Positions 1 through 64,000 of a stretch of 64,000 nucleotides of DNA are shown here, in pieces. The position numbers and the translations under genes are program-made. This DNA comes from Candidatus Woesebacteria bacterium RIFCSPHIGHO2_01_FULL_39_23 (GTDB taxonomy: Bacteria; Patescibacteriota; Microgenomatia; UBA8517). Each line of letters begins with the position of its first letter. Position 1 is the stretch's first letter. The notes beneath the pieces were generated by a model. It was not told where the DNA came from. It was given only the letters and a program-made list of their open reading frames with translations, and did no database searches. The stretch lies in NCBI GenBank assembly GCA_001792305.1, contig MGGH01000036.1:18599-82598 (forward strand), in the 5' to 3' direction.

Positions 1-545
1 CTACCCTTTCAAAAGGAGCAAGCCTTTCAGTAGATTTGGTTATAGAAAAAGGATATGGTTACTCACCCGCTGAGGAAAGAGAACATGGAGAGATTGGGTT
101 GATCCCGGTTGACGCAGCATTTTCTCCCGTTATCAAGGTGAATTATAGAGTTGAAGAAACTCGTGTAGGTAGGCTAACTAATTATGACAAGCTTACACTT
201 GAGGTTTGGACTGATGGGACGATTGCGCCTAAGGAAGCACTAATTCGGGCATCCAAAACTTTGGTATCTTACTTTGAACAAATAATCTCACCTAAAAAAA
301 TTGTCAAAGAAAAAGATGAAAGGGAGATAGATAAGTTAGGACCAGCAGGTAAACTTTCTGTGGAGGAAATAGGTTTGCCGACCAGAGTTGCAAATGCACT
401 TTCAAGAGCTGGATATGAGACAGTCGAAAAGCTGGTTAAGGCAAAGTCTCAGGATCTTATGAAAGTGAGAAATTTGGGGGAAAAGTCATTCAAAATAATT
501 AGAGCAGCTTTGATGGAGAAAGGGGTTGATTTTAGTGAGAAATAG
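1..545 (+). CDS. rpoA: DNA-directed RNA polymerase alpha subunit, 3' portion (5' end lies outside the window)
   Basis: Frame is open from the window edge. Translation has the rpoA central motif (PVIKVNYRVEETRVGRLTNYDKLTLEVWTDGTI) and an alpha-CTD (LSVEEIGLPTRVANALSRAGYETVEKL). Followed by rplQ, as in the canonical operon. Confidence 0.85.
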   Translation, partial: TLSKGASLSVDLVIEKGYGYSPAEEREHGEIGLIPVDAAFSPVIKVNYRVEETRVGRLTNYDKLTLEVWTDGTIAPKEALIRASKTLVSYFEQIISPKKIVKEKDEREIDKLGPAGKLSVEEIGLPTRVANALSRAGYETVEKLVKAKSQDLMKVRNLGEKSFKIIRAALMEKGVDFSEK

Positions 546-1002
546 AGTATTTGGAAGAAAGTTATCTCGGGATACAGATACAAGAAAAGCAATGTTCCGA
601 AGCCTTGTGGCTGCTATTGTCAAAAATGGAAGCATAATTACGACAAAAGCTAAGGCAAAGTCTATACAGGGATTTATAGATAAGTTAATAACTAAGGTGA
701 AAAAAAACACTTTGGCAAGTAGAAGAAAAGTGATTGCAATCCTGGGCAACGACAAGGAAACAACAGAAAAGCTTTTTGGAGTTTTAAATGAGACTTTTGC
801 AAAAAGAAAGAGCGGTTTTACTAGGATTATTAATTTGCCCAAAAGACGTGGAGATTTGTCGAAAATGGTTAGATTGGAATTTGTAGACAAGTATGAAATC
901 AAAGCTAAATCTATCGTTAAAAAAGAAGTTAGAGTCGGTTTAAGGAAACCTGCCCAAAGCGAGGGTAAAGAAAATGAAAACACATCAACCAAAAATAGCT
1001 GA
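526..1002 (+). CDS. rplQ: 50S ribosomal protein L17 (start is probably the GTG at 535)
   Basis: GRKLSRDTDTRKAMFRSLVAAI matches the L17 N-terminus. Sits after rpoA. Confidence 0.9.
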   Translation: MILVRNRVFGRKLSRDTDTRKAMFRSLVAAIVKNGSIITTKAKAKSIQGFIDKLITKVKKNTLASRRKVIAILGNDKETTEKLFGVLNETFAKRKSGFTRIINLPKRRGDLSKMVRLEFVDKYEIKAKSIVKKEVRVGLRKPAQSEGKENENTSTKNS

Positions 1003-1393
1003 AATTCAAAGAAATTGGCATCTGATGGATGCGTCAAAGGAGCCACTTGGTAGGTTGGCCAGCAGTGCAGCGTATTTATTGATTGGCAAACAAAGGATCG
1101 ACTATGCGCCGAATTATGATATGGGTGATTATGTTGTTGTCAACAACGCAGAAAAGGTTAATGTTACCGGTAAAAAATCTAGTCAGAAAGTTTACAGAAG
1201 CCACTCTGGATATCCTGGTGGCTTCAAAGAGGTAACTTTTAAAAGGCTTTTAGAGAAAAAACCTGAAGAAATAATAAGGAAAGCAGTTTTTGGTATGCTT
1301 CCAGACAACCGCCTTAAAAAGTTTAGAATGAAAAGATTAATGATTGTTCGGGATGGTAGTAATCCTTACGCCGACAAATTTAATAATAAATAG
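974..1393 (+). CDS. rplM: 50S ribosomal protein L13
   Basis: KTHQPKIAEIQRNWHLMDASKEPLGRLAS is a typical L13 N-terminus. Directly upstream of S9, matching the rplM-rpsI operon. Confidence 0.9.
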   Translation: MKTHQPKIAEIQRNWHLMDASKEPLGRLASSAAYLLIGKQRIDYAPNYDMGDYVVVNNAEKVNVTGKKSSQKVYRSHSGYPGGFKEVTFKRLLEKKPEEIIRKAVFGMLPDNRLKKFRMKRLMIVRDGSNPYADKFNNK

Positions 1394-1395
1394 TT

Positions 1396-1842
1396 ATGCC
1401 AAAGAAAAGCAAAAACTTAAAGAAAAATTTCGTTTATGCTCTGGGTAGAAGAAAGTCTGCTTCAGCAAGAGTGAAGCTGTATAAAAAGAGCTTTCGATCT
1501 GGCAATATAAAAGAAAATAGTGAAGATTTGGTAAATGGGCAAGTCATTGGTAGATATTTTCCAGGGGAAGCCATGCGAAAGATTTGGTTACGTCCTTTTG
1601 AGTTGACAGACACTTTGAATAAATACTTTGTCATGATTAAGGTTGTGGGAGGAGGCAAAATGGGTCAATTGGAAGCGGTTGTTCACGGTGTGTCAAAAGC
1701 CCTCTCAGTTGCAAATCCTGAAAAATTCAAAAGGGTTCTTAAAAAAGCTGGGCTTCTAACACGTGATCCCAGAATCCGCGAGCGCCGCAAAGTCGGCACT
1801 GGGGGCAAGGCCCGCCGCAAGAAACAATCTCCAAAGAGGTGA
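1396..1842 (+). CDS. rpsI: 30S ribosomal protein S9
   Basis: Basic C-terminal tail GTGGKARRKKQSPKR ends in the KR typical of S9. Follows rplM. Confidence 0.9.
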   Translation: MPKKSKNLKKNFVYALGRRKSASARVKLYKKSFRSGNIKENSEDLVNGQVIGRYFPGEAMRKIWLRPFELTDTLNKYFVMIKVVGGGKMGQLEAVVHGVSKALSVANPEKFKRVLKKAGLLTRDPRIRERRKVGTGGKARRKKQSPKR

Positions 1843-1880
1843 TATATCCTCAAGCGAAGTCGAGGGATTAGCACTTGGTA

Positions 1881-1931
1881 TTGACGAGGGAGACTTTCTT
1901 TGTTACAAATATTTTGTAAATATTTGTAACA
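1881..1931 (+). promoter_or_regulatory. Putative sigma70-like promoter (TTGACG, 17 nt, TACAAA) overlapped by a perfect 14-bp inverted repeat with a 3-nt spacer, upstream of hsp20
   Basis: TTGACG at 1881-1886. TGTTACAAATATTT (1901-1914), then TGT, then AAATATTTGTAACA (1918-1931), a perfect palindrome. RBS AGGAGGGGGG precedes the ATG at 1949. Confidence 0.45.
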
Positions 1932-1948
1932 GGAGGGGGGTGAGGTAA

Positions 1949-2380
1949 ATGGCAATTATTCGATGGGAACCACTTCGTGATATAGATAGATTTTTCGAAG
2001 ACGACGACTTTTGGAGCTTGCCGCGAACCATGAGTCGAGTTAATCAAAGCTGGGATCTGGCAGTTGATGTTTATGAAGACGCAAATGTTGTGGTTGCTGA
2101 AATGAATCTTCCGGGAATCGATCCCGACAAGCTGGATATTTCTGTAGAAGATGGATATTTACGAGTTTCCGGGTCTCGCGAAGAGGATAAAGAGATCAAA
2201 AAGAGAGGTTATTACAGCAAGCAGATAATGCGTGGAAGTTTTGAGAGAACAGTCCGCTTACCATACGAAGTTGATTCCAATAAAGCTAAAGCTGGTTACG
2301 ACAAAGGGGTCTTAAAAGTTGAAATTCCAAAGAAGAAAGAGTCAAAAGGTAGAAAGATCAAAGTTTCCGCTAAAAAGTAA
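1949..2380 (+). CDS. Hsp20 / alpha-crystallin family small heat shock protein
   Basis: Alpha-crystallin domain pattern: WDLAVDVYED...VVVAEMNLPGIDPDKLDISVEDGYLRVSG...GSFERTVRLP...GVLKVEIPKK. Confidence 0.85.
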   Translation: MAIIRWEPLRDIDRFFEDDDFWSLPRTMSRVNQSWDLAVDVYEDANVVVAEMNLPGIDPDKLDISVEDGYLRVSGSREEDKEIKKRGYYSKQIMRGSFERTVRLPYEVDSNKAKAGYDKGVLKVEIPKKKESKGRKIKVSAKK

Positions 2381-2390
2381 AGCGTCTAGT

Positions 2391-3559
2391 TTACATCTCT
2401 TCGCCAGTAACTCTTATTACTTCGCTTATTGTTGTACCTTGCGCCACCTTATCAAGGGCCGCCTCCTTAAGATTTTTTATACCCTTTTGTTTAACTAAAG
2501 GGAGAAGGTCAGATAGCTGAGGATTTTCCGTGATAATGGATCTGATTTCCTCGTCAAAAGGAACTACCTCGAAAATTCCAATGCGGCCTTTATAACCACT
2601 CGTTACGCATTCATTACACCCTCTACCTTTAAATAAAGTACTTCCAGAAATATTTTCTACAAACCTTAATTCATTTTGTTTTGGAGAATATTCTTCTTTG
2701 CAATTATTGCAAATTTTTCTTACCAATCTGGCTGATATTACTGCATTGACTGAATTGGCAGTAACAGACCTTGGTACTCCCATTTCAATGAGCCTTGCGG
2801 TTACGCCGAATACGTTTAGAGTGTGGAATGTAGAAAAAACTAGCCTACCGGTTAATGCTGCCTGAATCGAAATTTGAGCTGTCTCGTTGTCTCTTATTTC
2901 TCCGACCATAATTATGTCTGGATCTTGCCGTAGTACTGCTTTTAAAGCCTTGCAAAAGTAAACGCTGTTGCTTCGTTAACCTGGGTTTGTCTAATTTCTT
3001 CCATTTGGACTTCAACAGGGTCTTCAATTGTAATGATATTATTGGTTTCTTTTTTGACCGAATTTAGTATTGAGTAAAGGAGTGTAGTTTTTCCCGATCC
3101 AGATGGTCCGGTGATCAAGACCATTCCGTATGGGTCATTTATTAGTTTTAACATAGTTTTATGTTGGTTTTCGTCAAACCCAAGTTCTGAAATGTCTATT
3201 AAGATATCTTCCCTGTTTAGTATCCTCATTACGATTGACTCGCCATAAATAGTGGGGAATGCGGAAACACGTATGTTATAGATTCTGACGTCGTAATTAA
3301 ACTCGAAATGCCCATCTTGGGGAAGCCTATGCTCGGTAATATCTAGTCCGGCTAGAACCTTTATTCTAGAGGTGATAGATTCCACGCTGTCCAAATTTAC
3401 CCGTTCGACGTCGTAGAGCATGCCGTCGATTCGAAACCTTACCTTTATACCCTCTCTTTGAGGTTCCAGATGAATGTCACTTGCTCTTTTACCGATCGCG
3501 TCAGTAAGAAGCCTATTTAGCCAATCGTTTTCTCCGGCACGAAGAGTAAAGTCCACCAT
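2391..3559 (-). pseudogene. PilB/GspE-family secretion ATPase (type II secretion / type IV pilus) split into two ORFs by a 1-nt frameshift; lacks the N1 domain
   Basis: N-terminal fragment (3559..2942) carries Walker A LITGPSGSGKTTLLYS. C-terminal fragment (2909..2391) carries MVGEIRD, the His box LVFSTFHT and a tetracysteine motif. Read upstream past its ATG, the C-terminal frame continues KALKAVLRQDPDII, which joins the FTFA end of the N-terminal fragment with the expected motif order. The frames meet at about 2949-2957 inside a TTTT run on the minus strand. One extra T would restore a single ORF. Confidence 0.75.
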
Positions 3560-3649
3560 ATAGCCATTATGTTACTTTTCGATAAGTTCGGCAAACACTG
3601 ATTCCAAAAAAATGCTGAAGTGTAAACAGCCCGCTGGCAACACCAGTAC

Positions 3650-4099
3650 TTAGAGTTCCGTGCCTTCAATATATTTTGAAATAAAAAATCCTGCAATAAT
3701 TCCAATCAATAAGAAATAGAATATTATTAAAGTCCAAGCAAGAGTAATGGAGTTTTGGTTACCAATGATGTAAATGTTTGACTCTCTCATAAATTTCCAT
3801 AACCAAGTGCTGCTACCCCACGCGTGACCTGCAACAAGAGCAACTGCGAGCATCAAATTCAATGGTGATTTTAATTTAAGAAATAGTAGGTAAAGAATAA
3901 TAAACCAAATTACTCCTCCAATTACAAAAAGAGCGGGATGTTTTGCTAAAATGTAATACGCAGGGCTGGCTTCGTTGGCAAGTCTGTAGCTTATTTCCCA
4001 ATAACTTCTATCTTGTCCCAAAAGTGTGACAATTCCGTCCAATGTAGCGGGAAATAAAAATGAAAAAAAGAGGGGATTTTTCTTAAACATGCTTGTCAT
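3650..4099 (-). CDS. Hypothetical multi-pass membrane protein
   Basis: About four hydrophobic segments. No recognisable catalytic motif. Confidence 0.4.
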   Translation of the reverse strand: MTSMFKKNPLFFSFLFPATLDGIVTLLGQDRSYWEISYRLANEASPAYYILAKHPALFVIGGVIWFIILYLLFLKLKSPLNLMLAVALVAGHAWGSSTWLWKFMRESNIYIIGNQNSITLAWTLIIFYFLLIGIIAGFFISKYIEGTEL

Positions 4100-4177
4100 T
4101 TCTAATTTGAATTTTACACCTCTTAAACAGCTAAAGTCGATTTTACTGGATTCTATTGAGAAAGGAAAACTAGACTT

Positions 4178-4552
4178 TTAAACAGTGTTAGTTTCGGTCG
4201 CTTTTTCGAGGACTTTTGATTCCCGAAGCTCCACTTTGATTGGACGAAGTAGTTGTACTCCAAGATTTGCAACTTTAAAACCAGTTGACGCCACAAAACC
4301 CATGAAAAATAAGTGTGCTGCGATATTCAATGGTTTATTTAGTTTATCGGAACTAAGTAACTCTTGTTTAAGATCGGCATTTTCCGGAGCTTGTTCAGCA
4401 AGTTTTGATAAGTCCAGTGAAACCGATTCAAAAGAAAATAGATCGATTGGTTGAGCTTTCTTTGTAAATACCTGATAGACGTTAAATACCGAAAATAAAA
4501 TTGCAAAAACACCAAGACTTAAAAGTATATAACCGACTATTTTCTCACTCAT
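4178..4552 (-). CDS. Hypothetical protein with an N-terminal transmembrane helix
   Basis: N-terminus IVGYILLSLGVFAILFSVF is hydrophobic. The rest is hydrophilic. Confidence 0.4.
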   Translation of the reverse strand: MSEKIVGYILLSLGVFAILFSVFNVYQVFTKKAQPIDLFSFESVSLDLSKLAEQAPENADLKQELLSSDKLNKPLNIAAHLFFMGFVASTGFKVANLGVQLLRPIKVELRESKVLEKATETNTV

Positions 4553-4666
4553 ACGAAGTTATTGTACTATAAGTAAGCCTTAATTTCTAATTATGTGCAT
4601 CATTTGCAATTTTTTAATTTATTCCCTAATCTAAACATAGATAAACATTTATTTACTTAACGAATT

Positions 4667-5233
4667 ATGGCTATTGTAATGAGTAAGACAAGGGAACAAT
4701 TTCCCTTAAGTACAAAGAAGGTGTTAAAAAAGACGGTAGTAGGAACAATGATCTGGGTTATTTTACTTCTTATTATTTATGGTATTTCAGCGTTATCCAT
4801 TGTTTCACTATCAGAAACAATCGGTAATTATTTTGGAATAGTTACATTTGGTTTCTTGGGCTTTCTTTTCCTGATTGTAGTATTAACTTATCTTTATCAG
4901 TGGTGGTATTACAGTGTATATTTTTATGACTTAACAGACGATTATGTAATCATAAAAAAGGGTCCGATTACACCTCATGAAATTACTATTCCATATGAAC
5001 GCATTCAAGACGTCTATGTCGACCAAGATATTTTAGACAGGATATTTGGGTTATACGATGTCCACTTATCCAGTGCGACAGTTTCATCAGGTATGGCAGC
5101 ACATATTGATGGTGTAGAAAAGCCGGCCTCTGATGGGTTGCGTGCTGTTTTATTAGAAACTGTAAGCAGAAAGATTAGTAGGAATAGGGGTCAAAATACG
5201 CCACCAAGTAACCCTACACCTTCTGCACAATAA
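4667..5233 (+). CDS. Bacterial PH-domain (bPH_2, YdbS-like) membrane protein
   Basis: Two TM helices followed by IPYERIQDVYVDQDILDRIFGLYDVHLSSAT, the bPH_2 (PF03703) signature. Confidence 0.7.
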   Translation: MAIVMSKTREQFPLSTKKVLKKTVVGTMIWVILLLIIYGISALSIVSLSETIGNYFGIVTFGFLGFLFLIVVLTYLYQWWYYSVYFYDLTDDYVIIKKGPITPHEITIPYERIQDVYVDQDILDRIFGLYDVHLSSATVSSGMAAHIDGVEKPASDGLRAVLLETVSRKISRNRGQNTPPSNPTPSAQ

Positions 5234-5237
5234 GGTT

Positions 5238-5810
5238 ATGGATGGAGTTATCACAGAACAAAATTACCCAGTAGAAGGTGTTTGGGTTCTGAAATCTATT
5301 TTAGGTTCAATTGTTGCCCTACTAACTATTGGTTTGTTTTACCTGCTTAGCAAAGATAAAAGTGAAGTAGTCTTTTATTTACTGCTTATGGCTTTCCTAA
5401 TTCCCGTAAATTTAGTTTTTGCGGCCCTACGCAGAATTACGTTTCATTACGCTTTAGATTCCAAATTTTTAAACTTACAGCAAGGTATTTTGAATAAAAC
5501 ACAGAGACATATTCCGTATGGAGTAATACAAAATGTCTTTGTTAAGCAAGATTTGTTTGATAGATTATTTGGTCTTGCCTCACTTACTTTGGAAAACGCC
5601 TCAATGGGGGCAGGTAGTCAAGAAGGACTAACAAAAGTATTTGGCATAACTTTAAGCAATAAAAAGCAACAGAGGGTCGAAATGGTAGGCTTTAGCGGTA
5701 ACAAGGTGAGTATTCCAGGGCTTACAAAGCAAAATGCGGAGACGTTGAAGAGTATCGTTCTTCAAAAGATGAAAGAGAACCCCGTCGAAGACAGCCAGTC
5801 CGGTTTGTAG
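5238..5810 (+). CDS. Bacterial PH-domain (bPH_2, YdbT-like) membrane protein, tandem partner of the gene above
   Basis: TM helices plus IPYGVIQNVFVKQDLFDRLFGLASLTLENAS, the same motif architecture. Separated from the upstream paralog by 4 nt. Confidence 0.65.
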   Translation: MDGVITEQNYPVEGVWVLKSILGSIVALLTIGLFYLLSKDKSEVVFYLLLMAFLIPVNLVFAALRRITFHYALDSKFLNLQQGILNKTQRHIPYGVIQNVFVKQDLFDRLFGLASLTLENASMGAGSQEGLTKVFGITLSNKKQQRVEMVGFSGNKVSIPGLTKQNAETLKSIVLQKMKENPVEDSQSGL

Positions 5811-5907
5811 AAGCACTCCACTTTCCCAGAGTTGATAAGTAAATTTTTTGTAATGGATACTGTAATATCGGAGTTATTACAACAATCAGCTTATGTCTTT
5901 TACATAA

Positions 5908-6531
5908 TTATCTTTCAAGATTAAATAACTCTTGTAATTTCTTGACTATAGCTTCATCTGCTCTTTTATCTGCTAGCTCTCTTTCCTCTTGAGTAAGTTC
6001 GCTGTGTGGTTTACCAAAAGCGGAAGGACCCTGTAAGCTACTCATTGGCCAACCAGGTATCCTAACATTAGAAGGTGGCGAGAAAAACATAATTGGGTGG
6101 TCTAAAGAAACAGTGTGTATAGTTCCATCTGGATGTGCTATGCAGTAAGCAATATGCCATTTACCCGCCCGTTCTTCTTCAGGTACCGCAGACACGACTT
6201 GCTCCCAATACGAGAGTAGTGTTTCATCATCAACCTCATCTTTGCCGTTTATCCGTCTTACATGGACCCCAGGCTGCTGGTTCTCTGGCAAAAAATCAAC
6301 ATATAACGCTTCATCTTCAGAAAAGACTAACATACCAGTTCTTTGTGCATAATGTTTACCCTTTATCTCAGCGTTTTGTTCTGCTGTTTCCCCATTTTCT
6401 TCTGGCTTGTCAGTTATACCTAAATCACTCAGACCTACAACTTGTGAAGTATATTGAGATAATAACTTTCCGTATCTTTCGACTTTAGCGGGATTCTTAC
6501 TAGCAACAACGATACTTTCGATTTCTTTCAT
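5908..6531 (-). CDS. Ham1/RdgB-family non-canonical purine NTP pyrophosphatase-like protein
   Basis: IVVASKNPAKVERYGKLL aligns with the RdgB N-terminus (VVLATGNxGKxRE). The internal and C-terminal regions run collinear with ITPases. Confidence 0.65.
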   Translation of the reverse strand: MKEIESIVVASKNPAKVERYGKLLSQYTSQVVGLSDLGITDKPEENGETAEQNAEIKGKHYAQRTGMLVFSEDEALYVDFLPENQQPGVHVRRINGKDEVDDETLLSYWEQVVSAVPEEERAGKWHIAYCIAHPDGTIHTVSLDHPIMFFSPPSNVRIPGWPMSSLQGPSAFGKPHSELTQEERELADKRADEAIVKKLQELFNLER

Positions 6532-6595
6532 ATAACAATAATTCTATTATGTGTGAGGGCTACAAAAAAAGAGGTAGGTAACGACTTTTCTCTTT

Positions 6596-6669
6596 TGGTC
6601 GGGGAAAGGTGAATTGAACACCTACCACACCCACCCCATGGGCGTATTCTACCGTTAAACTATTCCCCG
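6596..6669 (-). tRNA. tRNA-Pro (anticodon GGG), CCA encoded
   Basis: Hand-folded 74-nt cloverleaf on the minus strand. Acceptor CGGGGAA/TTCCCCG. D-arm GTTT-AACGGTA-GAAT. Anticodon stem CGCCC/GGGTG around loop ATGGGGT (GGG anticodon, G37). T-arm AGGTG-TTCAATT-CACCT. Discriminator A, then CCA. Confidence 0.8.
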
Positions 6670-6765
6670 TCCTGTGAATTTTACCATATATCCACCTGAC
6701 TGACCCGGATTAGCTGTTGGCCAACTCTTGTTTTTACCAAGATTGTATGGTACAAGGAAAACAGA

Positions 6766-7845
6766 ATGGCTAGAGGGAAAAACGGGCCCGCTCTACAGAA
6801 TATTTCAAATAACGATTCAGGTTCACAAAAACTTCAGGCAATAAAACTTGCTATGGAGCAAATTGAAAAGCAGTATGGTAAGGGGTCTATCATGAAACTT
6901 GGAGACAGGCAGTCAATGAATGTTGATGTCATTTCAACCGGTTCAATTGCACTTGATTTGGCGCTCGGGGTTGGTGGGCTTCCAAGAGGAAGAATAGTCG
7001 AAATTTACGGACCAGAAGCCTCGGGAAAAACTACTCTTGCCCTTCATGTTATTGCTGAAGCACAAAAAAGGGGTGGACAAGCAGCTTTTATCGATGCAGA
7101 ACATGCATTAGACCCCACTCGTGCTGAGACAGTTGGAGTCAATTTGGATGATTTGCTTTTGAGTCAGCCCGATTCGGGAGAACAGGCACTTGAAATTACA
7201 GAAACTTTAGTGCGCTCCGGTGCATTGGATGTGATTGTGGTGGACTCTGTTGCTGCGTTGGTCCCAAGAGCTGAACTCGAAGGTGAAATGGGTGATGCAG
7301 TTATGGGTATGCAAGCCAGACTTATGAGCCAAGCCTTGAGGAAACTTACGGGTGCGATTTCGAAGTCTAAAACCATTTTGATTTTTACTAACCAGCTTAG
7401 GCAAAAAATCGGGGTGATGTTTGGGAATCCCGAAACTACTCCGGGGGGCTTGGCCTTAAAATTCTATTCCTCTGTAAGGCTGGATATAAGAAGGGTGGAC
7501 ACGATAAAAGAAGGAGACAATGTTATTGGAGTGAGAGCCAGAGTTAGAGTGGTTAAAAACAAAGTTGCTCCTCCTCTTCGTGTTGCTGAATTTGACATTA
7601 TGAATGATGAGGGTATATCAAAAGTTGGAAGTCTTCTTGATGTTGCGGTGGAACTTGGAATTCTAACTAAAAGCGGATCATTTTATAATTACCTAGGTAA
7701 GACACTTGCCCAGGGTAGGGAAGGTGCCAAACAGCACTTTAAAGATAATCCGAAATTTGCTGAAGAAATTGAAAAGAAAATTCGTGAAACAGTGGCTTCA
7801 GGCAAAAAAATACCAAAAGAGATAGGTGATGAACAAGCAGACTGA
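6766..7845 (+). CDS. recA: Recombinase RecA
   Basis: [41 protein letters not shown] (Walker A and the L1/L2 region). Full-length collinear RecA. Confidence 0.95.
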
Positions 7846-8305
7846 ATACCAAAATATATTCGATAAAGTAATAAAGTTTGCGACGCTTCGCCCCCGTTCA
7901 ATAAAAGAAATAGAACGTTACTTCAATAGAAAAAAGACTGTTAAAGGCGTACAAAAACAGCTGTTTAATAAACTAAAGAGTTTGGGATTAGTTGATGACA
8001 AAGAGTTTGCTCGCTGGTGGGTTGATCAAAGATTGACATTTAGACCGAAAGGAGAAAGATTACTTAGAAATGAATTAAGAATAAAAGGTATCTCTGAAGA
8101 CATTATAAGTACCGTTTTTGAGGAGAAAAATGTTATAAATGAACAAAAAAAGATAGCTACAAATATAATGAGTAAAAAAGTAAATCAATATAATAATTTA
8201 CCAATGAATAAAGCCAGAAAGAGAGCGTACAGCTTACTCTTAAGGAGGGGTTTTGACTGGGACATTGCAAGGGAAGTGATTGACGAATTTCTTGATAAAA
8301 AGTAA
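7826..8305 (+). CDS. recX: RecA regulator RecX
   Basis: Overlaps the 3' end of recA. Helical repeat protein with [14 protein letters not shown]...[29 protein letters not shown], typical of RecX. Confidence 0.8.
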
Positions 8306-8372
8306 AATCAAAAGGAAGCAATATGCTTGAGGAGTTAAGAAAATTAAATCTTCTCAACAATTACTCTTAAGA

Positions 8373-9641
8373 GTGAATTTTTTGCTTCAAGTTTATATGT
8401 CAAAAGACGATATTAAGATACTGCTTGACGAGATAAGGCACGATAGGGAACTCTTGGGAAAAAAAGAAGTGTCTTTAAAGGCAAGAGAAAGTGACCTTAT
8501 TGATAAATTGGAGAGAGTTTCTGGAATGACCAGAATTGAGGCCAGAAAAATACTTCTTGATGAGTTTCAAAGAAGTCTAACTTCGGAAGTGGCTAAAAAG
8601 ATAAGGCAAGCGGAAGAAAAGATAAAACTCGAAGCCAAAGAAAAGGCCAAAGAGATACTTGCTGACGCCATGAAGCATGGAGCGACAACTTACGTTGCGG
8701 AGTACACGGTTTCTACGGTTACAGTCGAATCCGAGGAAACAAAAGGCCGGATTATCGGTCGTGAAGGAAGAAACATTAGAAGTTTTGAAAAAGAAACCGG
8801 AGTAGAGATTGAGCTTGACGAGGGTAATGTAATCAGACTTTCATCTTTTGACTCAATTAGAAGAGAAATAGCAAGGAGAGCACTTGAGATGCTACTCAAG
8901 GATACCAGAATACAACCTTCAAGAATTGAAGAAGTAGTAAGGCTTGTTAAGTCACAGATGGAAGATATTCTTCTTGAAGAAGGAAAGAAAATTGCTCAGG
9001 AATGCGGTGTTTTTAATCTTCCAACAGAAGTAGTAAAGCTTATTGGCAGATTTAAATTTAGAACTTCTTACGGTCAAAATTTAGCTCTTCACACAATTGA
9101 AGAAACCAAAATAGGTGTGTCGGTTGCCTCAGAAATAGGTGCTGATACTGAAATAGTGAGGCTTGGTTGCATTTTGCATGATATTGGTAAAGTTGTGACA
9201 GATGTTGAAGGAAATCATGTAGATGCAGGAGTAGCGACAGTCAAACGTTTCGGATTTCCAAAAGAAGTGATAGCAGCTGTTGCAGAGCATCATGAAGATA
9301 AGCCGTTTTCGTCTACCGAGTCTGTCATAGTTTGGATTGCCGATGCTGTTTCAGGTTCAAGACCTGGGGCACGCTACGAACCTTTTGAAGACTATGTAAA
9401 AAGAATGACTAAAATTGAGGAGATTTCAGGGAGTTTTCCAGGTGTAGATCAAGCAATAGCTTTCCAAGCGGGTCGCGATGTGAGAGTGATAGTTAAGCCA
9501 GAAGAAGTTGATGAAGATAAGTTAACAGTTCTCGCCAACGATATAGTAAGTAGGCTCGAAAAAGAAGCCGAATATGCGGGACAAGTAAAAGTTACAGTAA
9601 TTCGAGAAACCCGTGCTCAAGCCACAACTACGGCAAAATAA
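8373..9641 (+). CDS. rny: Ribonuclease Y (KH + HD domains; lacks the usual N-terminal TM anchor; ATG at 8397 is a likely start)
   Basis: KH motif GRIIGREGRNIRSFEKETGVEI. HD domain LHDIGK...HH. Coiled-coil N-terminal region. Confidence 0.85.
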   Translation: MNFLLQVYMSKDDIKILLDEIRHDRELLGKKEVSLKARESDLIDKLERVSGMTRIEARKILLDEFQRSLTSEVAKKIRQAEEKIKLEAKEKAKEILADAMKHGATTYVAEYTVSTVTVESEETKGRIIGREGRNIRSFEKETGVEIELDEGNVIRLSSFDSIRREIARRALEMLLKDTRIQPSRIEEVVRLVKSQMEDILLEEGKKIAQECGVFNLPTEVVKLIGRFKFRTSYGQNLALHTIEETKIGVSVASEIGADTEIVRLGCILHDIGKVVTDVEGNHVDAGVATVKRFGFPKEVIAAVAEHHEDKPFSSTESVIVWIADAVSGSRPGARYEPFEDYVKRMTKIEEISGSFPGVDQAIAFQAGRDVRVIVKPEEVDEDKLTVLANDIVSRLEKEAEYAGQVKVTVIRETRAQATTTAK

Positions 9642-9695
9642 CAAGAATACTTGACAAAGGAAATTCTTTAAATTATGCTTGTGGCGTAATAGTTT

Positions 9696-9974
9696 ATGAC
9701 AAAAAGGGAAATTATTGAACTTGTAGCTCGCAAGTCTCATCTAACCAAGAGAGCTACGGAAGAGTGTATTGATGTTTTTCTTTCTGAAATCGGCAGGGTT
9801 TTGGCTAAAGGAGAAAAAAGAGTAGTATTATCTGGTTTTGGTACTTTCAGGGTGATTCCGGTAAAGTCAAAAACAGTAAAGATTCCTAATACTGAGAAGT
9901 TTGTAACTATCAAATCCCACAGATCCCCCAAATTTACTCCGGGCAAAAAATTCAAAAGAGCAGTTTCTCGGTGA
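9696..9974 (+). CDS. hup: HU-family DNA-binding protein
   Basis: 92 aa. MTKREIIELVA...GFGTFRVIPVKSKTVKIPNTEKFVTIKSHRSPKFTPGKKFK matches the HU/IHF fold with its beta-arm. Confidence 0.85.
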   Translation: MTKREIIELVARKSHLTKRATEECIDVFLSEIGRVLAKGEKRVVLSGFGTFRVIPVKSKTVKIPNTEKFVTIKSHRSPKFTPGKKFKRAVSR

Positions 9975-9987
9975 TATACTTTAAGTA

Positions 9988-10995
9988 ATGGACCTTTCGG
10001 TTAAAGTTCACCGATTGACTAAAAATTTTGAAGTGACAGTAAAAAAACCTGGGCTGAAAGAGGCGATTAAAGCTTTATTTAATCCAGAGAAAAAGACTGT
10101 ACATGCTTTAAAACAAATTTCCTTCACGATTGAAGAAGGCGAGCTTGTTGGATTCATTGGTCCTAATGGTGCAGGAAAAACTACAACACTTAAAACTCTT
10201 TCAGGCCTGCTTTACCCAACTAGTGGACATGTATTGGTAGAAGGCTTTGATCCATGGGATCGAAAGAGTGAATTCTTAAAAAAAATCGCTCTGGTCATGG
10301 GACAAAAAAACCAGCTTTGGTGGGATTTACCTGCAATTGAAACTTTTGAACTGAATCGCGCGATTTACGAAATACCCCGTAAAAAGTATGAGGAAAGCTT
10401 GAATGAGTTAGTAAGTCTTCTTGATGTCAAAAAATTGTTGAGTATTCCTGTCAGGCGCCTTTCATTGGGTCAGAGAATGAGACTTGAACTTGTGGCGGCG
10501 CTTATTCATGGGCCCAAAGTTCTATTTTTGGACGAGCCAACAATTGGTTTGGACGTTGTGGCTTCTCAGAAAATGAGAGATTTTATCCTGAGTTACAATA
10601 AAAGGTTTAAGGCGACGGTAATATTGACCTCGCATAATATGGGAGATGTGGCAAGTCTTGCCAAGCGAGTGATAGTAATAGATAAGGGGAAGATAATATT
10701 TGATGGGAATTTAAGTGAGCTGGTATCTTTGTATGCTAAGGAGAAGATAATTAAAGTAGTACTGTCAGGCGATGGAGATTATAAAAGTTTGGAAAAAATT
10801 GGTAAAGTTATCAGCATTTCGATTCCTAAAGTTGAGATTTTAGTTTCTCGATCAATGGCTACATTGGCCGCATCCGAAATACTCCAGAATTTTTCCGTTG
10901 AAGACTTGAACATTGAGGAAGAGCCAGTTGAAAACGTCGTTCGAAGAATTTTTAGTGGTGAAACTAAAAACCTAAAGAGAAAGAAGAATGGATAA
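9988..10995 (+). CDS. ABC transporter ATP-binding protein
   Basis: Walker A GPNGAGKTTTLKTL. ABC signature LSLGQRMR. Walker B LFLDEPT. Confidence 0.85.
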   Translation: MDLSVKVHRLTKNFEVTVKKPGLKEAIKALFNPEKKTVHALKQISFTIEEGELVGFIGPNGAGKTTTLKTLSGLLYPTSGHVLVEGFDPWDRKSEFLKKIALVMGQKNQLWWDLPAIETFELNRAIYEIPRKKYEESLNELVSLLDVKKLLSIPVRRLSLGQRMRLELVAALIHGPKVLFLDEPTIGLDVVASQKMRDFILSYNKRFKATVILTSHNMGDVASLAKRVIVIDKGKIIFDGNLSELVSLYAKEKIIKVVLSGDGDYKSLEKIGKVISISIPKVEILVSRSMATLAASEILQNFSVEDLNIEEEPVENVVRRIFSGETKNLKRKKNG

Positions 10996-11788
10996 GTATT
11001 TAGCGATTTTTAAAATTTCCTTTGCCCAAGAATTTGCCTATAGGCTAAATTTTGTTATGTGGAGAGTCAGGAATATAATGCAGTTTTTTTTGATCTTTTT
11101 CCTTTGGGATACGGTCTTTTCTAGTCCAAGTACGCAAATATTTGGTTATGACAGGCCGAAGATTTTAACTTATGTTTTTGGCCTTATTATAGTAAGGTCA
11201 ATTGTTCTTTCTGCAAGGTCGGTTGATATCGCGGGTGAGGTATCAAGAGGGGATTTGTCTAATTATTTAGTTAAACCAATAAACTATATTAAGTATTGGT
11301 TAACCCGTGATCTTTCGAGCAAGCTTCTTAATTTGTCATTTGCTATGTTTGAGGCGGTATTACTGTTTATTGTTTTAAAGCCGCCGTTTTTTTTGCAGAC
11401 TGAAGCTTTACAGTTGACGTTTTTTGTATTTTCAATTTTTACCGCGATTCTTTTATTTTTTCTGCTTATGTTTTTGTTTAGCATGTTTGCCTTGTGGTAC
11501 CCAGATCAAGCTTGGGGTGCTTCCTTTCTTTTGTTTATATTTGTTGATTTTTTGGGCGGTGGCGTTTTTCCTCTTGACGTACTACCTGTAAATTTCCAAA
11601 ATATTCTGTACCTTACTCCTTTTCCGTATTTGTTGTTTTCGCCCCTGCAAATTTATTTAGGAAAATTTGATACATTACTGACTGTTAGAAATGTATTAAT
11701 CGGCGCTATCTGGGTAGCTATCCTATCTGTAATGGTCAATAAAATTTGGAGATTAGGGTTAAAGGTTTATCGCTCTGAAGGAAGATGA
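10988..11788 (+). CDS. ABC-2 family transporter permease
   Basis: Six predicted TM segments. Start overlaps the ATPase gene by 8 nt. Confidence 0.6.
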   Translation: MDKYLAIFKISFAQEFAYRLNFVMWRVRNIMQFFLIFFLWDTVFSSPSTQIFGYDRPKILTYVFGLIIVRSIVLSARSVDIAGEVSRGDLSNYLVKPINYIKYWLTRDLSSKLLNLSFAMFEAVLLFIVLKPPFFLQTEALQLTFFVFSIFTAILLFFLLMFLFSMFALWYPDQAWGASFLLFIFVDFLGGGVFPLDVLPVNFQNILYLTPFPYLLFSPLQIYLGKFDTLLTVRNVLIGAIWVAILSVMVNKIWRLGLKVYRSEGR

Positions 11789-12573
11789 AGAAAATTTCAT
11801 ATTATCTACGGATTTGGTGGATGATGAGTAGGAATTCTTTTCTTGCTGTTTTTTATGTAAAAATTGCGCTGTTCATTTTTCTAACAGGTAAAGTGCTTCG
11901 ATTTGTTTTTTTTACTCTTTTTATATTCTTTTTAGTTAAAGGTTCTCAGGGTCTTGCGGGATACACGCTTCATCAGTCAATATTTTTCTTTTTAACTTTC
12001 AACCTCGTTGATATTACTTCGCAATTTCTATTTCGTGAAGTCTATAGATTTAGACCACAGCTGATTTCAGGAGATTTTGATCTTGCCTTGGTTAAGCCGT
12101 TTAGCCCACTTTTTAGGAGTCTAATGGGTGGGGCAGACATAATTGATTTAATTACAATTCCGCCTTTAATTTTTACAATATTTTACATTGGCTCGCAATT
12201 GACTCCGTCGATACTGCATATTGCATTCTATGTGTTACTTATTGTGAACGGCTTGCTTATTGCCACTGCCTTTCACATTTTCGTTTTGGGTTTCGGGATA
12301 ATAACTTTAGAGGTGGATCACTTGGTTTTTATATATCGCGATATTATTAACCTTGGAAAACTACCAGTAGACATTTACCGTGAGCCTATAAGATCTATTA
12401 TTACTTATCTCATTCCTGTTGGAGTGATGATTACTTTACCTGCCAAGGCCCTGATGGGACTGGTGAGTCCGATCGGTATTATCGCGACACTTGGCATAGG
12501 TGCTGTGGCGCTTGTTGCGTCTTACAGATTTTGGAATTTTGCTCTAACCCGCTATACAAGCGCATCTAGTTAA
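11785..12573 (+). CDS. ABC-2 family transporter permease (second subunit)
   Basis: Multi-pass membrane protein. Start overlaps the upstream permease by 4 nt. Confidence 0.6.
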   Translation: MKKISYYLRIWWMMSRNSFLAVFYVKIALFIFLTGKVLRFVFFTLFIFFLVKGSQGLAGYTLHQSIFFFLTFNLVDITSQFLFREVYRFRPQLISGDFDLALVKPFSPLFRSLMGGADIIDLITIPPLIFTIFYIGSQLTPSILHIAFYVLLIVNGLLIATAFHIFVLGFGIITLEVDHLVFIYRDIINLGKLPVDIYREPIRSIITYLIPVGVMITLPAKALMGLVSPIGIIATLGIGAVALVASYRFWNFALTRYTSASS

Positions 12574-12575
12574 AT

Positions 12576-13541
12576 ATGCAAAAAGTACTTGTGGTATGCG
12601 GACCAACAGCTACGGGGAAGACAAAGTTGGCCTTAAGGCTTGCCAAGAAAATTAATGGTGAACTGATATCTGCCGATTCCAGACAAGTGTACAGAGGGAT
12701 GGATATAGGTACAGGTAAAGAATTACCCGTAAATCTCAAACCCCAAATCTCAAATCTCAAATACAGAGGTGAACCAATTGTGTTTTACAGCATCCTGAGA
12801 GTAAAAGTATGGGGTTATGATTTAGTCTCCCCTACTCGACAGTTTAACGTCGCACAATACAAGAGGTTTGCAGATAAAATATTAAAAAGCATTGTTGACA
12901 GAGGAAAACTGCCAATCATAGTTGGAGGGACTGGGTTATATATTAAAGCCGTAGTTGATGATATTTCCACAATCAATGTGCCGGCAAATAGGAGTCTTCG
13001 GCGTAGTTTAGCAAACAAAAGCGTAGACGAATTATATAATTTACTGAGCCGATTTGATCCCATAAAATCGGCGTCTTTAAATACTTCAGATAGGAAAAAT
13101 CCACGTAGGCTAATTCGTGCAATCGAAGTTGTGAGTTACGGCGAGAAAGGTCGAAGGAGCCTTAAGAAAGATAGCAAATTTGACACTCTCTTTATCGGAC
13201 TCACACTACCCAAGCATATTCGTAACGATAACATAAATAAAAGAGTTCACAAAAGGCTTCATCAGGGAATAATTGCAGAGATAAAAAAGCTTCTTAACTC
13301 AGGAGTTAAATGGAGTGATCAATCAATGTGTAGCATTGGATATAAAGAGTTGAGAGGATATTTTGAAAGTAAATTGACTTTAGAAGAGGTAGTAAAAAAA
13401 TGGAAAGATGCAGAGCATAATTATGCCAAGAGGCAAATTACTTGGTTTAAGCGGGATCAGAGAATAAACTGGTTTGATGTAAGTAAAAAAGATTATCTAC
13501 GAAATATGGAAAACATGGTCGAAAAGTGGTATAAATCTTAG
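12576..13541 (+). CDS. miaA: tRNA dimethylallyltransferase MiaA
   Basis: VVCGPTATGKTKLALRLA...ISADSRQVYRGMDIGTGK is the MiaA P-loop and motif. Confidence 0.9.
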   Translation: MQKVLVVCGPTATGKTKLALRLAKKINGELISADSRQVYRGMDIGTGKELPVNLKPQISNLKYRGEPIVFYSILRVKVWGYDLVSPTRQFNVAQYKRFADKILKSIVDRGKLPIIVGGTGLYIKAVVDDISTINVPANRSLRRSLANKSVDELYNLLSRFDPIKSASLNTSDRKNPRRLIRAIEVVSYGEKGRRSLKKDSKFDTLFIGLTLPKHIRNDNINKRVHKRLHQGIIAEIKKLLNSGVKWSDQSMCSIGYKELRGYFESKLTLEEVVKKWKDAEHNYAKRQITWFKRDQRINWFDVSKKDYLRNMENMVEKWYKS

Positions 13542-13577
13542 TAGGCTTTCCTTAAGACAAGTAAAAAGAGTCAAAGT

Positions 13578-14570
13578 ATGACGCAAAAAATTGAAGTTTC
13601 TCACAGAACAATAATTTTTACAATTTTTTTCCTGATACTTTTATGGTTCGTATATCTTATTCGTGACATAATTTTTTTGGTTTTTGTCGCAATATTGCTT
13701 TCCGCGATACTAAATCCCACTGTCAAAAAATTGCATAAACACCGGATTCCAAGAGCGCTTGCTGCAATTGTTGTTTATCTGTTGGGTGCGGCTTTTTTAA
13801 CTTTTGCTTTTGGGACTGTACTGACTCCACTTGTGGAACAATCTGGGAACTTCGCAAAAAACTTTCCTTTATACCTTGAAAGATTACAAATTCCGGATAG
13901 TGTTGTACAGCAAGTGACTGATGAGATTACATCTCAATTTGGTACGATTTCTTCACAACTCTTGAGGCTTGGCGTTTCAGTTTTTTCGAACATCTTGACA
14001 GTGTTTGCGGTACTTATTATCGCACTTTATTTTCTGGTCGCCCGCGAGAAATTGGATAAACAATTGTATTCAATACTACCAGAGTCTCAGGCTAAAAAGA
14101 TTGAAAAGGTTTTGGGTAGAATGGAAAAGGATTTGGGAGGTTGGACCAGGGGAGAGCTTTTACTTATGTTTTCGGTTGGTTTTACGACTTATATTGGCTT
14201 AGTTGTGTTAGGTATCCCCTATGCTGTGCCTTTAGGAGTCCTCGCGGGTTTGCTTGAAGTTGTCCCAAACATTGGTCCTGTTGTTGCTAGTGTGCCTGCT
14301 GTTATTGTAGGTTTTGGGATTTCACCCATAAGTGGCTTTGCTGTAATTGCGCTTTCATTTCTGATTCAACAAGTTGAAAATTATGTTCTCGTCCCTAAAA
14401 TTATGGAGAAATCAGCTGGTATTAATCCGGTGGTAACTTTATTGTCCTTATTGGTTGGCTTCAGACTGGCAGGAATTGCAGGAGCCATTTTGGCTGTACC
14501 AGTAATAATAACCTTAAGGGTGATTATAAATGAGTATTACACTTCTCCTCGGCTTGAAAAAAGTCGATAA
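13578..14570 (+). CDS. AI-2E family (PerM/UPF0118) transporter
   Basis: About eight TM segments in the AI-2E family (PF01594) layout. Confidence 0.8.
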   Translation: MTQKIEVSHRTIIFTIFFLILLWFVYLIRDIIFLVFVAILLSAILNPTVKKLHKHRIPRALAAIVVYLLGAAFLTFAFGTVLTPLVEQSGNFAKNFPLYLERLQIPDSVVQQVTDEITSQFGTISSQLLRLGVSVFSNILTVFAVLIIALYFLVAREKLDKQLYSILPESQAKKIEKVLGRMEKDLGGWTRGELLLMFSVGFTTYIGLVVLGIPYAVPLGVLAGLLEVVPNIGPVVASVPAVIVGFGISPISGFAVIALSFLIQQVENYVLVPKIMEKSAGINPVVTLLSLLVGFRLAGIAGAILAVPVIITLRVIINEYYTSPRLEKSR

Positions 14571-14598
14571 TTATTGTGCTTTTTGGTATAATATTAAC

Positions 14599-14890
14599 GC
14601 TCTGGAGGAAGGGCAATCGGGCCGCGGAGCCTCGGCGAAGTGGTCAGGAAAGTCCAGGCAGCTCAAGGCAGGAGACGAGGTGTAAACCTTGACGGGTAAC
14701 CGCTGGTTAGAGCAACAGAGACTACAACTCACCCCTAACCTAAAAGGTTTGGGGAAGAGGGTGAAAAGGGCAATCCCCTCCGCTGCAACCTCCGAATGGG
14801 GCGCTGAAGGTAAGCCTTGCCGAGCCCCGAAGTTTGAGGGCATAGATTGATGGTTGCCGAAAAACAGAACCTGGCTTACTCGCCTCCGGA
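14599..14890 (+). ncRNA. rnpB: RNase P RNA (reduced bacterial type)
   Basis: Universal P4 strands GGAAAGTCCAGGC (14647-14659) and ACAGAACCTGGCTTA (14854-14868), with an A:T covariation at the usual G:C position. AGGGTGAAAAGGGC matches the P10-12 module. P1 pairs GCTCTGGAGG with CCTCCGGAGC. Extended -10 TGgTATAAT at 14584-14592 upstream, and a T-run after the 3' end. GC-rich island in an AT-rich genome. Confidence 0.8.
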
Positions 14891-14898
14891 GCACCAAA

Positions 14899-15591
14899 TT
14901 AATACTTTTTTGCAACAGCAAAAAGGCCTGTTCCCTGAGGTAAGTTTATATGTCCTAATAATTTGTTCTCGACTGCGAGAATATATTTGAAGATAAAGTT
15001 CACAAAAGGGTTTACTTTCTTAAGTGACAAGTTTTTAAATAGGATAGCAGCTGGTAGTAAAGAAAAGTTCATGAATGAGAGTTTTGCAACTCTAAACCCT
15101 GCCCCTTCTAATTTTTCCCCGATCTCAGTTTTTGAATATCTGTGGCGAGTGTGGACTTTTTGGTCGTGTTCGCTAGAAAGCCAGTTGTTGGCTGCAACTC
15201 TTAAGATCAAAAACCCCTTGGGTTTTATAACTCTGTAAAACTCCTTTATAGCCAGTTTATCGTTGACGCCTTTATGGTACAAAACATCAATTGAGGTGAC
15301 TATGTCAAATGAGTTGTCCTCAAAAGGTAGTTCATTAATGGATGCTTTTATTACTTTTACACCCCGTTTTTTACAAAATCTTATTGCCTCGGGGTTAATA
15401 TCTACCGCAGTAACACTTCCAAACCTTTCAAGCTTTTTAGTTAGTAGCCCCGTGCCACAACCCGCATCAAGGATTTTGCCGTACATTGGAAGTAATTTCT
15501 CGATTTCGTCTATAATTAAATTATGAAGAGAGACGTAAAAAAAGTGGGTAGTTTCATTATCAAACAGCTTTTGGTATTCTGATATTTTCAC
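14899..15591 (-). CDS. Class I SAM-dependent methyltransferase
   Basis: Motif I ILDAGCGTGLLTKKL. Motif post-I VTAVDIN. Confidence 0.75.
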   Translation of the reverse strand: MKISEYQKLFDNETTHFFYVSLHNLIIDEIEKLLPMYGKILDAGCGTGLLTKKLERFGSVTAVDINPEAIRFCKKRGVKVIKASINELPFEDNSFDIVTSIDVLYHKGVNDKLAIKEFYRVIKPKGFLILRVAANNWLSSEHDQKVHTRHRYSKTEIGEKLEGAGFRVAKLSFMNFSLLPAAILFKNLSLKKVNPFVNFIFKYILAVENKLLGHINLPQGTGLFAVAKKY

Positions 15592-16289
15592 TTTTTAAGT
15601 AAAACCAACTCAAACCACAAAGCTAAAAGTTCCTTGAAGGTTGAAAGGATACGGCTAATTCTAAAAAATTGTGAATTACCGTAACGTCTTTGGTAATGGT
15701 GGACAGAAACTTGACGAAACCTTGCCCCAATAAGATGACATTTTTTAACTAGTTCTACACAGATTGCTCCTGAATTTGAAGTTAAATGTATTTTGTCGAT
15801 TATTTTTTTTCTAATGAGTCTGAAATCACAGTCAACGTCGTAGGTGGGAAGCCAAAAAAGCCAGCGGGCAATAAAACTGTATAGATTGCCAAAAAATATG
15901 CGGTATGTAGGGTCCCTCCTTACCATCTTTATCCCATTTACAAAGTCGGTGTCGTAGGTCATTAGGTTTAAAAGGATAGGTAGTTCATTTACGTTATACT
16001 GCCCATCCCCGTCGGTGTAAAAGATAAGTTCCTTTCTAGATTTTTCAAATCCACTTCTTAAGGTACCACCGTATCCTTGATTGATTTTATGAAAAACGAG
16101 TTTTAATTTTGGGTATTTTTTTTGAAGTTTTTTAAGAATGTCTACACTTTTATCTTTTGAAGCATCGTCTATGACAATTACCTCATAATCTTTGGATAGA
16201 CTTGGAAGGATCAGGAAGACATTTTTGACCAACTTGGCAATAGTTTTTTCATCGTTGTAGCAGGGAAAAAAGACCGAAATGCTTGCCAT
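15588..16289 (-). CDS. Glycosyltransferase family 2 (Dpm1/polyprenol-phosphate glycosyltransferase-like)
   Basis: ISVFFPCYNDEKTI...YEVIVIDDASKD...DGDGQY carries the GT2 DxD and DGD motifs. Confidence 0.8.
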   Translation of the reverse strand: MASISVFFPCYNDEKTIAKLVKNVFLILPSLSKDYEVIVIDDASKDKSVDILKKLQKKYPKLKLVFHKINQGYGGTLRSGFEKSRKELIFYTDGDGQYNVNELPILLNLMTYDTDFVNGIKMVRRDPTYRIFFGNLYSFIARWLFWLPTYDVDCDFRLIRKKIIDKIHLTSNSGAICVELVKKCHLIGARFRQVSVHHYQRRYGNSQFFRISRILSTFKELLALWFELVLLKK

Positions 16290-16297
16290 AAATATTA

Positions 16298-17644
16298 CTA
16301 TAGTTTTAGCAACTTATAGCCGTAAGGGGCCGTTGTGATTGTTTGCATATCTTTATTGAATTTCTGCGGGTCTTTTGTAATTATAATATAATCTTTAAAT
16401 TCCGAGATATCATCATGGCTTACTATCCACCATTCGTTTGCCTTGCCGCCATTTTGAATTGTGACAGTAACTTCATCTAAGCCCGAATAGTAAATGAAAG
16501 ATGGAAAATCGGGACTATCAAGTACAAGTTTGGTTTCGGGATTAAAATTCATTTTAGTAAACATTCCCAATTTCGCGCCAATCAGAGACCTGTCTGGGAG
16601 TTCAAGTTCTATTCTTTTGACATGATTGAACTGCAAGATAATTAGCAAGAGTAATAGAAAAATATATTTTTTGCCAAAATTGAGGATGGAGTATCCTATA
16701 ACTAAAGATACAAAAGGGTAGACGGGTAGCAAAAACCAGCCCAGTTTGTCGGCTAATAAATTTAGGGGAAAGGATAGGACTAGAACCGATAACATCAAAA
16801 ACCAGAGTAGTTTATTTTTGAAATTCTTAAAAAGACACAAAGCTACTGGAGCCAGCCAAAATCCGACATCTCTTATTAAAACCTTGAATAAAGTAAAATC
16901 AACCTTTGGGTTTTTCCACGACAAATTTCCCGCGAATGGGTCAAGAATAAATGAAGATATAAATTCTTTTCCGAATTTTAGTATCCCATAGATATACCAC
17001 CACAAAGATACTGTTAAAGACACTAAAACAACCAGCACAACACTTTTTACCCTTCTTTTACCCAGTAGATATTCATAAATTAGAATCCAGATCAGAGGAT
17101 AAAACCCAAAGACTATTCCTTTGGTCAACACTGTACTACCAAGAAATATACCCGACAGTACTCGAGATTTGTTACTTTTACTTGCTATGTAGAAGTAAAA
17201 CGACAGGATAGAAAATAGTGTAACTAGCGCGTCAAGATTTCCGTGTGAGAACCTTTCTACAACCTGCCCAAGTGTGAGGAAAATAACTGCTGCAACCAAT
17301 CCTATTTTATAATTGAATAGTTTTTTACCAATAATAAAAATCATTAGCACAGTTAAGACCGCGGCTGTTGCGCTAACGGCTCTTGCTTGCCATTCTCCTG
17401 GACCAAAAATTTTAAATATTGGGTAGGAAAGCCAGAAGTACATAGGGGGCTTGTCAAAGTAGTATTTTCCATTCCAAAAGGGCATTAAGAGACCCGTATT
17501 ATTAGTTGCCATATTTTTGCTTATTTCGGCATACCATGCCTCATCCCAGTTTCTTAATGGAAATTCGTTTATCGAGCGAAAAAATGCAAATGTGGAAAGT
17601 AAAGTTAAGGCAATTAAAGGCCATCTGTCGTTTTGAGGTTTCAC
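16298..17644 (-). CDS. GT-C membrane glycosyltransferase (ArnT/PMT GT83/GT39-like)
   Basis: First periplasmic loop DEAWYAEISKNM (the DE motif of the PMT/ArnT family). About 11 TM helices. 4-nt overlap with the GT2 gene suggests an operon. Confidence 0.75.
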   Translation of the reverse strand: MKPQNDRWPLIALTLLSTFAFFRSINEFPLRNWDEAWYAEISKNMATNNTGLLMPFWNGKYYFDKPPMYFWLSYPIFKIFGPGEWQARAVSATAAVLTVLMIFIIGKKLFNYKIGLVAAVIFLTLGQVVERFSHGNLDALVTLFSILSFYFYIASKSNKSRVLSGIFLGSTVLTKGIVFGFYPLIWILIYEYLLGKRRVKSVVLVVLVSLTVSLWWYIYGILKFGKEFISSFILDPFAGNLSWKNPKVDFTLFKVLIRDVGFWLAPVALCLFKNFKNKLLWFLMLSVLVLSFPLNLLADKLGWFLLPVYPFVSLVIGYSILNFGKKYIFLLLLLIILQFNHVKRIELELPDRSLIGAKLGMFTKMNFNPETKLVLDSPDFPSFIYYSGLDEVTVTIQNGGKANEWWIVSHDDISEFKDYIIITKDPQKFNKDMQTITTAPYGYKLLKL

Positions 17645-17710
17645 GCAAATATCATACCCAGCAATTTCCTACACTGCAACCTCCGATTCGGGCGCTTTAG
17701 GTAAGTCTTC

Positions 17711-18244
17711 GTGTATAATAAGAACAAATTGATGGTAATTGACGATATTGATTTATCAGCAGATCATGAAGCTTCGTCTTTAGTAGGCATTAAAGAACAA
17801 GAAGAAATTCGAGGAATGAGAAACTCTCTTGGTAAACTTGTAGATTCTTTAAAGTATCCCGCACTTGATAGAGACCTGGTGGCGCATTATGCTTTAGAAG
17901 TAGTCGAACAGGTTCGTAGAATTGGTGGAGGAAAAGGTGTTAGTCTTGAGCCAAAAAGGGCTAAGGTATTAACGGATCACGTCGCCTCTCAGGGGATAGA
18001 TTCAGGAGGACCCGTTGAGGGTTTAAGGGATTTGAAGCAATTTGTAGATGAACTGTCTTATGAAGTTAGAAGGGAGTCTTCGGAAGCAACTTTAAGATTA
18101 CCTTTTACAGACGGCAATATGAGGATATTTATTGATGGTGACGGGATTGGGAATCGCTACTTTTTTGCCACCGATAATCACCAAGAGAATATTAGAAGAG
18201 CAGTCGAGGTTTTTAATGAAGTAGCTCGAGACGAAAAATTTTGA
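17711..18244 (+). CDS. Hypothetical protein (likely start ATG 17732)
   Basis: Acidic soluble protein with no recognisable motif. Confidence 0.4.
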   Translation: MYNKNKLMVIDDIDLSADHEASSLVGIKEQEEIRGMRNSLGKLVDSLKYPALDRDLVAHYALEVVEQVRRIGGGKGVSLEPKRAKVLTDHVASQGIDSGGPVEGLRDLKQFVDELSYEVRRESSEATLRLPFTDGNMRIFIDGDGIGNRYFFATDNHQENIRRAVEVFNEVARDEKF

Positions 18245-18307
18245 GTAACCTCAGTTACTGTTTTAGTCAATAGTCCAATTGTGAATCTTTTTTGCTACAA
18301 TAGCTCC

Positions 18308-18751
18308 ATGCGGTTGGTAATTCAAAGAGTAAAAAGTGCTTCTGTTGAGGTTGTTGGAACCAAAAAAGTTGTCGGGAAAATTGGCAAGGGTTTTTTTGTT
18401 TTAGTTGGAGTCGGAAAAAACGACACAGAGAAAAAAGCTCACCAATTGGCTGGAAAACTAGCAAAGTTAAGGGTGATGAGCGACGAGTTTGGGAAAATGA
18501 ATCTATCCGTAAGGGATGTTGGTGCGGAGGTTTTGGTTGTCTCTCAATTTACGCTTTATGCGTATGCAAAAGACGGAAATAGACCTTCGTTTATAGAAGC
18601 AGCTGATCCGAAAAAGGCAAGAGAAATCTATGAACACTTTATAGATAAACTTAAGAATTTGGGTGTAAAAGTTGAAACAGGAAGCTTTGGAGAATATATG
18701 AAGATAAATACGGAACTTGACGGACCTGTTACGATAATTTTAGAAAGTTAA
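18308..18751 (+). CDS. dtd: D-aminoacyl-tRNA deacylase
   Basis: MRLVIQRV N-terminus and the SQFTLYA motif. 147 aa. Confidence 0.85.
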   Translation: MRLVIQRVKSASVEVVGTKKVVGKIGKGFFVLVGVGKNDTEKKAHQLAGKLAKLRVMSDEFGKMNLSVRDVGAEVLVVSQFTLYAYAKDGNRPSFIEAADPKKAREIYEHFIDKLKNLGVKVETGSFGEYMKINTELDGPVTIILES

Positions 18752-18766
18752 AACTTAAAAATTTGA

Positions 18767-19405
18767 ATGCAAAACTACAGGTTAAAACTCAAAATTATTT
18801 TTGTTAAGTTTTTAAATATTGTTTTGTTTGTTGTTTTAGTAAGTAGTTTTGGATTTGGAGCTTTTTTAATCGGATTTAGATTAGGAGAACAGAAGGGGCA
18901 AACAGACAAGTTTGATAAATTTTCTTATGGGCTGGTGTTTAGGGATATTGCTACCCCGTCTCCGTCTCCAACTTTATCTCCGACTGTGGTACCAAGTACC
19001 ACTCCCAAAATTGAGACTGGTAAATCTAATACCCAATCGTGGAGTGGTCCTGAGCTCTGGAATTTAGTTAATAAAAGAAGAAATGAATTTGGTGTAAATG
19101 AACTTTCTAACAAATCCGAATTGTGCACAATAGCTTCAATTCGTTTAAATGAACTACTGGAATTAGGCAAACTCGATGGTCATGAGGGATTTTCAAATAT
19201 GCCGGAAAAAAGACCTGATTTAAAGTGGATTTATGATAAATATACTTTGTCCGAGTTTTTAGTTTCTGGGGCACAAAGTGCCCAAGAAGCTGTTTCACTG
19301 TGGGAAAATACCTTAGGACATAAAAAGTTATTAACTGGTGGAGAATTTGTCTGGGGCTGCATCTACGCCCAAGGTGGCTTTGGGGTGGCAATAACAGCTT
19401 ATTAA
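18767..19405 (+). CDS. Membrane-anchored CAP/SCP (YkwD-like) domain protein
   Basis: N-terminal TM segment. CAP domain WSGPELWNLVNKRRNEFG...VSLWENTLGHKKLLTGGEFVWGCIYAQ. Confidence 0.7.
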   Translation: MQNYRLKLKIIFVKFLNIVLFVVLVSSFGFGAFLIGFRLGEQKGQTDKFDKFSYGLVFRDIATPSPSPTLSPTVVPSTTPKIETGKSNTQSWSGPELWNLVNKRRNEFGVNELSNKSELCTIASIRLNELLELGKLDGHEGFSNMPEKRPDLKWIYDKYTLSEFLVSGAQSAQEAVSLWENTLGHKKLLTGGEFVWGCIYAQGGFGVAITAY

Positions 19406-20028
19406 ATCAATTTATTTTTTATTAAAAACTCTTCAAGTTTTCTCTTCGAAGCATATTGGCGGCCGATTGAAACGAAAAGCCGGTTAATATCTTTCCAGTA
19501 TCTTTTAGGTAAGATTTTTGTTAATTTAGTTTCGGTTTGCTCAGGTGTGGCGGTTTTTACCCAGCCCAGAAGGTTAGTAATCCTGTGAACGTGGGTGTCC
19601 ACAGCAATTGCGGGCTTTCCGAAAGCTCTGCTTAGTACCAAGTTTGCAGTTTTTATACCCACTCCTGGAAGTGTCATTAACTTTTTCCTTGTGTTTGGAA
19701 CTTTACCGTTAAATTTCTTTAAGATAATATTTGATAGGAGTTTTAGCTGTCTGGCTTTGGTTTTATAAAATCCGACCGGGTATATTAATTTTTTTAGTTC
19801 TTTCGTTTTCAAGTTTTTTAGTTTATTGATATCTGGTGCTTTTTTAAATAGTCGCTTTGAGGACTCAAGAGTTACCTCGTCTTTTGTTCGAGACGAAAGC
19901 ATTGTGGATAAAAGAGTTTTATATGGGTCTTTACCGAAAACTTCAAGCGGTACTGGCAAATGATTGTTCCGAAAAATTTTGAAGACAGTTTTGAAATAAT
20001 GATTTTTCACGAAGAAATTATACAACAA
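19402..20028 (-). CDS. nth: HhH-GPD base-excision DNA glycosylase (endonuclease III-like)
   Basis: HhH-GPD motif LMTLPGVGIKTANLVLSRAFGKPAIAVDTHVHRI. Confidence 0.8.
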   Translation of the reverse strand: MLYNFFVKNHYFKTVFKIFRNNHLPVPLEVFGKDPYKTLLSTMLSSRTKDEVTLESSKRLFKKAPDINKLKNLKTKELKKLIYPVGFYKTKARQLKLLSNIILKKFNGKVPNTRKKLMTLPGVGIKTANLVLSRAFGKPAIAVDTHVHRITNLLGWVKTATPEQTETKLTKILPKRYWKDINRLFVSIGRQYASKRKLEEFLIKNKLI

Positions 20029-20082
20029 AAGGCCCGCAATGAGCGGAAACCTTTTGTTTATAAGTATTTAAAACAGAGGAAT

Positions 20083-20220
20083 TTATCCTCCAATCTTAAA
20101 CATTGTAGTGCCACAAACTTCACATTTACCTTTCTTTGCTTTCTTTCCATTCTTCATGGTGACATCTACCAAATCCTTACCTTCTCTTTTAGCGCGACAT
20201 TTTACACAGTACATTGACAT
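20083..20220 (-). CDS. 45-aa zinc-ribbon protein (CxxC...CxxC). Too short to appear in the ORF track
   Basis: Translation MSMYCVKCRAKREGKDLVDVTMKNGKKAKKGKCEVCGTTMFKIGG with two CxxC pairs. RBS GGGGAGG is 6 nt upstream. Confidence 0.5.
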   Translation of the reverse strand: MSMYCVKCRAKREGKDLVDVTMKNGKKAKKGKCEVCGTTMFKIGG

Positions 20221-20226
20221 TAATTA

Positions 20227-20517
20227 TCACCTCCCCCCGCTTGACTTTAATAAGTATATCACTATCTCTACGCACAAAATAAGGCTAGAGAATATAAGTG
20301 ATTTTACTAAATCTTTATTGTTCCATAAGCTCATGCGTGGATTTGCCGAAGACCTGGCTTTTTTGTCTTTATAGATCTTGTCAGTTTCGTTGAAGCTAGT
20401 GTTTACTAATTCCCCCTTGACAATTTTGCTTTGTGGTAATTTTGGCAAGCTTGGTTCCCATTTGATTAAGAAATCATAATTGGGATTTTCCTTATCTTTT
20501 CTTGTTCTTTTGGACAT
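20227..20517 (-). CDS. Hypothetical small protein
   Basis: 96-aa ORF, upstream of and codirectional with the zinc-ribbon gene. No recognisable motif. Confidence 0.3.
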   Translation of the reverse strand: MSKRTRKDKENPNYDFLIKWEPSLPKLPQSKIVKGELVNTSFNETDKIYKDKKARSSANPRMSLWNNKDLVKSLIFSSLILCVEIVIYLLKSSGGR

Positions 20518-20673
20518 TTATATTAAAATACATTCTTGACACACCTTTATCAAGATTGTGTATACCCAAAATACTTTGGTTTGCACTCATAAATAGTATT
20601 TTGGGGGATCAAAATCACTTGCGAGAGTTGCAAACTCGAGTAAGTGGAGTTTATACTCCTTTAGCTAAACAAG

Positions 20674-21135
20674 ATGTCGGGACAGGCGATTTTACTAGTA
20701 ATAATAGTATTATGGTTGATTGGTTTAAGTCTAATCTTTTATTGGATTTTGAGACATTATTTGAGGTTGGTAAAAGGGGTCAAAGAAGGCAATTTAAAGA
20801 AAATATTAGATAACATAGTTGACTTAAGCGGCAAAAACAGGAAAGATATAATAAGGCTTGAAAAAGAGCTTGTTTCTTTTAAGGAAGTAAGTAAGCTTTT
20901 TGTCCAAAAAGTAGGCTTGGTTAGATTTAATCCCTTGGGGGACTTTGGCGGAGAGCACAGTTTCTCTCTAGCTATTTTGGATGGGGAGAATCACGGTTTT
21001 GTTATAACAAGCATCCACGCCAGAGAGAGGACAAGAGTTTATATAAAGCCAGTCAAAGACGGAAAAAGTAGATACAAATTGTCGAATGAGGAAGAAAAAG
21101 CTCTAAGAGAGGCGCAGGAGATTATAAAAACATGA
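20674..21135 (+). CDS. DUF4446-family membrane-anchored protein
   Basis: N-terminal TM helix, then VRFNPLGDFGGEHSFSLAILDGENHGFVITSIHARE, a pattern recalled from DUF4446 proteins. Confidence 0.55.
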   Translation: MSGQAILLVIIVLWLIGLSLIFYWILRHYLRLVKGVKEGNLKKILDNIVDLSGKNRKDIIRLEKELVSFKEVSKLFVQKVGLVRFNPLGDFGGEHSFSLAILDGENHGFVITSIHARERTRVYIKPVKDGKSRYKLSNEEEKALREAQEIIKT

Positions 21136-22358
21136 AAGTTAAGGAATTAATAGCTTCACAAAAGGCAACTTTTTTATTAGGCCTTTTGGGGCTGTATTTA
21201 GTTTCAGCTGGTACATCTTGGGCAGTGTTTAGTTTATTGAAAGGGGGCTCTGGAGAGAGCTCCCCCATTATGGATACAAGCGAGTTGGAGTCTGCGCGAT
21301 CAAAGATTACAGAGCTTCCAAAAACAGAAAAGTGTCCCATAAATGGAAAGCTTTTTACTAAGCCGGAGAAAACTATTTGGGAAGGAAGGCGCCCAATAAC
21401 GGTCATGATTGAAAATCATGTGGACTCGAGACCTCCAGAAGGCTTGTCGAAGGCAGATGTTGTTTATGAGGCAGTGGCTGAAGGCGGTATAACAAGATTT
21501 TTGGGAGTTTTCTATTGCGGTGTGGCAGGAACCGAAGTAGAAGTGGCGCCTGTTAGATCAGTTAGAGTTTATTTTATAGATTGGGCATCTGAATATGGTG
21601 AATACCCAATTTTTATGCATGTGGGTGGAGCAAATGACTTTGGTGGTTTTGGAGATACGGTGAAGGAAGCCCGTGCCCTTGAACTTTTGGCGACAATTGG
21701 CTGGAGAGTACCGAAAGGCAACGATTTTGATACGATATATGATTCGGGTGTTCCTGTGTTTAGACGCAACCCAGGTAGATTAAAGAGCGTAGGTAAAGAA
21801 GATATAGCTGTTGAGCACACAATGGTTGCAAACCTTGACAGGGCTTATGAGGAGGCCGAGAAACGTGGGTATGGAGCAAAAGGTTCCGAGGGAGATAGTT
21901 GGGATAAGTCATTTATTTCTTGGACTTTTAGTAATGAAAAACCACTATCGAGTCCAAAAGTTAGCGAAATTTCATTCGAGTTTTGGTCTAACAAGCCAGA
22001 ATACGAAGTAAAATGGACATATAATAAAGATAATAACAGTTACTTACGGTTTAATGGGGAGGTTAAGCACACCGATTTAGCTTTTGAAAATACGCAAATA
22101 ACAAGCAAAAACGTAGTTATTGTGTTTTTAACAGAGCGCGGCCCTGTTGACAGAAATAAGCATATGTTATATACCACAACGGGAGAAGGTAAAGCTTTGA
22201 TTTATCAAAATGGCGACGAGGTAGAAGCCACATGGAAGAAGAAATCAAGAACGGATAGAACCAGGTTTTATGACGCCAAAGGAAAAGAAATTAACTTTGT
22301 GGAAGGTGAGATTTGGATAGAAGCTGTGCCTAAAGGTAACAAAGTGAATGTTAAGTAA
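21132..22358 (+). CDS. DUF3048 domain lipoprotein-like protein (YerB-like)
   Basis: Signal/TM N-terminus. PITVMIENHVDSRPPEGLSKADVVYEAVAEGGITRFLGVF is characteristic of DUF3048. Confidence 0.65.
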   Translation: MKVKELIASQKATFLLGLLGLYLVSAGTSWAVFSLLKGGSGESSPIMDTSELESARSKITELPKTEKCPINGKLFTKPEKTIWEGRRPITVMIENHVDSRPPEGLSKADVVYEAVAEGGITRFLGVFYCGVAGTEVEVAPVRSVRVYFIDWASEYGEYPIFMHVGGANDFGGFGDTVKEARALELLATIGWRVPKGNDFDTIYDSGVPVFRRNPGRLKSVGKEDIAVEHTMVANLDRAYEEAEKRGYGAKGSEGDSWDKSFISWTFSNEKPLSSPKVSEISFEFWSNKPEYEVKWTYNKDNNSYLRFNGEVKHTDLAFENTQITSKNVVIVFLTERGPVDRNKHMLYTTTGEGKALIYQNGDEVEATWKKKSRTDRTRFYDAKGKEINFVEGEIWIEAVPKGNKVNVK

Positions 22359-22373
22359 GGTATAATTAATATA

Positions 22374-22979
22374 TTGCTGCCCCATGGGAAGAAAATGGCC
22401 GAGCTTTCAGACATAATAACTTCAAAAGTGAGAATAAAGATTTTGCGGCTGTTCTTTTCTAATCCATCGGAGATGTACCATGTACGGGGGATAGTCCGTG
22501 AAGTGAACGAGGAAATTAATGCAGTAAGAAGAGAACTCGAGAGATTGGAAAAGGCTGGGATTTTGAAAAAAGAAGCAAGGGGAAACAGAATTTACTATTG
22601 GGTCAGAGATGATTACCCAATGTTTGGAGATCTTATATCAATGGTTGCAAAGTCAACAGGGCTTGGTTTGCAAATTCTCTCTAATAAGTCAAAGCTTGGC
22701 AAAATTTCTTTTGTAATGTTTTCGGGAAGGTTTGTCCGTTACAAAAAAAGGAAAAAAGAAGATGATGTGGATATTCTACTTACGGGAGAAGTGACTTTAC
22801 CAGAATTGGCTGCTTTGATTCGAGCAGAGGAAACCAGAAGAAATATGGAGATTAATTATGCTGTAATGAGTAAAGAGGAATTCGATTTTAGAAAGAAAAG
22901 AAGGGATCCGTTTGTCCAAAACATTCTTCTGGGTAGCCGTGTAATGATAATTGGGGACGAGGAGGATTTGGTTTCCTAA
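22374..22979 (+). CDS. Winged-helix (ArsR-like) regulator fused to a minimal nucleotidyltransferase-like domain (likely start ATG 22395)
   Basis: wHTH VRIKILRLFFSNPSEMYHVRGIVREV...LERLEKAGILKK. C-terminal GRFVRY...EDDVDILL resembles an NTase GS/DxD core. Confidence 0.5.
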   Translation: MLPHGKKMAELSDIITSKVRIKILRLFFSNPSEMYHVRGIVREVNEEINAVRRELERLEKAGILKKEARGNRIYYWVRDDYPMFGDLISMVAKSTGLGLQILSNKSKLGKISFVMFSGRFVRYKKRKKEDDVDILLTGEVTLPELAALIRAEETRRNMEINYAVMSKEEFDFRKKRRDPFVQNILLGSRVMIIGDEEDLVS

Positions 22980-24308
22980 ATGTCTGCTTCAAAAAATTTA
23001 AAAAAGATACTTTTAATTTTAGCTTTAACAATGCTAGCGTTGCTTATTGACTTACCAAAAGAGTTAAACGTTAATTTTGACCTCGGTCCAGTTAAAATCG
23101 ATCAAAAAGTAAAAAGGCTAGATTTGGGCATAAATTTAGGAAGATTTTCTTTTAGAAGAAGTTTAGATTTAGTTCTGGGATTGGATTTGGCCGGAGGGAG
23201 TCATTTGGTCTTCGAGGCAGACAGTAGCGGACTGGACCAGGAAAAAAGAAAATTGGCACTGGACGGGCTTAAAAGTGTAGTCGAGCGTAGAGTTAATCTT
23301 TTTGGTGTGTCGGAGCCAAATGTGTTGGTCTCTTCATTTGAAGGTAAAGACAGATTGATCATAGAGTTACCAGGTGTTAAAAATACCAAAGAGGCAATAG
23401 ATATTATTGGGAAAACAGCGAAGCTTGTATTTTCAACCATTAGTGGGGAAGGAGAGAATATAAATTTTATCCCGACAAATCTTTCCGGTTCAGATCTAGC
23501 TGACGCAAGGGTGTCATATGAATCGACTACGGGGCGCCCTGTTGTATCAATTAAGTTTACAAATGAAGGTGCAGAAAAATTTGCTAAAATTACTGAAGAA
23601 AACGTAGGTAAACCTTTAAGTATTTTACTTGATAGTGAGTTAATTTCTTCTCCAATTGTCCAGGAAAAAATAACAGGGGGTGCGGCACAAATTTCGGGAG
23701 ACTTTACATTGGACGAGGCAAGAAATTTTGCAATTCAGCTAACCGCTGGTGCACTTCCTGTTTCAATTAAAGTAGTTGAGGAACGAACTGTTGGCCCAAC
23801 TTTAGGTGAGGAGTCTGTCAAAAAGAGTATTGAAGCTGGACTTCTGGGTCTTGGTATGGTTTTGATTTTTATGATGGTAGTTTACGGCAGACTTGGGGTT
23901 GTAGCAAGCATTGGACTTGTCATTTTTGGAATACTGTCTTTGGCCCTTTATAAATTAATTCCAGTTGTTATTACGCTACCGGGAATTGCGGGTTTTCTTT
24001 TGTCTGTCGGAATGGCAGTCGACGCTAATATTCTAATTTTTGAGAGATTTAAGGAGGAGAAGGGGAGAAGAAATACAGCTGATGCATTGGAAGAGTCATT
24101 TGGGCGAGCGTGGGATTCAATTAGAGATGCTAATATTGCCACTTTAATTACGGCGTTTATACTTGCCAACCCGTTCGATTGGAGCTTTTTGCATACGTCA
24201 GGGCCTGTTCGCGGGTTTGCAATTACACTTGCTCTTGGAATAGCGATTGGCTTATTTACTGGAATTTTTGTTTCAAGAAATTTGTTGCGGTTATTTATTA
24301 AAAGGTAG
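22980..24308 (+). CDS. secD: Protein translocase subunit SecD
   Basis: SecD periplasmic domain followed by six C-terminal TM helices. Directly followed by secF. Confidence 0.9.
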   Translation: MSASKNLKKILLILALTMLALLIDLPKELNVNFDLGPVKIDQKVKRLDLGINLGRFSFRRSLDLVLGLDLAGGSHLVFEADSSGLDQEKRKLALDGLKSVVERRVNLFGVSEPNVLVSSFEGKDRLIIELPGVKNTKEAIDIIGKTAKLVFSTISGEGENINFIPTNLSGSDLADARVSYESTTGRPVVSIKFTNEGAEKFAKITEENVGKPLSILLDSELISSPIVQEKITGGAAQISGDFTLDEARNFAIQLTAGALPVSIKVVEERTVGPTLGEESVKKSIEAGLLGLGMVLIFMMVVYGRLGVVASIGLVIFGILSLALYKLIPVVITLPGIAGFLLSVGMAVDANILIFERFKEEKGRRNTADALEESFGRAWDSIRDANIATLITAFILANPFDWSFLHTSGPVRGFAITLALGIAIGLFTGIFVSRNLLRLFIKR

Positions 24309-24313
24309 CTTTT

Positions 24314-25210
24314 ATGAGTTGGATGAAGTTCAAAATGATTTATTTTGCGATTTCGCTATTGTTTATTGGTATTGGTATTTATTCTCTGACTAGTTGGGGT
24401 CTAAGGGTTGGAATTGATTTTACAGGCGGAGCGCTTGTTGAATATAAATTTGGTCGCGAAATCTCAACGGAAAGTGCGCTTAAAAAAACTCAAGATCTAG
24501 GCATTAAAGTATCTTCTATTCAGGAAACAGGGGATAAGACTTATCTTTTTAAGCTTGGCAGTTTAGAGAGCGTTGATAGGGAGAAAATAAAAAATGCTCT
24601 TAAAGAGGATTCTGAAGGGAATATAGAGGAAATTAAATTCGAAAACGTTGGTCCCTCAGTCGGTAAAGATTTGATTAAAAAGACGACTTATGCGATAGGA
24701 GTAGCATCAGTTGGAATATTGCTTTGGATCGCTTATCAATTCAAAAGTATTAAGTACGGTGCATGTGCCATTTTGGCTATGTTTCATGACAGTCTTGTCT
24801 TGATCGGTTTATTTTCACTTTTAGGAAAAGTTTTCGGTGCGGAAGTAGATTTCCTTTTTGTGACGGCATTACTTACTACATTATCCTTTTCAGTACATGA
24901 TACTATTGTTGTTTATGACAGAATAAGGGAGGCACAAAAGAAGTACAGTGATGATTTGGTTAGTCTTGCTAATAAGGCATTGTCCGAGACAATGGTACGC
25001 TCGTTAAATAATTCTTTCACGATAATTTTTATGCTTGTTGCCTTGATATTATTTGGAGGTGTTACGATCCGCTGGTTTGCAGTTGCACTTCTGATTGGCA
25101 CAATTTCCGGTACTTACTCTTCCCCTTTCGTTGCTGTACCATTATTGATTACTTGGGATAGCCTATTTAATAAATTTAAAAACAAGTTTAGAAAACACAG
25201 ACTTTACTAA
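24314..25210 (+). CDS. secF: Protein translocase subunit SecF
   Basis: SecF topology and family conservation. Adjacent to secD. Confidence 0.9.
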   Translation: MSWMKFKMIYFAISLLFIGIGIYSLTSWGLRVGIDFTGGALVEYKFGREISTESALKKTQDLGIKVSSIQETGDKTYLFKLGSLESVDREKIKNALKEDSEGNIEEIKFENVGPSVGKDLIKKTTYAIGVASVGILLWIAYQFKSIKYGACAILAMFHDSLVLIGLFSLLGKVFGAEVDFLFVTALLTTLSFSVHDTIVVYDRIREAQKKYSDDLVSLANKALSETMVRSLNNSFTIIFMLVALILFGGVTIRWFAVALLIGTISGTYSSPFVAVPLLITWDSLFNKFKNKFRKHRLY

Positions 25211-25243
25211 TCGCCACGCTGAGATGCAATTAGTGTTTGATGC

Positions 25244-25549
25244 TTATAGATTACTGTTGTTTAGTGATAAGCGAGGATCTATTACTTTCTGCACGAGTTC
25301 CTCTGCCTCTTCCCTACTTATCTGATACGTATCCATTATTGCCTGTATACCCGCATTAGTCTGAAGAATAATATCTCTGAATATACCATCCTGACGCATG
25401 GCTTGTATTTCAGCTGTAGGATTTAATCCACTTGTTAATGCGCTGGCACCTGCATCACTATATTCTCCACCTCCCATTTGAGCAGCTTTTTTAACGAAGG
25501 CAAGCCGATCTTTTAATTTAATTCTCCTATCCGTATCTACCTCTCCCAT
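25244..25549 (-). CDS. Hypothetical 101-aa protein
   Basis: ORF with GGEYSDAGASALTSG and no recognisable family. Confidence 0.35.
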   Translation of the reverse strand: MGEVDTDRRIKLKDRLAFVKKAAQMGGGEYSDAGASALTSGLNPTAEIQAMRQDGIFRDIILQTNAGIQAIMDTYQISREEAEELVQKVIDPRLSLNNSNL

Positions 25550-25580
25550 AAATGGTAAATTACTAAAACAGGGCCAATTA

Positions 25581-26939
25581 TCAAGAAAAAGTGGATTTTA
25601 GTTCTTTAATTCTTTTTAGCAAAGTATCTCTGCTATTTTCGATTTTTTTCTCTACCACTTTCTCAAAAAGATTATTTAATATTTCCCCGACCTTTGGTCC
25701 TGGGCGAAGTCGGAGGGTTTTCATTACATCGTTTCCGTCAATTTTAAGATCCCGAACAGTAAAAGGCTGTTTTTGAACCTCAATTAATCTTCTTTTGAAT
25801 TCTTCCAGTCTCCAAGAAGTTTCTCTTGCTCCCCCTCCAAGTCTATCTGCCACCCGAAGCATTAAAATATCGGGAATATTTTCCTTGCCAACGTTTCGGA
25901 TGAAACGTCTAAGCGCTGAATCTGTCTGGTTTTCATTAACCGAAAACATATGCCAGCGCACAAGTTTTAAGAGTTTATTTTTGTCTTTGTTTGAAAGTTT
26001 AAGTCTGTCGGCGATTTTAGCAGCTATTTTGGTGCTTACGACTTCATGGTTATAAAAAGTTATCGTTCCGTCTTCGATTTTTTTAAAAGTCCTCGCTTTT
26101 CCAATATCATGGATCAAAGTGGCTAGTCTTGTTATTGGATCATCCGAATTGCAGTATTTTAGGGCCATTACCAGATGGGTACCAACATCGAAGGTATGGT
26201 GTCTTCCTGGTGACTTTTGTTCTACTCCAAAGTTTTCTTCGAGTTCTGGTAGTATTTCGTGCATCAGGCTTGAGCTTTTAAAGATAACAATTCCTTCAAA
26301 AGAGAAACTGGATGAAATGGTTTTTAATAATTCATCGCGAACTCGCTCAGCAGCAATTTCATTAATTAAATTAGAGTGCATCTTGATCGCTTCGAAAGTT
26401 TTTTCTTCGATTGTAAAACCTAACTGGGATGCGATTCGGATAGCTCTCATCATTCGTAGAGCGTCCTCGTTAAATCGCTCATTAGCGTTTCCTACTGCTT
26501 TCACCACTTTGTTTTTAAGGTCATTTTGTCCTTCAAATAAATCTATTATTTTAATACCCATTCCATCGAGTTTTATTGCAAGAGCATTTATAGTAAAATC
26601 TCTCCTTTTAAGGTCTTCTTCCAGAGACTTTCCCCAGAGCACTTTATCGGGACGTCTGTGGTCGCTGTATCCATGCTCGGTTCTGTATGTCGTTACTTCG
26701 TGTGGCTTAAATCCTGACTCGCTATTTATTCCAACTGTCCCGTAATTATTATCATAAAAAGAGTCTTTAAAAATTTTTAGTATATCTTCAGGTGTAGCAT
26801 TGGTTGTAAAATCCCAGTCGATGACCGGACGTCCCGTAAGCAAATCCCGTACTGCTCCACCTACAATGTAGACTTCGTAGCCATTATTCTCAATTTTTTT
26901 GTAAATTTTGATTACCTCTTCTGGTAACTTAGTTTCCAT
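25581..26939 (-). CDS. cca: CCA-adding enzyme / tRNA nucleotidyltransferase with HD domain
   Basis: PolyA-polymerase head domain VYIVGGAVRDLLTGRPVIDWDFTTNATPE. HD domain IHDIGK. Confidence 0.85.
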   Translation of the reverse strand: METKLPEEVIKIYKKIENNGYEVYIVGGAVRDLLTGRPVIDWDFTTNATPEDILKIFKDSFYDNNYGTVGINSESGFKPHEVTTYRTEHGYSDHRRPDKVLWGKSLEEDLKRRDFTINALAIKLDGMGIKIIDLFEGQNDLKNKVVKAVGNANERFNEDALRMMRAIRIASQLGFTIEEKTFEAIKMHSNLINEIAAERVRDELLKTISSSFSFEGIVIFKSSSLMHEILPELEENFGVEQKSPGRHHTFDVGTHLVMALKYCNSDDPITRLATLIHDIGKARTFKKIEDGTITFYNHEVVSTKIAAKIADRLKLSNKDKNKLLKLVRWHMFSVNENQTDSALRRFIRNVGKENIPDILMLRVADRLGGGARETSWRLEEFKRRLIEVQKQPFTVRDLKIDGNDVMKTLRLRPGPKVGEILNNLFEKVVEKKIENSRDTLLKRIKELKSTFS

Positions 26940-26957
26940 TAAGATAAATTATACGAT

Positions 26958-28595
26958 ATGGAGAGTGTTAAGTGGGAGATTTTAAATAAAAATAAAAACG
27001 TGGATATTGTGAAGACTCTTCTGACTAATCGTGGAATTAAAACAAAAAAACAGCAAGTAGAATTTTTGGATCCAAAGCATCCTAATGACTTTAGATTAAA
27101 AGAATTAAAAATAGATAAGACCCAGGTTGGAAAGACAATCCGGAGAATTAACACGGCAATTGCAAAGAAAGAAAAAATTGTTGTTTACGGGGACTACGAT
27201 GCCGACGGAGTTTGTGCAACAGCGATAGTGTGGGAAGCTTTATGGGACTTAAAGGCTGATGTTATGCCTTATATTCCTGAAAGATTTTCCGAGGGGTACG
27301 GTTTAAATGCAAAAAGTGTCGAAAAGCTTAAAATTAAGTATCCAAATCTTAAGTTAATAATTACTGTTGATAATGGAATTGTTGCCGCAAACGCAGTATC
27401 AACTGCTACTAAACTTGGCGTAGATGTAATAATTACAGACCATCATGAAAAAGGCGAAACTTACCCAAAGGATGCATATTCGATTATTCATACCAAAGAA
27501 ATTGGCGGTGCGGGTATAGCTTGGGTAGTTTCGCGAGAGATTAATGGGGTATTTGCGATCGACCAACTGGATATAACCGCTATCGGGACAATTGCCGACC
27601 AGCTTCCTTTAGTTGGACCAAATAGAAGTTTTGCTAAATACGGCATCCTCACTTTGCGAGAAACAAAAAGACCGGGGTTAAGAGAAATTTGTAATCTTGC
27701 TACAATTGATCCTAAAACCATTGATACATATCATGTGAACTTTATGATTGCTCCGCGAATTAACGCTATGGGCAGACTTGCACATGCCATTGAATCACTC
27801 AGATTGCTGTGTACAAAAAGTCCAGCAAAGGCTCTTGAACTATCTACTTTGCTCGAGAAAACCAACAGAGATAGGCAAAACTTAGTTGAGGAAATGGTAA
27901 TTGACGCAAAAGAGAAAGCATTAAAGACCAATGAAAAAATAATAATTTTACATAGTGATAATTACCACGAAGGAGTAATTGGACTAGCGGCAAGCCGACT
28001 AGTAGAAGAATTTTACCGGCCGTCCATTGTTTTATCAATTAGAGGCGATATTGCAAAAGCCTCGGCCAGATCTGTTAGTGGTTTTAACATCATTAAGGCA
28101 ATTAGGTTAGTAAATGAATACTTGATCGAAGGTGGGGGGCACGAAATGGCCGCCGGGTTTTCAATAGAGACCAAAAATATTGAAATTTTTACACAACAAC
28201 TTATTCGCAAAACTAGAGAATTTTTGACAGAAGATTTGCTCCAAAAGAAGCTCAAAATAGATTTGGAGTTAGATCTGCCGGATTTAAATTTTGATTTAGT
28301 TGATAGAATTAGACAGCTCGAGCCATTCGGAATCGGCAACCCAAGCCCCACTTTTTTAACAAAAAAAGTCCAAGTTGTCGATTTCAGAACAGTTGGAGGT
28401 GAAGGCAAACATTTGAAACTCACCCTTTCTAAAGATGGTATTAAAGTCAATGCAATAGCTTTTGGAAGGGGTAATTTGGCCGTAGCAATTATTCCTGGTC
28501 AGACAGTAGATGTTGTTTATACACCAGAGGAAAATGTTTGGATCGGAAAGCGAGAGATTCAAGTAAAAATCAAGGACATAAGGACAAACTCGTAA
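26958..28595 (+). CDS. recJ: Single-stranded-DNA-specific exonuclease RecJ
   Basis: DHH motifs VVYGDYDADGVCATAI, TVDNGI and ITDHHE, plus a DHHA1 domain. Confidence 0.9.
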   Translation: MESVKWEILNKNKNVDIVKTLLTNRGIKTKKQQVEFLDPKHPNDFRLKELKIDKTQVGKTIRRINTAIAKKEKIVVYGDYDADGVCATAIVWEALWDLKADVMPYIPERFSEGYGLNAKSVEKLKIKYPNLKLIITVDNGIVAANAVSTATKLGVDVIITDHHEKGETYPKDAYSIIHTKEIGGAGIAWVVSREINGVFAIDQLDITAIGTIADQLPLVGPNRSFAKYGILTLRETKRPGLREICNLATIDPKTIDTYHVNFMIAPRINAMGRLAHAIESLRLLCTKSPAKALELSTLLEKTNRDRQNLVEEMVIDAKEKALKTNEKIIILHSDNYHEGVIGLAASRLVEEFYRPSIVLSIRGDIAKASARSVSGFNIIKAIRLVNEYLIEGGGHEMAAGFSIETKNIEIFTQQLIRKTREFLTEDLLQKKLKIDLELDLPDLNFDLVDRIRQLEPFGIGNPSPTFLTKKVQVVDFRTVGGEGKHLKLTLSKDGIKVNAIAFGRGNLAVAIIPGQTVDVVYTPEENVWIGKREIQVKIKDIRTNS

Positions 28596-28596
28596 C

Positions 28597-29100
28597 TTAA
28601 TGTCCGTATTTTTTCAAAAAATTGACGACCTCTTTTACTTTCATGTATTTAATCAACATTTTTTGGTTCTCATTACATAATTTGTTTAGAGCGTTGTAAA
28701 ATAATTTTCCGTTTTTGGCGTCCCTTACAATTATTAAATCCTTTTTAACCTTTAAACAAATCGCGGCTTCATTAAGAGTTCCTAATGACCCCGCTATGGA
28801 TATAACTAAGTCTGCTGTTACTGATACCAGAGTATCCCTAGTTATTCTTAACCCAGTTGTAAGTGCAATGTCGATGAACTTATTGGCATCAGTTTTTTGA
28901 GTTTCAGGAAGAATGCCTATTGTTAAAACTCCACTTTTCTTTGCACCCCTTGCTGCAGCTTCCATTATTCCAGTCATACCGCCACAAATAAGCACATGGT
29001 TTGATGGATTTAGCGCAGATCCTACCTGTAACGCTATTTGATAATCTTTACTTTTTCTTGGCACTCCTGCTCCGCCGATAATTGTAATATTTCTGTACAT
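28597..29100 (-). CDS. TIGR00725/LOG-like Rossmann-fold nucleotide-binding protein
   Basis: ITIIGGAG...ICGGMTGIMEAAARGAK is a LOG/SLOG-family pattern. Confidence 0.55.
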   Translation of the reverse strand: MYRNITIIGGAGVPRKSKDYQIALQVGSALNPSNHVLICGGMTGIMEAAARGAKKSGVLTIGILPETQKTDANKFIDIALTTGLRITRDTLVSVTADLVISIAGSLGTLNEAAICLKVKKDLIIVRDAKNGKLFYNALNKLCNENQKMLIKYMKVKEVVNFLKKYGH

Positions 29101-29106
29101 ACGTAT

Positions 29107-29670
29107 TTAAGATAGTTCCAAGTACTCTTCGCGATCTCTAAAAGGAAAGTTGCTTAGTTTTAATCTTTTAAATTGTGTTGGATAATATTTTTTAAAGTCG
29201 GACCATTTTTTATCAGAATCTATTTTAATAATTCTTTTATTGTAGGGAGTTGGGAGGCGTCTTGTTATTGAATACATTATCTTGTGTTTAGAAGGCATAA
29301 ATATGCATAATCCTGCGGTAATAAAATGATCTGGGTGGCTACCCCACATGTCTGGAATAAACAAGGTATCAGATTTGTTTACATTCTTTTTTAACTTTAA
29401 ATAAATCGACAATTTATCTGTATTCGAAAGTCCACCGTCTGGAAAGTTTAAATATACAATGTTTGAGTCTTTAATATTATTGTCTAAACAGAATTTTTTC
29501 GTTTCTAGTTTTCTGGCATTTTTATATTCGTCTGGTTCCATATCGATATATGCGAACTGTTTACCTCCATCCGTGACAACAATCACTTTGTCGATTTTGC
29601 CGCTAATTATTTGACTGTAACAGCCGATAAACTCGTCATCATAGTGGGGTGATACTATAACGTTAGCCAT
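29107..29670 (-). CDS. PIG-L/LmbE-family N-acetylglucosaminyl deacetylase
   Basis: SPHYDDEFIGC and GSHPDH zinc-binding motifs of the LmbE family. Confidence 0.7.
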   Translation of the reverse strand: MANVIVSPHYDDEFIGCYSQIISGKIDKVIVVTDGGKQFAYIDMEPDEYKNARKLETKKFCLDNNIKDSNIVYLNFPDGGLSNTDKLSIYLKLKKNVNKSDTLFIPDMWGSHPDHFITAGLCIFMPSKHKIMYSITRRLPTPYNKRIIKIDSDKKWSDFKKYYPTQFKRLKLSNFPFRDREEYLELS

Positions 29671-30556
29671 TATACTTTTCCTCCAAAATATTTGAGATAT
29701 GCTCGATATGTCTTAAGCAAATAATGATCATTTTTCTGGTTTTATCTTCATCTAAAGATATAATTTCGGTCTGTTTTCGAAAACCCCATCTTTCGTACTC
29801 TTTCGATATGTGGTTAACCCACCAATTATATATTTCATATAGATGTTTAATAGATGAATCGTTCTGTTTATATTCTTCTAGATACTTCTTAAAAATTCTA
29901 TTTTTACCAGAAACAAGAATACCGTCATAAGCAAGGCGTGCTTTTTGTGAAAAAATCAGAGATACACACGCCCAACGTAAATGGTCATCTAAACCTTTTG
30001 CAATATCAGTTGTAACCTGAACAGTATTGCCAGCTCTATCTCCAATCATTCTCTTGATTACGCCAGGTTTTGACATATATTTTGAGTCGTATATCATTTG
30101 TCGTACCCCTCTTTTAAGCTCATTAACTAGTTGCAGCGACACAGTCTTTATGTGTGGATGTATTAATTCTTTAAGGATGTTTTTGCCATAAATGACTCGA
30201 GCATGTTTAAAGTAGTCGTATATAAAAAGACTTCTCAATAGAGAATACCCAAAGTTTTTTTTCCTTGGTAGCTCATCATAGCCATACGTATAAATATCGA
30301 TCGGTACTTTAAACTCTTCAACGTATTTTTCGTGTATTTTATATATAAGTTTTAATTTGTTTAAATCAATTTGATGTCGAGGTGTTTTTACGACGATCAT
30401 TAGGTCTATGTTACTATTTTCAGAAATATAAGTGTTGTTGGTAGTACTACCATATAAGACAATGGAAACTATCCAATCATTCGTGACTCTATTTAGTAAT
30501 CTGGAGGTTAACTCTTTTACTACCTTTGACTGATTAATTTTTTTGGTTTTTGGCAT
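29663..30556 (-). CDS. Minimal nucleotidyltransferase-fold protein (ANT/LinB-like)
   Basis: IVLYGSTTNNTYISENSNIDLMIVV is the GS...D.D NTase core. Helical C-terminal domain. Confidence 0.55.
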   Translation of the reverse strand: MPKTKKINQSKVVKELTSRLLNRVTNDWIVSIVLYGSTTNNTYISENSNIDLMIVVKTPRHQIDLNKLKLIYKIHEKYVEEFKVPIDIYTYGYDELPRKKNFGYSLLRSLFIYDYFKHARVIYGKNILKELIHPHIKTVSLQLVNELKRGVRQMIYDSKYMSKPGVIKRMIGDRAGNTVQVTTDIAKGLDDHLRWACVSLIFSQKARLAYDGILVSGKNRIFKKYLEEYKQNDSSIKHLYEIYNWWVNHISKEYERWGFRKQTEIISLDEDKTRKMIIICLRHIEHISNILEEKYNG

Positions 30557-31344
30557 ACGGTAATTACGTTCATACCTATTTTATTTAATGGGAAAATGTT
30601 TCTAGCCCTTTCCACTATATGCCTAAGTTTTCTTATCGGCCAGAATCTATAAAATGTCCAATTAACAGAAATAAAAGGTATTAAACCATGTAGTAAATTA
30701 TAAGTAAATTGATCGAACACAACGAAACCAGATCTAATGAGTTTTTGCTTGAGGTTTAAAATAGTTACAAAGTTTTCATTAGATTGTTTTTTCCAGTTAC
30801 TAAAGGGTGCGAAGGTATTTTTAGGGTAAAATTTGAACTTTTCTAATAGTAACTTTAGTATACCCGCTGTATTAAAGTAGTTTGGGTTTGATAAGATCAG
30901 AATTCCTCCTTTTTTAATAACCCTATACATTTCGTTGAAGGCTTTTTGGATATTCAAGAAGTGTTCTGCGGTTTCGATGCATATAATGTAATCAAAAAAA
31001 TTGTCGTTGAAAGGAAGTTTTCCACCTTCCCCAGTAATGAGTTTGGATTTTGGTGAATTATGCCTCGCGACTTTCAAAGCAACATCAGATATATCAACAC
31101 CATGGGTTTTCGCGCCTCTGTCGCTAAGATATTTAAGTAAGTGACCGTGTCCACAACCTATATCCAAAATCTTTTTATTATTAAATTCATTTATGTATTT
31201 ATCTAAAACTTCTTTTCCAAAATCTGATATTACCCCAAAAGGATTGAATGGAGAGATCACAAAATCTTGGCTTTTGTTATAAAAGTTTTTGATTTTGATG
31301 CTGTATTTCAGTGATTCCGAATTAGTATTTTTTTTGAGAAACAT
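30520..31344 (-). CDS. Class I SAM-dependent methyltransferase
   Basis: Motif I ILDIGCGHGHLLKYL. Motif II ICIETAEH. Confidence 0.75.
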   Translation of the reverse strand: MFLKKNTNSESLKYSIKIKNFYNKSQDFVISPFNPFGVISDFGKEVLDKYINEFNNKKILDIGCGHGHLLKYLSDRGAKTHGVDISDVALKVARHNSPKSKLITGEGGKLPFNDNFFDYIICIETAEHFLNIQKAFNEMYRVIKKGGILILSNPNYFNTAGILKLLLEKFKFYPKNTFAPFSNWKKQSNENFVTILNLKQKLIRSGFVVFDQFTYNLLHGLIPFISVNWTFYRFWPIRKLRHIVERARNIFPLNKIGMNVITVCQKPKKLISQR

Positions 31345-32368
31345 AGTTTTTACTATCAGTATTGATTGAGAAAGCCATAGCTTCTCTCATTGTCAAAGCT
31401 CTTTTAGGTAATTCCCCGGAATTTACAAGTTTTGCATGCAAAGCCCTGTTTTTTGTTTTGTAATAATAAAACCAAACAGTATAGTAGGTGATCACAAACA
31501 TTGTGTAGAAAATGTAAATATAATCTAGCCGTAGGGCAGCGTACCATATTCTTTTAATGTTAGTTTTTATCCATTTTAACAAAGGCCTATCAAAAAACTC
31601 TGGGTAAATATATGAAAGTTTTGCGTTGCCCTTGGCGTGCCACCTTTTTCTTTTTAAGATATTTTTTAGTGACGACGGATAACTATGGTAAACTTTGATA
31701 TCCTCTGCAATAATAATTTTATACCCCCTATTTATTAATTTAGCTGCGAACTCTCTGTCTTCTGAGGCTCCAATCCTTTCATTAAAACCGCCTAGTTTTT
31801 TAAACACACCTTTTCTTACGAGACAAAAACCGCCACTTAATGTTTTGATATATTCACCATCTTTATAGGATTGATAAGACCTTAAATCTTCCAAAAATTC
31901 ACACCTTTGTAATTGTGACTCGAACTCTTTGGGTTTCAAGAAGTTGGGGTAAATAGAAGCCACAGGATTTTTTGATTCAAGTAGATAAATGTATTTCTTA
32001 AGTTTATAAAACGTTTTATGATTGAATTCCATGTCGGAATCCACAAATAAAATAGTTTTGCCTTTTGCACGCCTAGCGCCAATATTGCGGGCGGCGGCAG
32101 GGCTCAAACCATTATTGCTATAAGTTAAGTGTAATTTTTTTCTAAAGCTTAGTGAAATTTTTTGTTTTTTTAAGGATGTATGTTTTAACGGGCTAACAAC
32201 AGCCACTATTTCCCATTTATATTTAACACTTTGTAATGATTCATAGAGATTGTTAATTAAAACAAGTAACTTTGGAAGGTGCCTGGTATGAACAGGAATA
32301 ACAATCGAAAGATCGTTTGACCCTGGACTATTTATTGTTTGTGTTGTCTTATGATTATTCATCGTCAA
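31322..32368 (-). CDS. Glycosyltransferase family 2
   Basis: LSIVIPVHTRH...FVDSDMEF. Overlaps the downstream methyltransferase gene, so likely the first gene of a five-gene minus-strand operon (32368..28597). Confidence 0.75.
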   Translation of the reverse strand: MTMNNHKTTQTINSPGSNDLSIVIPVHTRHLPKLLVLINNLYESLQSVKYKWEIVAVVSPLKHTSLKKQKISLSFRKKLHLTYSNNGLSPAAARNIGARRAKGKTILFVDSDMEFNHKTFYKLKKYIYLLESKNPVASIYPNFLKPKEFESQLQRCEFLEDLRSYQSYKDGEYIKTLSGGFCLVRKGVFKKLGGFNERIGASEDREFAAKLINRGYKIIIAEDIKVYHSYPSSLKNILKRKRWHAKGNAKLSYIYPEFFDRPLLKWIKTNIKRIWYAALRLDYIYIFYTMFVITYYTVWFYYYKTKNRALHAKLVNSGELPKRALTMREAMAFSINTDSKNYVSQKKY

Positions 32369-32419
32369 AAAAACCTCCTGTTTTTAAGGAGGTTTGATAA
32401 AACTTAAATCTTAGTTCGC

Positions 32420-32742
32420 ATCAAACCTCCGCCTTGACCCAGTTGGTAAGGCGGAAGTAAATTCTGTGAATTTGAACTTTCTTTGGCATGCGAATGAAAT
32501 TATACCAAAGATACAGTTGATTTTGTCAAGTAGAGGAAGTAATATACTTCCAAACCGTTTAAGCTTGACTAACATCGAGCAAGGTGAAGGAAGAAAGCCT
32601 TTTGGCAAATAGACCCTTCCGGAGGCGCCCGTAAAAGCGCATTTAATGAAGTTAAATTAAGGGTGGCACCGTCTTGAGCAAAGTCGAGAGACCCCTGTAA
32701 GTTAATGAAAAGTAGTTCGTTAATTTACAGGGTCTTTTTTGG
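32420..32742 (+). promoter_or_regulatory. T-box riboswitch leader (tRNA-sensing antitermination) upstream of the aspartate operon
   Basis: T-box consensus AATTAAGGGTGGCACCGTC at 32654-32672 (consensus AGGGUGGNACCGCG). Antiterminator A1 AGGG pairs with CCCT. The bulge TGGC would pair with a tRNA GCCA end (G73 discriminator). The 3' strand AGACCCCTGTAA doubles as the 5' arm of an intrinsic terminator (AGACCCCTGTAA...TTACAGGGTCT, then TTTTTT at 32735-32740), immediately before the ATG at 32751. Confidence 0.7.
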
Positions 32743-32750
32743 AAATAAAT

Positions 32751-33929
32751 ATGACACACTCAAGGGTATCCAAAAGAATTTTAAATTTAAAACCTTCAGC
32801 CACTCTTGCGGTCGACTCTTTAATTAAAGACCTTCAAGAAAAGGGTGAAAAAATAATCAATTTAGGCCTCGGAGAACCTGATTTTGATACGCCTCAGAGC
32901 ATTAAAAATGCAGCTATAAAAGCGATAAAAGATGGTTTTACTCATTATACAAAAGTAGAAGGAATAAAATCTTTAAGAGAAGCCATTGCTAAAAAATTAT
33001 TGGAAGAAAATAAAGTTAAATATATTCCGGAAGAAATAGTTGTAGGGGTTGGCAGCAAGCAGGTACTGTATAACGCTTTCCAAGTAATTTGTAATCCTGG
33101 CGATGAAGTTGTACTAATCTCTCCACTTTGGAATACTTATATCGAACAAATAAAATTAGCAGGTGCAAAACCAGTAGTTTCAAAACTTTCATTTCCATTC
33201 AAGCTAGTACCCCAAGACATTGAAAAAAAGATAACAAGGAAGACAAAAGCAATACTTTTAAATTATCCAAATAATCCGACTGGAATGACAATAGAAAGAA
33301 ATGTGCTAAAGGAAATAGCTAAACTTGCAGTTAATAGAAAAATATTTGTTATAAGCGATGAAATTTACGAGTCGCTTTTATATAGTAAAGTGCACACTTC
33401 TATAGCTTCATGGGGTAAAGAAATTAGAAATTTAACAATAACTATTGGCGGATTTTCTAAGACATATGCAATGACGGGTTGGAGAATTGGTTTTGGGGCA
33501 GGACCCAGAGATTTGATTTCTCCCATAATTTCTTTGCAAGGTCAAACAACTTTTAACACTTCTTCAATTTCTCAAATGGCGGCGCTAGCTGCAATTAAAT
33601 CTGGTCAGAACGACGTTCAAGCTATGCTTAAAGAGTATGAGAAAAGAAGAAATTTTATTTATAAAAGATTATCTAAAATTGAGGGTTTAGATTTGTATCT
33701 TCCTGATGGAGCCTTTTATTTTTTCATTGGTATTAAAAAATATTTGAATAAAAATATTTCTTCATCTAATCAATGGGCGCAAAAACTATTACAAGAAGAA
33801 AAGGTTGCAGTTATACCTGGAGAATCTTTTCTTTACCCTGACTTTTTCCGGATTAGTTTCACAACTTCACTTGAAAATGTTAAAGAAGGGTTAAAAAGAA
33901 TAGAAAGATTTGTTAAAAAATATGCGTAA
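32751..33929 (+). CDS. PLP-dependent aminotransferase, aspartate aminotransferase family (ORF track starts at TTG 32739)
   Basis: Fold-type I aminotransferase with the PLP-lysine motif GGFSKTYAMTGWRIGF and NPTG. Confidence 0.85.
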   Translation: MTHSRVSKRILNLKPSATLAVDSLIKDLQEKGEKIINLGLGEPDFDTPQSIKNAAIKAIKDGFTHYTKVEGIKSLREAIAKKLLEENKVKYIPEEIVVGVGSKQVLYNAFQVICNPGDEVVLISPLWNTYIEQIKLAGAKPVVSKLSFPFKLVPQDIEKKITRKTKAILLNYPNNPTGMTIERNVLKEIAKLAVNRKIFVISDEIYESLLYSKVHTSIASWGKEIRNLTITIGGFSKTYAMTGWRIGFGAGPRDLISPIISLQGQTTFNTSSISQMAALAAIKSGQNDVQAMLKEYEKRRNFIYKRLSKIEGLDLYLPDGAFYFFIGIKKYLNKNISSSNQWAQKLLQEEKVAVIPGESFLYPDFFRISFTTSLENVKEGLKRIERFVKKYA

Positions 33930-35427
33930 AATACCGACCACGATGGTTTCGCAACATCCAGATCATGCTAATAAACCATATTGGCATGATAATGAATTTA
34001 TTTCTACTAACAACGAGTCAGTAGAGTGTTTCTTATCTTATTCAGACTTGGGAGTTTCTGAGTATAAATGGGACTGGGAAGGCAAATTGGTTGACGAGTC
34101 AGTTCTGGAAAGGCTTTTAAGTGAGCATTTTGATTATTTTAAAAAGAATCAAATTGGACGGGATATATTTTTAACTTTCCGTCTTCCTAACCCAAAAGTT
34201 GAGACAGAATTTAGACTGGGCAGGGCTTTTATGGGAATCCTTTCTGCTGCACAACTTGCTAAACAAGTTGGGTTACACTTTCCTCCTCTTTTTGAAGTAA
34301 TCCTTCCTATGACGGGGAGTGCGGAGGAGATGATAGAAATTCAAGAGGCTTTTGCTGAAATAGCACAGCTTAAACACAAGCTTTACAATTTTAAAAATGG
34401 GTCATTAAAACACATAGAAGTTATTCCACTCTTTGAGCAAGTTGAAAAAGTCATTGATTCTGACAAAATCTTAAACAACTATGTTAGACTTCATGAGAAA
34501 AAATTTGGATTCACACCCTCTTATATAAGACCTTATGTAGCACGTAGCGATCCTGCCCTTAATTCAGGTATTGTTCCAACGATTCTGGCGATAAAGATTG
34601 CTCTTTCTCGTTATCTTGAATTTTCTCGGAAAACTGGCATTGAATTATATCCAATAATAGGAACAGGGTCACTTCCTTTCCGCGGTGGACTGAATCCAAA
34701 GACAGTTAACGACTTCTTAGAGGAATACAAGGGTATAAGAACTGCGCTTCTGCAGAGTGCATTTCGATACGATTATGGTATGGATGAGGTGAAGAGGGCC
34801 ATAGCCAAACTGGAGAATAAGCTTCCTGAAGCAGAAGCTCTCTCTATTACAAAGACAAAAGAAAAAAACTTAAGGAATGTGATTGCCGCTTTTGAGACTT
34901 TTTATAGAAAAACTATTGAGGGTGTTGCCCCTTTGGTGAATGAGGTAGCGACTCTTCTGCCCAAAAGAAGAGAAAGAGTTCAGCATATTGGACTTTTTGG
35001 ATATTCTCGGGGAGTGGGAAAGGTTAGGTTACCGCGAGCAATTGGTTTCACAGGTGCTTTGTATTCTTTGGGAATTCCGCCAGAGCTGATCGGGACAGGG
35101 AGGGGTTTACGAGAGGCAAGGAAAGTTGGGGTTCTTTCTGAAGTAGAAAAATACTATCAAGGGTTAAGAGGAGATATGATTCGTGCGGGTGCATTTTTAA
35201 ATAAAAGTGTTTTAATGAAACTTGCGAAACAAAATTCTTCCTGGGGAGAAATTTTGGAGGACGTAAGGCACGTTGAAAATTTTCTGGGGAAAGATTTATT
35301 ACCTCGTAATATAGATGAAATGGCACATGGCAAGTTGAGTGAAACCATTTTTGAGAAAGTTAAAAGCGGTGAGTCTAGTATCAGCGAGATTGCTGAGGCT
35401 GCAGCTTTGCGAAAAAGTTTAGGCTAA
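33922..35427 (+). CDS. ppcA: Archaeal-type phosphoenolpyruvate carboxylase (PepcA family)
   Basis: N-terminus MRKIPTTMVSQHPD, then RLPNP, IPLFE, GSLPFRGG, SAFRYDYG and LPRAIGF, collinear with about 500-aa archaeal PEPCs. Confidence 0.75.
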   Translation: MRKIPTTMVSQHPDHANKPYWHDNEFISTNNESVECFLSYSDLGVSEYKWDWEGKLVDESVLERLLSEHFDYFKKNQIGRDIFLTFRLPNPKVETEFRLGRAFMGILSAAQLAKQVGLHFPPLFEVILPMTGSAEEMIEIQEAFAEIAQLKHKLYNFKNGSLKHIEVIPLFEQVEKVIDSDKILNNYVRLHEKKFGFTPSYIRPYVARSDPALNSGIVPTILAIKIALSRYLEFSRKTGIELYPIIGTGSLPFRGGLNPKTVNDFLEEYKGIRTALLQSAFRYDYGMDEVKRAIAKLENKLPEAEALSITKTKEKNLRNVIAAFETFYRKTIEGVAPLVNEVATLLPKRRERVQHIGLFGYSRGVGKVRLPRAIGFTGALYSLGIPPELIGTGRGLREARKVGVLSEVEKYYQGLRGDMIRAGAFLNKSVLMKLAKQNSSWGEILEDVRHVENFLGKDLLPRNIDEMAHGKLSETIFEKVKSGESSISEIAEAAALRKSLG

Positions 35428-35463
35428 CTTGTATATTTAGGTTTAAGAAAATACAATACGAGT

Positions 35464-37269
35464 ATGGAAAGAACATTAATGACAGAAACTATAGAAAAGA
35501 TCAGCGAGAAGGTCTTGCTTAAAGGTTGGGTAGATACAGTTCGTGACCATGGAAAAATAACCTTTATCGATTTAAGAGACAGAAGTGGAATTGTTCAATG
35601 CGTCGGTCAAAATGTGCCGAAGGTAAGTGTAGAAAGCGTGGTTGAAGTTAAAGGTACTGTTGCCAAACGACCAGAAAAATTAGTTAATAAAAATCTTGAA
35701 ACAGGTGAAGTGGAAGTACAAATTGAAAAACTGGAGGTTATTTCTAAATCTTCCGAATTGCCTATAGACTTGGGTAAAAGTGAACTCGATTTAGAACTAC
35801 CGACTCTTTTAGATTATCGTTCACTGACACTCCGTCATCCAAAAATAAAGGCAATATTTAAGGTTCAAGAGGTTATTATTGATAGTTTCAGACGAGCTTT
35901 AAAGGCAAAAGAATTTGTCGAATTTCAAGCTCCGTCTATTATTTCATCGGCTCCTGAAGGAGGTGCAGAAATTTTCGAAGTTAAGTATTTTGGACACAAA
36001 GCTTATTTGGCGCAAAGTCCGCAGCTTTACAAATCTCTTTTGGTCAGCGTATTTGAGCGAGTTTTTAGTGTTAATAAGGTATTTCGGGCTGAGCCGAGTG
36101 TAACAACGCGGCATTTAACTGAAGTAGTAAGTTTAGACGCAGAATTTGGGTTTATTGACTCGTGGATTGAAATTAAAGATATGGCAGAGTATGTAGTTAA
36201 GTTTATTTTGAAAGAAGTTGAGAAAAATTGCTCTCATGAGCTTGAGATTTTCGGTGCTACGGTGCCTGCCGTATCGGATAAAATTCCATATCTTAAGTTA
36301 AGAGAAGCACAGCAAATTATTTATGAAAGAACGGGTCGTGACGTTCGTCAAGAAAAAGACCCTTCACCAGAAGACGAGCGGGAAATTTGTCGCTGGTCAA
36401 AAGAAGTGCACGGATCCGATCTTGTTTTTATTACTCATTATCCGACCAAATATAGGCCATTTTATACCTATCCCGACCCTGAAGATCCAGAGTATAACCA
36501 GGGGTTTGATCTAATAGGTAGGGGGACTGAATGGATGACAGGAGGAAGAAGGATCCATGATTACAAAACTCTGGTCGAACACGCAAGAAAATGGGGAATA
36601 AACCCCAAAAATATAGGACTTTATCTTCAAGCTTATGAATACGGGATGCCACCGCTTGGGGGATTTGCATTTGGCGCAGAGCGAATTACTATGCATGTTT
36701 TAGGTCTTAAAAATATCCGAGAAGCTTCGCTTTTTCCTCGTGACATGGAACGTGTCGATTCCCTATTTTCGACAATGAAGAACACAAACGTTGATAAGCA
36801 GAAAACTGGTAAATCGGTTTACGAGGCAATACTTGATTTATTAAAAGCAAAGAAAATTGAATATAAGCACTACGAACATAAGCCAGTTTTTACAAGCGAG
36901 GAATCAGCTAAAGTTAGAGGTACAAATATTCACCAGGGGGCAAAAGCATTAGTTTTACAAGCTGGTAAAGAATTTATTTTGTATGTTTTACCAGCAGATT
37001 TTAAAGCCGAATTGGAGGCAATTAGAGAAAAACTTGGAATTGAAAGGCTTGTAATGGCATCAAAAGAAAGTGTTAAAGCAAAGATAGGTCTGGAGATAGG
37101 TTCCGTTCCTCCTTTAGGTTCGGTTATAAATTTGAAGACTCATGTCGACTCTCGACTTTCGGAAAACGAAGAAATTGCTTTTAATGCCGGAAGGCACGAC
37201 AGATCCATCAAGATGAAATACTCTGACTTTATTAAATTAGAGGAGCCAGAGGTAGTGCATCTGACTTAA
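35464..37269 (+). CDS. aspS: Aspartyl-tRNA synthetase (archaeal/eukaryal type) fused to a C-terminal YbaK/ProX-like aminoacyl-tRNA deacylase domain
   Basis: Residues 1-~435: OB fold plus class II core (FRAE, GGFAFGAERITM). Residues ~440-601 align with E. coli YbaK (LLKAKKIEYKHYEHKP; KALVLQAGKEFILYVLPADFKAELEAIREKLG...GSVPPLG; IAFNAGRHDRSIKM). Confidence 0.9.
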   Translation: MERTLMTETIEKISEKVLLKGWVDTVRDHGKITFIDLRDRSGIVQCVGQNVPKVSVESVVEVKGTVAKRPEKLVNKNLETGEVEVQIEKLEVISKSSELPIDLGKSELDLELPTLLDYRSLTLRHPKIKAIFKVQEVIIDSFRRALKAKEFVEFQAPSIISSAPEGGAEIFEVKYFGHKAYLAQSPQLYKSLLVSVFERVFSVNKVFRAEPSVTTRHLTEVVSLDAEFGFIDSWIEIKDMAEYVVKFILKEVEKNCSHELEIFGATVPAVSDKIPYLKLREAQQIIYERTGRDVRQEKDPSPEDEREICRWSKEVHGSDLVFITHYPTKYRPFYTYPDPEDPEYNQGFDLIGRGTEWMTGGRRIHDYKTLVEHARKWGINPKNIGLYLQAYEYGMPPLGGFAFGAERITMHVLGLKNIREASLFPRDMERVDSLFSTMKNTNVDKQKTGKSVYEAILDLLKAKKIEYKHYEHKPVFTSEESAKVRGTNIHQGAKALVLQAGKEFILYVLPADFKAELEAIREKLGIERLVMASKESVKAKIGLEIGSVPPLGSVINLKTHVDSRLSENEEIAFNAGRHDRSIKMKYSDFIKLEEPEVVHLT

Positions 37270-37367
37270 ATAATGTATATCATTTAAGTCACGGATATTA
37301 AGATTTTTAGAACCGGAGTTTCTACTTGTTATTTTAAATCTCCGAATTTAAACTTTGAGATACGATT

Positions 37368-38273
37368 ATGAAACTTATGATCCTATCTGCTTGTGTATTT
37401 TTAATTGTCAGTTTGTTTAGTTTGACATTGTCATTTGAGAAAGCCAAAAGACAGACCTTCCACGAGCCGCAAAAAGTATTGGCTTATAATACTTCATCTA
37501 AAATTATTCCTCTTTTGAAAAATGACGCAGTTCCTCCTGTTGTATCAGCCCAAGGAGCACTTGCTGTTGACCTTGATACAGGAGTTTCTTTATACCAAAA
37601 AGACGCAGACAAAAAACTATTTCCAGCTTCAACTACAAAAATAATGACGGCATTAATTGCTTTGGAAAATTATTCTTTAGATGAAGCCTTGGAAGTAAAA
37701 AGATCCGGTGTAGAAGGTCAAAAAATGAGACTTATTTTAGGCGAGCGAATGAAAGTGGAAAATTTACTTAATGGTTTGCTTATTTTTAGTGCTAATGACG
37801 CAGCAGAGGTGTTTGCAGACAATTTCCCTGAAGGAAGAGAAAGTTATGTCGATCAAATGAATAAATTAGCTAGGAAACTAAACCTGGCTGATACCAGGTT
37901 TGAAAACCCGACGGGACTTGACGGGAATAGTCAGGTTACAAGTGCAAGAGATATGATAAGACTTACCTCGTATGCTATGAAAAACCCGATTTTCAGGAGA
38001 ATTGTATCTACCAAAGAGTTAACTGTATATAACATTGAGGGTACAATACCCCATAAACTTAAAAATCTTAACGAACTTTTAGGAGAAGTTGAGGGTGTGG
38101 TGGGTGTAAAAACCGGATGGACTGAAAATGCCCGCGAGAACCTTGTAACTTATGTTGAAAGGGACGATAGGCGAATTGCCATGGTACTTTTGGGTAGTCA
38201 AGACAGGTTTGGTGAAACAAAAGAACTGATTGAATGGATATTCAGTGAATATGATTGGGTTTACTCCCCGTAA
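37368..38273 (+). CDS. D-alanyl-D-alanine carboxypeptidase (S11 peptidase, PBP5/6-like)
   Basis: Signal peptide. SxxK motif ASTTKIMTALIALE. SAN-like motif FSANDAA. Confidence 0.85.
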   Translation: MKLMILSACVFLIVSLFSLTLSFEKAKRQTFHEPQKVLAYNTSSKIIPLLKNDAVPPVVSAQGALAVDLDTGVSLYQKDADKKLFPASTTKIMTALIALENYSLDEALEVKRSGVEGQKMRLILGERMKVENLLNGLLIFSANDAAEVFADNFPEGRESYVDQMNKLARKLNLADTRFENPTGLDGNSQVTSARDMIRLTSYAMKNPIFRRIVSTKELTVYNIEGTIPHKLKNLNELLGEVEGVVGVKTGWTENARENLVTYVERDDRRIAMVLLGSQDRFGETKELIEWIFSEYDWVYSP

Positions 38274-39307
38274 TATTCACTCGTTATTGCCGGTACATAT
38301 GCCATGAAGTTTTTATCACCCTCAAAAACGACTATTGGCTGGTAGAAGTCTGTCGGGAAACCGGCGTCGTAATATGCCATATAGACCTTTCGTATCGATA
38401 CCGTACCTTCAAAATTTTGGCCAATTGAAGCGATATATCCTTGAGAGTTTTTTAGTTCCTCGAACGACTGTGTGGAAGACTTTAGTGGATATGTAGTAAA
38501 TTTTTCTTTGTCTACAGGAAAATACAAGTTTTCGCCAGCAAGCACCTGATCGCGACCGCCAGAACCTGACAGAATCAGCCAGACATTAGCTTGGTTTGGG
38601 AAAGGGGTAAGGCTGGGTAGTTTATCATATGGTTCTCTAAAAAGATTAACTTTAATGAGGTTTGCTTCGGATAAAGACACAACAGAAACAAGATCTTTTT
38701 TCTCAACTCGCAGTAATTCGTGTGTGGAATCACCTCTTCCTATATCATCGGAAAGCACATTTGCAGCCGCAAGTATTGCTTTTGCGCGAGGAATGGCAAC
38801 TTCAGGCGCAGGAGGTCTGTTTTCAAGCGGATTTAAAAATCCTTCCAGATCATAACTAATTGAAAATATTTTTGTAGCGATATTTATCTCGAGTTGGGAG
38901 GGAAGTGAAGGGTGAGAAAATCTGTATACAGTTTGCGATACACGGAACGGGTCAGTGTTAAACCCCAAAAGGTTAGCTGTAATTCGTGATCTTTCCAATG
39001 AGTAAAGCGTTATAGTACTTTTGGGCATAAAAAATACTTTACCTTGGTCAGGGAACTTTGGCAGCTCTCCATCTATGGTTTCAAGTTTGTATTCAAACTT
39101 TGGTAGTCCTTCAACATTCGGGAAAGGAAGTGCCGGAAGTTTACCAAAAGCAACGGCTGGTTTTGGAGTTGGTTCCGGAACTAAAGATCTATAAATTCTT
39201 CCAGCTATTCCTAAAAATGTTCTTCCAAATATGATAAGAAGGATTAAGATTACAGAAAGTTTGATCGTTGTTCGTGTAGCTATAGCAATACGGGTTAACT
39301 TTGTCAT
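38261..39307 (-). CDS. Hypothetical membrane-anchored protein (start chosen at ATG 39307 with RBS AAGGAAAG, not the track start at 39400)
   Basis: N-terminal TM segment LSVILILLIIFG. Long extracytoplasmic region with no recognised domain. Confidence 0.4.
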   Translation of the reverse strand: MTKLTRIAIATRTTIKLSVILILLIIFGRTFLGIAGRIYRSLVPEPTPKPAVAFGKLPALPFPNVEGLPKFEYKLETIDGELPKFPDQGKVFFMPKSTITLYSLERSRITANLLGFNTDPFRVSQTVYRFSHPSLPSQLEINIATKIFSISYDLEGFLNPLENRPPAPEVAIPRAKAILAAANVLSDDIGRGDSTHELLRVEKKDLVSVVSLSEANLIKVNLFREPYDKLPSLTPFPNQANVWLILSGSGGRDQVLAGENLYFPVDKEKFTTYPLKSSTQSFEELKNSQGYIASIGQNFEGTVSIRKVYMAYYDAGFPTDFYQPIVVFEGDKNFMAYVPAITSEYYGE

Positions 39308-39349
39308 GCTTTGAGTATAGCTTTCCTTGGTGTTAGAATTCAATTGTAA

Positions 39350-40690
39350 ATGGTCCAGATTAGAACTCGTTTTGCTCCTAGTCCGACAGGATTTTTGCAT
39401 ATTGGCGGACTTAGGACCGCTCTGTACTCATATGCCATAGCAAAGCACAGCAATGGCGATTTTATACTAAGAGTCGAAGATACTGACCAGAAAAGGATCG
39501 TTGAGGGAGCGACCTTAGCTTTACAGAATATTTTGAAAAGATTTGGATTAGTTTGGGATGAATTTTATATTCAGTCAGAAAGGCAGAAAAAAGGGTTTTA
39601 TAAAAGAGCCGCTGATAAATTAGTCCAGCAAGGGCATGCTTTTTACTGTCAATGTAAACCGAAGAACGCAAAAGAAGAGGGGTTTTCGAAACAACTTCGC
39701 GACAGCTGTCGAAATAAGAAGTTTACTTCAGGAGCAGTCAAGATCAAGGTTCCCGATAACGTGGCTGTCTCCTATTTCGACTTTGTTCACCAGAAAGAAA
39801 TTTTATGGAATACAAACGATGTCTATGATGCCACATTACTTAAATCAGACGGTTTTCCCACATATCACCTTGCCGTTGTCGTTGATGATCTTGATATGAA
39901 GATAACTCATATATTGCGGGGACATGATTGGTTACCTTCGACACCAATTCATTTGCTTATCTTTAGTTATCTTAGTAACCGTAGACCAGAAATTGGGCAC
40001 GCAACGGATATTCTCTCAGGCGAGACTGGAAAAAAACTTTCAAAAAGGCGAGATTCTGTCTTTGTTGAAGAGTTTCTAAAAGAAGGGTATTTGCCGGAAG
40101 CTCTTCTTAATTTTGTGATGTTGTTGGGTTGGGCGCCTAAGGATAATAGAGAAATTTTCAGTCTCGAAGAATTTGTAGAAGCTTTTGACATAAAAGGGTT
40201 TCAGGATGCAAACCCGAAGTTTTTTATTGAAAAACTCGATTGGATGAATGGAGAGTATATTAGAAAATCTAAAGTATCAAATCTCAAATCTCAAATCTTC
40301 GATTTTTTCGAAGGCGGGTATGATAAAGATTTGATCGGTAAAACATTGCCTCTGGTAAAAGAGCGGATCAAAAAACTTTCGGAGTTTGAAAGTTTAGCGG
40401 GATTTTTCTTTGAAAGACCAAAAGTTGATTTAAAACTTTTCAGTGGTGATTATAAAAAACATTTAAAAGTAGCGCTTGGTGTTCTGCAAGGTTTAAACAG
40501 TTTTGATTTGGAGTCTCTTAATCGAAAATTAATGGATTCAATAAAAGGAAATAAATTTAAGACGGGAGATTTCTTTATGGCTCTGCGGATTGCAATCACC
40601 GGAAGTCGTTTTACTCCGCCGATAAATGAATCGATTTTGGTTTTAGGCAGAGACGAAGTAGTAAAAAGAATTAAAAAAGTCTTGAAATAA
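39350..40690 (+). CDS. gltX: Glutamyl-tRNA synthetase
   Basis: HIGH motif APSPTGFLHIGG. KMSKS-like KLSKR. 446 aa. Confidence 0.9.
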   Translation: MVQIRTRFAPSPTGFLHIGGLRTALYSYAIAKHSNGDFILRVEDTDQKRIVEGATLALQNILKRFGLVWDEFYIQSERQKKGFYKRAADKLVQQGHAFYCQCKPKNAKEEGFSKQLRDSCRNKKFTSGAVKIKVPDNVAVSYFDFVHQKEILWNTNDVYDATLLKSDGFPTYHLAVVVDDLDMKITHILRGHDWLPSTPIHLLIFSYLSNRRPEIGHATDILSGETGKKLSKRRDSVFVEEFLKEGYLPEALLNFVMLLGWAPKDNREIFSLEEFVEAFDIKGFQDANPKFFIEKLDWMNGEYIRKSKVSNLKSQIFDFFEGGYDKDLIGKTLPLVKERIKKLSEFESLAGFFFERPKVDLKLFSGDYKKHLKVALGVLQGLNSFDLESLNRKLMDSIKGNKFKTGDFFMALRIAITGSRFTPPINESILVLGRDEVVKRIKKVLK

Positions 40691-40695
40691 TTTAT

Positions 40696-41646
40696 ATGAA
40701 AAAACCTGCCCAAAAATTAAATTTCGATGACGTAAGGAATCGTCTAAAGCTAAAGAATTTTTCCGAACAGGAAAAATTTGGAGGCAATTTCCCCCACGCA
40801 GTTAATTTTCTTAAAGAAAAGAATATCGAGCTTGGGAGGATTCGTGATCACTCAATAAAACTTATTGCAAGCGGATTGGTTACGGGATCGCTTTTGCTTA
40901 ATCCACCTCAGGGTTTGGATAAGTTATTACCACCACCCCAATCAGTAATAGAAGAGTTAAATCAAGCTAAGTTTTTAGGAAATAAATCAAGACAAAAAAG
41001 TTTGCTAGATTCTTTAAGCAGGATATTGCCATCGACGGTTGGGCCGCTAAATCGCGATCAAGAAAAGGTGCTTGAGAGGGTATTTATAGAAATAATAGGT
41101 GTCCCGGCCAGAGCAACACTTGAAGGTGAACATTTAAATACTACGTACGGATTTATCGGAGCGGAACAGCATTTAAAAAGATATCCCGGCGATACGTTAC
41201 CGGATCATTCACAAGATGTTGATGTACTTCGATCAGGAATTGCTCCAAGTCTTGGCGCATGGGGATACTTTGCAAGGTCTAAAACGCAATTGTCAGAGGA
41301 CTTGAAAGATACAGAAAAGTGGTATGCAGTGGTACAAACGCTTTACCTTCCAGAATGGAATAGAAGGGTAAGCTATCTTCGTGATTGGTACAAGTACAGA
41401 AAATTACTTATTGTAAACACTAAAAATGGGAATGCGGTAGTAGCGTCTGTTGCTGATTCAGGTCCAGCAGCCTGGACCGGCAAGCATTTTGGGGGAAGCC
41501 CAGAGGTTATGGAGTATTTAGGGGGCCCAAGGTATAAAAAGGGGCCGGTGGTTGTTTTTTTTGTAGACGATCCAGAGAACAAAGTTCCTTTGGGACCTGT
41601 CGAGTATAATCAGTATAGTACACTTATACAGTCGTACACTAGTTGA
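40696..41646 (+). CDS. Hypothetical protein with a possible RlpA-like double-psi beta-barrel C-terminal region
   Basis: LLIVNTKNGNAVVASVADSGP...GKHFGGSPEVMEYLG resembles RlpA/DPBB domains (VRVTNxxNGRSVVVRVNDRGP). Weak. Confidence 0.4.
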   Translation: MKKPAQKLNFDDVRNRLKLKNFSEQEKFGGNFPHAVNFLKEKNIELGRIRDHSIKLIASGLVTGSLLLNPPQGLDKLLPPPQSVIEELNQAKFLGNKSRQKSLLDSLSRILPSTVGPLNRDQEKVLERVFIEIIGVPARATLEGEHLNTTYGFIGAEQHLKRYPGDTLPDHSQDVDVLRSGIAPSLGAWGYFARSKTQLSEDLKDTEKWYAVVQTLYLPEWNRRVSYLRDWYKYRKLLIVNTKNGNAVVASVADSGPAAWTGKHFGGSPEVMEYLGGPRYKKGPVVVFFVDDPENKVPLGPVEYNQYSTLIQSYTS

Positions 41647-41708
41647 GGGGTATATGAGCAAAATTTTTTACAATCGCGTAGCTGAGTGCTACAAAATTTT
41701 GTGAAGTT

Positions 41709-42065
41709 ATGAGCAAAATTTTTTACGATGACCTAGTTGACTTGTCCAAGGTCGAAAAAAAAATTAACAAAGTAGCTCGAAGCGAGGAAGAAAAGCACGA
41801 GCTGTGGAAAACAGTTGACGAAATCGTTCACCACAGAGTTATGGGTTGTATTTTAAGTCGGCTTCCAAGAGAGCATCATGAAGATTTTTTAGACAAATTT
41901 CGTAGACGTCCGCACGACGAAGGTTTATTTGAATACCTCAAAGAAAAAATAAAAGATGATATAAAATTCTTTATCAAAGAAGAGGCTTTGAAACTTGGCT
42001 ATGAGCTTCTGGGCGAATTGAGTGTTGGTTTAATGAGAGAAGAACTGGACAAAAAGAAAGAATAG
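41709..42065 (+). CDS. Hypothetical 118-aa charged helical protein
   Basis: No family recognised. Preceded by a 16-codon uORF that duplicates its first six codons. Confidence 0.4.
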   Translation: MSKIFYDDLVDLSKVEKKINKVARSEEEKHELWKTVDEIVHHRVMGCILSRLPREHHEDFLDKFRRRPHDEGLFEYLKEKIKDDIKFFIKEEALKLGYELLGELSVGLMREELDKKKE

Positions 42066-42068
42066 TAT

Positions 42069-42100
42069 AACCTTAACTTCTTAAGGTTATTTTAAGCTTT
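42069..42100 (+). terminator. Putative intrinsic terminator after the 41709..42065 gene, followed by an extended -10 (TGcGTATAAT) for the two-component operon
   Basis: AACCTTAA-CTTC-TTAAGGTT hairpin, then a T-rich tract. GTATAAT at 42106-42112. Confidence 0.45.
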
Positions 42101-42119
42101 TTGCGTATAATATTTTGTA

Positions 42120-42791
42120 GTGCGAATACTTGTTATCGAAGATGAACATAAAATTGCGAACTCAATAAAAAGGGGGCTAGAATTAGAGTCGTTTGCAGTG
42201 GATGTCGCCTACAGTGGCATCGAAGGATATGACCTCGCCGCATCCGAAAGTTACGATGTAATAATTATTGACATAATGCTTCCTGGAATGGATGGTCGTG
42301 AAATTTGTAATAAGTTACGGCAAGAAAATAACCATGCTCCTATACTGATGCTTACCGCTCTTGGGTCTCTATCTGATAAGGTTAGTGGTCTAAATACTGG
42401 AGCAGATGATTACTTAGTTAAGCCTTTTGCCTTTGAAGAACTTTTAGCGCGAATCAAAGCTCTTTCTAGAAGACCAAGAAACGGTGGGCAAACAAAGTTG
42501 AAAATTAGAGATTTGGAATTAGATTCGGTGACTTATGAAGTTAAAAGAGGAAATAAAAACATTAATCTTACAAAAAAAGAATTCGTTTTGCTTGAGTATT
42601 TAATGAGAAATTCGGGGAAAACAGTTAATAAAGACAATATTATTGAACATGTGTGGAATTACGACGCGGACATTCTTCCAAACACAGTTGAAGTTTACAT
42701 ACGTTACCTAAGACAAAAAATTGACAAAGGTTATGTAGGCAGAGACAAACTGATTCACACTGTTCGTGGATTCGGCTACAAATTGGAATAG
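42120..42791 (+). CDS. OmpR-family response regulator (GTG start)
   Basis: Receiver domain (ILVIEDE, D54 region IIDIMLPGMDG, K at LVKPF). Winged-helix C-terminus RGFGYKL. Confidence 0.9.
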   Translation: MRILVIEDEHKIANSIKRGLELESFAVDVAYSGIEGYDLAASESYDVIIIDIMLPGMDGREICNKLRQENNHAPILMLTALGSLSDKVSGLNTGADDYLVKPFAFEELLARIKALSRRPRNGGQTKLKIRDLELDSVTYEVKRGNKNINLTKKEFVLLEYLMRNSGKTVNKDNIIEHVWNYDADILPNTVEVYIRYLRQKIDKGYVGRDKLIHTVRGFGYKLE

Positions 42792-42797
42792 CTATTT

Positions 42798-43820
42798 ATG
42801 CATATTTTTGACTCTACAAGGTTGAAATTAACCGCGTGGTATTTGCTAATTATTGCACTAATTAGTATTGGCTTTAGTGCAATAATTTACCAGGTTGTAA
42901 CAAATGAACTCGAAAGAGGATTTATGGTAGCTGAGTATAGAATTCGAGGAATGCCAATACCAAGGCAGCGAGTGCGGTTGCTTCTTGAGGATGAGCTAGT
43001 CTCCGCAAAACATTTAGTAGCCGCAAGGCTTGCCGTGGTCAATGGTTTTATATTAGTAGTGTCTGGGTTAGCAAGCTACTTTTTAGCAGGAAAGTCACTT
43101 CAGCCAATTAAAGTGGCGATGGATGAGCAGAAGCGTTTTGTAGCAGATGCTAGTCATGAGCTTAAAACCCCATTAACTTCGATGATGACGGAGATTGAGG
43201 TGGCGCTTCGAGATAAAAAGTTAAACTTGAGCGAGTCGAAAAAACTTCTGAAAAGTAATTTGCAGGAAGTAGAAAAGATGAAAGGGTTGGCTAACTATCT
43301 GCTTTCTCTCTCAAGATACAGAGCAAACGGAAAAGATGTAATTAAGGAAAGGGTTGATATGAAAGGGGTAGTGTCTGAAGCATTAGAAAAAAATATGGCT
43401 TTAGCTACCAAAAATGAAATTAAAATAACTAACGAGTTAGAAAGCGTAAATGTTTATGGAAACAAGCAAAGCTTGGTTGAACTTGTTTCGGTTTTAGTTA
43501 ACAACGCAATAAAGTATACTCCAAGGGATAAAAGCCTGCCTGTCAGCAGGGCAGGCATAAATATAAGTTTGAGAAAGGCAGGAAAGAATGCCGTGCTTGA
43601 TGTGAAAGATGAGGGAATAGGAATAGACGAAAAAGATATTCCCCACATTTTTGACAGGTTTTATCGAGCAGACTTATCCCGTCGTAAAGACGTTGTCGAC
43701 GGATATGGTTTGGGACTTTCTATCGCAAAGTCAATTGCAGAACTTCATCGGGGTACAATAAATGTTGTTAGTGCCCCCGGAAAAGGTAGTGTGTTTACAG
43801 TGATCATTCCGGCGTCTTAA
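42798..43820 (+). CDS. Sensor histidine kinase
   Basis: Two TM helices. H-box ADASHELKTPLTSM. N/G1/G2 boxes (NAIKYT, DEGIGI, GLGLSIAK). Confidence 0.85.
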   Translation: MHIFDSTRLKLTAWYLLIIALISIGFSAIIYQVVTNELERGFMVAEYRIRGMPIPRQRVRLLLEDELVSAKHLVAARLAVVNGFILVVSGLASYFLAGKSLQPIKVAMDEQKRFVADASHELKTPLTSMMTEIEVALRDKKLNLSESKKLLKSNLQEVEKMKGLANYLLSLSRYRANGKDVIKERVDMKGVVSEALEKNMALATKNEIKITNELESVNVYGNKQSLVELVSVLVNNAIKYTPRDKSLPVSRAGINISLRKAGKNAVLDVKDEGIGIDEKDIPHIFDRFYRADLSRRKDVVDGYGLGLSIAKSIAELHRGTINVVSAPGKGSVFTVIIPAS

Positions 43821-43897
43821 GCCTTTTCTCAGACTACTTCTATATATTTTATACAAAGGTTTGGGGGGCTTGCCCCTCGAAGCCTTGGCGAAGGGGG

Positions 43898-44374
43898 GTG
43901 AGAGGTGTGAGTAAAAAAATGCAGAAGATGATAGTACCAACAGTAGTTATGATGGCTCTTTTAGCCGTTGGAATTTATGGGGTAAGCCAGGTTTCAGCTG
44001 ATGACTTGTCGAGTTATCCTCCAATAGTGGAGCGATTGGCAGACAAATTCGGTTTGAATGTGGCGGACGTTGAGGAAGTCTTCATTCAAGAGCGTAGTGA
44101 ACATCATGAAATGATGAGACAAACTATTGAAGAGAGATTAAACCAAGCTGTAGCAGACGGTAAAATTACCGAAGAACAAAAGAACGCACTCTTGGCTAAA
44201 AGAGACGAAATGCAGGCAGAGCGGGAAGCGGAGAGAGAGGAACATCGCGCGAAGATGCAAAGGTGGTTTGAAGATCAGGGTATTGACCCAGAGGTTCTTG
44301 CACAATACGGGGGATTTGCCGGAGGTTTCAAGCGAGGTGTGCATATGGGATATATGACGGGTTCAAGTAATTAA
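43898..44374 (+). CDS. Hypothetical secreted protein (signal peptide, Glu/Arg-rich helical)
   Basis: N-terminal hydrophobic signal-like segment. Likely start at ATG 43919 after RBS GAGAGG. Confidence 0.4.
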   Translation: MRGVSKKMQKMIVPTVVMMALLAVGIYGVSQVSADDLSSYPPIVERLADKFGLNVADVEEVFIQERSEHHEMMRQTIEERLNQAVADGKITEEQKNALLAKRDEMQAEREAEREEHRAKMQRWFEDQGIDPEVLAQYGGFAGGFKRGVHMGYMTGSSN

Positions 44375-44432
44375 ACGTGATCCTGTCAAAGAGAGAAGCG
44401 CCTTTTTAAAAGTGTTTCTTTTTTGGCTTGAT

Positions 44433-45122
44433 TTAGGCTATTTTTGGTTTACGGCTTAAGACGATAAAATTCCAAATATCACTAGATATTTCTTTTCGAG
44501 ACCACTGCTGAAGTATTTTGTTAATCTGTTCTTCACCAAATGTTTCTTTTAGCACGTCAAGAGAAGTTTTACTTATTACAATTTGTCCACCTTCTTTCAA
44601 GACTCTATCGTATTCCGTAATAATGGACTCCAATTTGTCAGGATCTGCGTAAAAAATGGCTCCAAGGTTTTCAAAGACGATGTCAGCAGTCTTGTCACGA
44701 ACCGGTAATTTTAACGCGCTTGCTGTGATAAATTTAAATTCTACGTTAGGAAACGATCCCGGAAAAGACATTTTTGGTGGAATTATACGATTGTTTATTT
44801 CTTCATGGGCATAATCGCTGGCAATTATTAAAGGTTTATTCCCTTTCCTACTATTTCCGGATAGTTGATCATTTAAGTTTCTTGCAATAACCTCTTCGTA
44901 TTGCCCGATAGCAGAGCAGGTTCCTATTAAAGTAAAAGTTCTGTCGTTTAACGTAGCTACTTGGGGGATAACACCTTCGTCTTGAAGCAAATTGAAAAAA
45001 CTTTTATCAGGCATCATTTCAGCACGTTCCTCAGGTTTTTTGTCATACCCCCCTGCCCATTTCTTAGGTCCCGCGATTCGACCGCCCGAGCCCCCCTCAA
45101 TTAATCCGTTATCTGTGTTCAT
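44433..45122 (-). CDS. Hypothetical protein, possible SAM-methyltransferase-like fold
   Basis: ADIVFENLGAIFYADPDKLESIITEYDRVLKEGGQIVIS resembles methyltransferase motifs II/III. Motif I is degenerate. Confidence 0.35.
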   Translation of the reverse strand: MNTDNGLIEGGSGGRIAGPKKWAGGYDKKPEERAEMMPDKSFFNLLQDEGVIPQVATLNDRTFTLIGTCSAIGQYEEVIARNLNDQLSGNSRKGNKPLIIASDYAHEEINNRIIPPKMSFPGSFPNVEFKFITASALKLPVRDKTADIVFENLGAIFYADPDKLESIITEYDRVLKEGGQIVISKTSLDVLKETFGEEQINKILQQWSRKEISSDIWNFIVLSRKPKIA

Positions 45123-45232
45123 GTCCCTATTGTATATTATTATCAGACAGAAGGATTATAACTACAAACTTTTTAAGCTTTTTCTCAGCGTGGGTGTTTA
45201 GGATGTAATTTGTTTTAATAACAGTACTTAAG

Positions 45233-46291
45233 ATGTTTAGTAAAAGACGAGTAGCCATCGCCGCTTTTTTTGTTTTAACGGTAGGATTCGTGTACCTAAA
45301 TCTAAGTGGCAAAGCGCCTGGGATTCAGAATTTTGTTGAGCTTGGTGATCAGGAAAACTTAGGAGGACCTGGGAACGAGCCTCATCCGTTGTCAATTGAG
45401 GCACTTCGTGAGGGTGAATACCCCGGTAGCGATATCGCCATTGAACAGACACTCTCACCTGGGAGCAATTATCAAAGGTATATTGCTTCTTATAAATCAG
45501 AAGGTCTGAAAATTTACGGACTACTGACCGTGCCAAACGGCAGTCCTACGGCAGAATCGGGTTGGCCTGCAATTGTTTTTAATCACGGATATATTTCACC
45601 AAGCGTCTACAAAACGACCGAAAAGTACGTTATCTATCAGGATGCTTTTGCACGAGCAGGTTATGTGACATTTAAATCCGATTTTCGAGGCCATGGAAAC
45701 TCGGAAGGTACCGCCACTGGTGGCTACGGGACAAATGACTATACAATAGACGTTTTAAATGCGGTCTCGACAATTAAAAAATATTCCCAAGTTGATCCAA
45801 ACCGAATTGGAATGTGGGGACATTCGATGGGGGGGCACATAACGCTTGAGGCAATGGTGGTTGGTCGCGACATTAAAGCGGGTGTAATTTGGGCAGGGGT
45901 AACCGGTTCCTACAGTGACTTATTTGAACGGTGGAGAAGAAGTCCAATCCCCGGAAACACAAGCTTGACTCGCCAACGAGGTAGGTGGAGGCAAGAATTA
46001 TCAAGTAAGTATGGCACACCTGAGCAAAACCCAGATTTTTGGGAAGCCCTTTCTGCAACAAGTTATTTATCCGATATTTCAGGGCCATTACAGCTTCACC
46101 ATGGCGCAGCCGACTCCTCTGTGCCTATAGAGTTTTCCCAAAATCTAGAGTCACAATTAAAAGAAGCCGGGAAAGATGTGGAACTTTTTGTTTATAACGG
46201 TGATGATCATAACCTTTCAAAAAATTTATCCTTAGCGCTGACGAGATCAGTTGATTTTTTTGACAAACATCTTAAAGAAGGAGGTGAGTAA
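45233..46291 (+). CDS. Alpha/beta hydrolase (S9 prolyl oligopeptidase / dienelactone hydrolase-like), secreted or anchored
   Basis: Nucleophile elbow GMWGHSMGG. Downstream Asp and His (GDDHN). Confidence 0.75.
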   Translation: MFSKRRVAIAAFFVLTVGFVYLNLSGKAPGIQNFVELGDQENLGGPGNEPHPLSIEALREGEYPGSDIAIEQTLSPGSNYQRYIASYKSEGLKIYGLLTVPNGSPTAESGWPAIVFNHGYISPSVYKTTEKYVIYQDAFARAGYVTFKSDFRGHGNSEGTATGGYGTNDYTIDVLNAVSTIKKYSQVDPNRIGMWGHSMGGHITLEAMVVGRDIKAGVIWAGVTGSYSDLFERWRRSPIPGNTSLTRQRGRWRQELSSKYGTPEQNPDFWEALSATSYLSDISGPLQLHHGAADSSVPIEFSQNLESQLKEAGKDVELFVYNGDDHNLSKNLSLALTRSVDFFDKHLKEGGE

Positions 46292-46292
46292 G

Positions 46293-46880
46293 ATGGAAGA
46301 ATCTAACGAAGTTAGTGAGAAGGAAATTAAGAAAAGCATCAATCCAATATTTATTATTGGAGCAGTCTTAACCACGTTAGTGGCGTTGTTGGTTGTAGCA
46401 AATATAAGTTTACAGAAGACTGATGTTGCTTCCGTGGCAGGAGTAAAAGATGAAGCAAACGGGTTAAGTCAAGATTTGTCTGATAATGATTTAACTGTGA
46501 AAGTTGTGAATGTCGATGCGGGTAGTTTTTATTATAGCAGAACCCAAGAAAACCGTGAGCTCTCAGCTCACGAATGAATTGAATTCTGATATGTCATCCT
46601 CCTTTAGAGGAAACCCCGCTTTTCAAAGCGGGGAGGATGTCATAAACCAAATGAAATCAGGGTCAAAAAAGGCGAAAAAGTTAAAGTTGTTATGAAATCG
46701 GTTGATATGATGCATGATTTTGTAATCGATGAACTTGGTGTCCGCACAAGAATTGCACAAGCAGGAGAGATGGCAGAGGTAGAATTTGGTGTAAATAAAA
46801 CTGGAGAGCTCGAATTTTACTGTAGTATAGGCAACCATCGGGATATGGGTATGGTTGGCACGCTTATTATTGAAGAGTAG
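46293..46880 (+). pseudogene. Cupredoxin-like (pfam13473-type) membrane-anchored copper protein, interrupted
   Basis: TM N-terminus, then a beta-strand ...TVKVVNVDAGSFYYS, and after the insertion in the same frame KPNEIRVKKGEKVKVVMKSVDMMHDFVIDELG...EFYCSIGNHRDMGMVGTLIIEE (Cys/His/Met copper site). The reading frame is broken by stop codons at 46575, 46587 and 46608. Confidence 0.6.
46539..46643 (+). other. 105-nt in-frame insertion with nested hairpins inside the cupredoxin gene (MITE-like or RNA-structured element)
   Basis: Hairpin CGTGAGCT-CTC-AGCTCACG (46554-46572). Outer inverted repeat TATGTCATCCTCC (46590-46602) with GGAGGATGTCATA (46632-46644), enclosing CCCCGC-TTTTCAAA-GCGGGG. Flanked by imperfect direct repeats AACCCAAGAAAAC and AACCAAATGAAATC. 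Confidence 0.5.
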
Positions 46881-46894
46881 TTGTGTTGAATTTA

Positions 46895-47080
46895 TTGACA
46901 GGTTTTAACACCTTTTATATAATTGTCCCAATGTTTTGGCATTTTGGAATTACTAAAAACCAGTACAACCTCGCCGTCTGCGGGGCAATCTTTGCTGGTT
47001 TGAAGCAATTCGAAATCATAATCTAGCTAGAACAAACGATACTTTTTGCAAAACCAGCTAAAGAACGGCTGGTTTTTTTT
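46895..47080 (+). promoter_or_regulatory. Sigma70 consensus promoter, about 150-nt structured leader and intrinsic terminator upstream of the MFS transporter (candidate riboswitch/attenuator)
   Basis: TTGACA (46895-46900), 17 nt, TATAAT (46918-46923). Terminator AACCAGC-TAAAGAACG-GCTGGTT plus T8 (47052-47080), with RBS GGAG and the ATG 8-16 nt later. Terminator arms are duplicated upstream (AAAACCAG 46956-46963; GCTGGTTT 46994-47001), which allows mutually exclusive folds. Confidence 0.5.
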
Positions 47081-47095
47081 GTAGGAGTCAAAATT

Positions 47096-48298
47096 ATGGA
47101 TAGATTTATGAGTAAACTAAAAATGAACGTGAATAGCACGATTTCGCGCTACTACGCTTTTGTCTTTTTTAAAGACTTGGCGTTTTTCTCTGCCGTCTTA
47201 GTACCCTTTTTTACCGATTGGGGAGGAATTAATCTAACCCAAGTACAAATCTTACAATCATGGTTTATGTTTTGGATGTTTATCCTGGAAATTCCAACCG
47301 GAGCAGTGGCAGACTTCGTAGGAAGAAAACACTCGCTGGCACTTGGTGCTTTGGTCGTGGCAGTTGCAGCTTTGGTTTACGGAAGCCTGCCGAACTTTGG
47401 AGTTTTTTTATTGGGAGAATTTTTATTCGCCACTGCAATGGCTATGATGTCCGGGGCAGACGAGGCTCTTTTGTACGATTCTTTGAAGGAAGTGGGCAGG
47501 GAAGACGAGAGTAGAAAATTTTTTGGGAGAGCGAATTCTATACGTCTTACAGGCATGCTTTTGGCTGCACCTATCGGTTCGTTCATTGCTTCCAGAATAG
47601 GTTTGAATATGCCGATGGTTTTGTCAGCTATTCCATATTTATTAGCTAGCGTTATAGCCTGGAGCATTAGAGAACCCGGGATACGTGTCAAAAATTCTGA
47701 ATCCATAAGATATCTGATAATTGTGAGGGAAGGGATCAAGAGTCTTAAAGAGAACAAGAAACTGAAATTGTTAGCTATAGACGCAATAGTTGTTTCGTCT
47801 GCTGCAAATTTCATTATTTGGCTATACCAGCCTTTCTTAAAACTCGTCGGCATACCTATTTTATACTTCGGTGTTGTTCACGCCATGTTGGTTTTGTCTG
47901 AAATTATTGTTTCGAGTAACTTTGAAAGGTTAACTAAGATATTAAAAGGGGATAAGCAATACTTGAGATTTTCGGCAGCTGTTGTTGCTTTTTCATTTTT
48001 TTTAGTTGCCCTGTTTCCCAACGCCTTATCGGTTTTTGCTTTTGTGATAATTGGCGGAGGTGTTGGTTTAACAAGGCTTAATTTTATGTCGGCCATTATG
48101 AATAAATATATAGACTCGAAAAACCGGGCGACTATTCTATCTTCCATATCTATGTTCAGGAGATTTGCTCTGGTATTTTTAAACCCGATTATGGGTTTTA
48201 TTGCTGACAGATCTTTAGTGGTTGCATCATTTTCAGTGGGATTACTGGCACTCGGTATTTTTTTATTTTCCCCGCTTAGAAAAGAGGCTCTGGATTAA
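47096..48298 (+). CDS. MFS transporter
   Basis: 12 TM helices. MFS motif A-like GRKHSL in the loop between TM2 and TM3. Confidence 0.8.
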   Translation: MDRFMSKLKMNVNSTISRYYAFVFFKDLAFFSAVLVPFFTDWGGINLTQVQILQSWFMFWMFILEIPTGAVADFVGRKHSLALGALVVAVAALVYGSLPNFGVFLLGEFLFATAMAMMSGADEALLYDSLKEVGREDESRKFFGRANSIRLTGMLLAAPIGSFIASRIGLNMPMVLSAIPYLLASVIAWSIREPGIRVKNSESIRYLIIVREGIKSLKENKKLKLLAIDAIVVSSAANFIIWLYQPFLKLVGIPILYFGVVHAMLVLSEIIVSSNFERLTKILKGDKQYLRFSAAVVAFSFFLVALFPNALSVFAFVIIGGGVGLTRLNFMSAIMNKYIDSKNRATILSSISMFRRFALVFLNPIMGFIADRSLVVASFSVGLLALGIFLFSPLRKEALD

Positions 48299-48327
48299 GT
48301 ATACTTAGAGTATGGGAGTGACCATAT

Positions 48328-48870
48328 ATGGATAAATTTGAAGGTAAATCAAAATTGGTTTTTTTGCTTCTACCCGCTTTTTTGGTCACTTTTGTGGTGG
48401 TATTTATACTTCTGAAGTCCAAGGGGAAAATTTTGCCTGGGGAGGAAGTTCACTACCACGCAGGGTTTCAGGTTTACAAAGATGATAAGTTGGTTGATTT
48501 TTCTGATTTTAGGTATATGCATATTGAACCGTGTTCGACCGGGGATCATGAGGAGCAGCCAACTCAGGAAGAGGAACAAATTGAAAAAGCCCATCTTCAT
48601 GACTATATTGGAGATGTTGTCCATGTTCACAGAGAAGGAGTTGTTTGGAGGAATTTATTTACTAATATTAATTATGAAATTTCGGTTGATATAGCTGGTT
48701 ACATTAATGGCGAAAAGGTCGATGACGCGTTAAACTATCCGATTAACTCTTATGATAGTGTCGTTTTTTTTGAGGGGGAAAACAGAGATATAGATAAAAA
48801 ACTCCAAGCAGCCGTCACAAAAGATCGTATTGTTGAAGCCGAGAGTAGAAGCGAGAATTGTGGAGGCTAA
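48328..48870 (+). CDS. Hypothetical membrane-anchored His-rich protein (possible metal binding)
   Basis: N-terminal TM helix. His-rich segments HYHAGF, HIEPCSTGDHEE, HLHD and VVHVHREG. Confidence 0.4.
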   Translation: MDKFEGKSKLVFLLLPAFLVTFVVVFILLKSKGKILPGEEVHYHAGFQVYKDDKLVDFSDFRYMHIEPCSTGDHEEQPTQEEEQIEKAHLHDYIGDVVHVHREGVVWRNLFTNINYEISVDIAGYINGEKVDDALNYPINSYDSVVFFEGENRDIDKKLQAAVTKDRIVEAESRSENCGG

Positions 48871-49415
48871 AAGTATTCAGGTAAGAGCTTTTGTCAAAGC
48901 CTCACGAATGTTTTTCCCGCCAAACCAGCCCTTAAGGTAGACTATCGCATGTTTACTCTTGTTCCAGTCTTTAAGATAATATTTATCAATACGCCCACCC
49001 TTTTCTAAAAAGATTTCGACTAACTCATTGAATGAAGATTTTGTATTAATAATTCATTATATCATGTATCGCTAAAAAATGTTGATGTCTTTGAGTTAAT
49101 TTTGTCACCTTATCCCTAAGTTTAAAAAAATATGCCCATTTTAAGGTATTTCCCCTCACAGCGAGGGTGTGGTACGAATGTTTGGAGCCTAGTTTATCGC
49201 TTTAGAGGAAATATTGGGATATTCTGGAGAGCTCGGTTATTGGGGCGTACCGATTGGCTGACCATCTGGGACTACGTTCGGACTTGTTTTCAACCCAATT
49301 ATACTTTTGCTGTAAATATATAACAATATTAGCTAGCCAATCAAAAAAACTTTATACCAATTATGGGATTTTAGGGGGTGATTGTTGTGGCTTCTCCTTA
49401 TATCCGTTGCCCAGT

Positions 49416-49679
49416 TTAATATAGTTTTTTTAAGTCGCCTTCGATCAAAGCTTCTTTCTTCGCTTTAGTCCACTTCTTAATCTGGTATTCCCTATCCATT
49501 GCACTTTTTATATCTGCATAAGTTTCTGAATAAACCACGATTACCGGCTTCTTTGCTCTTAGGTATTTAGCTCCTCGAGTTTTGCTCGAATTGTGCTCCT
49601 TCAATCTATTTTCCAGATTAGAAGTCATTCCGCAATAAAGAGAACTATCAGAACAACGGAGAATATAGAAGTAATACAT
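49416..49679 (-). CDS. GIY-YIG nuclease-family mini-protein (UPF0213/YhbQ-like)
   Basis: MYYFYILRCSDSSLYCGMTSNLENRLKEHN is the GIY-YIG core. 87 aa. Confidence 0.75.
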   Translation of the reverse strand: MYYFYILRCSDSSLYCGMTSNLENRLKEHNSSKTRGAKYLRAKKPVIVVYSETYADIKSAMDREYQIKKWTKAKKEALIEGDLKKLY

Positions 49680-49895
49680 GAATTTTCCTTCGACTCTGGT
49701 TCGATTTCACTCACCATCGCCCAGGACCTTCTCCTCCTGGGCTATAGCCCTGAGCGAAGTCGAAAGGCTGAGCGGGTCGGTCTAGGCCCTTTCAGTCCTT
49801 ATAACTCAACTAATCCATTGTCTCACATTAAGGCTAAACGAGACAAATGAGACAGTACAAAAAAGAGGGCTCCGTTCAACACAAAAATGTCGGTT

Positions 49896-50909
49896 TTAGC
49901 TCTCGAAGGAAAAGCGAGCTAAAAGGTAAGAAATAGAAGATTCAGCACCTTGATTTAAGTTAATAGATTTTTCTCCGACCCCGTCATAGCATCCTCCAGT
50001 AGTTCGATCATAAACAACCTGCCCAAGAACATTATCCCCCAAAAACCAGTAAAATGTTTTGTGTGTCAACTCTTTGTAATGCTCCTTTTTTGTTACTTGG
50101 AACATTGTGTTGAGAGCCTCTACTGTGGCAGCGGCGTCCTTGGGCTGTTGGTCAAAATAGTGTCTTGTCCCTCCCTTGACAAACCAGCCACTTTGGCCGA
50201 TAGGAATATATACATTGTCCTTAAAGGTATGTTTAATTAAGAAGTTGAAGGTTTTTTCAGACACTTCGAGATATTTTCTCTCGCCGGTTATTTTGTATCC
50301 GAGGAGGAGTGCTTCTGGTAGGATGGCATTTGAATATGTTAAATAAGGCTCGAACCACTCCCATTCTAGAGAGTGACTCTTGTTATATAAAGTCACGAGT
50401 TGTTCACAATGGTGCCTTAGTGCAGCAAGGGTTTTGGGTTCTTTCCATTTCGAAAGTAAACAACTAAAAGCTTTAATGTAAAAGGCAATAGCGCGAGGTG
50501 AGGAGAAAACAACGTTTTTCCGGAAACTCTGTTCAAAGGTGGAATGAGTTTGATGCCTTAATCGTTTGGGAATTTGCTTAGTAGTTGAAACCAGAGCAAG
50601 AGCATATAAGGCTCTGGCGCTGGCGTCCTCCAAGTTTTCCTGGCGATTTCTCTCTTCGTCAACAACATGGTTGGGATTGACATAATTATTAAAATAACCA
50701 TCAGGTTTGGTTACTCGGCAAAGAAAGTTGAGATATATGGAGGCAAGTTTTAGCGAAAATGGAGTTCTGAATTTTTTGTAATGGAGAGTGGCAACAACTA
50801 ACGCTCTGGCATTATCATCCACACAATATCCTTCTCTTGAATCAAGTGTGGCTATTAACGAATGTTCCAAAATTCCAACACAATCAGTCATTCTATATAA
50901 ATGACCCAA
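49896..50909 (-). CDS. Putative (alpha/alpha)6-barrel glycoside hydrolase (GH63 / glycogen-debranching-like)
   Basis: Sequence features of six-hairpin glycosidases (YCVDDNARALVV near the N-terminus, aromatic-rich C-terminal WFLGDN and GG.YDGVG). The N-terminus may be longer than the ATG-defined ORF. Confidence 0.4.
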   Translation of the reverse strand: MGHLYRMTDCVGILEHSLIATLDSREGYCVDDNARALVVATLHYKKFRTPFSLKLASIYLNFLCRVTKPDGYFNNYVNPNHVVDEERNRQENLEDASARALYALALVSTTKQIPKRLRHQTHSTFEQSFRKNVVFSSPRAIAFYIKAFSCLLSKWKEPKTLAALRHHCEQLVTLYNKSHSLEWEWFEPYLTYSNAILPEALLLGYKITGERKYLEVSEKTFNFLIKHTFKDNVYIPIGQSGWFVKGGTRHYFDQQPKDAAATVEALNTMFQVTKKEHYKELTHKTFYWFLGDNVLGQVVYDRTTGGCYDGVGEKSINLNQGAESSISYLLARFSFES

Positions 50910-50911
50910 AT

Positions 50912-51385
50912 TTATTCCGTATCAATTAAAACCAACTCGCCGCATTTGGGATAATTTGAAAGGTCAAATTTTAGAATATTCCTCTTTTTGAGAATAGCAA
51001 TTATTACGGCCAAGGGCCATCCATGAGAACAAACACCGACTTTTTCCGACTCGACGGTTTTAATCTCATCCAAAAAGGCTTTTATTCGTTGGGTTAGGTC
51101 TTTTAAGTTTTCTAAGCCTCTGGAAACTTTTTCCTCTTCCAGTCTTTGAGAGAAAACAACTTCTATTGCCGGAACTTCTTTTTTTATGATCTCTACCGTC
51201 TGGACACATCTTTTAATGGGGGAGGAATAAATTACCCCTACTTCTTCTTTGTCCAATTTAGCGGCAATTTCTTTGGCCTGAGAAACCCCGTCATGAATAA
51301 TTTCAGCCGACTCAATTTGTTTTCCATACGGATAACCATATTTTGAGCAGTAAGTATCTCCGTGACGAAATAAGTAGAAGATCAT
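50912..51385 (-). CDS. Histidine phosphatase superfamily protein (PGAM/SixA-like)
   Basis: Catalytic RHG motif LFRHGDT. Downstream H in the GWPLA region. 157 aa. Confidence 0.7.
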   Translation of the reverse strand: MIFYLFRHGDTYCSKYGYPYGKQIESAEIIHDGVSQAKEIAAKLDKEEVGVIYSSPIKRCVQTVEIIKKEVPAIEVVFSQRLEEEKVSRGLENLKDLTQRIKAFLDEIKTVESEKVGVCSHGWPLAVIIAILKKRNILKFDLSNYPKCGELVLIDTE

Positions 51386-52560
51386 TTGATTACAGTCGCT
51401 CTAGCGGACTTGTTTAAAATCTTTTCGTAAACAAGGAGGGTCTTTTTTGCTGTAGCTGTCCACGAGAACTGTCTCGCCCGGATAAGGCCTTGAGCCACAA
51501 GCTTATTTCTCAAATCTTTATTTTTTATTTTTTTGAAAGCCTCCGAAAGCTCCTTGAGGTTGTCAGGCGAAGCAAACAAGGCAAATTCTTTAGCTACCTC
51601 TAACATACCGGAGACAGGCGAAGTAATCACTGGTACTCCGATACTGGCTGCTTCAAGTGGCGGGAAACCAAAACCTTCATAAACTGACGGATAGACCAAG
51701 GCGATTGATTTTTTCATTAATGAGGCTTTTTCTTCTTCGGAGACTTCTCCGGTAAAAATAACTTTGTTTTTAACCATTGCGCCCTCGGCGGTTTTAAAAT
51801 ATTCTTGTATTTCTTGGCAACAGATAATTGCTTCGATGTATTTTTCTGTTTCGCCGCTAATGACTAAAACTTCGTTAGCATTAACTTCTTGGAGATACCT
51901 ATTAAATGCCTTTACCAAAAAAAGAAGATTTTTTCTGGGCTCGATTCCTCCAACAAAAAGAAAGTAATCTGATTTAATAGGAAATCTCTTCAGATTTTCT
52001 TCAATTTTTTGTTCGGAGAACAATTTGGGGGGATTAAAGCCATTATAAACGACATTTATTCTTGCTGGGTTGATTTTAAAATGCCTGACTAAGTCATTCT
52101 TAGTTGTTTTAGAAACAGCGATAATTTCCGCCTTGGAGAATTTGTTTATTAAAAGATGGGTTTTGTAGATAATTTTCCTTGATAAGGGCCAAAAATTATA
52201 CGAAAATTGGGGGAAAAGTAGAGGTGAAATATCATGAATGGTGATGACGGAGGGAACTGGACAAAAAAGAGGCAAACCATTGTCGGCAGTGTTGTGATAC
52301 AAGTCAATTGGTAGTTGTTTTATTTTTCTTGGAAGGGCAATTTGGCTCCAGAGCAAGGCCTTTATTTTTTTAGGAGCGGAAACTGGAACTTCAATAATTT
52401 TTGCCCTTTGGGGCGGAGTGATAAAGAAATTGGTTTTCTCAACAACCAAGAAGATTTCCACTCCAAGTTTAATCAGTTCATTGGCAAGATTAAATTGATA
52501 TCGTCCGATTCCTCTGGTAGTAGCCCAAGTTAAAGCTCGGGCGTCAAGCGCAACCTTCAT
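51382..52560 (-). CDS. Glycosyltransferase family 4
   Basis: GT-B fold. C-terminal EGFGFPPLEAASIGVPVI (the EX7E region). Confidence 0.8.
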   Translation of the reverse strand: MKVALDARALTWATTRGIGRYQFNLANELIKLGVEIFLVVEKTNFFITPPQRAKIIEVPVSAPKKIKALLWSQIALPRKIKQLPIDLYHNTADNGLPLFCPVPSVITIHDISPLLFPQFSYNFWPLSRKIIYKTHLLINKFSKAEIIAVSKTTKNDLVRHFKINPARINVVYNGFNPPKLFSEQKIEENLKRFPIKSDYFLFVGGIEPRKNLLFLVKAFNRYLQEVNANEVLVISGETEKYIEAIICCQEIQEYFKTAEGAMVKNKVIFTGEVSEEEKASLMKKSIALVYPSVYEGFGFPPLEAASIGVPVITSPVSGMLEVAKEFALFASPDNLKELSEAFKKIKNKDLRNKLVAQGLIRARQFSWTATAKKTLLVYEKILNKSARATVIK

Positions 52561-53724
52561 TTAAAGCTCGTTAAATAATTTTATATAATCCTTAGCAATA
52601 TTTTTCCAAGTCAGCTTTCTAGCATAGTTTTGAGCATTCCGACCAAATTTCTCGATTTCTTGAGGATGATTCAAAAGATAAATGGCGGCTTCGGACAGCG
52701 TTGTCCTGTCAGAAAAAGGAACCAGTATCCCTCGGTTGTTTTTAAGGATGTCTTGGGCGTGAAAAAACGGCGTAGAGATGATTGCTTTCCCTGTAGCCAT
52801 GGCAAAAAGCAGACTGCCACTTGAACCGTGGTCAAGGATACTATAAGGGGTTACAAAGACGTCGATTTTAGCCAAAAGGGCCTTTATCTCTTCAGGGGAA
52901 AGATACTGGTTTTTGATAAGAACATATTTTCCTGTCTTAAGCCTTTTAACTAAGTCTTTCAGGTGGCGGAAGTAAGACCGAATGACTGGCCTTGAGGAAA
53001 CCCTGCCCATAATAATTATTCTTGCCTGGGGAACAACTCTTCTGATTTTTGGTAGAGCGCTTATTAAGTATTCATAGCCTTTTCTGTCGGTAAGAATACC
53101 CCATGCGCCGATTATTTTTTTATTGTTGAACCTTGATGGAAGCTTAATTTTTCCCCTTGTCTTCTTTTCAAGTAAATATTCTGGTATCCCATGGTTAATT
53201 ACCACTACCTTTGATTGGGGAAAAGTACCCGCCCTTACCAGTAATTTCTTGGCTGTTTCAGAAATAAGGATGATCTTATCCGACCTTTCCCCAATTTCCT
53301 CAATTAGTTTTTGCCTGGGCGAGATAAAAACTTTTGATGGTGAATAAACGATTTGGTGAATAACGCAAATTTTTGGTTTTTTGATTTTTTCCAGAAAAGG
53401 AAGGATGTGGTTTCCCGAATTTCCGCCGTAAATATCAAATTGGTGTTGAAGACAAACCACTGTATTTTTAGGAAGGGAGTTTATGTATTTGGCTGCCTTG
53501 AAATAAGCATTTAGACTTTCTTTTTCAATGCTTAAACTGACCCGAGAATCATATGAGTAATTTTTATTTTTTGGGGTTAGGGCTAAAACTTCATAAGGAA
53601 AGTTGGCGTTATTTTTTTTGATTCCCTCGGCTAAATCGTGGCAGAAATTAGCGATTCCACACTGGGCTGGTGGCCATGTGGAGACAAAAATTACGTGTTT
53701 ATTGCTAGTCAAGGAGTTTTTCAT
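52561..53724 (-). CDS. Glycosyltransferase family 4
   Basis: GT-B fold with a GT4-like C-terminal domain. Adjacent to and co-oriented with the other GT4 genes. Confidence 0.75.
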   Translation of the reverse strand: MKNSLTSNKHVIFVSTWPPAQCGIANFCHDLAEGIKKNNANFPYEVLALTPKNKNYSYDSRVSLSIEKESLNAYFKAAKYINSLPKNTVVCLQHQFDIYGGNSGNHILPFLEKIKKPKICVIHQIVYSPSKVFISPRQKLIEEIGERSDKIILISETAKKLLVRAGTFPQSKVVVINHGIPEYLLEKKTRGKIKLPSRFNNKKIIGAWGILTDRKGYEYLISALPKIRRVVPQARIIIMGRVSSRPVIRSYFRHLKDLVKRLKTGKYVLIKNQYLSPEEIKALLAKIDVFVTPYSILDHGSSGSLLFAMATGKAIISTPFFHAQDILKNNRGILVPFSDRTTLSEAAIYLLNHPQEIEKFGRNAQNYARKLTWKNIAKDYIKLFNEL

Positions 53725-54895
53725 AGAGCTTTTCTGTTTTTCTCACCGCCTTTTCCCAACCGAAATTTCGGCAAATTTTTTTATGACCAAGCTCTCCCAT
53801 TTTTAATGCTTTTTCCTTGTTTTGAAGTAAGAAGATTACCCTCTGGGTAAAATCATTTATGTTGTCATTCCCGTTTACTAGAAAACCGTCTTTCTTATCG
53901 TTAATGATCGTTTGTGTACCTCCAATTTTTGTTGTTACCACCGGGACCTTATTATAGAGAGCCTCGGCCAAAGCAATCCCAAAAGATTCATAGGTTGTAG
54001 GCGATAAAAATACTTCAGCCATTTTAAAGAGTCCAGCTTTTTCTGAAATGGTGACTGGGCCGAGAATTGACATATTGGAGTTCATTCCAAGACGCTTAAT
54101 AAGGGGTAAAACTTGCTTTGTCTTGTAAGAAAAATTATATTCCGGCCATGACCCGCAGGCTAACAAATATAGCGAAGGAATAACTTTTCTAACCTCATTA
54201 ACAATTTTTATTGCTTCATAAAGTCCTTTTCTGGGATTCTTCAAGTCTGCAAGAATAAGGATAAACCTCCGATTCTTGGGTAAATTAAACTTTTTAATTA
54301 AAGAATCTTCGAGGGTAAAATTCTCAAACTGGCTAAAATCCACCCCTGGCTCTATCACCGCGAGTTTTCCGTTCAGAAGCGCATTGAAAGTCTTTTGAAT
54401 ATCAGATTTTTCTTCTTTTGAAGCGCAGATAATTCTTTTTGATTCAATGCAGGCTGTTTTTCCGAAAACTTCATGGGTTGCTTTCCATATTAAATAATCT
54501 TGTTTTTCCCTATAAGCCCAACACGGATGAAAATATGTACTGACTACTAATGGTACATTTTTTACGCGGGCTGACAAGATGGCCATTTGAGTCGTCAAAT
54601 CGCTTATACCGTGGGCGTGAATAATATCAACCTTAAGCTTCAGAAGAGTCTTGGCTAAATCTGGGATGAAGAATCTTCTTGAAGGCACGGAAGTTGGGAC
54701 GGCAGGAAGACCAATAAATTTTACGTTTTTTAGATTTTTAAGCCTATTTTTGTTAAGTGGAATTCCTGTAAGCTCGTCAGAAGAAACAATATAGACGAAA
54801 TGGCCTTTTTGTGAGAGGCCTTTTGCTAGTTGGAAGATGTATTCACTTCTTCCCCCTTCGTCAAGAAATTTGAAATTAACATGAACAATTTTCAT
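53705..54895 (-). CDS. Glycosyltransferase family 4
   Basis: ESFGIALAEALYNKVPVVTTKIGG is the GT4 EX7E motif. Confidence 0.8.
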   Translation of the reverse strand: MKIVHVNFKFLDEGGRSEYIFQLAKGLSQKGHFVYIVSSDELTGIPLNKNRLKNLKNVKFIGLPAVPTSVPSRRFFIPDLAKTLLKLKVDIIHAHGISDLTTQMAILSARVKNVPLVVSTYFHPCWAYREKQDYLIWKATHEVFGKTACIESKRIICASKEEKSDIQKTFNALLNGKLAVIEPGVDFSQFENFTLEDSLIKKFNLPKNRRFILILADLKNPRKGLYEAIKIVNEVRKVIPSLYLLACGSWPEYNFSYKTKQVLPLIKRLGMNSNMSILGPVTISEKAGLFKMAEVFLSPTTYESFGIALAEALYNKVPVVTTKIGGTQTIINDKKDGFLVNGNDNINDFTQRVIFLLQNKEKALKMGELGHKKICRNFGWEKAVRKTEKLYEKLLD

Positions 54896-55038
54896 AACCG
54901 TAAGATCCTACTTATATTTACTGAAGGCAGGTCATTTGCAATTAAAATCTCTTTGTGGAGGGATTTCCCAAATTATATACGAGTTCGTTCCCTAAATCAA
55001 AAAGTCGAATTGATTGGGATCTAGTAGTCAAAATTTGT

Positions 55039-56097
55039 TCATGGCTTTAGCGGATTTTTCTTGAGTTTAGTCAATAGCTCTGTGAGGTTAATAGATTTCG
55101 CGGCAATTACCGTGTCAGCGGCTCCATAAAAAATATAAAGTCTTCCATTTCTTACTACCGCTCCAGTAGGAAAGACGATATTATTCGTAATGCCACTTTT
55201 TTCCCAGGGAGCCTTTGGGGAAAACAGAGGTTCAGTTAATCGTCCTAAAACTCTCAGGGGATTTTTACGATCAAGAAGTGCAGCAGTAGCATGGTAGATT
55301 TTTCCTAAAGGCGTATCCTCCACTGCGTGGTAAATAATGAGCCACCCGTCTTTTGTCTCAATGGGAGGACAACCACCGCCAATTTTGTAGTTTTCAAACC
55401 AATAAAAAGGATCAAACACAACAAAATCACCCAAATTCTTAAAATAATCGCGCCAACGATCTTCAGTAAGTTCAGAGAAATCGTTAAATTTAATAATTTG
55501 AATCCCGGGTAAAACTCGGTGGAGAAGAACAAACTTGCCACCGAATTTTCTGGGGAAAAGTGAGGCATCCTTTTCAAATAGCAAGATGTCCTTTCCAACC
55601 ACTTCTTTGTAGAACATTTCAAACATCCTGTACCTCTCTCTAACTTTTGACTCGCGAAAAATATCCTCAGCTTTATCGTAGGATATTTTCGGTGAGATAA
55701 TTCCATGTTTAGTGAAATGAATAAGATCCTTACTGGTGGCGTAGGCAATGAGAGCGTTATTGCCGTCATAGGCAGTGTAGAAAAGGTAGTATGTTCCTTC
55801 TAAAAGAGTAATTCTTGGATCTTCTACACCCTTTTCCTCATAATCATATTCCGGAAAAAGAACTGGTTCCTTAAGTCTTTTTACAACTTTATTATCGACA
55901 AGCTGGCAATAACCTATGGAAGAAATATCATTATGGTTAATTGCCCGATAGAACATGTGGGTCATGTCATCCACCTGGATACAGGCCGGGTTCAAAACAG
56001 CCTTATTTTCAAATTCCAGATTTGTTTTCTCTAAAATTATTCCCTCGTCTTTGATTTTTAACATTATTAAAACTCCTTTAAGCTTACTCTGTTTCAA
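55039..56097 (-). CDS. GH130-family (DUF377) glycoside phosphorylase/hydrolase-like protein
   Basis: VLNPACIQVDD...GVEDPRITLLEGTYYLFYTAYDG follows the GH130 beta-propeller motif pattern. Confidence 0.6.
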   Translation of the reverse strand: MKQSKLKGVLIMLKIKDEGIILEKTNLEFENKAVLNPACIQVDDMTHMFYRAINHNDISSIGYCQLVDNKVVKRLKEPVLFPEYDYEEKGVEDPRITLLEGTYYLFYTAYDGNNALIAYATSKDLIHFTKHGIISPKISYDKAEDIFRESKVRERYRMFEMFYKEVVGKDILLFEKDASLFPRKFGGKFVLLHRVLPGIQIIKFNDFSELTEDRWRDYFKNLGDFVVFDPFYWFENYKIGGGCPPIETKDGWLIIYHAVEDTPLGKIYHATAALLDRKNPLRVLGRLTEPLFSPKAPWEKSGITNNIVFPTGAVVRNGRLYIFYGAADTVIAAKSINLTELLTKLKKNPLKP

Positions 56098-56254
56098 AAA
56101 GAGTATGAAGACGAAGCCATTATATCAAAAAGACCACTTCATTATTATAGATAAAAGGTATATTTGGATTTTTGAAGCATCTCAATCACTAGAGTACCCT
56201 GTTTGGCTGACGGATTACGAAAAAAGGTCAAATCCAACGGATGTAAAAAATGTT

Positions 56255-57445
56255 TTAATCAACAAAGGTTAGTGCAATACCTTTTTTGTCTGCCCTTCCT
56301 GTTCTACCAATTCTGTGGATATACGCTTCATAAGACTCAGGTAAGTCATAGTTGATAACATGACTGACATTAGGAATATCCAGTCCTCTTGAAGCAACAT
56401 CGGTTGCTATAAGAATCCTAATTTCGTTTCTTTTAAATTTCTCCAATATCCTGATTCTTTGGCTTTGCCTCTTATTGCCGTGGATAGCATCCGCCTTAAA
56501 GCCTCTTTTAACAAGTTCATTTGAAAGTCTTTGTACACCGTGTTTTGTTCTTCCAAAGACGAGAGTTTTTTCAAACTCTTTTTGAATAAGGAGTTCGTGA
56601 AGTTTGTCCACTTTCATACCAGAATCAAAAACTTTAATTGTACTTTGGATAATGTTTTCCGGTGCTTCTTTTGTTTTAACCGATACAGTAACAGGATTTT
56701 GTACGAATCTTTCTAAAATTTTTCTTACCCCGCCATTAATTGTTGCCGAGAAAAAAAGCGATTGCCGGACTTTGGGAAGCAGGGAAATAATGTTGTTAAC
56801 GTCTTTAATAAATCCGATATCAACCATACGGTCTACCTCATCAAGAACAACTGAACCAAAATTTGAAAGAATTAAACTTCTTGATCTTATATGATCTTCG
56901 ATTCTTCCAGGTGTCCCAATTACAAAATTTGGATTTCTTCTTAGATCATCTTTCTGTCTTTTAATATTTGTTCCACCAATACAAAGAGCAGAGTGAATAT
57001 TAAGACCTTTTGAAAAATCAAGAAACTCTTTTCTTATTTGGAATGCCAATTCACGAGTTGGTGTAATAATAATTACTTTTTGGTTTCTATCTTTTAAAAC
57101 CTTATCTACTAATGGAATTAAAAATGCTGCAGTTTTCCCGGTTCCCGTATTGGCAATTCCAATTAAATCTCGTCCTTCAAGAATAAATGGAATTGACTGG
57201 TCTTGAATTGGTGTTGGGGTTTTATATCCTTTTTGTAGTATATTTTCCTTCAACTTATCGGAGACTTGAAAGTCGGAAAAGGTATACGATATGGCATATT
57301 TCTCGGTATCCTTTCTATCTTGGGGCGTATTAATTAGGTTTGTGGGGTCAAAAGATCTAACCCTTGTTCTGGCACGAAGGCAAATACTGCCGAAACGGTT
57401 AAAATTGTTTCCGTCTCTCTTTTTTTGATTAAATTGCCTCTGCAT
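56255..57445 (-). CDS. DEAD-box ATP-dependent RNA helicase
   Basis: Q motif. Walker A ANTGTGKTAAF. DEVD, SAT and HRIGRTGR motifs. Confidence 0.9.
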   Translation of the reverse strand: MQRQFNQKKRDGNNFNRFGSICLRARTRVRSFDPTNLINTPQDRKDTEKYAISYTFSDFQVSDKLKENILQKGYKTPTPIQDQSIPFILEGRDLIGIANTGTGKTAAFLIPLVDKVLKDRNQKVIIITPTRELAFQIRKEFLDFSKGLNIHSALCIGGTNIKRQKDDLRRNPNFVIGTPGRIEDHIRSRSLILSNFGSVVLDEVDRMVDIGFIKDVNNIISLLPKVRQSLFFSATINGGVRKILERFVQNPVTVSVKTKEAPENIIQSTIKVFDSGMKVDKLHELLIQKEFEKTLVFGRTKHGVQRLSNELVKRGFKADAIHGNKRQSQRIRILEKFKRNEIRILIATDVASRGLDIPNVSHVINYDLPESYEAYIHRIGRTGRADKKGIALTFVD

Positions 57446-57700
57446 AAGTTTAAAGATTAAACAAATCGAAGGGACAAAACTGCCTAAATAAGGAAGATGT
57501 ACTTATGAATAACGGAGAAAAGATACGAATTAAACAGTTAATAAACTAAGGGCATCTTTATCTTGTGAAACTCAAAGCACGCTCAAATTTAAGCAGATTT
57601 ATCACTTCAATCTGCTAATACAAAACTATTGTACTACGAATAAGCCAACAATGCAAGCAACTATAGGGTATAGAATAACTTTGTTAAGCTAAGTATCTTA

Positions 57701-57970
57701 CTAGAACTTTTTTAGTAAATCTAAGTTTCCCAAAATCAAAGTTTCCTTCTTGGCTCGTGGCCACTTTTTAAGTTGAACCTCTCTTTGCATGGCCCCTTTC
57801 CGGGTTTTGTACTCCTCGTTATAAACCAGATTTAAAGAAGAAAAATACCGGGTATATTTTGCAGATTTACTGGTTTTATTTTTGTGCTCTTGTATCCTTT
57901 TTTCAAGATTGTTTGTTTGACCTCCGTATAAAGTGTTAGAAGAAGTCCGGATAATATAGACAAAATACAT
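57701..57970 (-). CDS. GIY-YIG nuclease-family mini-protein (paralog of 49416..49679)
   Basis: MYFVYIIRTSSNTLYGGQTNNLEKRIQEHK. 89 aa. Confidence 0.75.
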   Translation of the reverse strand: MYFVYIIRTSSNTLYGGQTNNLEKRIQEHKNKTSKSAKYTRYFSSLNLVYNEEYKTRKGAMQREVQLKKWPRAKKETLILGNLDLLKKF

Positions 57971-58127
57971 GGTTCGACTTTACTCACCACCCGACATTCT
58001 TATAGGTCTATAGCCCTGAGCGACTGTGGGGAGTCGAATGGCTGCGAACCGTGGACGCTATTCGAACATATTTTACAACAACATCCGAATCAATAACCAT
58101 TCCTAATTTTAACTTAGTTCAGATTTC

Positions 58128-58511
58128 TTAGAGATTATTATCAATGAAAATTTTCAGAGAGTCTAAATCCTTTTTGTCAGGGTCGTAATAATATGATGTT
58201 ATACCTACAGATTGGGCACTTTTTACTGCCTCTGGATTATGCTCGAAATAAACCACTTCACCAGCTCTCAGATTGAACTTTTTAAGCAAAGTTTTGAAAT
58301 ATCTTGGGTCGGTTTTTTCAGGATTGTGTTTGAGTGTAAAAACTTCATAGGGCATTTTATCCAAACCAAATAATTTGAACTGCTCATCATTTGCCCCTGT
58401 CAAAATAATTTTCCTGTTTGGGTAGGTTTCAAGCAAATCTTGCATTTCTTTGAAAGTACCTTCACCTTCAATAACAAACGCGTCCACTGCATCAACCAAA
58501 ATTGTTTTCAT
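58128..58511 (-). CDS. Small HAD-like hydrolase
   Basis: MKTILVDAVDAF begins with a DxVD motif. C-terminal VVYFEHNPEAVKSAQSVG is HAD motif III/IV-like. Confidence 0.55.
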   Translation of the reverse strand: MKTILVDAVDAFVIEGEGTFKEMQDLLETYPNRKIILTGANDEQFKLFGLDKMPYEVFTLKHNPEKTDPRYFKTLLKKFNLRAGEVVYFEHNPEAVKSAQSVGITSYYYDPDKKDLDSLKIFIDNNL

Positions 58512-58549
58512 TTCACCTTTATATTATAACCTAAGTTTAATGGAGTAAA

Positions 58550-58981
58550 TTATTCGATATTCTCATATCTTCCGCCTTCATAAGGCGGAAAACAAATTTC
58601 ATAAGCCCTTAGATTGCTTTCGGGGTCTGCTTCCCATTGCATATGCTCATCAATGGCTACTGTAACTACAACAGGTTCTTTCAAATCCTCTGTAACCTCA
58701 TAAATTTGTTTGCTGCCGTCAGCTTTAGTAACAGTAAGTTTTCCCTCTCCAGAAATATAACCCTCAACAGTTCTGTCTCCCTTGAGAACTTTCTGTAGTG
58801 GGGTTTTACTGCCAGGTTTAATTCTAATTATTCCTAAATCTTTGGTCTTATCACCATCAAAGGTATAAGCATCACACTCAACTCCCTCTGCTACCTGCAT
58901 TGTTTCCACGAAAGAAACTGGGTATTCTTTACCTTCAAAACTAAAACTTTTCATAGGTATCATTTCCAGTTCTGTATTCAT
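58550..58981 (-). CDS. Hypothetical protein (possible small beta-barrel/cupin-like)
   Basis: No recognisable motif. Translationally coupled to the upstream HAD gene (4-nt overlap). Confidence 0.35.
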   Translation of the reverse strand: MNTELEMIPMKSFSFEGKEYPVSFVETMQVAEGVECDAYTFDGDKTKDLGIIRIKPGSKTPLQKVLKGDRTVEGYISGEGKLTVTKADGSKQIYEVTEDLKEPVVVTVAIDEHMQWEADPESNLRAYEICFPPYEGGRYENIE

Positions 58982-59589
58982 ACATCAATTCCTACACTTT
59001 TAAGTTGTTCAAGATATTTATCAAATCCTTCATAAAGGAAAGTTGTTATTCCAACTTCTTTAGCTCCAATCAGATTATCGGGATTGTCGTCAGCGAACAC
59101 AATTGAAGATGGTTCTACTTGAGATTTCTTAGCAAGAGTTTCAAATATTTTTCTGTCGGGTTTATTTACTCCAACTTCATACGAAAAAACGGCTATATCA
59201 AAATTATTCAGGAAACCGAATTTTTCTTGTAAACCATTGACTCTTGCTGGAAAATTATTAGAGCAAATGGCTGTTTTGTAACCTTTCTCTCTTAAACTTT
59301 TTACAGTAGCAACTACGCTTTCGTTTACATCATAGCCATCAATCATCAGTTTTACTATCTCCTGCCAAGGTTTATCTAGCCTCCATTCTTTAACAGCCCA
59401 AGACCAATACTTCTCATCAGTCATTTTTCCGTTTTTATATTGTTGGTTCATCTGGGGAGATTTAAGAAATACTCTTTTGACTTCATCTTCACTGATACCA
59501 AGTTTTCCTAAGGCAGAAATAAAATTAGCCTTTCCGTTTGGGAAATAAACTCCGTCCAAATCAAATGTAATAACTTTAATCATAGGCAT
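58978..59589 (-). CDS. HAD-IA family hydrolase
   Basis: Motif I VITFDLDGVYF. Motif IV FADDNPDN. Confidence 0.75.
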   Translation of the reverse strand: MPMIKVITFDLDGVYFPNGKANFISALGKLGISEDEVKRVFLKSPQMNQQYKNGKMTDEKYWSWAVKEWRLDKPWQEIVKLMIDGYDVNESVVATVKSLREKGYKTAICSNNFPARVNGLQEKFGFLNNFDIAVFSYEVGVNKPDRKIFETLAKKSQVEPSSIVFADDNPDNLIGAKEVGITTFLYEGFDKYLEQLKSVGIDV

Positions 59590-59783
59590 ATTTTATCAAA
59601 ATTTGTTTATTCATAAAACCAATCCCATCCGTGGTTTTCTTTTAATATTTTAACAAGGTTCGAACTGTCCGAGTTTGGTGGCAAATTTCAAGGCTATTAT
59701 TGATTTGCTGGCCGTTTATCAAAAATGTCGAACTTCAATGTGTTAGCTCGGCCTTCGGCCTCGCTTGCTCCGGCGCGGCGCCC

Positions 59784-59809
59784 CCACCCGCCGCGCCTCC
59801 GCTATTTTT
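59784..59809. repeat. GC-rich palindromic element GGCGCGGCG-CCCCCACC-CGCCGCGCC followed by a T-run. Related in core sequence to the hairpin at 62185-62216
   Basis: 9-bp perfect stem in a 359-nt AT-rich intergenic region. T7 run at 59816-59822. Confidence 0.4.
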
Positions 59810-59948
59810 TGCACGTCCGATTTTGCGATTACTCCGCAATCGCTTATTGATGGAGATGTTAAATCCAAAGAATCTTAAATATGTACTAAACGTACAACAT
59901 TTTTAAGAATTACAAATATATATTTTATTGAAGATTCTTTACTTTTGT

Positions 59949-61082
59949 TTATTGCTGTGAGTTATGGGCTTTGGCAAAAGATATATTTTGATTAGACTCA
60001 TAAAGGTTTGCTACCCATGAAACTGCAATATCGCCACCGGCTATGACTGGTTTACTTGGGTAATAATCCTGTAAATTGGAAGTGGAGATTGTAATATATT
60101 CACCAATTATATTACCTATTCGACCATAATTTGCAACTAAAATATCATTATCTCCCGTAATGGATACTCCTATGGTACTAAGAATATAATGATCTTTATC
60201 CCAAGCTAAACCCATATTATTATTAAAAGGAGGATTACCCGTGAGAGGTGAAAATTGTAATAAAGTTCCGTCTTTATGCACTCTAGTTAAAGAAATGCCG
60301 GCATTACCATAAGTTATTATTGCAAATTCATTTCCATTCCAAACCATTGCATTAAGGTGTTCCGCTCCCGTAGAAGTTAAAACCTCATCGGTACCTACTT
60401 TTTCTCCGTTTTCGTTCACATAAGCAAACACTACTTCACGGCATGCACCACTGCAGGTTCTCATGTCTGACCAAGAAACTCCATATCCATAACCGTCGGT
60501 GTCAATTCTTGGCCGATAATATCCACCTCCATTTACAGAATTTAAAGGTATTAATTGACTAAGTTTATTACCTTCACGATCTAACCTTACAAATCTTGCT
60601 CCTCCTGGCGTAGGATCCGTGTCTTCATCTCCCCACCATGCGAGGCCATATTCTTCTGCCTTTTGATTCCAAACTACCGAGGGATGAACCCCGCCCTCGA
60701 TAATTAAAGTTTTGTCTAAAATGATATTTCCGCCTGTCGAAATTCTCGCATAGTAAAGTTTCCAGGAATCACGCCAAAAAATACCAAAATCCGTGCCGTT
60801 CCAAACAACATTAGGGTCCATAGAATCACTTGGATCGTTCGTGATTCTAATATCATTTCCAATTTTCTCTCCGTTTTTCTTGATAAAATTAAAATAGATT
60901 TCAGTATTGCCGTTACGGCTATCGTGATAAAGCACTCCAAATTTACCTCCGCCAAAGGCGAGATCAGGCACAAAAGCCGTGTTTGCCTCTGTAACAACAA
61001 CATTTTCCCAGTTGTATTGTTTTGCTTGTACAGAAAACGGTGTAAACATTATTAGAAACATTAAGATTATTATTTTTTTCAT
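59949..61082 (-). CDS. Secreted repeat protein (probable beta-propeller), function unknown
   Basis: Signal peptide MKKIIILMFLIMFTPFSVQA. Recurrent VVWNG, GIFW and AWWG beta-strand repeats. Confidence 0.4.
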   Translation of the reverse strand: MKKIIILMFLIMFTPFSVQAKQYNWENVVVTEANTAFVPDLAFGGGKFGVLYHDSRNGNTEIYFNFIKKNGEKIGNDIRITNDPSDSMDPNVVWNGTDFGIFWRDSWKLYYARISTGGNIILDKTLIIEGGVHPSVVWNQKAEEYGLAWWGDEDTDPTPGGARFVRLDREGNKLSQLIPLNSVNGGGYYRPRIDTDGYGYGVSWSDMRTCSGACREVVFAYVNENGEKVGTDEVLTSTGAEHLNAMVWNGNEFAIITYGNAGISLTRVHKDGTLLQFSPLTGNPPFNNNMGLAWDKDHYILSTIGVSITGDNDILVANYGRIGNIIGEYITISTSNLQDYYPSKPVIAGGDIAVSWVANLYESNQNISFAKAHNSQQ

Positions 61083-61216
61083 TTTAACCTCCGGATCCTA
61101 ATTTTATTAGATTAAATACATTTTAACACAGAAAAAGTTTTTTCATAGCTTACATAAGCCCTTGACGTTGAAACATAATCCATTTTATAATCACTATAAA
61201 TTTCTATCTCTACGAC

Positions 61217-62101
61217 TTGAAAATGGCCATGACAAAAGACGAAGCTTTAAACAGGCTTAAAGAATTAGCTATTAAGTTAAGAACTCCTCGACTAACACAA
61301 AAGGAGATTCGGTCTATTAAAGGACTAGAGTATCACTTAAGAGTACACTTCTCTGGGTTAGCAAGTGCGTTAAAAGAGGCAGGACTTCAACCAACCCCAC
61401 TGGCAGAAAAGATGAGTACATCAGACAAAGAATTATTAAGTTACATCCTAAATTTTAGTAAAAAAATTGGGAAAAGACCAACAGTTTTTGATATTAGACG
61501 TGATGGAAAATATTCAGAAGTAATTTTTAATAAAAGATTTGGTAGGAACGGTATCCAGAAAGCCTACGAATTGGCAAAAAACGAAACAAAAATGCAACCC
61601 ATTAAAGAGGATAAAGAAATATTAATAAAAGATTTTTTAAATAAACCGCTATTTTGGGGAAGAGCTGGAGAAACATACATCGTGGCTGAATTGATGTATA
61701 GGGGCTATAATGCAAGTTTATTACCTGTCGACTTGGGCGTGGACGTAATTGCAATTAAGGAAAGTAAGACGTTCTATTTTCAAGTTAAAAATGTATCTTT
61801 TGATAAAGTATCAAGCAGAACCATCCCTATAACAACCAGTTCTTTTTCGAAAAATCAGAGCAGTAATATGTTTTATGTTTTCGTACTTCAACATGGACAA
61901 AGGAAAAATATACTCTTCCTTCCTTATCAAAAAATGCATGAGCTTATTAATAAAAAACTAATCGTATTTGATAAGGATAGTAAAGATTTTTCAATATGCA
62001 TTTCCTTAAATGAAAAAATTGTAAATATTTGTCTGCCCACAGATAGGACTAAAGCAGAAGATGTCTCTAGTTACCTTGATGATTGGGATGTGATTGTATA
62101 A
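61217..62101 (+). CDS. Hypothetical protein with two N-terminal helical repeats and a C-terminal Hjc-like PD-(D/E)xK nuclease fold
   Basis: GRAGETYIVAELMYRGYNASLLPVDLGVDVIAIKESKTFYFQVK matches the Hjc/archaeal resolvase core pattern G.aGE...v..L...G......D.ia.k....f.EVK. Confidence 0.45.
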   Translation: MKMAMTKDEALNRLKELAIKLRTPRLTQKEIRSIKGLEYHLRVHFSGLASALKEAGLQPTPLAEKMSTSDKELLSYILNFSKKIGKRPTVFDIRRDGKYSEVIFNKRFGRNGIQKAYELAKNETKMQPIKEDKEILIKDFLNKPLFWGRAGETYIVAELMYRGYNASLLPVDLGVDVIAIKESKTFYFQVKNVSFDKVSSRTIPITTSSFSKNQSSNMFYVFVLQHGQRKNILFLPYQKMHELINKKLIVFDKDSKDFSICISLNEKIVNICLPTDRTKAEDVSSYLDDWDVIV

Positions 62102-62184
62102 AAAGTTCTTTAAAATTTCTGCGTTTTTTTCTTTCTTCTTTTTCCGGCGGCTGTCCGCAAGTTTCAAAAAAGGCGGATTTGACG

Positions 62185-62216
62185 CGCTTTCCGCGGAGGC
62201 GGGCGCGGAAAGCGCT
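62185..62216. repeat. GC-rich 12-bp-stem palindrome GCGCTTTCCGCG-GAGGCGGG-CGCGGAAAGCGC adjacent to tRNA-Gln (bidirectional terminator-like)
   Basis: Perfect 12-bp inverted repeat. T-rich tracts on both flanks. Confidence 0.45.
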
Positions 62217-62243
62217 ACCTCCAAACGGCTTTCTTCTTCTTAC

Positions 62244-62317
62244 TGGCTGCCCAGCCACGATTCGAACGTGGATTAGATGGTTCAGAGCCATCTGGCCTAC
62301 CGTTAGCCGACCGGGCA
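62244..62317 (-). tRNA. tRNA-Gln (anticodon CTG), CCA encoded
   Basis: Hand-folded 74-nt cloverleaf. Acceptor TGCCCGG/CTGGGCA (U1-A72). D-arm GGCT-AACGGTA-GGCC. Anticodon stem GATGG/CCATC around loop CTCTGAA. T-arm CCACG-TTCGAAT-CGTGG. G73, then CCA. Confidence 0.8.
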
Positions 62318-62345
62318 ATGCTACAAACCTAATTATACTAAATTT

Positions 62346-62954
62346 TTAGCCTGAAATTAATTCGCTTGTCAAAGTTGGTGTTGGAGAAGGGGTGAAGGTC
62401 GGTATTGGTTGGGTAGACGCGGGAAGTATTACCAGTCCTGTTATATCGGATATAATTAAAATATCAGTTGTTATATTATATTTTCCGACAGCGAAAATTT
62501 TTTTGCCCACAAGTCGCGCTGCATCAACAGTTGGGGGAACTTCCAGAGTAATTGCTTCAGCGGAAGTGGTTGTAAGATAGTATTTACCCGTAACAGATGA
62601 ATACCTTAAGATTCCGGAAAATGCAGTTTCCTTCCAGGGATTTGTGGTTGGTTGCGGTGTTTGTAAAGGAATGGGGGTGGGAAGGACGTCTTTAATCATG
62701 GGAACTTTGGCCAAAAATGCAGTAATTACGCCAAGACCGTACGTCCCTGTAAGAACTAAGGCTACGATAAGAAGTGTAGTAATGGGCCTGACCTTTATTT
62801 TTATTTCTACGCCCTCGTTTCCGATTATTTTTTTCCACCAATTCTTGATATAGGTAATAGGATTTCTAACTTTGAAATCAACTATTGGCGGCTCGTGAGA
62901 GATTTTCGGAGCCTTATTTTTGACCCTAATGTAATCTTTGGTCCATTTAGTCAC
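62346..62954 (-). CDS. Hypothetical membrane-anchored Pro/Thr-rich protein
   Basis: TM segment ITTLLIVALVLTGTYGLGVI. PT-rich linkers. Confidence 0.35.
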   Translation of the reverse strand: MTKWTKDYIRVKNKAPKISHEPPIVDFKVRNPITYIKNWWKKIIGNEGVEIKIKVRPITTLLIVALVLTGTYGLGVITAFLAKVPMIKDVLPTPIPLQTPQPTTNPWKETAFSGILRYSSVTGKYYLTTTSAEAITLEVPPTVDAARLVGKKIFAVGKYNITTDILIISDITGLVILPASTQPIPTFTPSPTPTLTSELISG

Positions 62955-62999
62955 AATTTCAGTTTAGTACCAATGATTAACAACTTTCAACAGAGAAGA

Positions 63000-63383
63000 C
63001 TATCCTGTTACCGCCAACTCTTCTTGCAAAGCTTCCGGGAGTCTTCCTATTTTAGCTAAATATTCGATTGTGAGTTTGCGATCATTTTCACAGACCTTAA
63101 GGAAACTTTTTGCCGCGTTTCCTGCTGTACTACCTTCGCTTTCTACTATTGGTCTATATTTGTCAATTCTTGCCTGGTTATCCTTTAACCATTTTTCAAT
63201 TTCTGGATCTGTCATCAATTCTGCTCTTGTTTTTCCGGGGTTTCGGACCACGGGATCATCGGGTTCCAAAGTGCTTCCAATGGCTTCAAGATATGCCGCC
63301 GTTTCTGCTAATGGGCTTACCTTTTGAACTGTCGTGACATTTTCTTCTACATCCATGCCTATCGTTAATTTTACCACTTCCAA
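63000..63383 (-). CDS. Hypothetical 127-aa protein
   Basis: ORF with no recognisable motif. Confidence 0.35.
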   Translation of the reverse strand: MEVVKLTIGMDVEENVTTVQKVSPLAETAAYLEAIGSTLEPDDPVVRNPGKTRAELMTDPEIEKWLKDNQARIDKYRPIVESEGSTAGNAAKSFLKVCENDRKLTIEYLAKIGRLPEALQEELAVTG

Positions 63384-63491
63384 GTCCTCTTTGTCTTTAA
63401 AGTAAGTGTCTTATCATTCGTATTCTTTCAGTCATGGGTAAATTATATTAGACTTTAGACTGTGGTAAAGAGATTCACTGGACCGGCATTG

Positions 63492-64000
63492 ATGGTTGGA
63501 GTCTATTTTATTTTTGTCCTCGGGGGGTATTTACTTTACAGCTCCGGGGCGCTCAATGGCTTTATTATTTGGGCCAAGCAAAATTTGGCTGTCTATTTCA
63601 TCTTTATTGTCGCTGCGAAGATAATGGGTTTGATTTTTCCGCCGATTCCAGGAGGCCTTATTACTTGGGGATCTATAGTAGTAATCGGCTGGCAGGCGGC
63701 ATTTGCGGCTGACTTCATCGGAGCCATGATTGGCGCCACAGCAAACTACTACATGGGTAGAAAATGGGGAATAACTATTGTTAAGAAAATTTTCGGAGAC
63801 ACAATATCAAATAAAATATCAAAGTTGAAAGTTAGAAAGGGAAGGGAGATTGAGTCTGTGGCCGTTTTTAAGATTGCCGGCGGTGGAACTATTGTGGAGG
63901 CGATATCATTTTTCGCAGGAATTATTAACCTTAACCTAAAACAGTTTCTGGCTGGAAGCGCAATTGCGAGCCTGGTAATAGGGTTGCCGACTTATATCCT
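63492..64000 (+). CDS. DedA/VTT-domain (SNARE-associated) membrane protein, 3' end runs off the window
   Basis: Hand translation gives MVGVYFIFVLGGYLLYSSGALNGFIIWAKQNLAVYFIFIVAAKIMGLIFPPIPGGLITWGS..., the DedA-like pattern. Open to the window end. Confidence 0.6.
   Translation, partial: MVGVYFIFVLGGYLLYSSGALNGFIIWAKQNLAVYFIFIVAAKIMGLIFPPIPGGLITWGSIVVIGWQAAFAADFIGAMIGATANYYMGRKWGITIVKKIFGDTISNKISKLKVRKGREIESVAVFKIAGGGTIVEAISFFAGIINLNLKQFLAGSAIASLVIGLPTYI

Follow-up and report, generated by a model that had tools for sequence, protein, structure and literature searches.

The stretch of DNA analysed here (hereafter the window, 64 kb) comes from a genome of Candidatus Woesebacteria, in line with the CPR-like host suspected in the initial annotation. 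It holds three co-oriented genes, encoding an aminotransferase, a phosphoenolpyruvate carboxylase (PEPC) and an aspartyl-tRNA synthetase (AspRS), which are located downstream of an RNA leader. The genes and the predicted elements of the leader are listed in Table 1.

Table 1. Predicted leader elements and downstream genes, in window coordinates.
Feature	Coordinates	Strand	Basis or details
Predicted sigma-70-type promoter	32517..32545	+	-35 TTGATT (32517-32522), 17-nt spacer, -10 TAATAT (32540-32545)
Ultrashort Stem I (32 nt)	32554..32585	+	R1 alignment; hairpin recovered by unconstrained MFE fold
Specifier codon AAC (Asn; 32571-32573) and conserved purine A (32574)	32571..32574	+	Loop register common to sister leaders
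Stem II	32586..32619	+	R1 alignment, covariation
Stem IIA/B pseudoknot	32620..32640	+	IIA CGG (32620-22)/CCG (32629-31); IIB GCGC (32625-28)/GCGC (32637-40)
Stem III, short, AU-only pairs (UUUAA UGAAG UUAAA), and A-rich linker to T-box sequence	32642..32658	+	Read from sequence; weakest element
T-box sequence and antiterminator	32659..32696	+	AAGGGTGGCACCG at 32659-32671; Rfam alignment, folding
Intrinsic terminator, 17-pair stem 32693-32732 (extendable to 32689-32735), and U-run	32689..32740	+	Folding, L133 comparison
Class I PLP aminotransferase	32751..33929	+	PF00155 252 bits; best NCBIfam match NF041091 (archaeal aspartate aminotransferase) 424 bits, below its cutoff of 550
Archaeal-type phosphoenolpyruvate carboxylase	33922..35427	+	TIGR02751 486 bits (cutoff 146); PF14010
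Archaeal-type non-discriminating aspartate-tRNA(Asn) ligase-YbaK fusion	35464..37269	+	NF003483 473 bits (cutoff 353); TIGR00458 382 bits (cutoff 368); PF04073 88 bits

Gene content and organization of the locus

Profile matches bore out the initial gene calls, namely an aminotransferase (PF00155), an archaeal-type PEPC (TIGR02751) and an archaeal-type AspRS (NF003483). The predicted product of the first gene is probably an aspartate aminotransferase, and its pairing with PEPC recurs in about 16 related loci; in the window, the last 8 nt of the aminotransferase gene, stop codon included, are shared with the PEPC gene. According to NCBIfam equivalog cutoffs, the AspRS is predicted to be a non-discriminating Asp-tRNA(Asn) ligase (amino acids 1-431), fused to a C-terminal YbaK-superfamily editing-like domain (amino acids ~458-600) that the initial annotation had omitted. 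A search of 10 large ORFs of the 64 kb for GatCAB, AsnRS and asparagine synthetase revealed none of them.

PEPC and aspS are separated by a gap of 36 nt that contains neither a hairpin nor a promoter-like match, and no convincing plus-strand terminator or promoter was found from 32740 to 37269, with a weak promoter-like match located inside aspS (35915-35942). This spacing points to co-transcription with the aminotransferase and PEPC genes, and read-through of the leader would very probably also express the non-discriminating AspRS-YbaK gene. The three-gene arrangement is not conserved: among 80 related PEPC loci, not one has aspS beside the PEPC gene. The window leader is orthologous to a leader located directly upstream of an aspS-YbaK gene (L133), and the two are near-identical from the -35 box to the T-box, which implies that the aminotransferase and PEPC genes stand between aspS and its ancestral switch. 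The earlier idea of a PEP-to-aspartate-to-tRNA operon under one switch holds as regards genes and pathway logic, but the operon is unconserved and the tRNA sensed would be tRNA-Asn, as described below.

Identification of the leader and its relatives

The initial annotation had described a textbook T-box starting at 32420, to be checked with the Rfam T-box model (RF00230). When 401 nt were scanned with this model, the window leader gave a non-significant 17.4 bits (E 0.09; gathering score 93), the low score being due to an ultrashort Stem I. The leader begins near 32552 instead and is not textbook, although its antiterminator and terminator are mutually exclusive and functional-looking. Homologous leaders gave RF00230 scores that were significant yet below the gathering score, including L005 (50.6 bits, E 3e-8), L001 (37.6 bits) and L065 (30.4 bits). 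A covariance model built from 20 related leaders, with the window left out (R1), had a sole match in both strands of the 64 kb, at 32552-32641 (62 bits, E 1.4e-12).

Covariation was assessed at 24 pairs in the 20 leaders, using 500 shuffles and a control in which partners were slid by 1-3 columns. Paired cells amounted to 91.1%, compared with 64.7 +/- 1.5% after shuffling, a difference that 0/500 shuffles attained; compensatory changes were found at 19 of the 24 pairs, and pairing fell to 33-51% when partners were slid. In the helices of Stem II and Stem IIA/B (helices 3-6), pairing was 90-99% and 12 of the 16 pairs had compensatory changes; the window aligns throughout under R1. Within Stem II, the lower helix (GAAGG at 32586-90 with CCUUC at 32615-19) is 99% paired and the upper one (GCC at 32597-99 with GGC at 32604-06) 92%, with compensatory changes at 5/5 and 4/4 pairs, respectively; the internal loop, AAGAAA / AAAUAGAC, is S-turn-like. 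Stem IIA is 96% paired and invariant, and the IIB pseudoknot displays 90% of cells paired and compensatory changes at 3/3 counted pairs. In the region of Stem III, an AUGAAG motif is common to the window, L088 and L133.

Promoter, Stem I and specifier codon

Taken alone, the promoter match in the window is weak (8/12, equalled in 76/200 shuffles). Similarity to L133 starts exactly at the -35 box, where conservation stops in the 5' direction, and L133 carries TTGATT/17/TATCAT at an equal distance to the K-turn; likewise, in most low-GC sister leaders a promoter scoring 9-12 out of 12 is present upstream of the K-turn, with 5-22 nt between the two. With the -10 box ending 8 nt 5' of Stem I, transcription would most likely start near 32552.

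Stem I consists of a C-stem (ACC at 32554-56 paired with GGU at 32583-85), a GUUU bulge, a 6-bp helix (GCUUGA at 32563-68 with UCGAGC at 32575-80) and a 6-nt terminal loop (CUAACA, 32569-74). In the 20-leader alignment, pairing of the C-stem is complete (100%) and includes compensatory changes, and 5/5 pairs of the hairpin stem covary. A K-turn-like geometry is conserved at the base (C-stem, 3-4 nt bulge, tandem purines), with AA/AA in the window, GA/AA in L133 and GA/GA in most relatives; since the window departs from the usual GA/GA, a true K-turn may not form. A long Stem I with the distal double T-loop platform for the tRNA elbow (AG bulge and distal loop) is absent from the window leader.

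Read in the register of the sister leaders, the terminal loop of the ultrashort Stem I presents AAC (Asn) as the specifier, a triplet kept in L133, L088, L005 and L038. The corresponding loop position holds AUC in leaders of ileS, GUC in those of valS and GAC in those of non-discriminating aspS. Moreover, the loop triplet agrees with the downstream gene in every classifiable related leader: AUC stands before ileS in 10 cases (full or partial), GUC before valS in 2, and GAC before non-discriminating aspS or PEPC in at least 9, while AAC was found nowhere but before non-discriminating aspS-YbaK, in L133 and L088, or before the aminotransferase-PEPC pair, in the window, L005 and L038. Among sister leaders of the same gene set, GAC and AAC are interchangeable. 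The initial annotation had expected an Asp specifier (GAC or GAU), to be given up should the codon specify another amino acid; AAC is read instead, and both candidates that had been put forward, GACC at 32438 and GATA at 32516, lie 5' of the conserved promoter.

The antiterminator bulge follows the same division. UGGU is found in Ile and Val leaders, and A73 in 16/16 of the tRNA-Ile and tRNA-Val genes of these loci; in Asp and Asn leaders the bulge begins with UGGC, and 6/6 of the tRNA-Asp genes in the related loci carry G73, in agreement with the earlier remark that the bulge C fits a G73 discriminator such as that of tRNA-Asp. No tRNA-Asn gene was found in the DNA examined (window and related loci); we take tRNA-Asn here to have the anticodon GUU and G73.

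Expression platform

The T-box sequence, AAGGGUGGCACCG (32659-32671), was aligned by the Rfam model with high posterior probability. The antiterminator comprises helix A1 (32660-63 with 32693-96), a 7-nt bulge (UGGCACC, 32664-70), whose UGGC (32664-32667) is placed for pairing with the tRNA 3' end GCCA, and helix A2 (GUCUU at 32671-75 with GAGAC at 32688-92), which shows a compensatory U-A to C-G change with respect to L133. Its free energy is about -9 to -11 kcal/mol, vs -30.6 kcal/mol for the 3' domain folded as terminator. The two structures are mutually exclusive, GACCCCU being common to the terminator and to the antiterminator 3' strand, which the terminator 5' strand overlaps. The terminator stem (32693-32732) is followed by TCTTTTTT, and in L133 the stem has diverged in sequence with its pairing kept. 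A hairpin with a U-run was found in 12 Asp/Asn leaders and in low-GC ileS leaders, and is absent from high-GC ileS leaders. A Shine-Dalgarno (SD) sequestrator without terminator is not the platform of the window leader, which has the hairpin and U-run and an SD-like GGA outside the hairpin.

Alternative interpretations

In our judgment, this leader of a Candidatus Woesebacteria genome is in all likelihood a T-box that responds to tRNA-Asn and belongs to a divergent subclass with a short stem. That it is instead an Asp-specific T-box sensing tRNA-Asp seems very improbable. The specifier would then be GAC at 32567-32569, which does occur within UUGACUAACA, extending from the Stem I helix into its loop, or else GACC at 32438 or GATA at 32516; GAC is used by sister leaders of the same genes (L001, L017, L065, L090), and the G73 of tRNA-Asp matches UGGC. 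However, G67 and A68 of this GAC are helix-paired, and its position is unconserved in the other AAC leaders, which carry GGC (L005), GUA (L088) and CUC (L038), while AAC and its following A share the register of the validated AUC, GUC and GAC specifiers; as for 32438 and 32516, both precede the -35 box and belong to a segment that is not conserved with L133. Translational or mixed control, with the 3' hairpin mainly occluding ribosome access as in actinobacterial short-stem T-boxes, is also quite unlikely. To date, translational control is the mode associated with a short Stem I (PMC7583486, PMC11297988), the AUG of L005, L038 and L065 is preceded at 8-12 nt by a GGAGG- or AAGGG-like stretch within the terminator 3' strand, and L168, without a U-run, resembles an SD-sequestering design. 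Nevertheless, UCUUUUUU follows the window hairpin, whose last position is 32735, with the sole SD-like GGA (32741-43) outside the hairpin and the AUG 16 nt further; in L017, L105 and L176, 170-350 nt separate the hairpin and U-run from the gene downstream, too far for them to occlude its ribosome site, and the lack of a U-run in high-GC actinobacterial-like members renders the two platform types separable.

With regard to the extent of the operon, the T-box might control the aminotransferase and PEPC genes only, aspS-YbaK being transcribed separately and the three-gene order being accidental. The related PEPC loci, none of which has aspS adjoining, are consistent with this, as are the aspS genes of close relatives, which follow relA or carry their own leader, and the T-box-aminotransferase-PEPC units without aspS in L005 and L038; the weak promoter-like match at 35915-35942 could be added, though it lies inside aspS and not upstream. 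We nonetheless deem separate transcription unlikely, given the short, hairpin-free gap devoid of a promoter-like match, the orthology of the window leader with the L133 aspS leader, and the AAC leaders of L088 and L133, which would regulate the same aspS-YbaK gene directly.

Comparison with known T-box systems

With canonical transcriptional T-boxes (RF00230; Bacillus subtilis tyrS and glyQS), the window leader has in common the T-box sequence, the 7-nt UGGN bulge, the mutually exclusive antiterminator and terminator, the specifier followed by a purine, the K-turn-like Stem I base, the S-turn-like Stem II and Stem IIA/B, as well as aminoacyl-tRNA synthetase and amino-acid biosynthesis genes as targets. 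It differs from them in Stem I, which is a 6-bp hairpin with the specifier in its terminal loop and without the elbow platform of AG bulge and distal loop, and in its host, a member of the CPR (Woesebacteria) and not of the Firmicutes. Translational T-boxes with an ultrashort Stem I have been described upstream of actinobacterial ileS (Sherwood et al., 2015), with structures from Mtb and N. farcinica (PMC7583486). These share with the window leader the ultrashort Stem I and the apical-loop specifier, and Stem II and Stem IIA/B offset the missing elbow contact; in addition, searching metagenomes with the Stem II/IIAB core pattern brings up ileS leaders of actinobacterial type with high GC (L099, L184). 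In contrast, the window leader has an intrinsic terminator (17-bp stem and U-run) in place of their SD sequestrator, AAC in place of AUC, and the aminotransferase, PEPC and non-discriminating aspS genes in place of ileS, in a low-GC CPR genome.

In Clostridium acetobutylicum, a T-box reportedly controls tRNA-dependent asparagine formation (Saad et al., 2012, cited in PMC4206432). As proposed for the window leader, it ties tRNA-Asn charging to a non-discriminating AspRS, Asn-tRNA(Asn) being made by transamidation in C. acetobutylicum. This Firmicute has a conventional long leader and amidotransferase genes in the operon, whereas the window operon includes the upstream carbon pathway (PEPC and aminotransferase) and no GatCAB.

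Proposed mechanism and implications

In the mechanism we propose, RNA transcribed from ~32552 would form the ultrashort Stem I, with AAC and A in its 6-nt loop and no distal elbow platform, followed by Stem II and Stem IIA/B, which, judging from the family, probably clamp the codon-anticodon duplex as in actinobacterial ileS T-boxes. When uncharged tRNA-Asn (GUU, expected G73) is bound, its free GCCA-3' would pair with the UGGC bulge, as expected for a T-box, stabilising the weak antiterminator (about -10 kcal/mol) and allowing the RNA polymerase to read through; with acylated tRNA-Asn, the far stabler terminator (about -31 kcal/mol, plus the U-run) would form and transcription would stop at about 32740. 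Read-through would then provide the aminotransferase and PEPC, and most probably the AspRS-YbaK fusion as well. Since a T-box detects only acylation of the tRNA 3' end, the switch would report aspartylation of tRNA-Asn and not its later amidation; and since the AspRS is non-discriminating, tRNA-Asn charging would depend both on aspartate and on AspRS, each of them supplied by the operon. Asn sensing would make physiological sense with such an enzyme, and the dependence on aspartylation would explain the interchange of GAC and AAC among sister lineages. The short-stem terminator design may also work otherwise, for instance with an RNA polymerase that is slow or pauses, or with translation contributing to the control.

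T-boxes serve as a model for how RNAs recognise one another, and they are potential targets of antibiotics. Transcriptional T-boxes are held to need an elbow-binding platform for fast tRNA capture (PMC7583486), and a short Stem I has been linked with slow, reversible translational control, transcriptional T-boxes being kinetically driven (PMC7583486, PMC11297988). The window leader would be a variation on known T-boxes, combining a short stem with an intrinsic terminator in a CPR host and having PEPC among its targets. We lean, by a modest preference, toward a broader view, in which these leaders constitute an unrecognised T-box subclass across CPR (Woesebacteria, Levybacteria, Parcubacteria) and other low-GC uncultivated bacteria, where an elbow-free ultrashort Stem I drives transcription attenuation, the Asn members use tRNA-Asn as a proxy for aspartate supply and non-discriminating AspRS activity, and archaeal-type PEPC joins the T-box regulon.

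If true, this would contradict the current belief that transcriptional T-boxes cannot do without the elbow-binding platform, and would newly place PEPC, an anaplerotic carbon-fixing step, within the T-box regulon. Natural short-stem T-boxes with strong terminators would make the elbow-platform rule testable and raise the question of how timely tRNA capture is achieved, for instance via polymerase pausing, slow CPR transcription, or Stem II and Stem IIA/B alone; as compact (about 190 nt) tRNA-responsive switches, they could also be used for engineering. Regulatory RNAs are little known in CPR genomes, and T-boxes in them are missed by standard Rfam annotation. For the biology of these bacteria, the leader would offer a regulatory clue as to how reduced genomes couple anaplerotic aspartate synthesis with tRNA-Asn charging.

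Leader and operon organization

The initial annotation had proposed a T-box with a UGGC bulge and overlapping antiterminator and terminator, and all of these features are present in the 388-nt gap preceding the aminotransferase gene (table below). The hairpin that competes with the antiterminator was the top terminator-like site in a scan of 32400-38400, and folding of the 3' domain gave -30.6 kcal/mol for the terminator form vs approximately -9 to -11 kcal/mol for the antiterminator; a terminator far stabler than the antiterminator is the usual asymmetry of T-boxes. The aminotransferase and phosphoenolpyruvate carboxylase (PEPC) genes overlap by 8 nt, the PEPC-aspS gap of 36 nt is hairpin-free, and no convincing internal terminator was found within the operon; thus, aspS very probably belongs to the T-box-regulated transcript.

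The ligase gene scored 473 bits with NF003483 (cutoff 353) and 382 bits with TIGR00458 (cutoff 368), and PF04073 matched residues ~458-600 of its protein. This YbaK-superfamily editing-like domain (~36835-37266), fused to the non-discriminating AspRS, scored far under the YbaK equivalog cutoff, its nearest solved structure being 3OP6, an uncharacterised protein (E 3e-17). The fusion is recurrent, occurring in dozens of Microgenomates protein clusters, and an unfused form of ~440 aa is found in other Woesebacteria.

Features of the window leader and operon, and specifier classes of related leaders (L numbers denote loci retrieved from GTDB genomes or metagenomes)
Feature	Position	Details
Intergenic gap, 388 nt	minus-strand glycosyltransferase gene (31322-32362) to aminotransferase ATG (32751)	site of T-box features
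Stem I	32554-32585	ACC GUUU AA GCUUGA [CUAACA] UCGAGC AA GGU
Specifier triplet	32571-32573	AAC (Asn)
T-box sequence	32659-32671	AAGGGUGGCACCG
T-box bulge	32664-32670	UGGCACC
17-pair hairpin	32693-32732	followed by UCUUUUUU; 5' strand overlaps antiterminator 3' strand
Class I aminotransferase	32751-33929	best match archaeal aspartate aminotransferase model, 424 bits, under cutoff 550
Archaeal-type PEPC	33922-35427	TIGR02751, 486 bits
Archaeal-type non-discriminating Asp-tRNA(Asn) ligase with C-terminal YbaK/tRNA_edit domain	35464-37269	NF003483, TIGR00458, PF04073
AUC loop triplet		ileS; L096, L099, L105, L124, L135, L150, L153, L163, L175, L176
GUC loop triplet		valS; L111, L203
GAC loop triplet		non-discriminating aspS; L107, L115, L121, L151, L168, plus L090
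AAC loop triplet		non-discriminating aspS-YbaK; L133, L088

Identification of related leaders

The suggested scan with the Rfam T-box model RF00230 yielded no T-box call, the gathering score of 93 not being reached; a permissive scan of the 401-nt leader alone gave 17.4 bits (E 0.09), with an alignment confident only over the T-box and antiterminator part. Taken literally, this is the lack of a significant match that the initial annotation had named as speaking against a T-box; such a sub-threshold score is, by itself, evidence neither for nor against one. Comparative data trace the failure of RF00230 to a non-canonical 5' half of the leader, and homologous leaders gave significant, sub-gathering scores (50.6 bits and E 3e-8 in L005, 37.6 in L001, 30.4 in L065).

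A PEPC-based scan of GTDB genomes retrieved 80 Patescibacteria loci, about 16 of which paired the aminotransferase with PEPC, while aspS adjoined PEPC in none of the 80. A homologous leader was found in five (L001, L005, L017, L038 and L065), preceding an aminotransferase-PEPC pair or PEPC alone; the GGGTGGNACC regular expression recovered only three leaders from these loci, and the others were found with nhmmer and a covariance model. In many Patescibacteria, PEPC adjoins a conserved tRNA cluster of Phe, Ile(UAU), Ala(CGC) and Arg(CCG) (L013, L018, L020, L024, L025, L029, L031, L033 and L042); a UAU anticodon on tRNA-Ile is unusual among bacteria.

Close AspRS-YbaK homologs (70-75% identity) had no aminotransferase-PEPC pair in their neighbourhood, where the gene order was CCA-adding enzyme, RecJ, RelA in some, aspS-YbaK, S11 peptidase, a hypothetical gene and GluRS; the same leader type lay directly 5' of aspS in two of three such loci. 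A metagenome scan with the conserved core pattern of Stem II and the Stem IIA/B pseudoknot, which is blind to the downstream gene, returned the short hairpin in about two dozen matches and a long canonical Stem I in most, so long- and short-stem T-boxes share a near-identical Stem II/IIAB core. A GAAGUCG specifier loop (GUC, Val-type) accompanied the long canonical Stem I in most of the 119 core matches (L092-L210). In L090 (4463-4987), and also in L091, a short-stem T-box with a GAC specifier is separated from aspS-YbaK by a 174-aa asparaginase/GatD-like ORF, whose product may be a partner of the glutaminase or asparaginase type in the metabolism of Asn or Asp.

An ultrashort Stem I supported by covariation

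All related leaders share one plan, with a 3-bp C-stem, a 3-4 nt bulge, tandem purines and a 4-6 bp helix, closed by a terminal loop of 5-7 nt that ends in the triplet plus A, and they start a few nt past the promoter. The window leader carries AA/AA at the K-turn positions, and its Stem III is weak. Structure was evaluated on an alignment of 20 leaders from which the window and near-identical copies were left out; MAFFT with 5 leaders misregistered Stem I, and the 20-sequence alignment was adequate, with members having a 4-bp stem and 7-nt loop still offset, hence the 73% pairing of the Stem I hairpin (helix 2). Counting the Stem I C-stem and hairpin, the lower and upper Stem II helices, IIA and the IIB pseudoknot, standard pairs filled 91.1% of cells, vs 64.7 +/- 1.5% in shuffles (0 of 500 as high), compensatory changes occurred in 19 of 24 pairs, and the covariation score was 0.695 vs 0.19 in shuffles; sliding partners by 1-3 columns as a control gave 33-51% pairing. 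R1, a covariance model of 20 related leaders with the window excluded, had one match in all 64 kb, at 32552-32641 (62 bits, E 1.4e-12), and placed CUAACA in the specifier loop.

Two other folds were discarded: the Rfam Stem I alignment (32508-32590), which has low posterior probability and many non-canonical pairs and spans the promoter, and a hand fold of GUCAAG (32525-30) with CUUGAC (32565-70), whose 5' strand falls in the promoter spacer according to the comparative data. Comparison with L133 revealed near-identity over the whole span between the -35 box and the T-box, both included, and no similarity 5' of 32517; the two terminator stems differ in sequence but both still pair, and helix A2 carries a compensatory change from U-A to C-G. 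The predicted promoter (TTGATT/17/TAATAT) is a weak match (8/12), supported mainly by conservation: L133 scores 9/12 at the same position, and most low-GC relatives score 9-12 of 12, their promoters ending 5-22 nt before the K-turn. A long Stem I would not fit in this space.

Two strong hairpins, CCUCCGCCUU...AAGGCGGAAG (32427-32458) and UCUUUGGCAU...AUACCAAAGA (32479-32510), lie 5' of the leader promoter. The stretch containing them (32363-32516) is not conserved with L133, had no Rfam match, and may be 5' sequence of the glycosyltransferase operon, which runs divergently.

Specifier and tRNA matching

With downstream ORFs classified by NCBIfam, the triplet-gene pattern showed no contradiction among classifiable cases, the ORFs of L161 and L184 being left unassigned. 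The bulge is UGGU in Ile and Val leaders and UGGC in Asp and Asn leaders; A73 occurs in 16/16 Ile and Val tRNA genes of these loci, and G73 in 6/6 tRNA-Asp genes of related loci, in agreement with the earlier expectation that UGGC fits G73 of tRNA-Asp. No tRNA-Asn gene was found in the 211 loci searched. Since loop triplet and bulge base both track class, both tRNA contact points covary, at class level, as the T-box mechanism requires, which validates AAC (Asn) as the window specifier. The Asp specificity first assigned is therefore superseded, AAC standing in register with the AUC, GUC and GAC leaders, and the specifier candidates then offered (32438 and 32516) both fall 5' of the promoter. 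A GAC at 32567-69, overlapping the helix, was also rejected, as it is not conserved among other AAC leaders.

Expression platform and operon history

A hairpin with a direct U-run overlapping the T-box 3' strand was found in 12 Asp/Asn leaders and also in low-GC ileS leaders, and is absent from high-GC, actinobacterial-like ileS leaders. The distance from this hairpin to the downstream gene is 170-350 nt in L017, L105 and L176. Ultrashort Stem I has been tied to translational control, the elbow-binding platform being deemed essential for transcriptional T-boxes (PMC7583486, PMC11297988), and the TBDB short-stem model was applied only to Actinobacteria or to matches already from Rfam (PMC7778990). 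An early survey, in which PEPC is not mentioned, reported T-boxes only in Firmicutes, Actinobacteria, Chloroflexi, Deinococcus-Thermus and two Proteobacteria (PMC2494555); in the limited literature collection searched, no paper linked T-boxes with CPR or Patescibacteria.

The window shares with L133 the leader and the downstream S11 peptidase (71% identity) and hypothetical (86%) genes. Since the L133 leader lies directly 5' of aspS-YbaK, the window aminotransferase-PEPC pair sits between aspS and its ancestral switch, and the arrangement of the three genes is particular to this lineage rather than a conserved design. Compared with L087, L088 and L090, the 25581-32362 region has lost relA/spoT between recJ and aspS, and the window has gained the aminotransferase-PEPC pair and five minus-strand genes (LDcluster4, PIG-L, nucleotidyltransferase, methyltransferase and GT2 glycosyltransferase). 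Elsewhere in the window, a class A RNase P RNA (14601-14894) is short (294 nt vs a 367-nt model), with several model segments deleted, and scores 110 bits, just over the gathering score of 100.

Proposed mechanism and implications

The analysis establishes the RNA architecture with its covariation, the class-level logic of specifier and bulge, the mutually exclusive terminator and antiterminator, and the gene identities. By analogy with the T-box family, uncharged tRNA-Asn would be bound via an AAC-GUU duplex, with Stem II and IIA/B as a clamp, and its free GCCA end would pair with UGGC, stabilising the antiterminator. Given that a T-box senses acylation only, the switch would report whether the non-discriminating enzyme has aspartylated tRNA-Asn, and thus aspartate supply and AspRS activity, both operon-provided; sensing of aspartylation would also explain the interchange of AAC and GAC among lineages. 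Neither GatCAB nor AsnRS was found among the 10 large window ORFs examined. A Clostridium acetobutylicum T-box reported to control tRNA-dependent amidation (Saad 2012, as cited in PMC4206432) is the nearest functional precedent. Taken together, the sequence comparisons indicate that this leader is a genuine T-box, belonging to a divergent subclass with a short Stem I and carrying an intrinsic terminator. It is predicted to be specific for Asn, not Asp, and to control, in a CPR bacterium, both the synthesis of aspartate and a non-discriminating AspRS.

Follow-up and report, generated by a model that had tools for sequence, protein, structure and literature searches.

The aspS gene of the window (the 64-kb stretch of DNA analysed here) encodes a complete archaeal-type class IIb aspartyl-tRNA synthetase (AspRS) that carries, on a single polypeptide, a C-terminal editing domain of the INS/YbaK superfamily, as had been proposed and as both Pfam and NCBIfam assignments confirmed. 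This AspRS-deacylase fusion is widespread in Patescibacteria and is not a one-off. The domain is best read as a tethered post-transfer proofreading module for the tRNAs handled by AspRS, a reading held with about even confidence and based on the architecture, the fold, the subfamily, the conservation of the catalytic signature and the repeated linkage to AspRS. To our knowledge, no editing domain is known for the class IIb synthetases (AspRS, AsnRS and LysRS), and all INS-superfamily domains described so far either are free-standing factors or belong to ProRS. The original prediction that no cis fusion of such a domain to AspRS had been described agreed with a literature search, in which neither an AspRS-YbaK/ProX fusion nor a CPR synthetase editing architecture was found. 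The layout of the fused gene is as follows:

35464..37269, + strand, aspS::yeaK-like fused gene (ORF list, ATG start, 601 aa plus stop codon)
35512..35742, + strand, N-terminal OB-fold anticodon-binding domain, residues 17-93 (PF01336 tRNA_anti-codon, E 3e-15)
35803..36744, + strand, class IIb catalytic core of archaeal-type AspRS, residues 114-427 (PF00152 tRNA-synt_2, E 3.4e-70)
36748..36807, + strand, flexible inter-domain linker, residues 429-448 (pLDDT <50 in the full-length model)
36814..37266, + strand, YeaK/ProXp-ST1-like aminoacyl-tRNA deacylase domain of the INS/YbaK superfamily, residues 451-601
36943..36945, + strand, codon of Lys494, putative catalytic lysine in a QGAKALV motif (aligns with YbaK K46 and YeaK K52)
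37099..37113, + strand, codons of the G-x-x-P-P loop (G546-S-V-P-P550), the counterpart of the superfamily's GXXXP loop

Three Pfam domains were identified on the 601-aa polypeptide (tRNA_anti-codon, tRNA-synt_2 and tRNA_edit, PF04073), bearing out the expectation that tRNA-synt_2 and tRNA_edit would occur together. The tRNA_edit match at residues 472-592 spanned the entire profile (positions 1-123 of 123; E 8.3e-25) and scored 87.7 bits (cut-off 25.5), and the C-terminal domain has the fold characteristic of INS/YbaK/ProX proteins. An AlphaFold2 model of the full-length fused protein had a mean pLDDT of 84.9 and a pTM of 0.66, with no confident inter-domain packing. It therefore offered nothing to suggest that the CCA end is shuttled in a defined geometry, as it is in classical cis-editing synthetases. 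Among 56 archaeal-type fused proteins the linker was 10-23 residues long (median 17), rich in S, T, K and E, and unconserved.

An overlooked stop codon, a frameshift or chimeric assembly could in principle create an artefactual fusion, but no support was found for such an origin, although the two parts are separate genes in some other genomes. The DNA of the junction is in frame, with A5 as its longest homopolymer and a GC3 of ~0.30 on either side. An identical protein was present on an independent ENA contig (P0001), and 43 of the 120 best homologues (JGI, ENA, NCBI and Logan) shared the three-domain architecture. Related CPR genomes, in which the original prediction had proposed looking for the fusion, carried it at 30 of 40 species-level loci (GTDB species representatives), two single-cell genomes (L031 and L032) among them. 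Sequencing or assembly artefact was excluded because the junction in the window is clean and uniform in composition and the fusion recurs across dozens of independent assemblies including those from single cells, and this origin can be discounted almost entirely.

By its sequence, the core is an archaeal-type AspRS with intact class II motifs and, by annotation, of the non-discriminating kind. It scored 472.9 bits against NF003483 (aspartate--tRNA(Asn) ligase; cut-off 353), with residues 2-431 aligned to profile positions 4-436 of 438, and 381.8 bits against TIGR00458 (cut-off 368.4). Q184-S-P-Q187, K190, R208/E210 and G404/E406/R407 were invariant among 43 fused homologues; we take QSPQ to be the Asp-binding motif, R208/E210 to represent motif 2 and G404/E406/R407 to represent motif 3. 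The amino-acid pocket of the fused cores was canonical, and comparison with unfused cores yielded no convincing systematic substitutions, the differences being present mostly because the unfused set is a single tight clade. A His in the 'RDHG' motif may mark bacterial non-discriminating AspRS. Residue-level rules for non-discriminating AspRS are not given in PMC4206432. The OB domain was 70 % identical to that of a locus with a bacterial-type catalytic core (L013; MAFFT module comparison). No second class IIb core was detected in the 64-kb window by tblastn, and inspection of its ORF translations by eye revealed no evident gat gene.

The appended domain had originally been described as YbaK/ProX-type and aligned along its whole length with YbaK, the Cys-tRNAPro deacylase, but it is not a YbaK orthologue. 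Whole-length alignment with YbaK did hold at the profile level, where residues 458-600 matched positions 5-151 of 152 in TIGR00011, but the score was only 51.1 bits against a cut-off of 153.25. The other YbaK equivalog model, NF007951, gave 24.4 bits against 243, and BLASTP with E. coli YbaK gave an E value of 32, i.e. no match. The domain instead grouped with E. coli YeaK/ProXp-ST1, to which it aligned end to end over 154 aa (BLASTP E 1e-25, 32 % identity) and with a far higher hhalign score (202.6 for YeaK vs 80.6 for YbaK). YeaK shared 22 of 27 family-core positions, with the GAKALV, PP and FNAG motifs and a conserved Ser, while YbaK shared only 13 of 27. E. coli YeaK was nested inside the family of the domain in 99 of 100 bootstraps, and outside it in one, in an NJ tree reconstructed from a short alignment (154 columns) with a single outgroup. 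These comparisons make YeaK/ProXp-ST1 the closest characterised relative by similarity, the boundaries to the uncharacterised ProXp-7/8/9 groups lying outside the comparison. No deacylase paralogue was found in the 64-kb window by tblastn.

Lys494 aligned with K46 of H. influenzae YbaK and K52 of E. coli YeaK, and was 100 % conserved across the family, in 77 members linked to AspRS and 85 unlinked ones. The G546..P550 loop aligned with G108..P112 of YeaK and G101..P105 of YbaK, with G546 and P550 100 % conserved and P549 97-100 % conserved. The corresponding lysine of YbaK is given as essential, on the basis of mutagenesis, in a passage of PMC3532385 that cites this work. The C-terminal domain is a putative catalytically competent deacylase of the YeaK/ProXp-ST1 type, with hydrolytic activity predicted from these residues. 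Only Q491, M531 and E471 were enriched in the AspRS-linked deacylases, while K499 and R513, both of them basic residues that free-standing members conserve, were lost; together these changes are too little to point to a substrate. The loss of the basic residues does, however, argue against autonomous tRNA binding by the linked copies. No new cationic pocket residue for the Asp side chain, specific to AspRS-linked deacylases, was found.

What is new is that the same deacylase is attached to AspRS of three architectures (one archaeal-type and two bacterial-type, with and without GAD), lies as a separate gene directly after aspS in other genomes, and is missing from some close relatives. The genomic linkage of the deacylase to AspRS is repeated and specific, and adjacent separate genes look like the ancestral state. 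The closest unfused relatives, with 83 % core identity, the same locus and the same leader, had no deacylase whatever, indicating that it is dispensable in some lineages. Identities ranged from 41 to 72 % for the deacylase as against 57 to 84 % for the core, so the deacylase evolves faster. None of 100 bootstraps recovered the AspRS-linked deacylases as a single clade; YeaK and some free-standing proteins were placed among them. In two cluster representatives the downstream neighbour, Peptidase_S11, was fused to the deacylase, which indicates that fusion of neighbouring genes need not follow any functional logic; fusions to AspRS were far commoner. Conservation of the fusion in Patescibacteria on both archaeal- and bacterial-type cores suggests an unrecognised fidelity problem at tRNAAsp/tRNAAsn, posed perhaps by a mischarged amino acid, perhaps by the Asp-tRNAAsn intermediate. 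The fusion is also a natural tethered trans-editing factor, in which to study how free-standing deacylases gain tRNA specificity.

As a proofreading enzyme, the protein would combine a working archaeal-type AspRS with a YeaK/ProXp-ST1-type deacylase held on a flexible C-terminal linker of ~20 residues. The OB anticodon-binding domain and catalytic core would bring in tRNAAsp, and probably tRNAAsn, and the tethered deacylase would sample the aminoacylated 3' end on its way out of the synthetic site or immediately following release. Non-cognate aminoacyl esters on these AspRS-bound tRNAs would be hydrolysed through Lys494 and the G-x-x-P-P loop, while Asp-tRNA would be spared. The characterised enzymes of the YeaK family suggest, by analogy, that its likeliest targets would be small hydroxylated near-cognate amino acids (Ser/Thr type) mis-transferred by AspRS. 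The putative substrate is a Ser/Thr-like mischarge, on that analogy, or possibly Asp-tRNAAsn. The roles originally proposed, removal of misacylated tRNAAsp/Asn or editing on a non-discriminating AspRS, are plausible candidates. We know of no amino-acid mischarging problem of AspRS, and none was found in a literature search. On the opposing side of the proofreading reading are the canonical AspRS pocket, the missing deacylase of close relatives and its faster evolution, as well as the lack of confident domain packing, the Peptidase_S11 fusions and the failure of the linked copies to form a single clade.

Alternatively, a generic trans-editing factor may merely have been tethered, with the fusion giving only co-expression or stability, or having arisen neutrally from adjacency in a compact genome. 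[quoted passage not shown] However, the association with AspRS has been kept in many lineages of Patescibacteria and in three or more AspRS architectures even as domain identity falls to ~40 %, AspRS fusions far outnumber those with Peptidase_S11, and the linked copies are without the basic residues conserved in free-standing members. Mere tethering was considered possible but doubtful.

The domain might instead serve as a safety valve for indirect asparagine formation, hydrolysing Asp-tRNAAsn not captured by GatCAB but not Asp-tRNAAsp, and thereby either stopping Asp insertion at Asn codons or making a non-discriminating AspRS effectively discriminating. This would be in keeping with a core that scores above the cut-offs for aspartate--tRNA(Asn) ligase equivalogs, with the specificity of the deacylase linkage for AspRS and with the precedent of H. 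pylori GluRS2, which hydrolyses excess Glu-tRNAGln (PMC3241645). In the H. pylori non-discriminating AspRS, hydrolysis of Asp-tRNAAsn was undetectable and slow release was relied on (PMC3367201). Characterised YeaK-family enzymes, however, take residues of the Ser/Thr type and not acidic ones, the cationic pocket residue sought in AspRS-linked copies was not found, and a synthetase that hydrolyses its own product would run a costly futile cycle; the window, moreover, lacked both a second class IIb core (tblastn) and an evident gat gene (ORFs by eye). Such a role was judged improbable. The full claim, that this is the first class IIb editing domain and polices the indirect asparagine pathway by selectively hydrolysing the Asp-tRNAAsn that escapes GatCAB, was judged distinctly improbable, a grade that also takes in the alternative that lineages which acquired AsnRS could keep a non-discriminating AspRS. 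If true, it would provide a hydrolytic counterpart to transamidation, with the effective tRNA specificity of AspRS being changed after transfer. A final alternative is that the domain binds or chaperones tRNA, or is regulatory, without hydrolysis: tRNA-binding domains are commonly appended to synthetases, and INS-fold domains are also found in proteins with no part in translation, such as HDOD/SadB. Against this, all catalytic signature residues, including the essential lysine, were invariant or nearly so in the 77 linked copies, and a non-catalytic role was considered very unlikely indeed.

Among known systems, E. coli YeaK (ProXp-ST1), a free-standing Ser/Thr-tRNA deacylase, is the closest characterised relative of the C-terminal domain. 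YeaK is a single domain acting in trans with broad tRNA specificity, whereas the domain in the window is tethered to AspRS (and its relatives also lie directly after aspS), no longer has two of the basic positions that free-standing members conserve, and has an activity that is predicted only. YbaK, which deacylates Cys-tRNAPro and Cys-tRNACys, has ProRS as its partner synthetase, in contrast to AspRS here. The only described synthetase-borne INS domains with cis post-transfer editing are the bacterial ProRS INS domain and the N-terminal ProXp-ala-ProRS of lower eukaryotes (PMC11295145). These belong to class IIa, are placed between motifs 2 and 3 or at the N-terminus and edit Ala-tRNAPro, while the domain in the window is a C-terminal appendage of a class IIb AspRS and comes from a different subfamily. 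In Trypanosoma brucei, the INS deacylase MCP3 (ProXp-7) resides in a multi-synthetase complex beside synthetases including AspRS (PMC11286415). It likewise holds an INS-superfamily deacylase physically near AspRS, but the association is non-covalent and eukaryotic, and the enzyme belongs to the ProXp-7 cluster and deacylates Ala-tRNAPro. The bifunctional AspRS-GatC fusion (NF009460) also has a C-terminal module acting on the aminoacyl-tRNA product; this module is an amidotransferase subunit and not a hydrolase, and the window protein scored 138 bits against a cut-off of 1379.

The region upstream of aspS contains two further genes and a putative leader:

32508..32742, + strand, putative divergent T-box leader with terminator, upstream of the aminotransferase-PEPC-aspS string
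32739-33929, + strand, class I/II aminotransferase (PF00155, 252 bits)
33910-35427, + strand, archaeal-type PEP carboxylase (PF14010, 453 bits)

The aminotransferase and PEP carboxylase genes overlap by 20 nt, and aspS starts 36 nt past their end. Within the leader, the T-box motif AAGGGUGGCACCGUC precedes a 17-bp hairpin and a U-run. Neither the leader of the window (17.4 bits) nor its L010 homologue (33.4 bits, E 7e-4) reached the gathering score of 93 of the Rfam T-box model (RF00230). The same leader was found immediately upstream of aspS in L001, L004, L009 and L010. Five distinct loci have retained the putative T-box element upstream of aspS, and its terminator stems show compensatory changes. 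Stem I was divergent, with a low Rfam posterior probability there, and GAC or GAU triplets, candidate specifiers, were present at plausible positions in all five leaders.

The gene carries AspRS and a tRNA_edit domain on a single polypeptide, as the original prediction had stated, and Pfam placed three domains along it:

35464-37269, + strand: fused AspRS-deacylase ORF, ATG start, 601 aa
Residues 17-93: OB-fold anticodon-binding domain (Pfam, E 3e-15)
Residues 114-427: class II D/K/N catalytic core (Pfam, E 3.4e-70)
Residues 472-592: complete tRNA_edit domain PF04073, profile positions 1-123 of 123 (E 8.3e-25)

Residues 1-431 constitute an archaeal-type aspartate--tRNA(Asn) ligase and exceeded both NCBIfam equivalog cut-offs (NF003483, 472.9 versus 353; TIGR00458, 381.8 versus 368.4). 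The fusion is real. On inspection for artefacts, the junction DNA was in frame and free of slippery runs, with A5 the longest homopolymer, and GC3 was ~0.30 in the AspRS and deacylase halves alike. Among the 120 best homologues (JGI, ENA, NCBI and Logan assemblies) the three-domain architecture recurred 43 times, and the fusion was present in 30 of 40 GTDB species-representative loci found by a deacylase-domain pattern, two of them single-cell genomes. The probability of an artefactual fusion is negligible.

The C-terminal domain had been labelled YbaK (Cys-tRNAPro deacylase), a name that fits its superfamily but not its family, since YeaK was closer by BLASTP and profile and grouped with the family in a tree. 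The domain failed the YbaK equivalog models (51 versus 153 bits; 24 versus 243 bits) and Escherichia coli YbaK gave no BLASTP match to it (E 32), so membership of the YbaK family was rejected. E. coli YeaK, annotated as 'mischarged aminoacyl-tRNA deacylase' and also named ProXp-ST1, aligned end to end (32 % identity, E 1e-25). A family profile of 90 sequences scored 202.6 against YeaK (E 1.4e-33) and 80.6 against YbaK (E 8e-13). Among 27 positions conserved at ≥85 % in both AspRS-linked copies (fused to AspRS or encoded beside aspS) and unlinked family members, 22 were common to YeaK and 13 to YbaK. A single neighbour-joining bootstrap replicate out of 100 placed YeaK outside the family. The best solved relative by sequence was the uncharacterised Legionella lpg1207 (3op6; 66 bits). 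The putative catalytic lysine, K494 in QGAKALV (counterparts YbaK K46 and YeaK K52), and the G546-x-x-P-P550 loop were invariant in 77 of 77 AspRS-linked copies examined, as were H472, R485, F573, N574 and S581. Two basic positions, equivalent to K499 and R513, were conserved in 66 and 62 of 85 unlinked members, respectively; linked copies have lost both.

The full-length model (pLDDT 84.9) was confident for the AspRS body and for the deacylase body. Residues 429-448 fell below pLDDT 50 and pTM was only 0.66, which points to a flexible tether at the predicted junction rather than a packed interface. The linker of 56 archaeal-type fused proteins was hydrophilic, unconserved and 10-23 residues long (median 17), while unfused relatives ended in a short Lys-rich tail beyond the common FPRDMERVD motif.

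Gene order at the locus was conserved (aspS, DD-carboxypeptidase of the Peptidase_S11 family, a minus-strand hypothetical gene, gltX), with three states: fused as in the window, split, or lacking the deacylase. The split state had a separate deacylase gene (153-164 aa) directly after aspS. At locus L004 the two genes meet in an ATGA stop/start overlap; at L005 a TAA stop is followed by an AAGGA motif and the ATG; at L048 they are separated by 99 nt containing a hairpin. L023 and L024 were further cases. In L045 the two genes were adjacent but divergent. In the nearest relatives without the fusion (83 % core identity), Peptidase_S11 directly followed aspS. Named taxa included Woesebacteria, Amesbacteria, Gottesmanbacteria, Roizmanbacteria, Shapirobacteria, Chisholmbacteria, Microgenomatus and Paceibacterota, together with Saccharibacteria, which had split and divergent forms. 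More distant free-standing members not beside aspS occurred in Nanoarchaeota (proteins P0140, P0153 and P0176) and Chloroflexi loci. An exhaustive phmmer search returned 816 cluster representatives at E ≤1e-10; in the best 150 of these, long proteins were AspRS fusions save for a few oddities (P0330, P0332, P0242, P0250 and P0382), namely triple-tandem deacylases, a WD40-repeat fusion and Peptidase_S11 fusions. Two proteins joined an N-terminal deacylase to Peptidase_S11, the downstream neighbour at the aspS locus.

The deacylase is a fusion partner of more than one AspRS lineage. Comparison of 30 full-length fused proteins (29 species representatives and the window protein) gave 16 archaeal-type and 14 bacterial-type cores. 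Bacterial AspRS normally has a GAD insertion domain; lacking it, the bacterial-type cores passed NF001750/TIGR00459 as two separate stretches (565-643 bits, cut-off 443), and only L040, P0284 and P0388 (~745 aa) retained it. GAD-less bacterial-type AspRS above the NF001750 cut-off is thus carried by many Patescibacteria, and was seen at L013, L014, L016, L018-L022, L026 and L031-L034 and in the split forms L004 and L048. The window protein was compared by module with L013, L043, L017, L011 and others. Identities for OB domain, core and deacylase were 70, 29 and 65 % for L013 (bacterial-type core), 40, 76 and 38 % for L043, and 61, 51 and 63 % for L011. Among archaeal-type proteins, OB and deacylase identities co-varied (Spearman rho 0.62), while the catalytic core did not co-vary with either (rho 0.36 and 0.20). 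The three modules have discordant histories, and the pattern suggests that the core was swapped in place, including archaeal-type for bacterial-type.

Upstream of the fused gene, a leader and two genes were identified, with homologous leaders in relatives:

32508-32742, + strand: probable divergent T-box leader with T-box motif AAGGGUGGCACCGUC, 17-bp terminator and U-run
32739-35427, + strand: class I/II aminotransferase (AspAT-like) and archaeal-type PEP carboxylase
Homologous leaders: L001 ~5780-6000; L004 ~2300-2545; L009 ~2400-2650; L010 2446-2592

The leader also holds K-turn-like GUUGA/CGAGCA and AAGUA; its individual elements were assigned by analogy with the glyQS leader. Rfam T-box scores were below gathering both in the window (17.4 bits) and in L010 (33.4 bits, E 7e-4). 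Terminator changes among relatives were compensatory, GAC/GAU triplets occurred at positions that could serve as the specifier, and the leader has a UGGC bulge that would suit G73 as discriminator base. The leader lay directly upstream of aspS in L001 (unfused, with RelA/SpoT the next gene upstream), L004 (split), and L009 and L010 (fused). In the window lineage the aminotransferase and PEP carboxylase genes, overlapping by 20 nt and ending 36 nt before aspS, stand between leader and aspS, giving a gene string from PEP through oxaloacetate and Asp to Asp-tRNA.

Cis-editing domains on synthetases and free-standing deacylases of the INS superfamily (which holds YbaK, ProX and YeaK) are both well known; their combination, a YeaK-type domain on class IIb AspRS, is new. 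The INS fusions listed in a review are only ProXp-ala-ProRS of lower eukaryotes and plant ProXp-ala-CTD (PMC11295145). Full-text literature searches turned up no account of AspRS fused to an INS-type deacylase, and the fused proteins go by no other names in public databases than 'aspartate--tRNA(Asn) ligase' and 'nondiscriminating aspartyl-tRNA synthetase'.

The protein thus described joins a complete AspRS to a complete YeaK-type deacylase fold by a flexible covalent tether, and AspRS-specific linkage, by fusion and operonic adjacency, is recurrent and persists through changes of core type. The chance that the domain proofreads AspRS products while tethered is about even. The deacylase would be active and would act on the tRNAs that AspRS handles. 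Anticodon-specific binding of the tRNA would fall to the synthetase body, and the tethered domain would sample the tRNA 3' end and hydrolyse non-cognate esters. Loss of the K499 and R513 equivalents in linked copies fits an outsourcing of tRNA affinity to AspRS, although this is only suggestive. Against tethered proofreading, we know of no mischarging problem for AspRS, the canonical AspRS pocket is unchanged in the fused proteins, and inter-domain geometry is not defined in the predicted model. By analogy with relatives, the targets would be Ser/Thr-like residues. Reviews describe Ser- and Thr-tRNAs produced by ThrRS, AlaRS, IleRS, ValRS and the class IIb LysRS as substrates of ProXp-ST1/ST2, whose tRNA specificity is broad (PMC11295145, PMC7373986).

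An unlikely alternative is that the domain is a general editing factor of broad specificity whose attachment to AspRS is no more than a tether or a neutral fusion; this would be consistent with the disordered linker, the close relatives without the domain and the existence of Peptidase_S11 fusions. The domain might instead hydrolyse Asp-tRNAAsn, the intermediate of the indirect Asn pathway, for which GluRS2 offers a conceptual precedent (PMC3241645); Helicobacter pylori non-discriminating AspRS shows no detectable hydrolysis of Asp-tRNAAsn (PMC3367201), and we consider this activity improbable here. The catalytic signature of the appended domain is under purifying selection, and a non-catalytic tRNA-binding role is very improbable.

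Elsewhere in the window, a canonical D-aminoacyl-tRNA deacylase (DTD) gene lies at 18281-18751 (+) (PF02580, 186.6 bits); with the fused domain, at least two tRNA deacylase types are therefore encoded within 64 kb. No tRNAAsp or tRNAAsn gene was found within the 64-kb window for acceptor-stem features, the only tRNA genes being tRNA-Pro(GGG) and tRNA-Gln(CTG), at 6596-6669 (-) and 62244-62317 (-). By eye, adjacent ORFs at 2391-2909 (-) (172 aa) and 2942-3559 (-) (205 aa) resemble the C-terminal and N-terminal halves, respectively, of a GspE/PilB-type secretion ATPase, the upstream half having the Walker A motif GPSGSGKTT, and may represent a split or frameshifted gene.

Follow-up and report, generated by a model that had tools for sequence, protein, structure and literature searches.

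Transposons of the IS200/IS605 group move as single strands by 'peel and paste', for which IS608 of Helicobacter pylori and ISDra2 are the mechanistic models. Palindrome-associated transposable elements (PATEs) are known, for example, from haloarchaea and Geobacillus stearothermophilus, and the HgcC RNA (Rfam RF00062) was first found in Methanocaldococcus jannaschii. In IS608 the left cleavage site lies 19 nt from the foot of the left hairpin, and the foot of the right hairpin lies 10 nt from the right cleavage site (PMC3201880). The cleavage sites and guides of IS608 are TTAC with AAAG on the left and TCAA with GAAT on the right (PMC5934647). A tetraloop of the UUCA type has been described as an 'RE-like' motif that sotRNAs and PATEs have in common with HgcC, which links HgcC to the right-end-like hairpins of PATEs (PMC4615843). 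Rickettsia palindromic elements (RPEs) are palindromic repeats that lie in frame within protein-coding genes (PMC10969869). We found no description in the literature of a family such as the one reported here in the lineages that carry it.

The window analyzed here, a 64,000-nt stretch of the genome of Candidatus Woesebacteria bacterium RIFCSPHIGHO2_01_FULL_39_23, contains a cupredoxin gene in two parts. Translation placed the open reading frame starting at ATG 46293 and the one closing at 46880 in a common frame with three stops between them, as an earlier note on this DNA had also read it. The 5' part is identical to residues 1–81 of P0003, a 94-aa protein annotated as 'hypothetical protein A2691_03345, Candidatus Woesebacteria bacterium RIFCSPHIGHO2_01_FULL_39_23', which runs 13 codons into the insert (RTQENRELSAHE). 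This publicly annotated protein is the truncation product of the split cupredoxin gene. The 3' part keeps the frame of the 5' part and is free of further damage; only three substitutions (46661, 46679 and 46694) separate it from the intact allele L001.

Two orthologues with 94% and 89% protein identity lack the insert and show the seamless junction ...TTTTTATTAT|AAACCAAATG (SFYY|KPNEI). The Pfam domains Cupredoxin_1 and Copper-bind were detected in the intact orthologues P0001 and P0002. In an alignment with the two intact genes, the window is longer than the empty site by exactly 108 nt (36 codons), with zero duplication. The earlier note had counted 105 nt (35 codons), which has to be corrected; the uninterrupted orthologues for which it had proposed to look exist, and their junction is not the FYYS-PNEI that it had written. 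In L001 and L002 the empty site reads ...TTATTAT|AAACC. The edge of the insert is ambiguous by 3 nt (ATA) on alignment alone, and only comparison with the repeat family described below fixes the boundaries listed in Table 1. The allele comparison demonstrates directly that the element was inserted at the Tyr81|Lys82 codon boundary, in the orientation of the gene, in an ancestor of this Woesebacteria population. Either absence before the insertion or later excision could account for the empty alleles.

The interrupted allele is present on at least 23 contigs of ENA, JGI and NCBI assemblies, and intact and interrupted alleles coexist in assemblies of the same ENA series, with ERZ27254762/809 and ERZ27254767/793 among the samples concerned. 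Ten interrupted contigs were compared, of which nine are identical to the window across the gene and the tenth (L256) diverges inside the element. Such a switch is what is expected where assemblers break at repeats, and it could be taken as a sign that the insert itself is an assembly or sequencing artefact, produced by a chimeric join at a repeat. However, an identical occupied site with both flanks in nine of the ten contigs, from differing samples and sources, leaves a vanishingly small chance for this explanation. Complete linkage to the insert was seen for nine substitutions, all of them no more than about 50 nt away from it on one side or the other, while the haplotypes farther upstream assort independently.

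Table 1 Features of the interrupted cupredoxin gene and of its insert (positions in the window)
Feature	Position	Strand	Basis
Cupredoxin 5' part, codons 1–81: N-terminal membrane anchor, linker, start of first beta-strand (...AGSFYY)	46293..46535	+	translation
Target and left cleavage site TTAT, outside the element, kept at the empty site	46532..46535	+	L001 and L002 empty sites; 102-site flanks
Very probable non-autonomous IS200/IS605-type element (PATE), 108 nt, AGCAGAACC...GGAGGATGTCAT	46536..46643	+	absent from orthologues; family profile; Rfam HgcC
Left-end module: leader of 17 nt that includes guide-like AAAA (46549-46552), followed by the hairpin	46536..46573	+	fold, family comparison
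Left hairpin, perfect 8 bp, CGTGAGCT-CTC-AGCTCACG	arms 46554-46561 / 46565-46572	+	
Conserved left-end box ATGAATTGAA, 3' of left hairpin	46574..46583	+	holds first stop
First in-frame stop, TGA	46575-46577	+	translation; within left-end box
Second in-frame stop, TGA	46587..46589	+	translation
Small middle hairpin CCTC-TTTA-GAGG	46599-46610	+	fold
Third in-frame stop, TAG	46605..46607	+	translation; inside middle hairpin
Right-end module: guide-like GAAA (46610-46613), hairpin, 10-nt tail	46610..46643	+	
Right GC hairpin CCCCGCTT-TTCA-AAGCGGGG, also pairable as CCCCGCTTT/AAAGCGGGG (46614-46622 / 46625-46633)	46614-46633	+	
Right tail AGGATGTCAT, closing with right cleavage site TCAT	TCAT 46640-46643	+	
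Cupredoxin 3' part, codons 82–159 and stop, KPNEIRVKKGEKV..., copper-ligand region (HDF ... CSIGNHRDMGM)	46644..46880	+	translation, allele alignment

An inspection of the insert revealed three hairpins. Its predicted fold reaches −44.6 kcal/mol as RNA (z = −6.3) and −26.8 kcal/mol as single-stranded DNA (z = −7.1), both against shuffled sequence. The perfect 8-bp hairpin of the earlier note is present as the left hairpin. A 13-bp outer inverted repeat had also been proposed around the GC hairpin; the enclosing repeat exists, but it is imperfect, with one mismatch between ATGTCATCCTCC and GGAGGATGTCAT. AGCAG... and ...GTCAT, the two termini of the element, do not form an inverted repeat. The left end of the window copy is degenerate, reading AGCAGAACCCAAGAA where the consensus is AACAGCATTCAAGAA; in its hairpin the pair at the foot is broken (C-A).

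The same layout is found in the HgcC RNA. The Rfam model aligned with the window copy at 46552-46656 over model positions 1-130 (31.4 bits, E = 3e-5), and eight other copies tested gave 27.9–30.8 bits over the full model length; all of these scores are below the 50-bit gathering threshold of HgcC. With each family at its gathering threshold, Rfam detected only RNase P RNA and two tRNAs in the whole window. The element and HgcC have in common a 5' hairpin, the stretch 'AUGA..UGAA', a further hairpin of small size, a GC hairpin whose tetraloop is rich in U, and a conserved tail that matches GAGGAxGUCA, whereas the middle part of the element is 26 nt shorter and its host is bacterial. We believe that the insert is very probably a miniature, protein-less derivative of an IS200/IS605 transposon, in which a left end and a right end are fused as in a PATE, with a three-hairpin layout like that of HgcC. 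An insertion of this sort is an ordinary kind of event. The family would thereby link the long-unexplained layout of HgcC RNA to complete IS200-type fusions of a left end with a right end.

Pattern scans yielded at least 143 copies of the element in Woesebacteria genomes and in groundwater and sediment metagenome contigs. These copies occupy 102 distinct sites and represent 63 different sequences. Several single contigs carry two or more copies, the Woesebacteria genomes L080, L095 and L103 also have them, and viral contigs have zero. A family-profile search with nhmmer recovered the window copy (E = 1.5e-26) as the sole one within the 64 kb, where a scan allowing up to three mismatches likewise gave no further copy. 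The secondary copies that the earlier note expected of a mobile element thus exist, all of them beyond the window. The modal length is 108 nt, found at 66 of the 102 sites. An in-frame length is therefore a property of the family and not special to the cupredoxin locus, for which it had been thought hard to explain as random decay; the strong structure invoked together with it is real and far beyond that of shuffled sequence.

TTAT stands directly 5' of the element at 101 of the 102 sites (per base, T at 101, T at 102, A at 102 and T at 102), and the right flanks are unconstrained. Every copy ends in ...GGAGGATGTCA(T/C) at the 3' side. The way the scan was built makes the box ATGAATTGAA identical in every copy. 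A classical MITE has terminal inverted repeats, a target-site duplication and a DDE transposase. This class was rejected for the present family, which shows no terminal inverted repeats, and no duplication either here or across the 102 sites. Of the proposal of a MITE-like mobile element, the mobile part is borne out by the dispersed family and the empty-site alleles, while the element is of the IS200/IS605-type PATE kind instead. The two repeats once read as a target-site duplication are not one: AACCCAAGAAAAC belongs to the element itself, and AACCAAATGAAATC is ordinary coding sequence of the flank, which the empty site has as well.

The family agrees with PATEs in having no coding capacity, a length of about 100 nt, a hairpin near each end on one strand, duplication-free insertion 3' of a fixed tetranucleotide, a seamless empty site and the end motifs of TnpA-IS200 elements (PMC4615843; PMC10055086). 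It differs from them in its hosts, which are CPR bacteria (Woesebacteria) along with unassigned groundwater and sediment contigs, in its TTAT target, in a left-hairpin sequence that varies freely among copies, and in lengths strongly biased to multiples of three, with some copies probably translated within genes. The left hairpin occurs with 47 arm variants, most of them fully paired, and double compensatory changes were observed in up to 24 of 45 sequences per pair. The right hairpin covaries too and has 38 arm variants, again mostly fully paired. The 102 sites and the many hairpin variants provide natural material on how a Y1 transposase recognizes structure over sequence.

The spacing of the parts is close to that of IS608, with the left cleavage site outside the element and the right one inside it. 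Of 51 copies measured, 50 have 17 nt between TTAT and the foot of the left hairpin and the window copy has 18, against 19 nt in IS608; the distance from the foot of the right hairpin to the right cleavage site is 10 nt in both. Guide-like tetranucleotides, AANA with TTAT on the left and GANA with TCAT on the right, match their cleavage sites by position as in IS608, and the fourth position is complementary in both pairs; this is a correspondence of sequence only. IS608 is, however, 1.8 kb long and carries tnpA and tnpB, whereas the present element encodes nothing. By analogy with IS608, a Y1 (HUH) TnpA encoded elsewhere would bind both end hairpins on the + strand as single-stranded DNA, and the guide tetranucleotides just 5' of each hairpin would specify the cleavage sites. 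Two cuts would follow, one after the flanking TTAT on the left and one after the TCAT with which the element ends on the right. A single-stranded circle would then be excised and pasted 3' of another TTAT without duplication. Mobility of the element and its single-stranded DNA mechanism would both follow this model.

Two rounds of tblastn, the first with 13 and the second with 27 TnpA/TnpB-like queries, found no tnpA or tnpB either in the 64-kb window or in 788 kb around other copies. The single match, in L168, is a Cas12-like gene of 524 aa with a CRISPR array after it and was set aside as unrelated. A survey for autonomous IS200 elements comprised nine loci with six TnpA homologues. Elements that encode a Y1 transposase and have the same end motifs were recognized in L022, L246, L247, L261/L262 and L263, and the ORF of L022 matches Pfam Y1_Tnp with E = 1.3e-29. 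Their left end follows the pattern CAAGAAA.C, hairpin, GATGAATTG, the last being a box related to ATGAATTGAA, and their right end the pattern GGAAAC, hairpin, AGGATGTCAT. The end motifs are present in the loci of five of the six TnpA homologues, and the ends of the P0186 element differ. The autonomous elements share the motifs with the mini-elements without being close in sequence, and none is close enough to be the parent; at least one of them, L261/L262, appears to be inserted after TTAAT, not TTAT. L261 and the mini-element locus L165 come from the same JGI project. In many genomes the hairpin and tail motif of the right end also lies at the 3' end of genes for TnpB-like proteins and for IS200 TnpA. 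All this outlines a large family with a uniform TTAT target in Woesebacteria genomes and groundwater and sediment contigs, with transposase-encoding relatives in archaeal MAGs.

Many TnpB-like ORFs have the right-end hairpin and its AGGAxGTCA tail at their 3' end, which also bears on a further role. A putative transcript of the element could be a guide of the omega-RNA type, whose 3' flank (AAACCAAATGAAATC...) would direct a TnpB-like nuclease encoded elsewhere; the empty allele, that is TTAT and the target, would be cut and the element copied in by recombination ('homing'). This would add to the transposon reading and not replace it. PATEs often encode omega RNAs that act in trans (PMC10055086), and the nine insert-linked substitutions beside independent upstream haplotypes resemble a co-conversion tract, so that homing with co-conversion of the flanks between cupredoxin alleles, if true, would account for them. 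An old insertion with recombination eroding linkage on both sides explains these substitutions equally well, though. Moreover, no TnpB was found in the window or in the vicinity of the 143 copies, the L168 match being Cas12-like, and tnpA stands alone in the nearest autonomous relatives. We therefore consider a guide function quite improbable.

Copies of the element mostly reside outside genes. Only 23 of 79 tested sites lie in ORFs, in comparison with 62% of control TTAT sites. All 23 intragenic copies have a length divisible by three, as do most copies overall, and 11 of the 23 are open throughout in the host frame. The stop-free copies include those in TsaD, in BacA (two copies) and in an IleRS-like gene, while the stop-containing ones are mostly in dispensable-looking genes, a pattern expected of plain purifying selection. 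The thymidylate kinase gene of L215, which is apparently essential and is interrupted by a copy with a stop codon, is not comfortably accounted for by simple inactivation. For the stop-containing copies, an alternative code with TGA as glycine was considered and gave no specific signal; the TAG of the window copy would be a stop regardless.

The thymidylate kinase case speaks for an element that is excised from the RNA in the manner of an intron and so restores the frame in the mRNA, a possibility raised by the earlier note, and the multiple-of-three length and strong structure of the insert fit with it. Self-splicing introns are far larger than 108 nt. In addition, no Rfam intron family matched at E ≤ 10 in 46200-47100, genes are not the site of most copies, and the conserved TTAT, TCAT, guides and 17/10-nt spacing are features that IS608-type transposition uses on DNA. 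We give this idea, and with it the small excised RNA element suggested at the cupredoxin locus, very little credence.

Programmed translational bypass, for which phage T4 gene 60 is the type case, had been proposed as well. In this scenario the ribosome takes off at GAA (46572-46574) and lands at GAA 46653, or makes some other hop, to yield a functional cupredoxin. The first GAA does adjoin a stable hairpin on its 3' side and has a stop immediately after it, and a second GAA follows 78 nt downstream. Nor has the 3' part of the gene decayed further, but this is uninformative because nine of ten interrupted alleles are identical to the window. A hop from GAA to GAA would drop K-P-N, which is present in both intact orthologues and in the distant homologue P0007, and the product would gain 12 foreign residues relative to the orthologues. 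The insert belongs to a family of transposon ends with most copies outside ORFs, and the distribution of stops among dispensable-looking genes and TsaD, BacA and the IleRS-like gene likewise argues against bypass, which we regard as very improbable.

With these exotic readings removed, the cupredoxin locus presents a transposon-disrupted allele beside intact alleles. The window copy is a 38+70-nt length variant, so that the host frame meets TGA, TGA and TAG within the element and translation would end after 94 residues. The copper-binding domain would be left without a start codon or membrane anchor of its own. Given these stops, the cupredoxin with the insert is most likely a null allele, its function presumably lost. 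Function would be regained only through precise excision mediated by TnpA, and excision of the window copy looks less likely because its left end has diverged from the family consensus.

The open copies elsewhere suggest a different outcome. Eleven family copies open in the host frame would form insertions of 34–36 residues, similar to RPEs. The window copy, with its three stops, differs from RPEs in not being read through, and the present family differs from them in being assignable to the IS200/IS605 transposition machinery. Multiple-of-three lengths and partly open frames may allow the elements to persist as 34–36-residue inserts in essential genes, and the copies that are apparently read through suggest a route of protein-insertion evolution like that of Rickettsia RPEs. 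That the elements are more than inert transposon ends, serving as translated RPE-like inserts in essential CPR genes and/or in homing with an omega-type guide RNA, is in our estimate unlikely. The organisms that carry the family and its relatives, among them ultra-small microbes of groundwater, have small, gene-dense genomes and no culture-based genetics. The signature TTAT | A[A/G]CAG ... GGAGGATGTCAT can be used in annotation to flag split or lengthened genes in MAGs. A protein search with the translated element, intended to count the host proteins in which it lies in frame, gave only nine short ORFs and is uninformative. Copies lying in frame would encode peptides such as NSIQEHSAVYCGDELNADMSSSFGGIPR.

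Translated in one frame, the gene at 46293-46880 encodes an N-terminal membrane-anchored segment ending ...AGSFYYS, then 35 codons with three stops, beyond which the cupredoxin frame resumes with KPNEIRVKKGEKV... and runs to the stop at 46880. The joined cupredoxin was used as the query of a protein search, which gave four informative matches. P0001 (94% identity) and P0002 (89%) are uninterrupted 159-aa orthologues, and P0003 and P0004 are 94-aa truncated products. P0003, named [quoted passage not shown] by NCBI, is exactly the window ORF up to the first stop. DNA alignment of the window with the intact genes of loci L001 and L002 left a single gap of exactly 108 nt; the insert therefore has 36 codons and not the 35 (105 nt) counted in the earlier note, which had also placed the junction at FYYS-PNEI where the intact proteins read SFYY/KPNEI. 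The empty site of L001 and L002 reads ...GGTAGTTTTTATTAT joined to AAACCAAATGAAATC..., with no duplicated bases. The flanking direct repeats that the earlier note took for a target-site duplication are one copy inside the insert and one in normal coding sequence. The three in-frame stops and the hairpins it described were borne out by translation and folding, and the orthologue comparison it proposed did find uninterrupted cupredoxin genes. A 3-nt border ambiguity (ATA) left by the alignment alone was resolved by the family-wide flanks (TTAT before the element, A(A/G)CAG at its start, GTCAT at its end). The right flank of the window element starts AAACC.

Features of the interrupted cupredoxin gene, in window coordinates
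Feature	Position	Strand	Evidence
In-frame stop TGA	46575	+	translation
In-frame stop TGA	46587	+	translation
In-frame stop TAG	46605	+	translation
Window element	46536-46643	+	alignment and family comparison
Target TTAT	46532-46535	+	family flank comparison
Perfect 8-bp hairpin	46554-46572	+	repeat search
9-bp GC hairpin	46614-46633	+	repeat search

HgcC (RF00062) was the sole significant match in the insert region in an Rfam scan with permissive thresholds, covering the whole model at 46552-46656 on the + strand with 31.4 bits (E = 3e-5), below the gathering score of 50 bits. HgcC has a "RE-like" tetraloop hairpin in common with two other classes, RNAs overlapping the 3' end of IS1341-type tnpB genes and palindrome-associated transposable elements (PATEs), in which the two ends of an IS200/IS605 element, left and right, are fused (PMC4615843). 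The match and this published link together suggested that the insert is a PATE. The right-end motif CCCCGC-N8-GCGGGGAGGANGTCA was found at at least 119 loci in species-representative genomes of archaea and bacteria. Many of these coincide with or closely follow the 3' end of an ORF whose C-terminus is TnpB-like (...CxxCG...HDRDVNAAKNIL...), and in loci L022 and L032 the motif lies 3' of an IS200-type ORF for the Y1 transposase TnpA, that of L022 matching Pfam Y1_Tnp (E = 1.3e-29). The right-end motif is a transposon end, and the insert is an IS200/IS605-derived PATE of HgcC-like layout that disrupts the cupredoxin gene.

Close relatives without an adjacent transposase gene occur at four genome loci. 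Full-length copies are found in L080 and L095 (other Woesebacteria) and in L117, and L103, from the same Woesebacteria genome as L095, is a longer variant. Scanning metagenomes with the pattern ATGAATTGAA-N(44-74)-GGGGAGGATGTCA returned at least 120 loci, from which at least 143 copies, at least 102 distinct insertion sites and at least 63 distinct sequences were extracted. The modal length is 108 nt (66 of 102 sites, among the matches listed), and on several contigs two or three copies occur together. Viral contigs yielded no copy, and the 64-kb window holds none besides 46536-46643. With a dispersed family and empty sites, the MITE-like mobile element of the earlier note stands in substance, without its target-site duplication. 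The contig-end locus L256 carries the interrupted allele and changes inside the element to a different right-hairpin variant and flank, which suggests that the community has at least one further related element and that the assembly broke at the repeat.

Among the matches listed, the element is preceded by TTAT almost without exception (T 101, T 102, A 102 and T 102 of 102 sites), position -5 is T in 74 of 102, and the bases 3' of the element are unconstrained across the 102 sites. The mini-element starts A(A/G)CAG and ends GTCAT. From the left cleavage site to the foot of the left hairpin there are 17 nt in the family (18 in the window copy) and 19 nt in IS608; from the foot of the right hairpin to the right cleavage site there are 10 nt in both, the family tail being AGGATGTCAT. 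The left cleavage site and the guide 5' of the left hairpin are TTAT and AANA (50/51) in the family and TTAC and AAAG in IS608; their right counterparts are TCAT and GANA (mostly) in the family and TCAA and GAAT in IS608. At the fourth position, guide and cleavage site are complementary in the left pair and in the right one. In IS608 the cleavage sites are recognised by the guides (PMC3201880), and the geometry and putative guides of the mini-element match its rules. The donor left by IS608 excision is resealed "without DNA gain or loss" (PMC3201880), with which the seamless empty site of the cupredoxin gene agrees.

The GC hairpin sits within an imperfect outer repeat, ATGTCATCCTCC/GGAGGATGTCAT. 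The insert region folds at -44.6 kcal/mol as RNA (z = -6.3 against dinucleotide shuffles) and at -26.8 kcal/mol as single-stranded DNA (z = -7.1). Across 45 distinct copies, RNAalifold gave two-sided changes in up to 24/45 sequences at seven left-hairpin pairs; the left hairpin has 47 arm versions and the right one 38, a majority with 8/8 positions paired. The structure of the family hairpins is kept through compensatory change, a constraint that would fit single-stranded DNA or RNA equally. On the minus strand, 46553-46573 and 46614-46633 each read as a hairpin followed by a T-rich tract (complementary to the putative guides AAAA and GAAA) with a terminator-like score, and antisense copies might terminate transcription.

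TnpA homologues of L022 are numerous, and nine loci encoding six of them were examined. The elements of L022, L246, L247, L259/L260, L261/L262 and L263 have the left end CAAGAAA.C - hairpin - GATGAATTG and the right end GGAA(A/G)C - hairpin - AG(G/T)A(T/G)GTCA(T/C), motifs that each appear to make up one half of the mini-element. In L261 and L262 one IS200 element occupies two different insertion sites, which seem to share the target TTAAT, and L261 and the mini-element locus L165 belong to a single JGI project. None of the examined elements is close enough in sequence to be the parent. Neither the window nor 788 kb of sequence surrounding the other copies yielded a tnpA or tnpB, the single hit being a Cas12-like gene adjoining a CRISPR array. 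Locus L168, which carries a mini-element, has at 7981-10050 a 524-aa TnpB/Cas12-like ORF followed by a repeat array (unit ...TTGCAGAACCTCTTAAGAAGAGTTAAAGAATGCAAC), probably a compact type V CRISPR locus. At L022 7290-7360 the tnpA frame lacks an ATG upstream of its conserved HVEW...KYR start, and just upstream of that start lies a hairpin, TTGAGAAAAC-TGATG-TTTTCTCAA, with an out-of-frame ATG in the loop; this could be an IS200-like translational control structure or a decayed gene.

The window element has the orientation of the cupredoxin gene and sits at a codon boundary. Entered at such a boundary, the commonest length variant (37 + 71 nt) leaves the frame open and reads NSIQEHSAVYCGDELNADMSSSFGGIPRSLERGGCH. 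The window copy is a 38 + 70-nt variant, which shifts the conserved box to GAA TGA ATT GAA and so creates the stops; translation is accordingly expected to stop after residue 94. For the copper-binding part only an internal ATG at 46692 remains, without the membrane anchor and first beta-strand, and we infer a null allele. Translational bypassing, proposed in the earlier note, would find its GAA-TGA take-off and a downstream GAA here, but its product would drop KPN, which the intact P0001 and P0002 and the more distant homologue P0007 all have at the junction, and gain 12 residues, which makes it highly improbable. Excision of the insert as RNA, also proposed there, is scarcely credible either, as no intron model matches the insert region and the features conserved across the family are ones that IS608-type transposition uses at the DNA level. 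Nothing in the family points to a rescue mechanism.

The interrupted allele is real and widespread, occurring on at least 23 contigs from ENA, JGI and NCBI assemblies. Of ten contigs fetched, nine match the window without a difference along the entire gene; the tenth (L256) departs from it within the element, as would be expected where an assembly breaks in a repeat. The same ENA series also contains intact alleles. At its left end the window copy reads AGCAGAACCCAAGAA where the consensus has AACAGCATTCAAGAA, which breaks a pair at the hairpin foot, and this copy may have lost its mobility. Close to the insert (within about 50 nt), nine substitutions, six upstream (up to 48 nt; 46488-46517) and three downstream (up to 51 nt; 46661-46694), are fully linked to it when the window and L258 are compared with L001 and L002; haplotypes farther upstream, at 46373-46442, assort independently. 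The linkage could reflect an old insertion, a diverged-allele remnant or a co-conversion tract. Located 3' of the cupredoxin gene, 46895-46923 is a perfect sigma-70-type promoter match (TTGACA-17-TATAAT), followed after about 125 nt by a terminator-like hairpin with a T-run (47050-47076) and directly by an MFS transporter gene (47096-48298). The region 46895-47095 matched no Rfam family and is a candidate regulatory leader.

Among the matches listed, long ORFs hold 23 of the 79 sites that could be tested, compared with 62% of the control TTAT sites. Stop-containing copies lie mostly in accessory-looking genes (type I restriction specificity subunit, GH39 glycosidase, HAD hydrolase, methyltransferase and the window cupredoxin), and an alternative genetic code is not indicated for them. 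Eleven of the 23 intragenic copies listed are read through without a stop as 34-36-residue insertions, resembling the Rickettsia palindromic elements (PMC10969869); read-through copies occur in L198 (oriented position 1048), L161 (two copies), L177, L134, L182, L210, L239, L232, L129, L154 and L156. Among the genes that carry them are one for TsaD (Pfam E = 1e-77 for the restored protein), a BacA/UppP gene with two copies and, on our reading, probably an IleRS-like gene. Lengths are divisible by three at 81/102 sites and in 43/63 distinct sequences (loci L080-L241, among the matches listed), four left/right combinations (36+72, 37+71, 38+70, 39+69) summing to 108. All 23 listed intragenic copies have such lengths; the chance of this is (81/102)^23, about 0.005, if sites are independent, with copy age as a confounder. 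At oriented position 4686 of L215, a 108-nt copy with one in-frame TGA interrupts a gene for thymidylate kinase (Pfam E = 8e-33 for the restored protein), an exception that fits poorly with the gene being essential and single-copy. Locus L131 (1-5254) has interrupted 16S rRNA matches, group I intron matches close to the threshold (46.7 and 43 bits against 50) and three mini-element copies, one of them inside the span of the intron match at 3165-3528.
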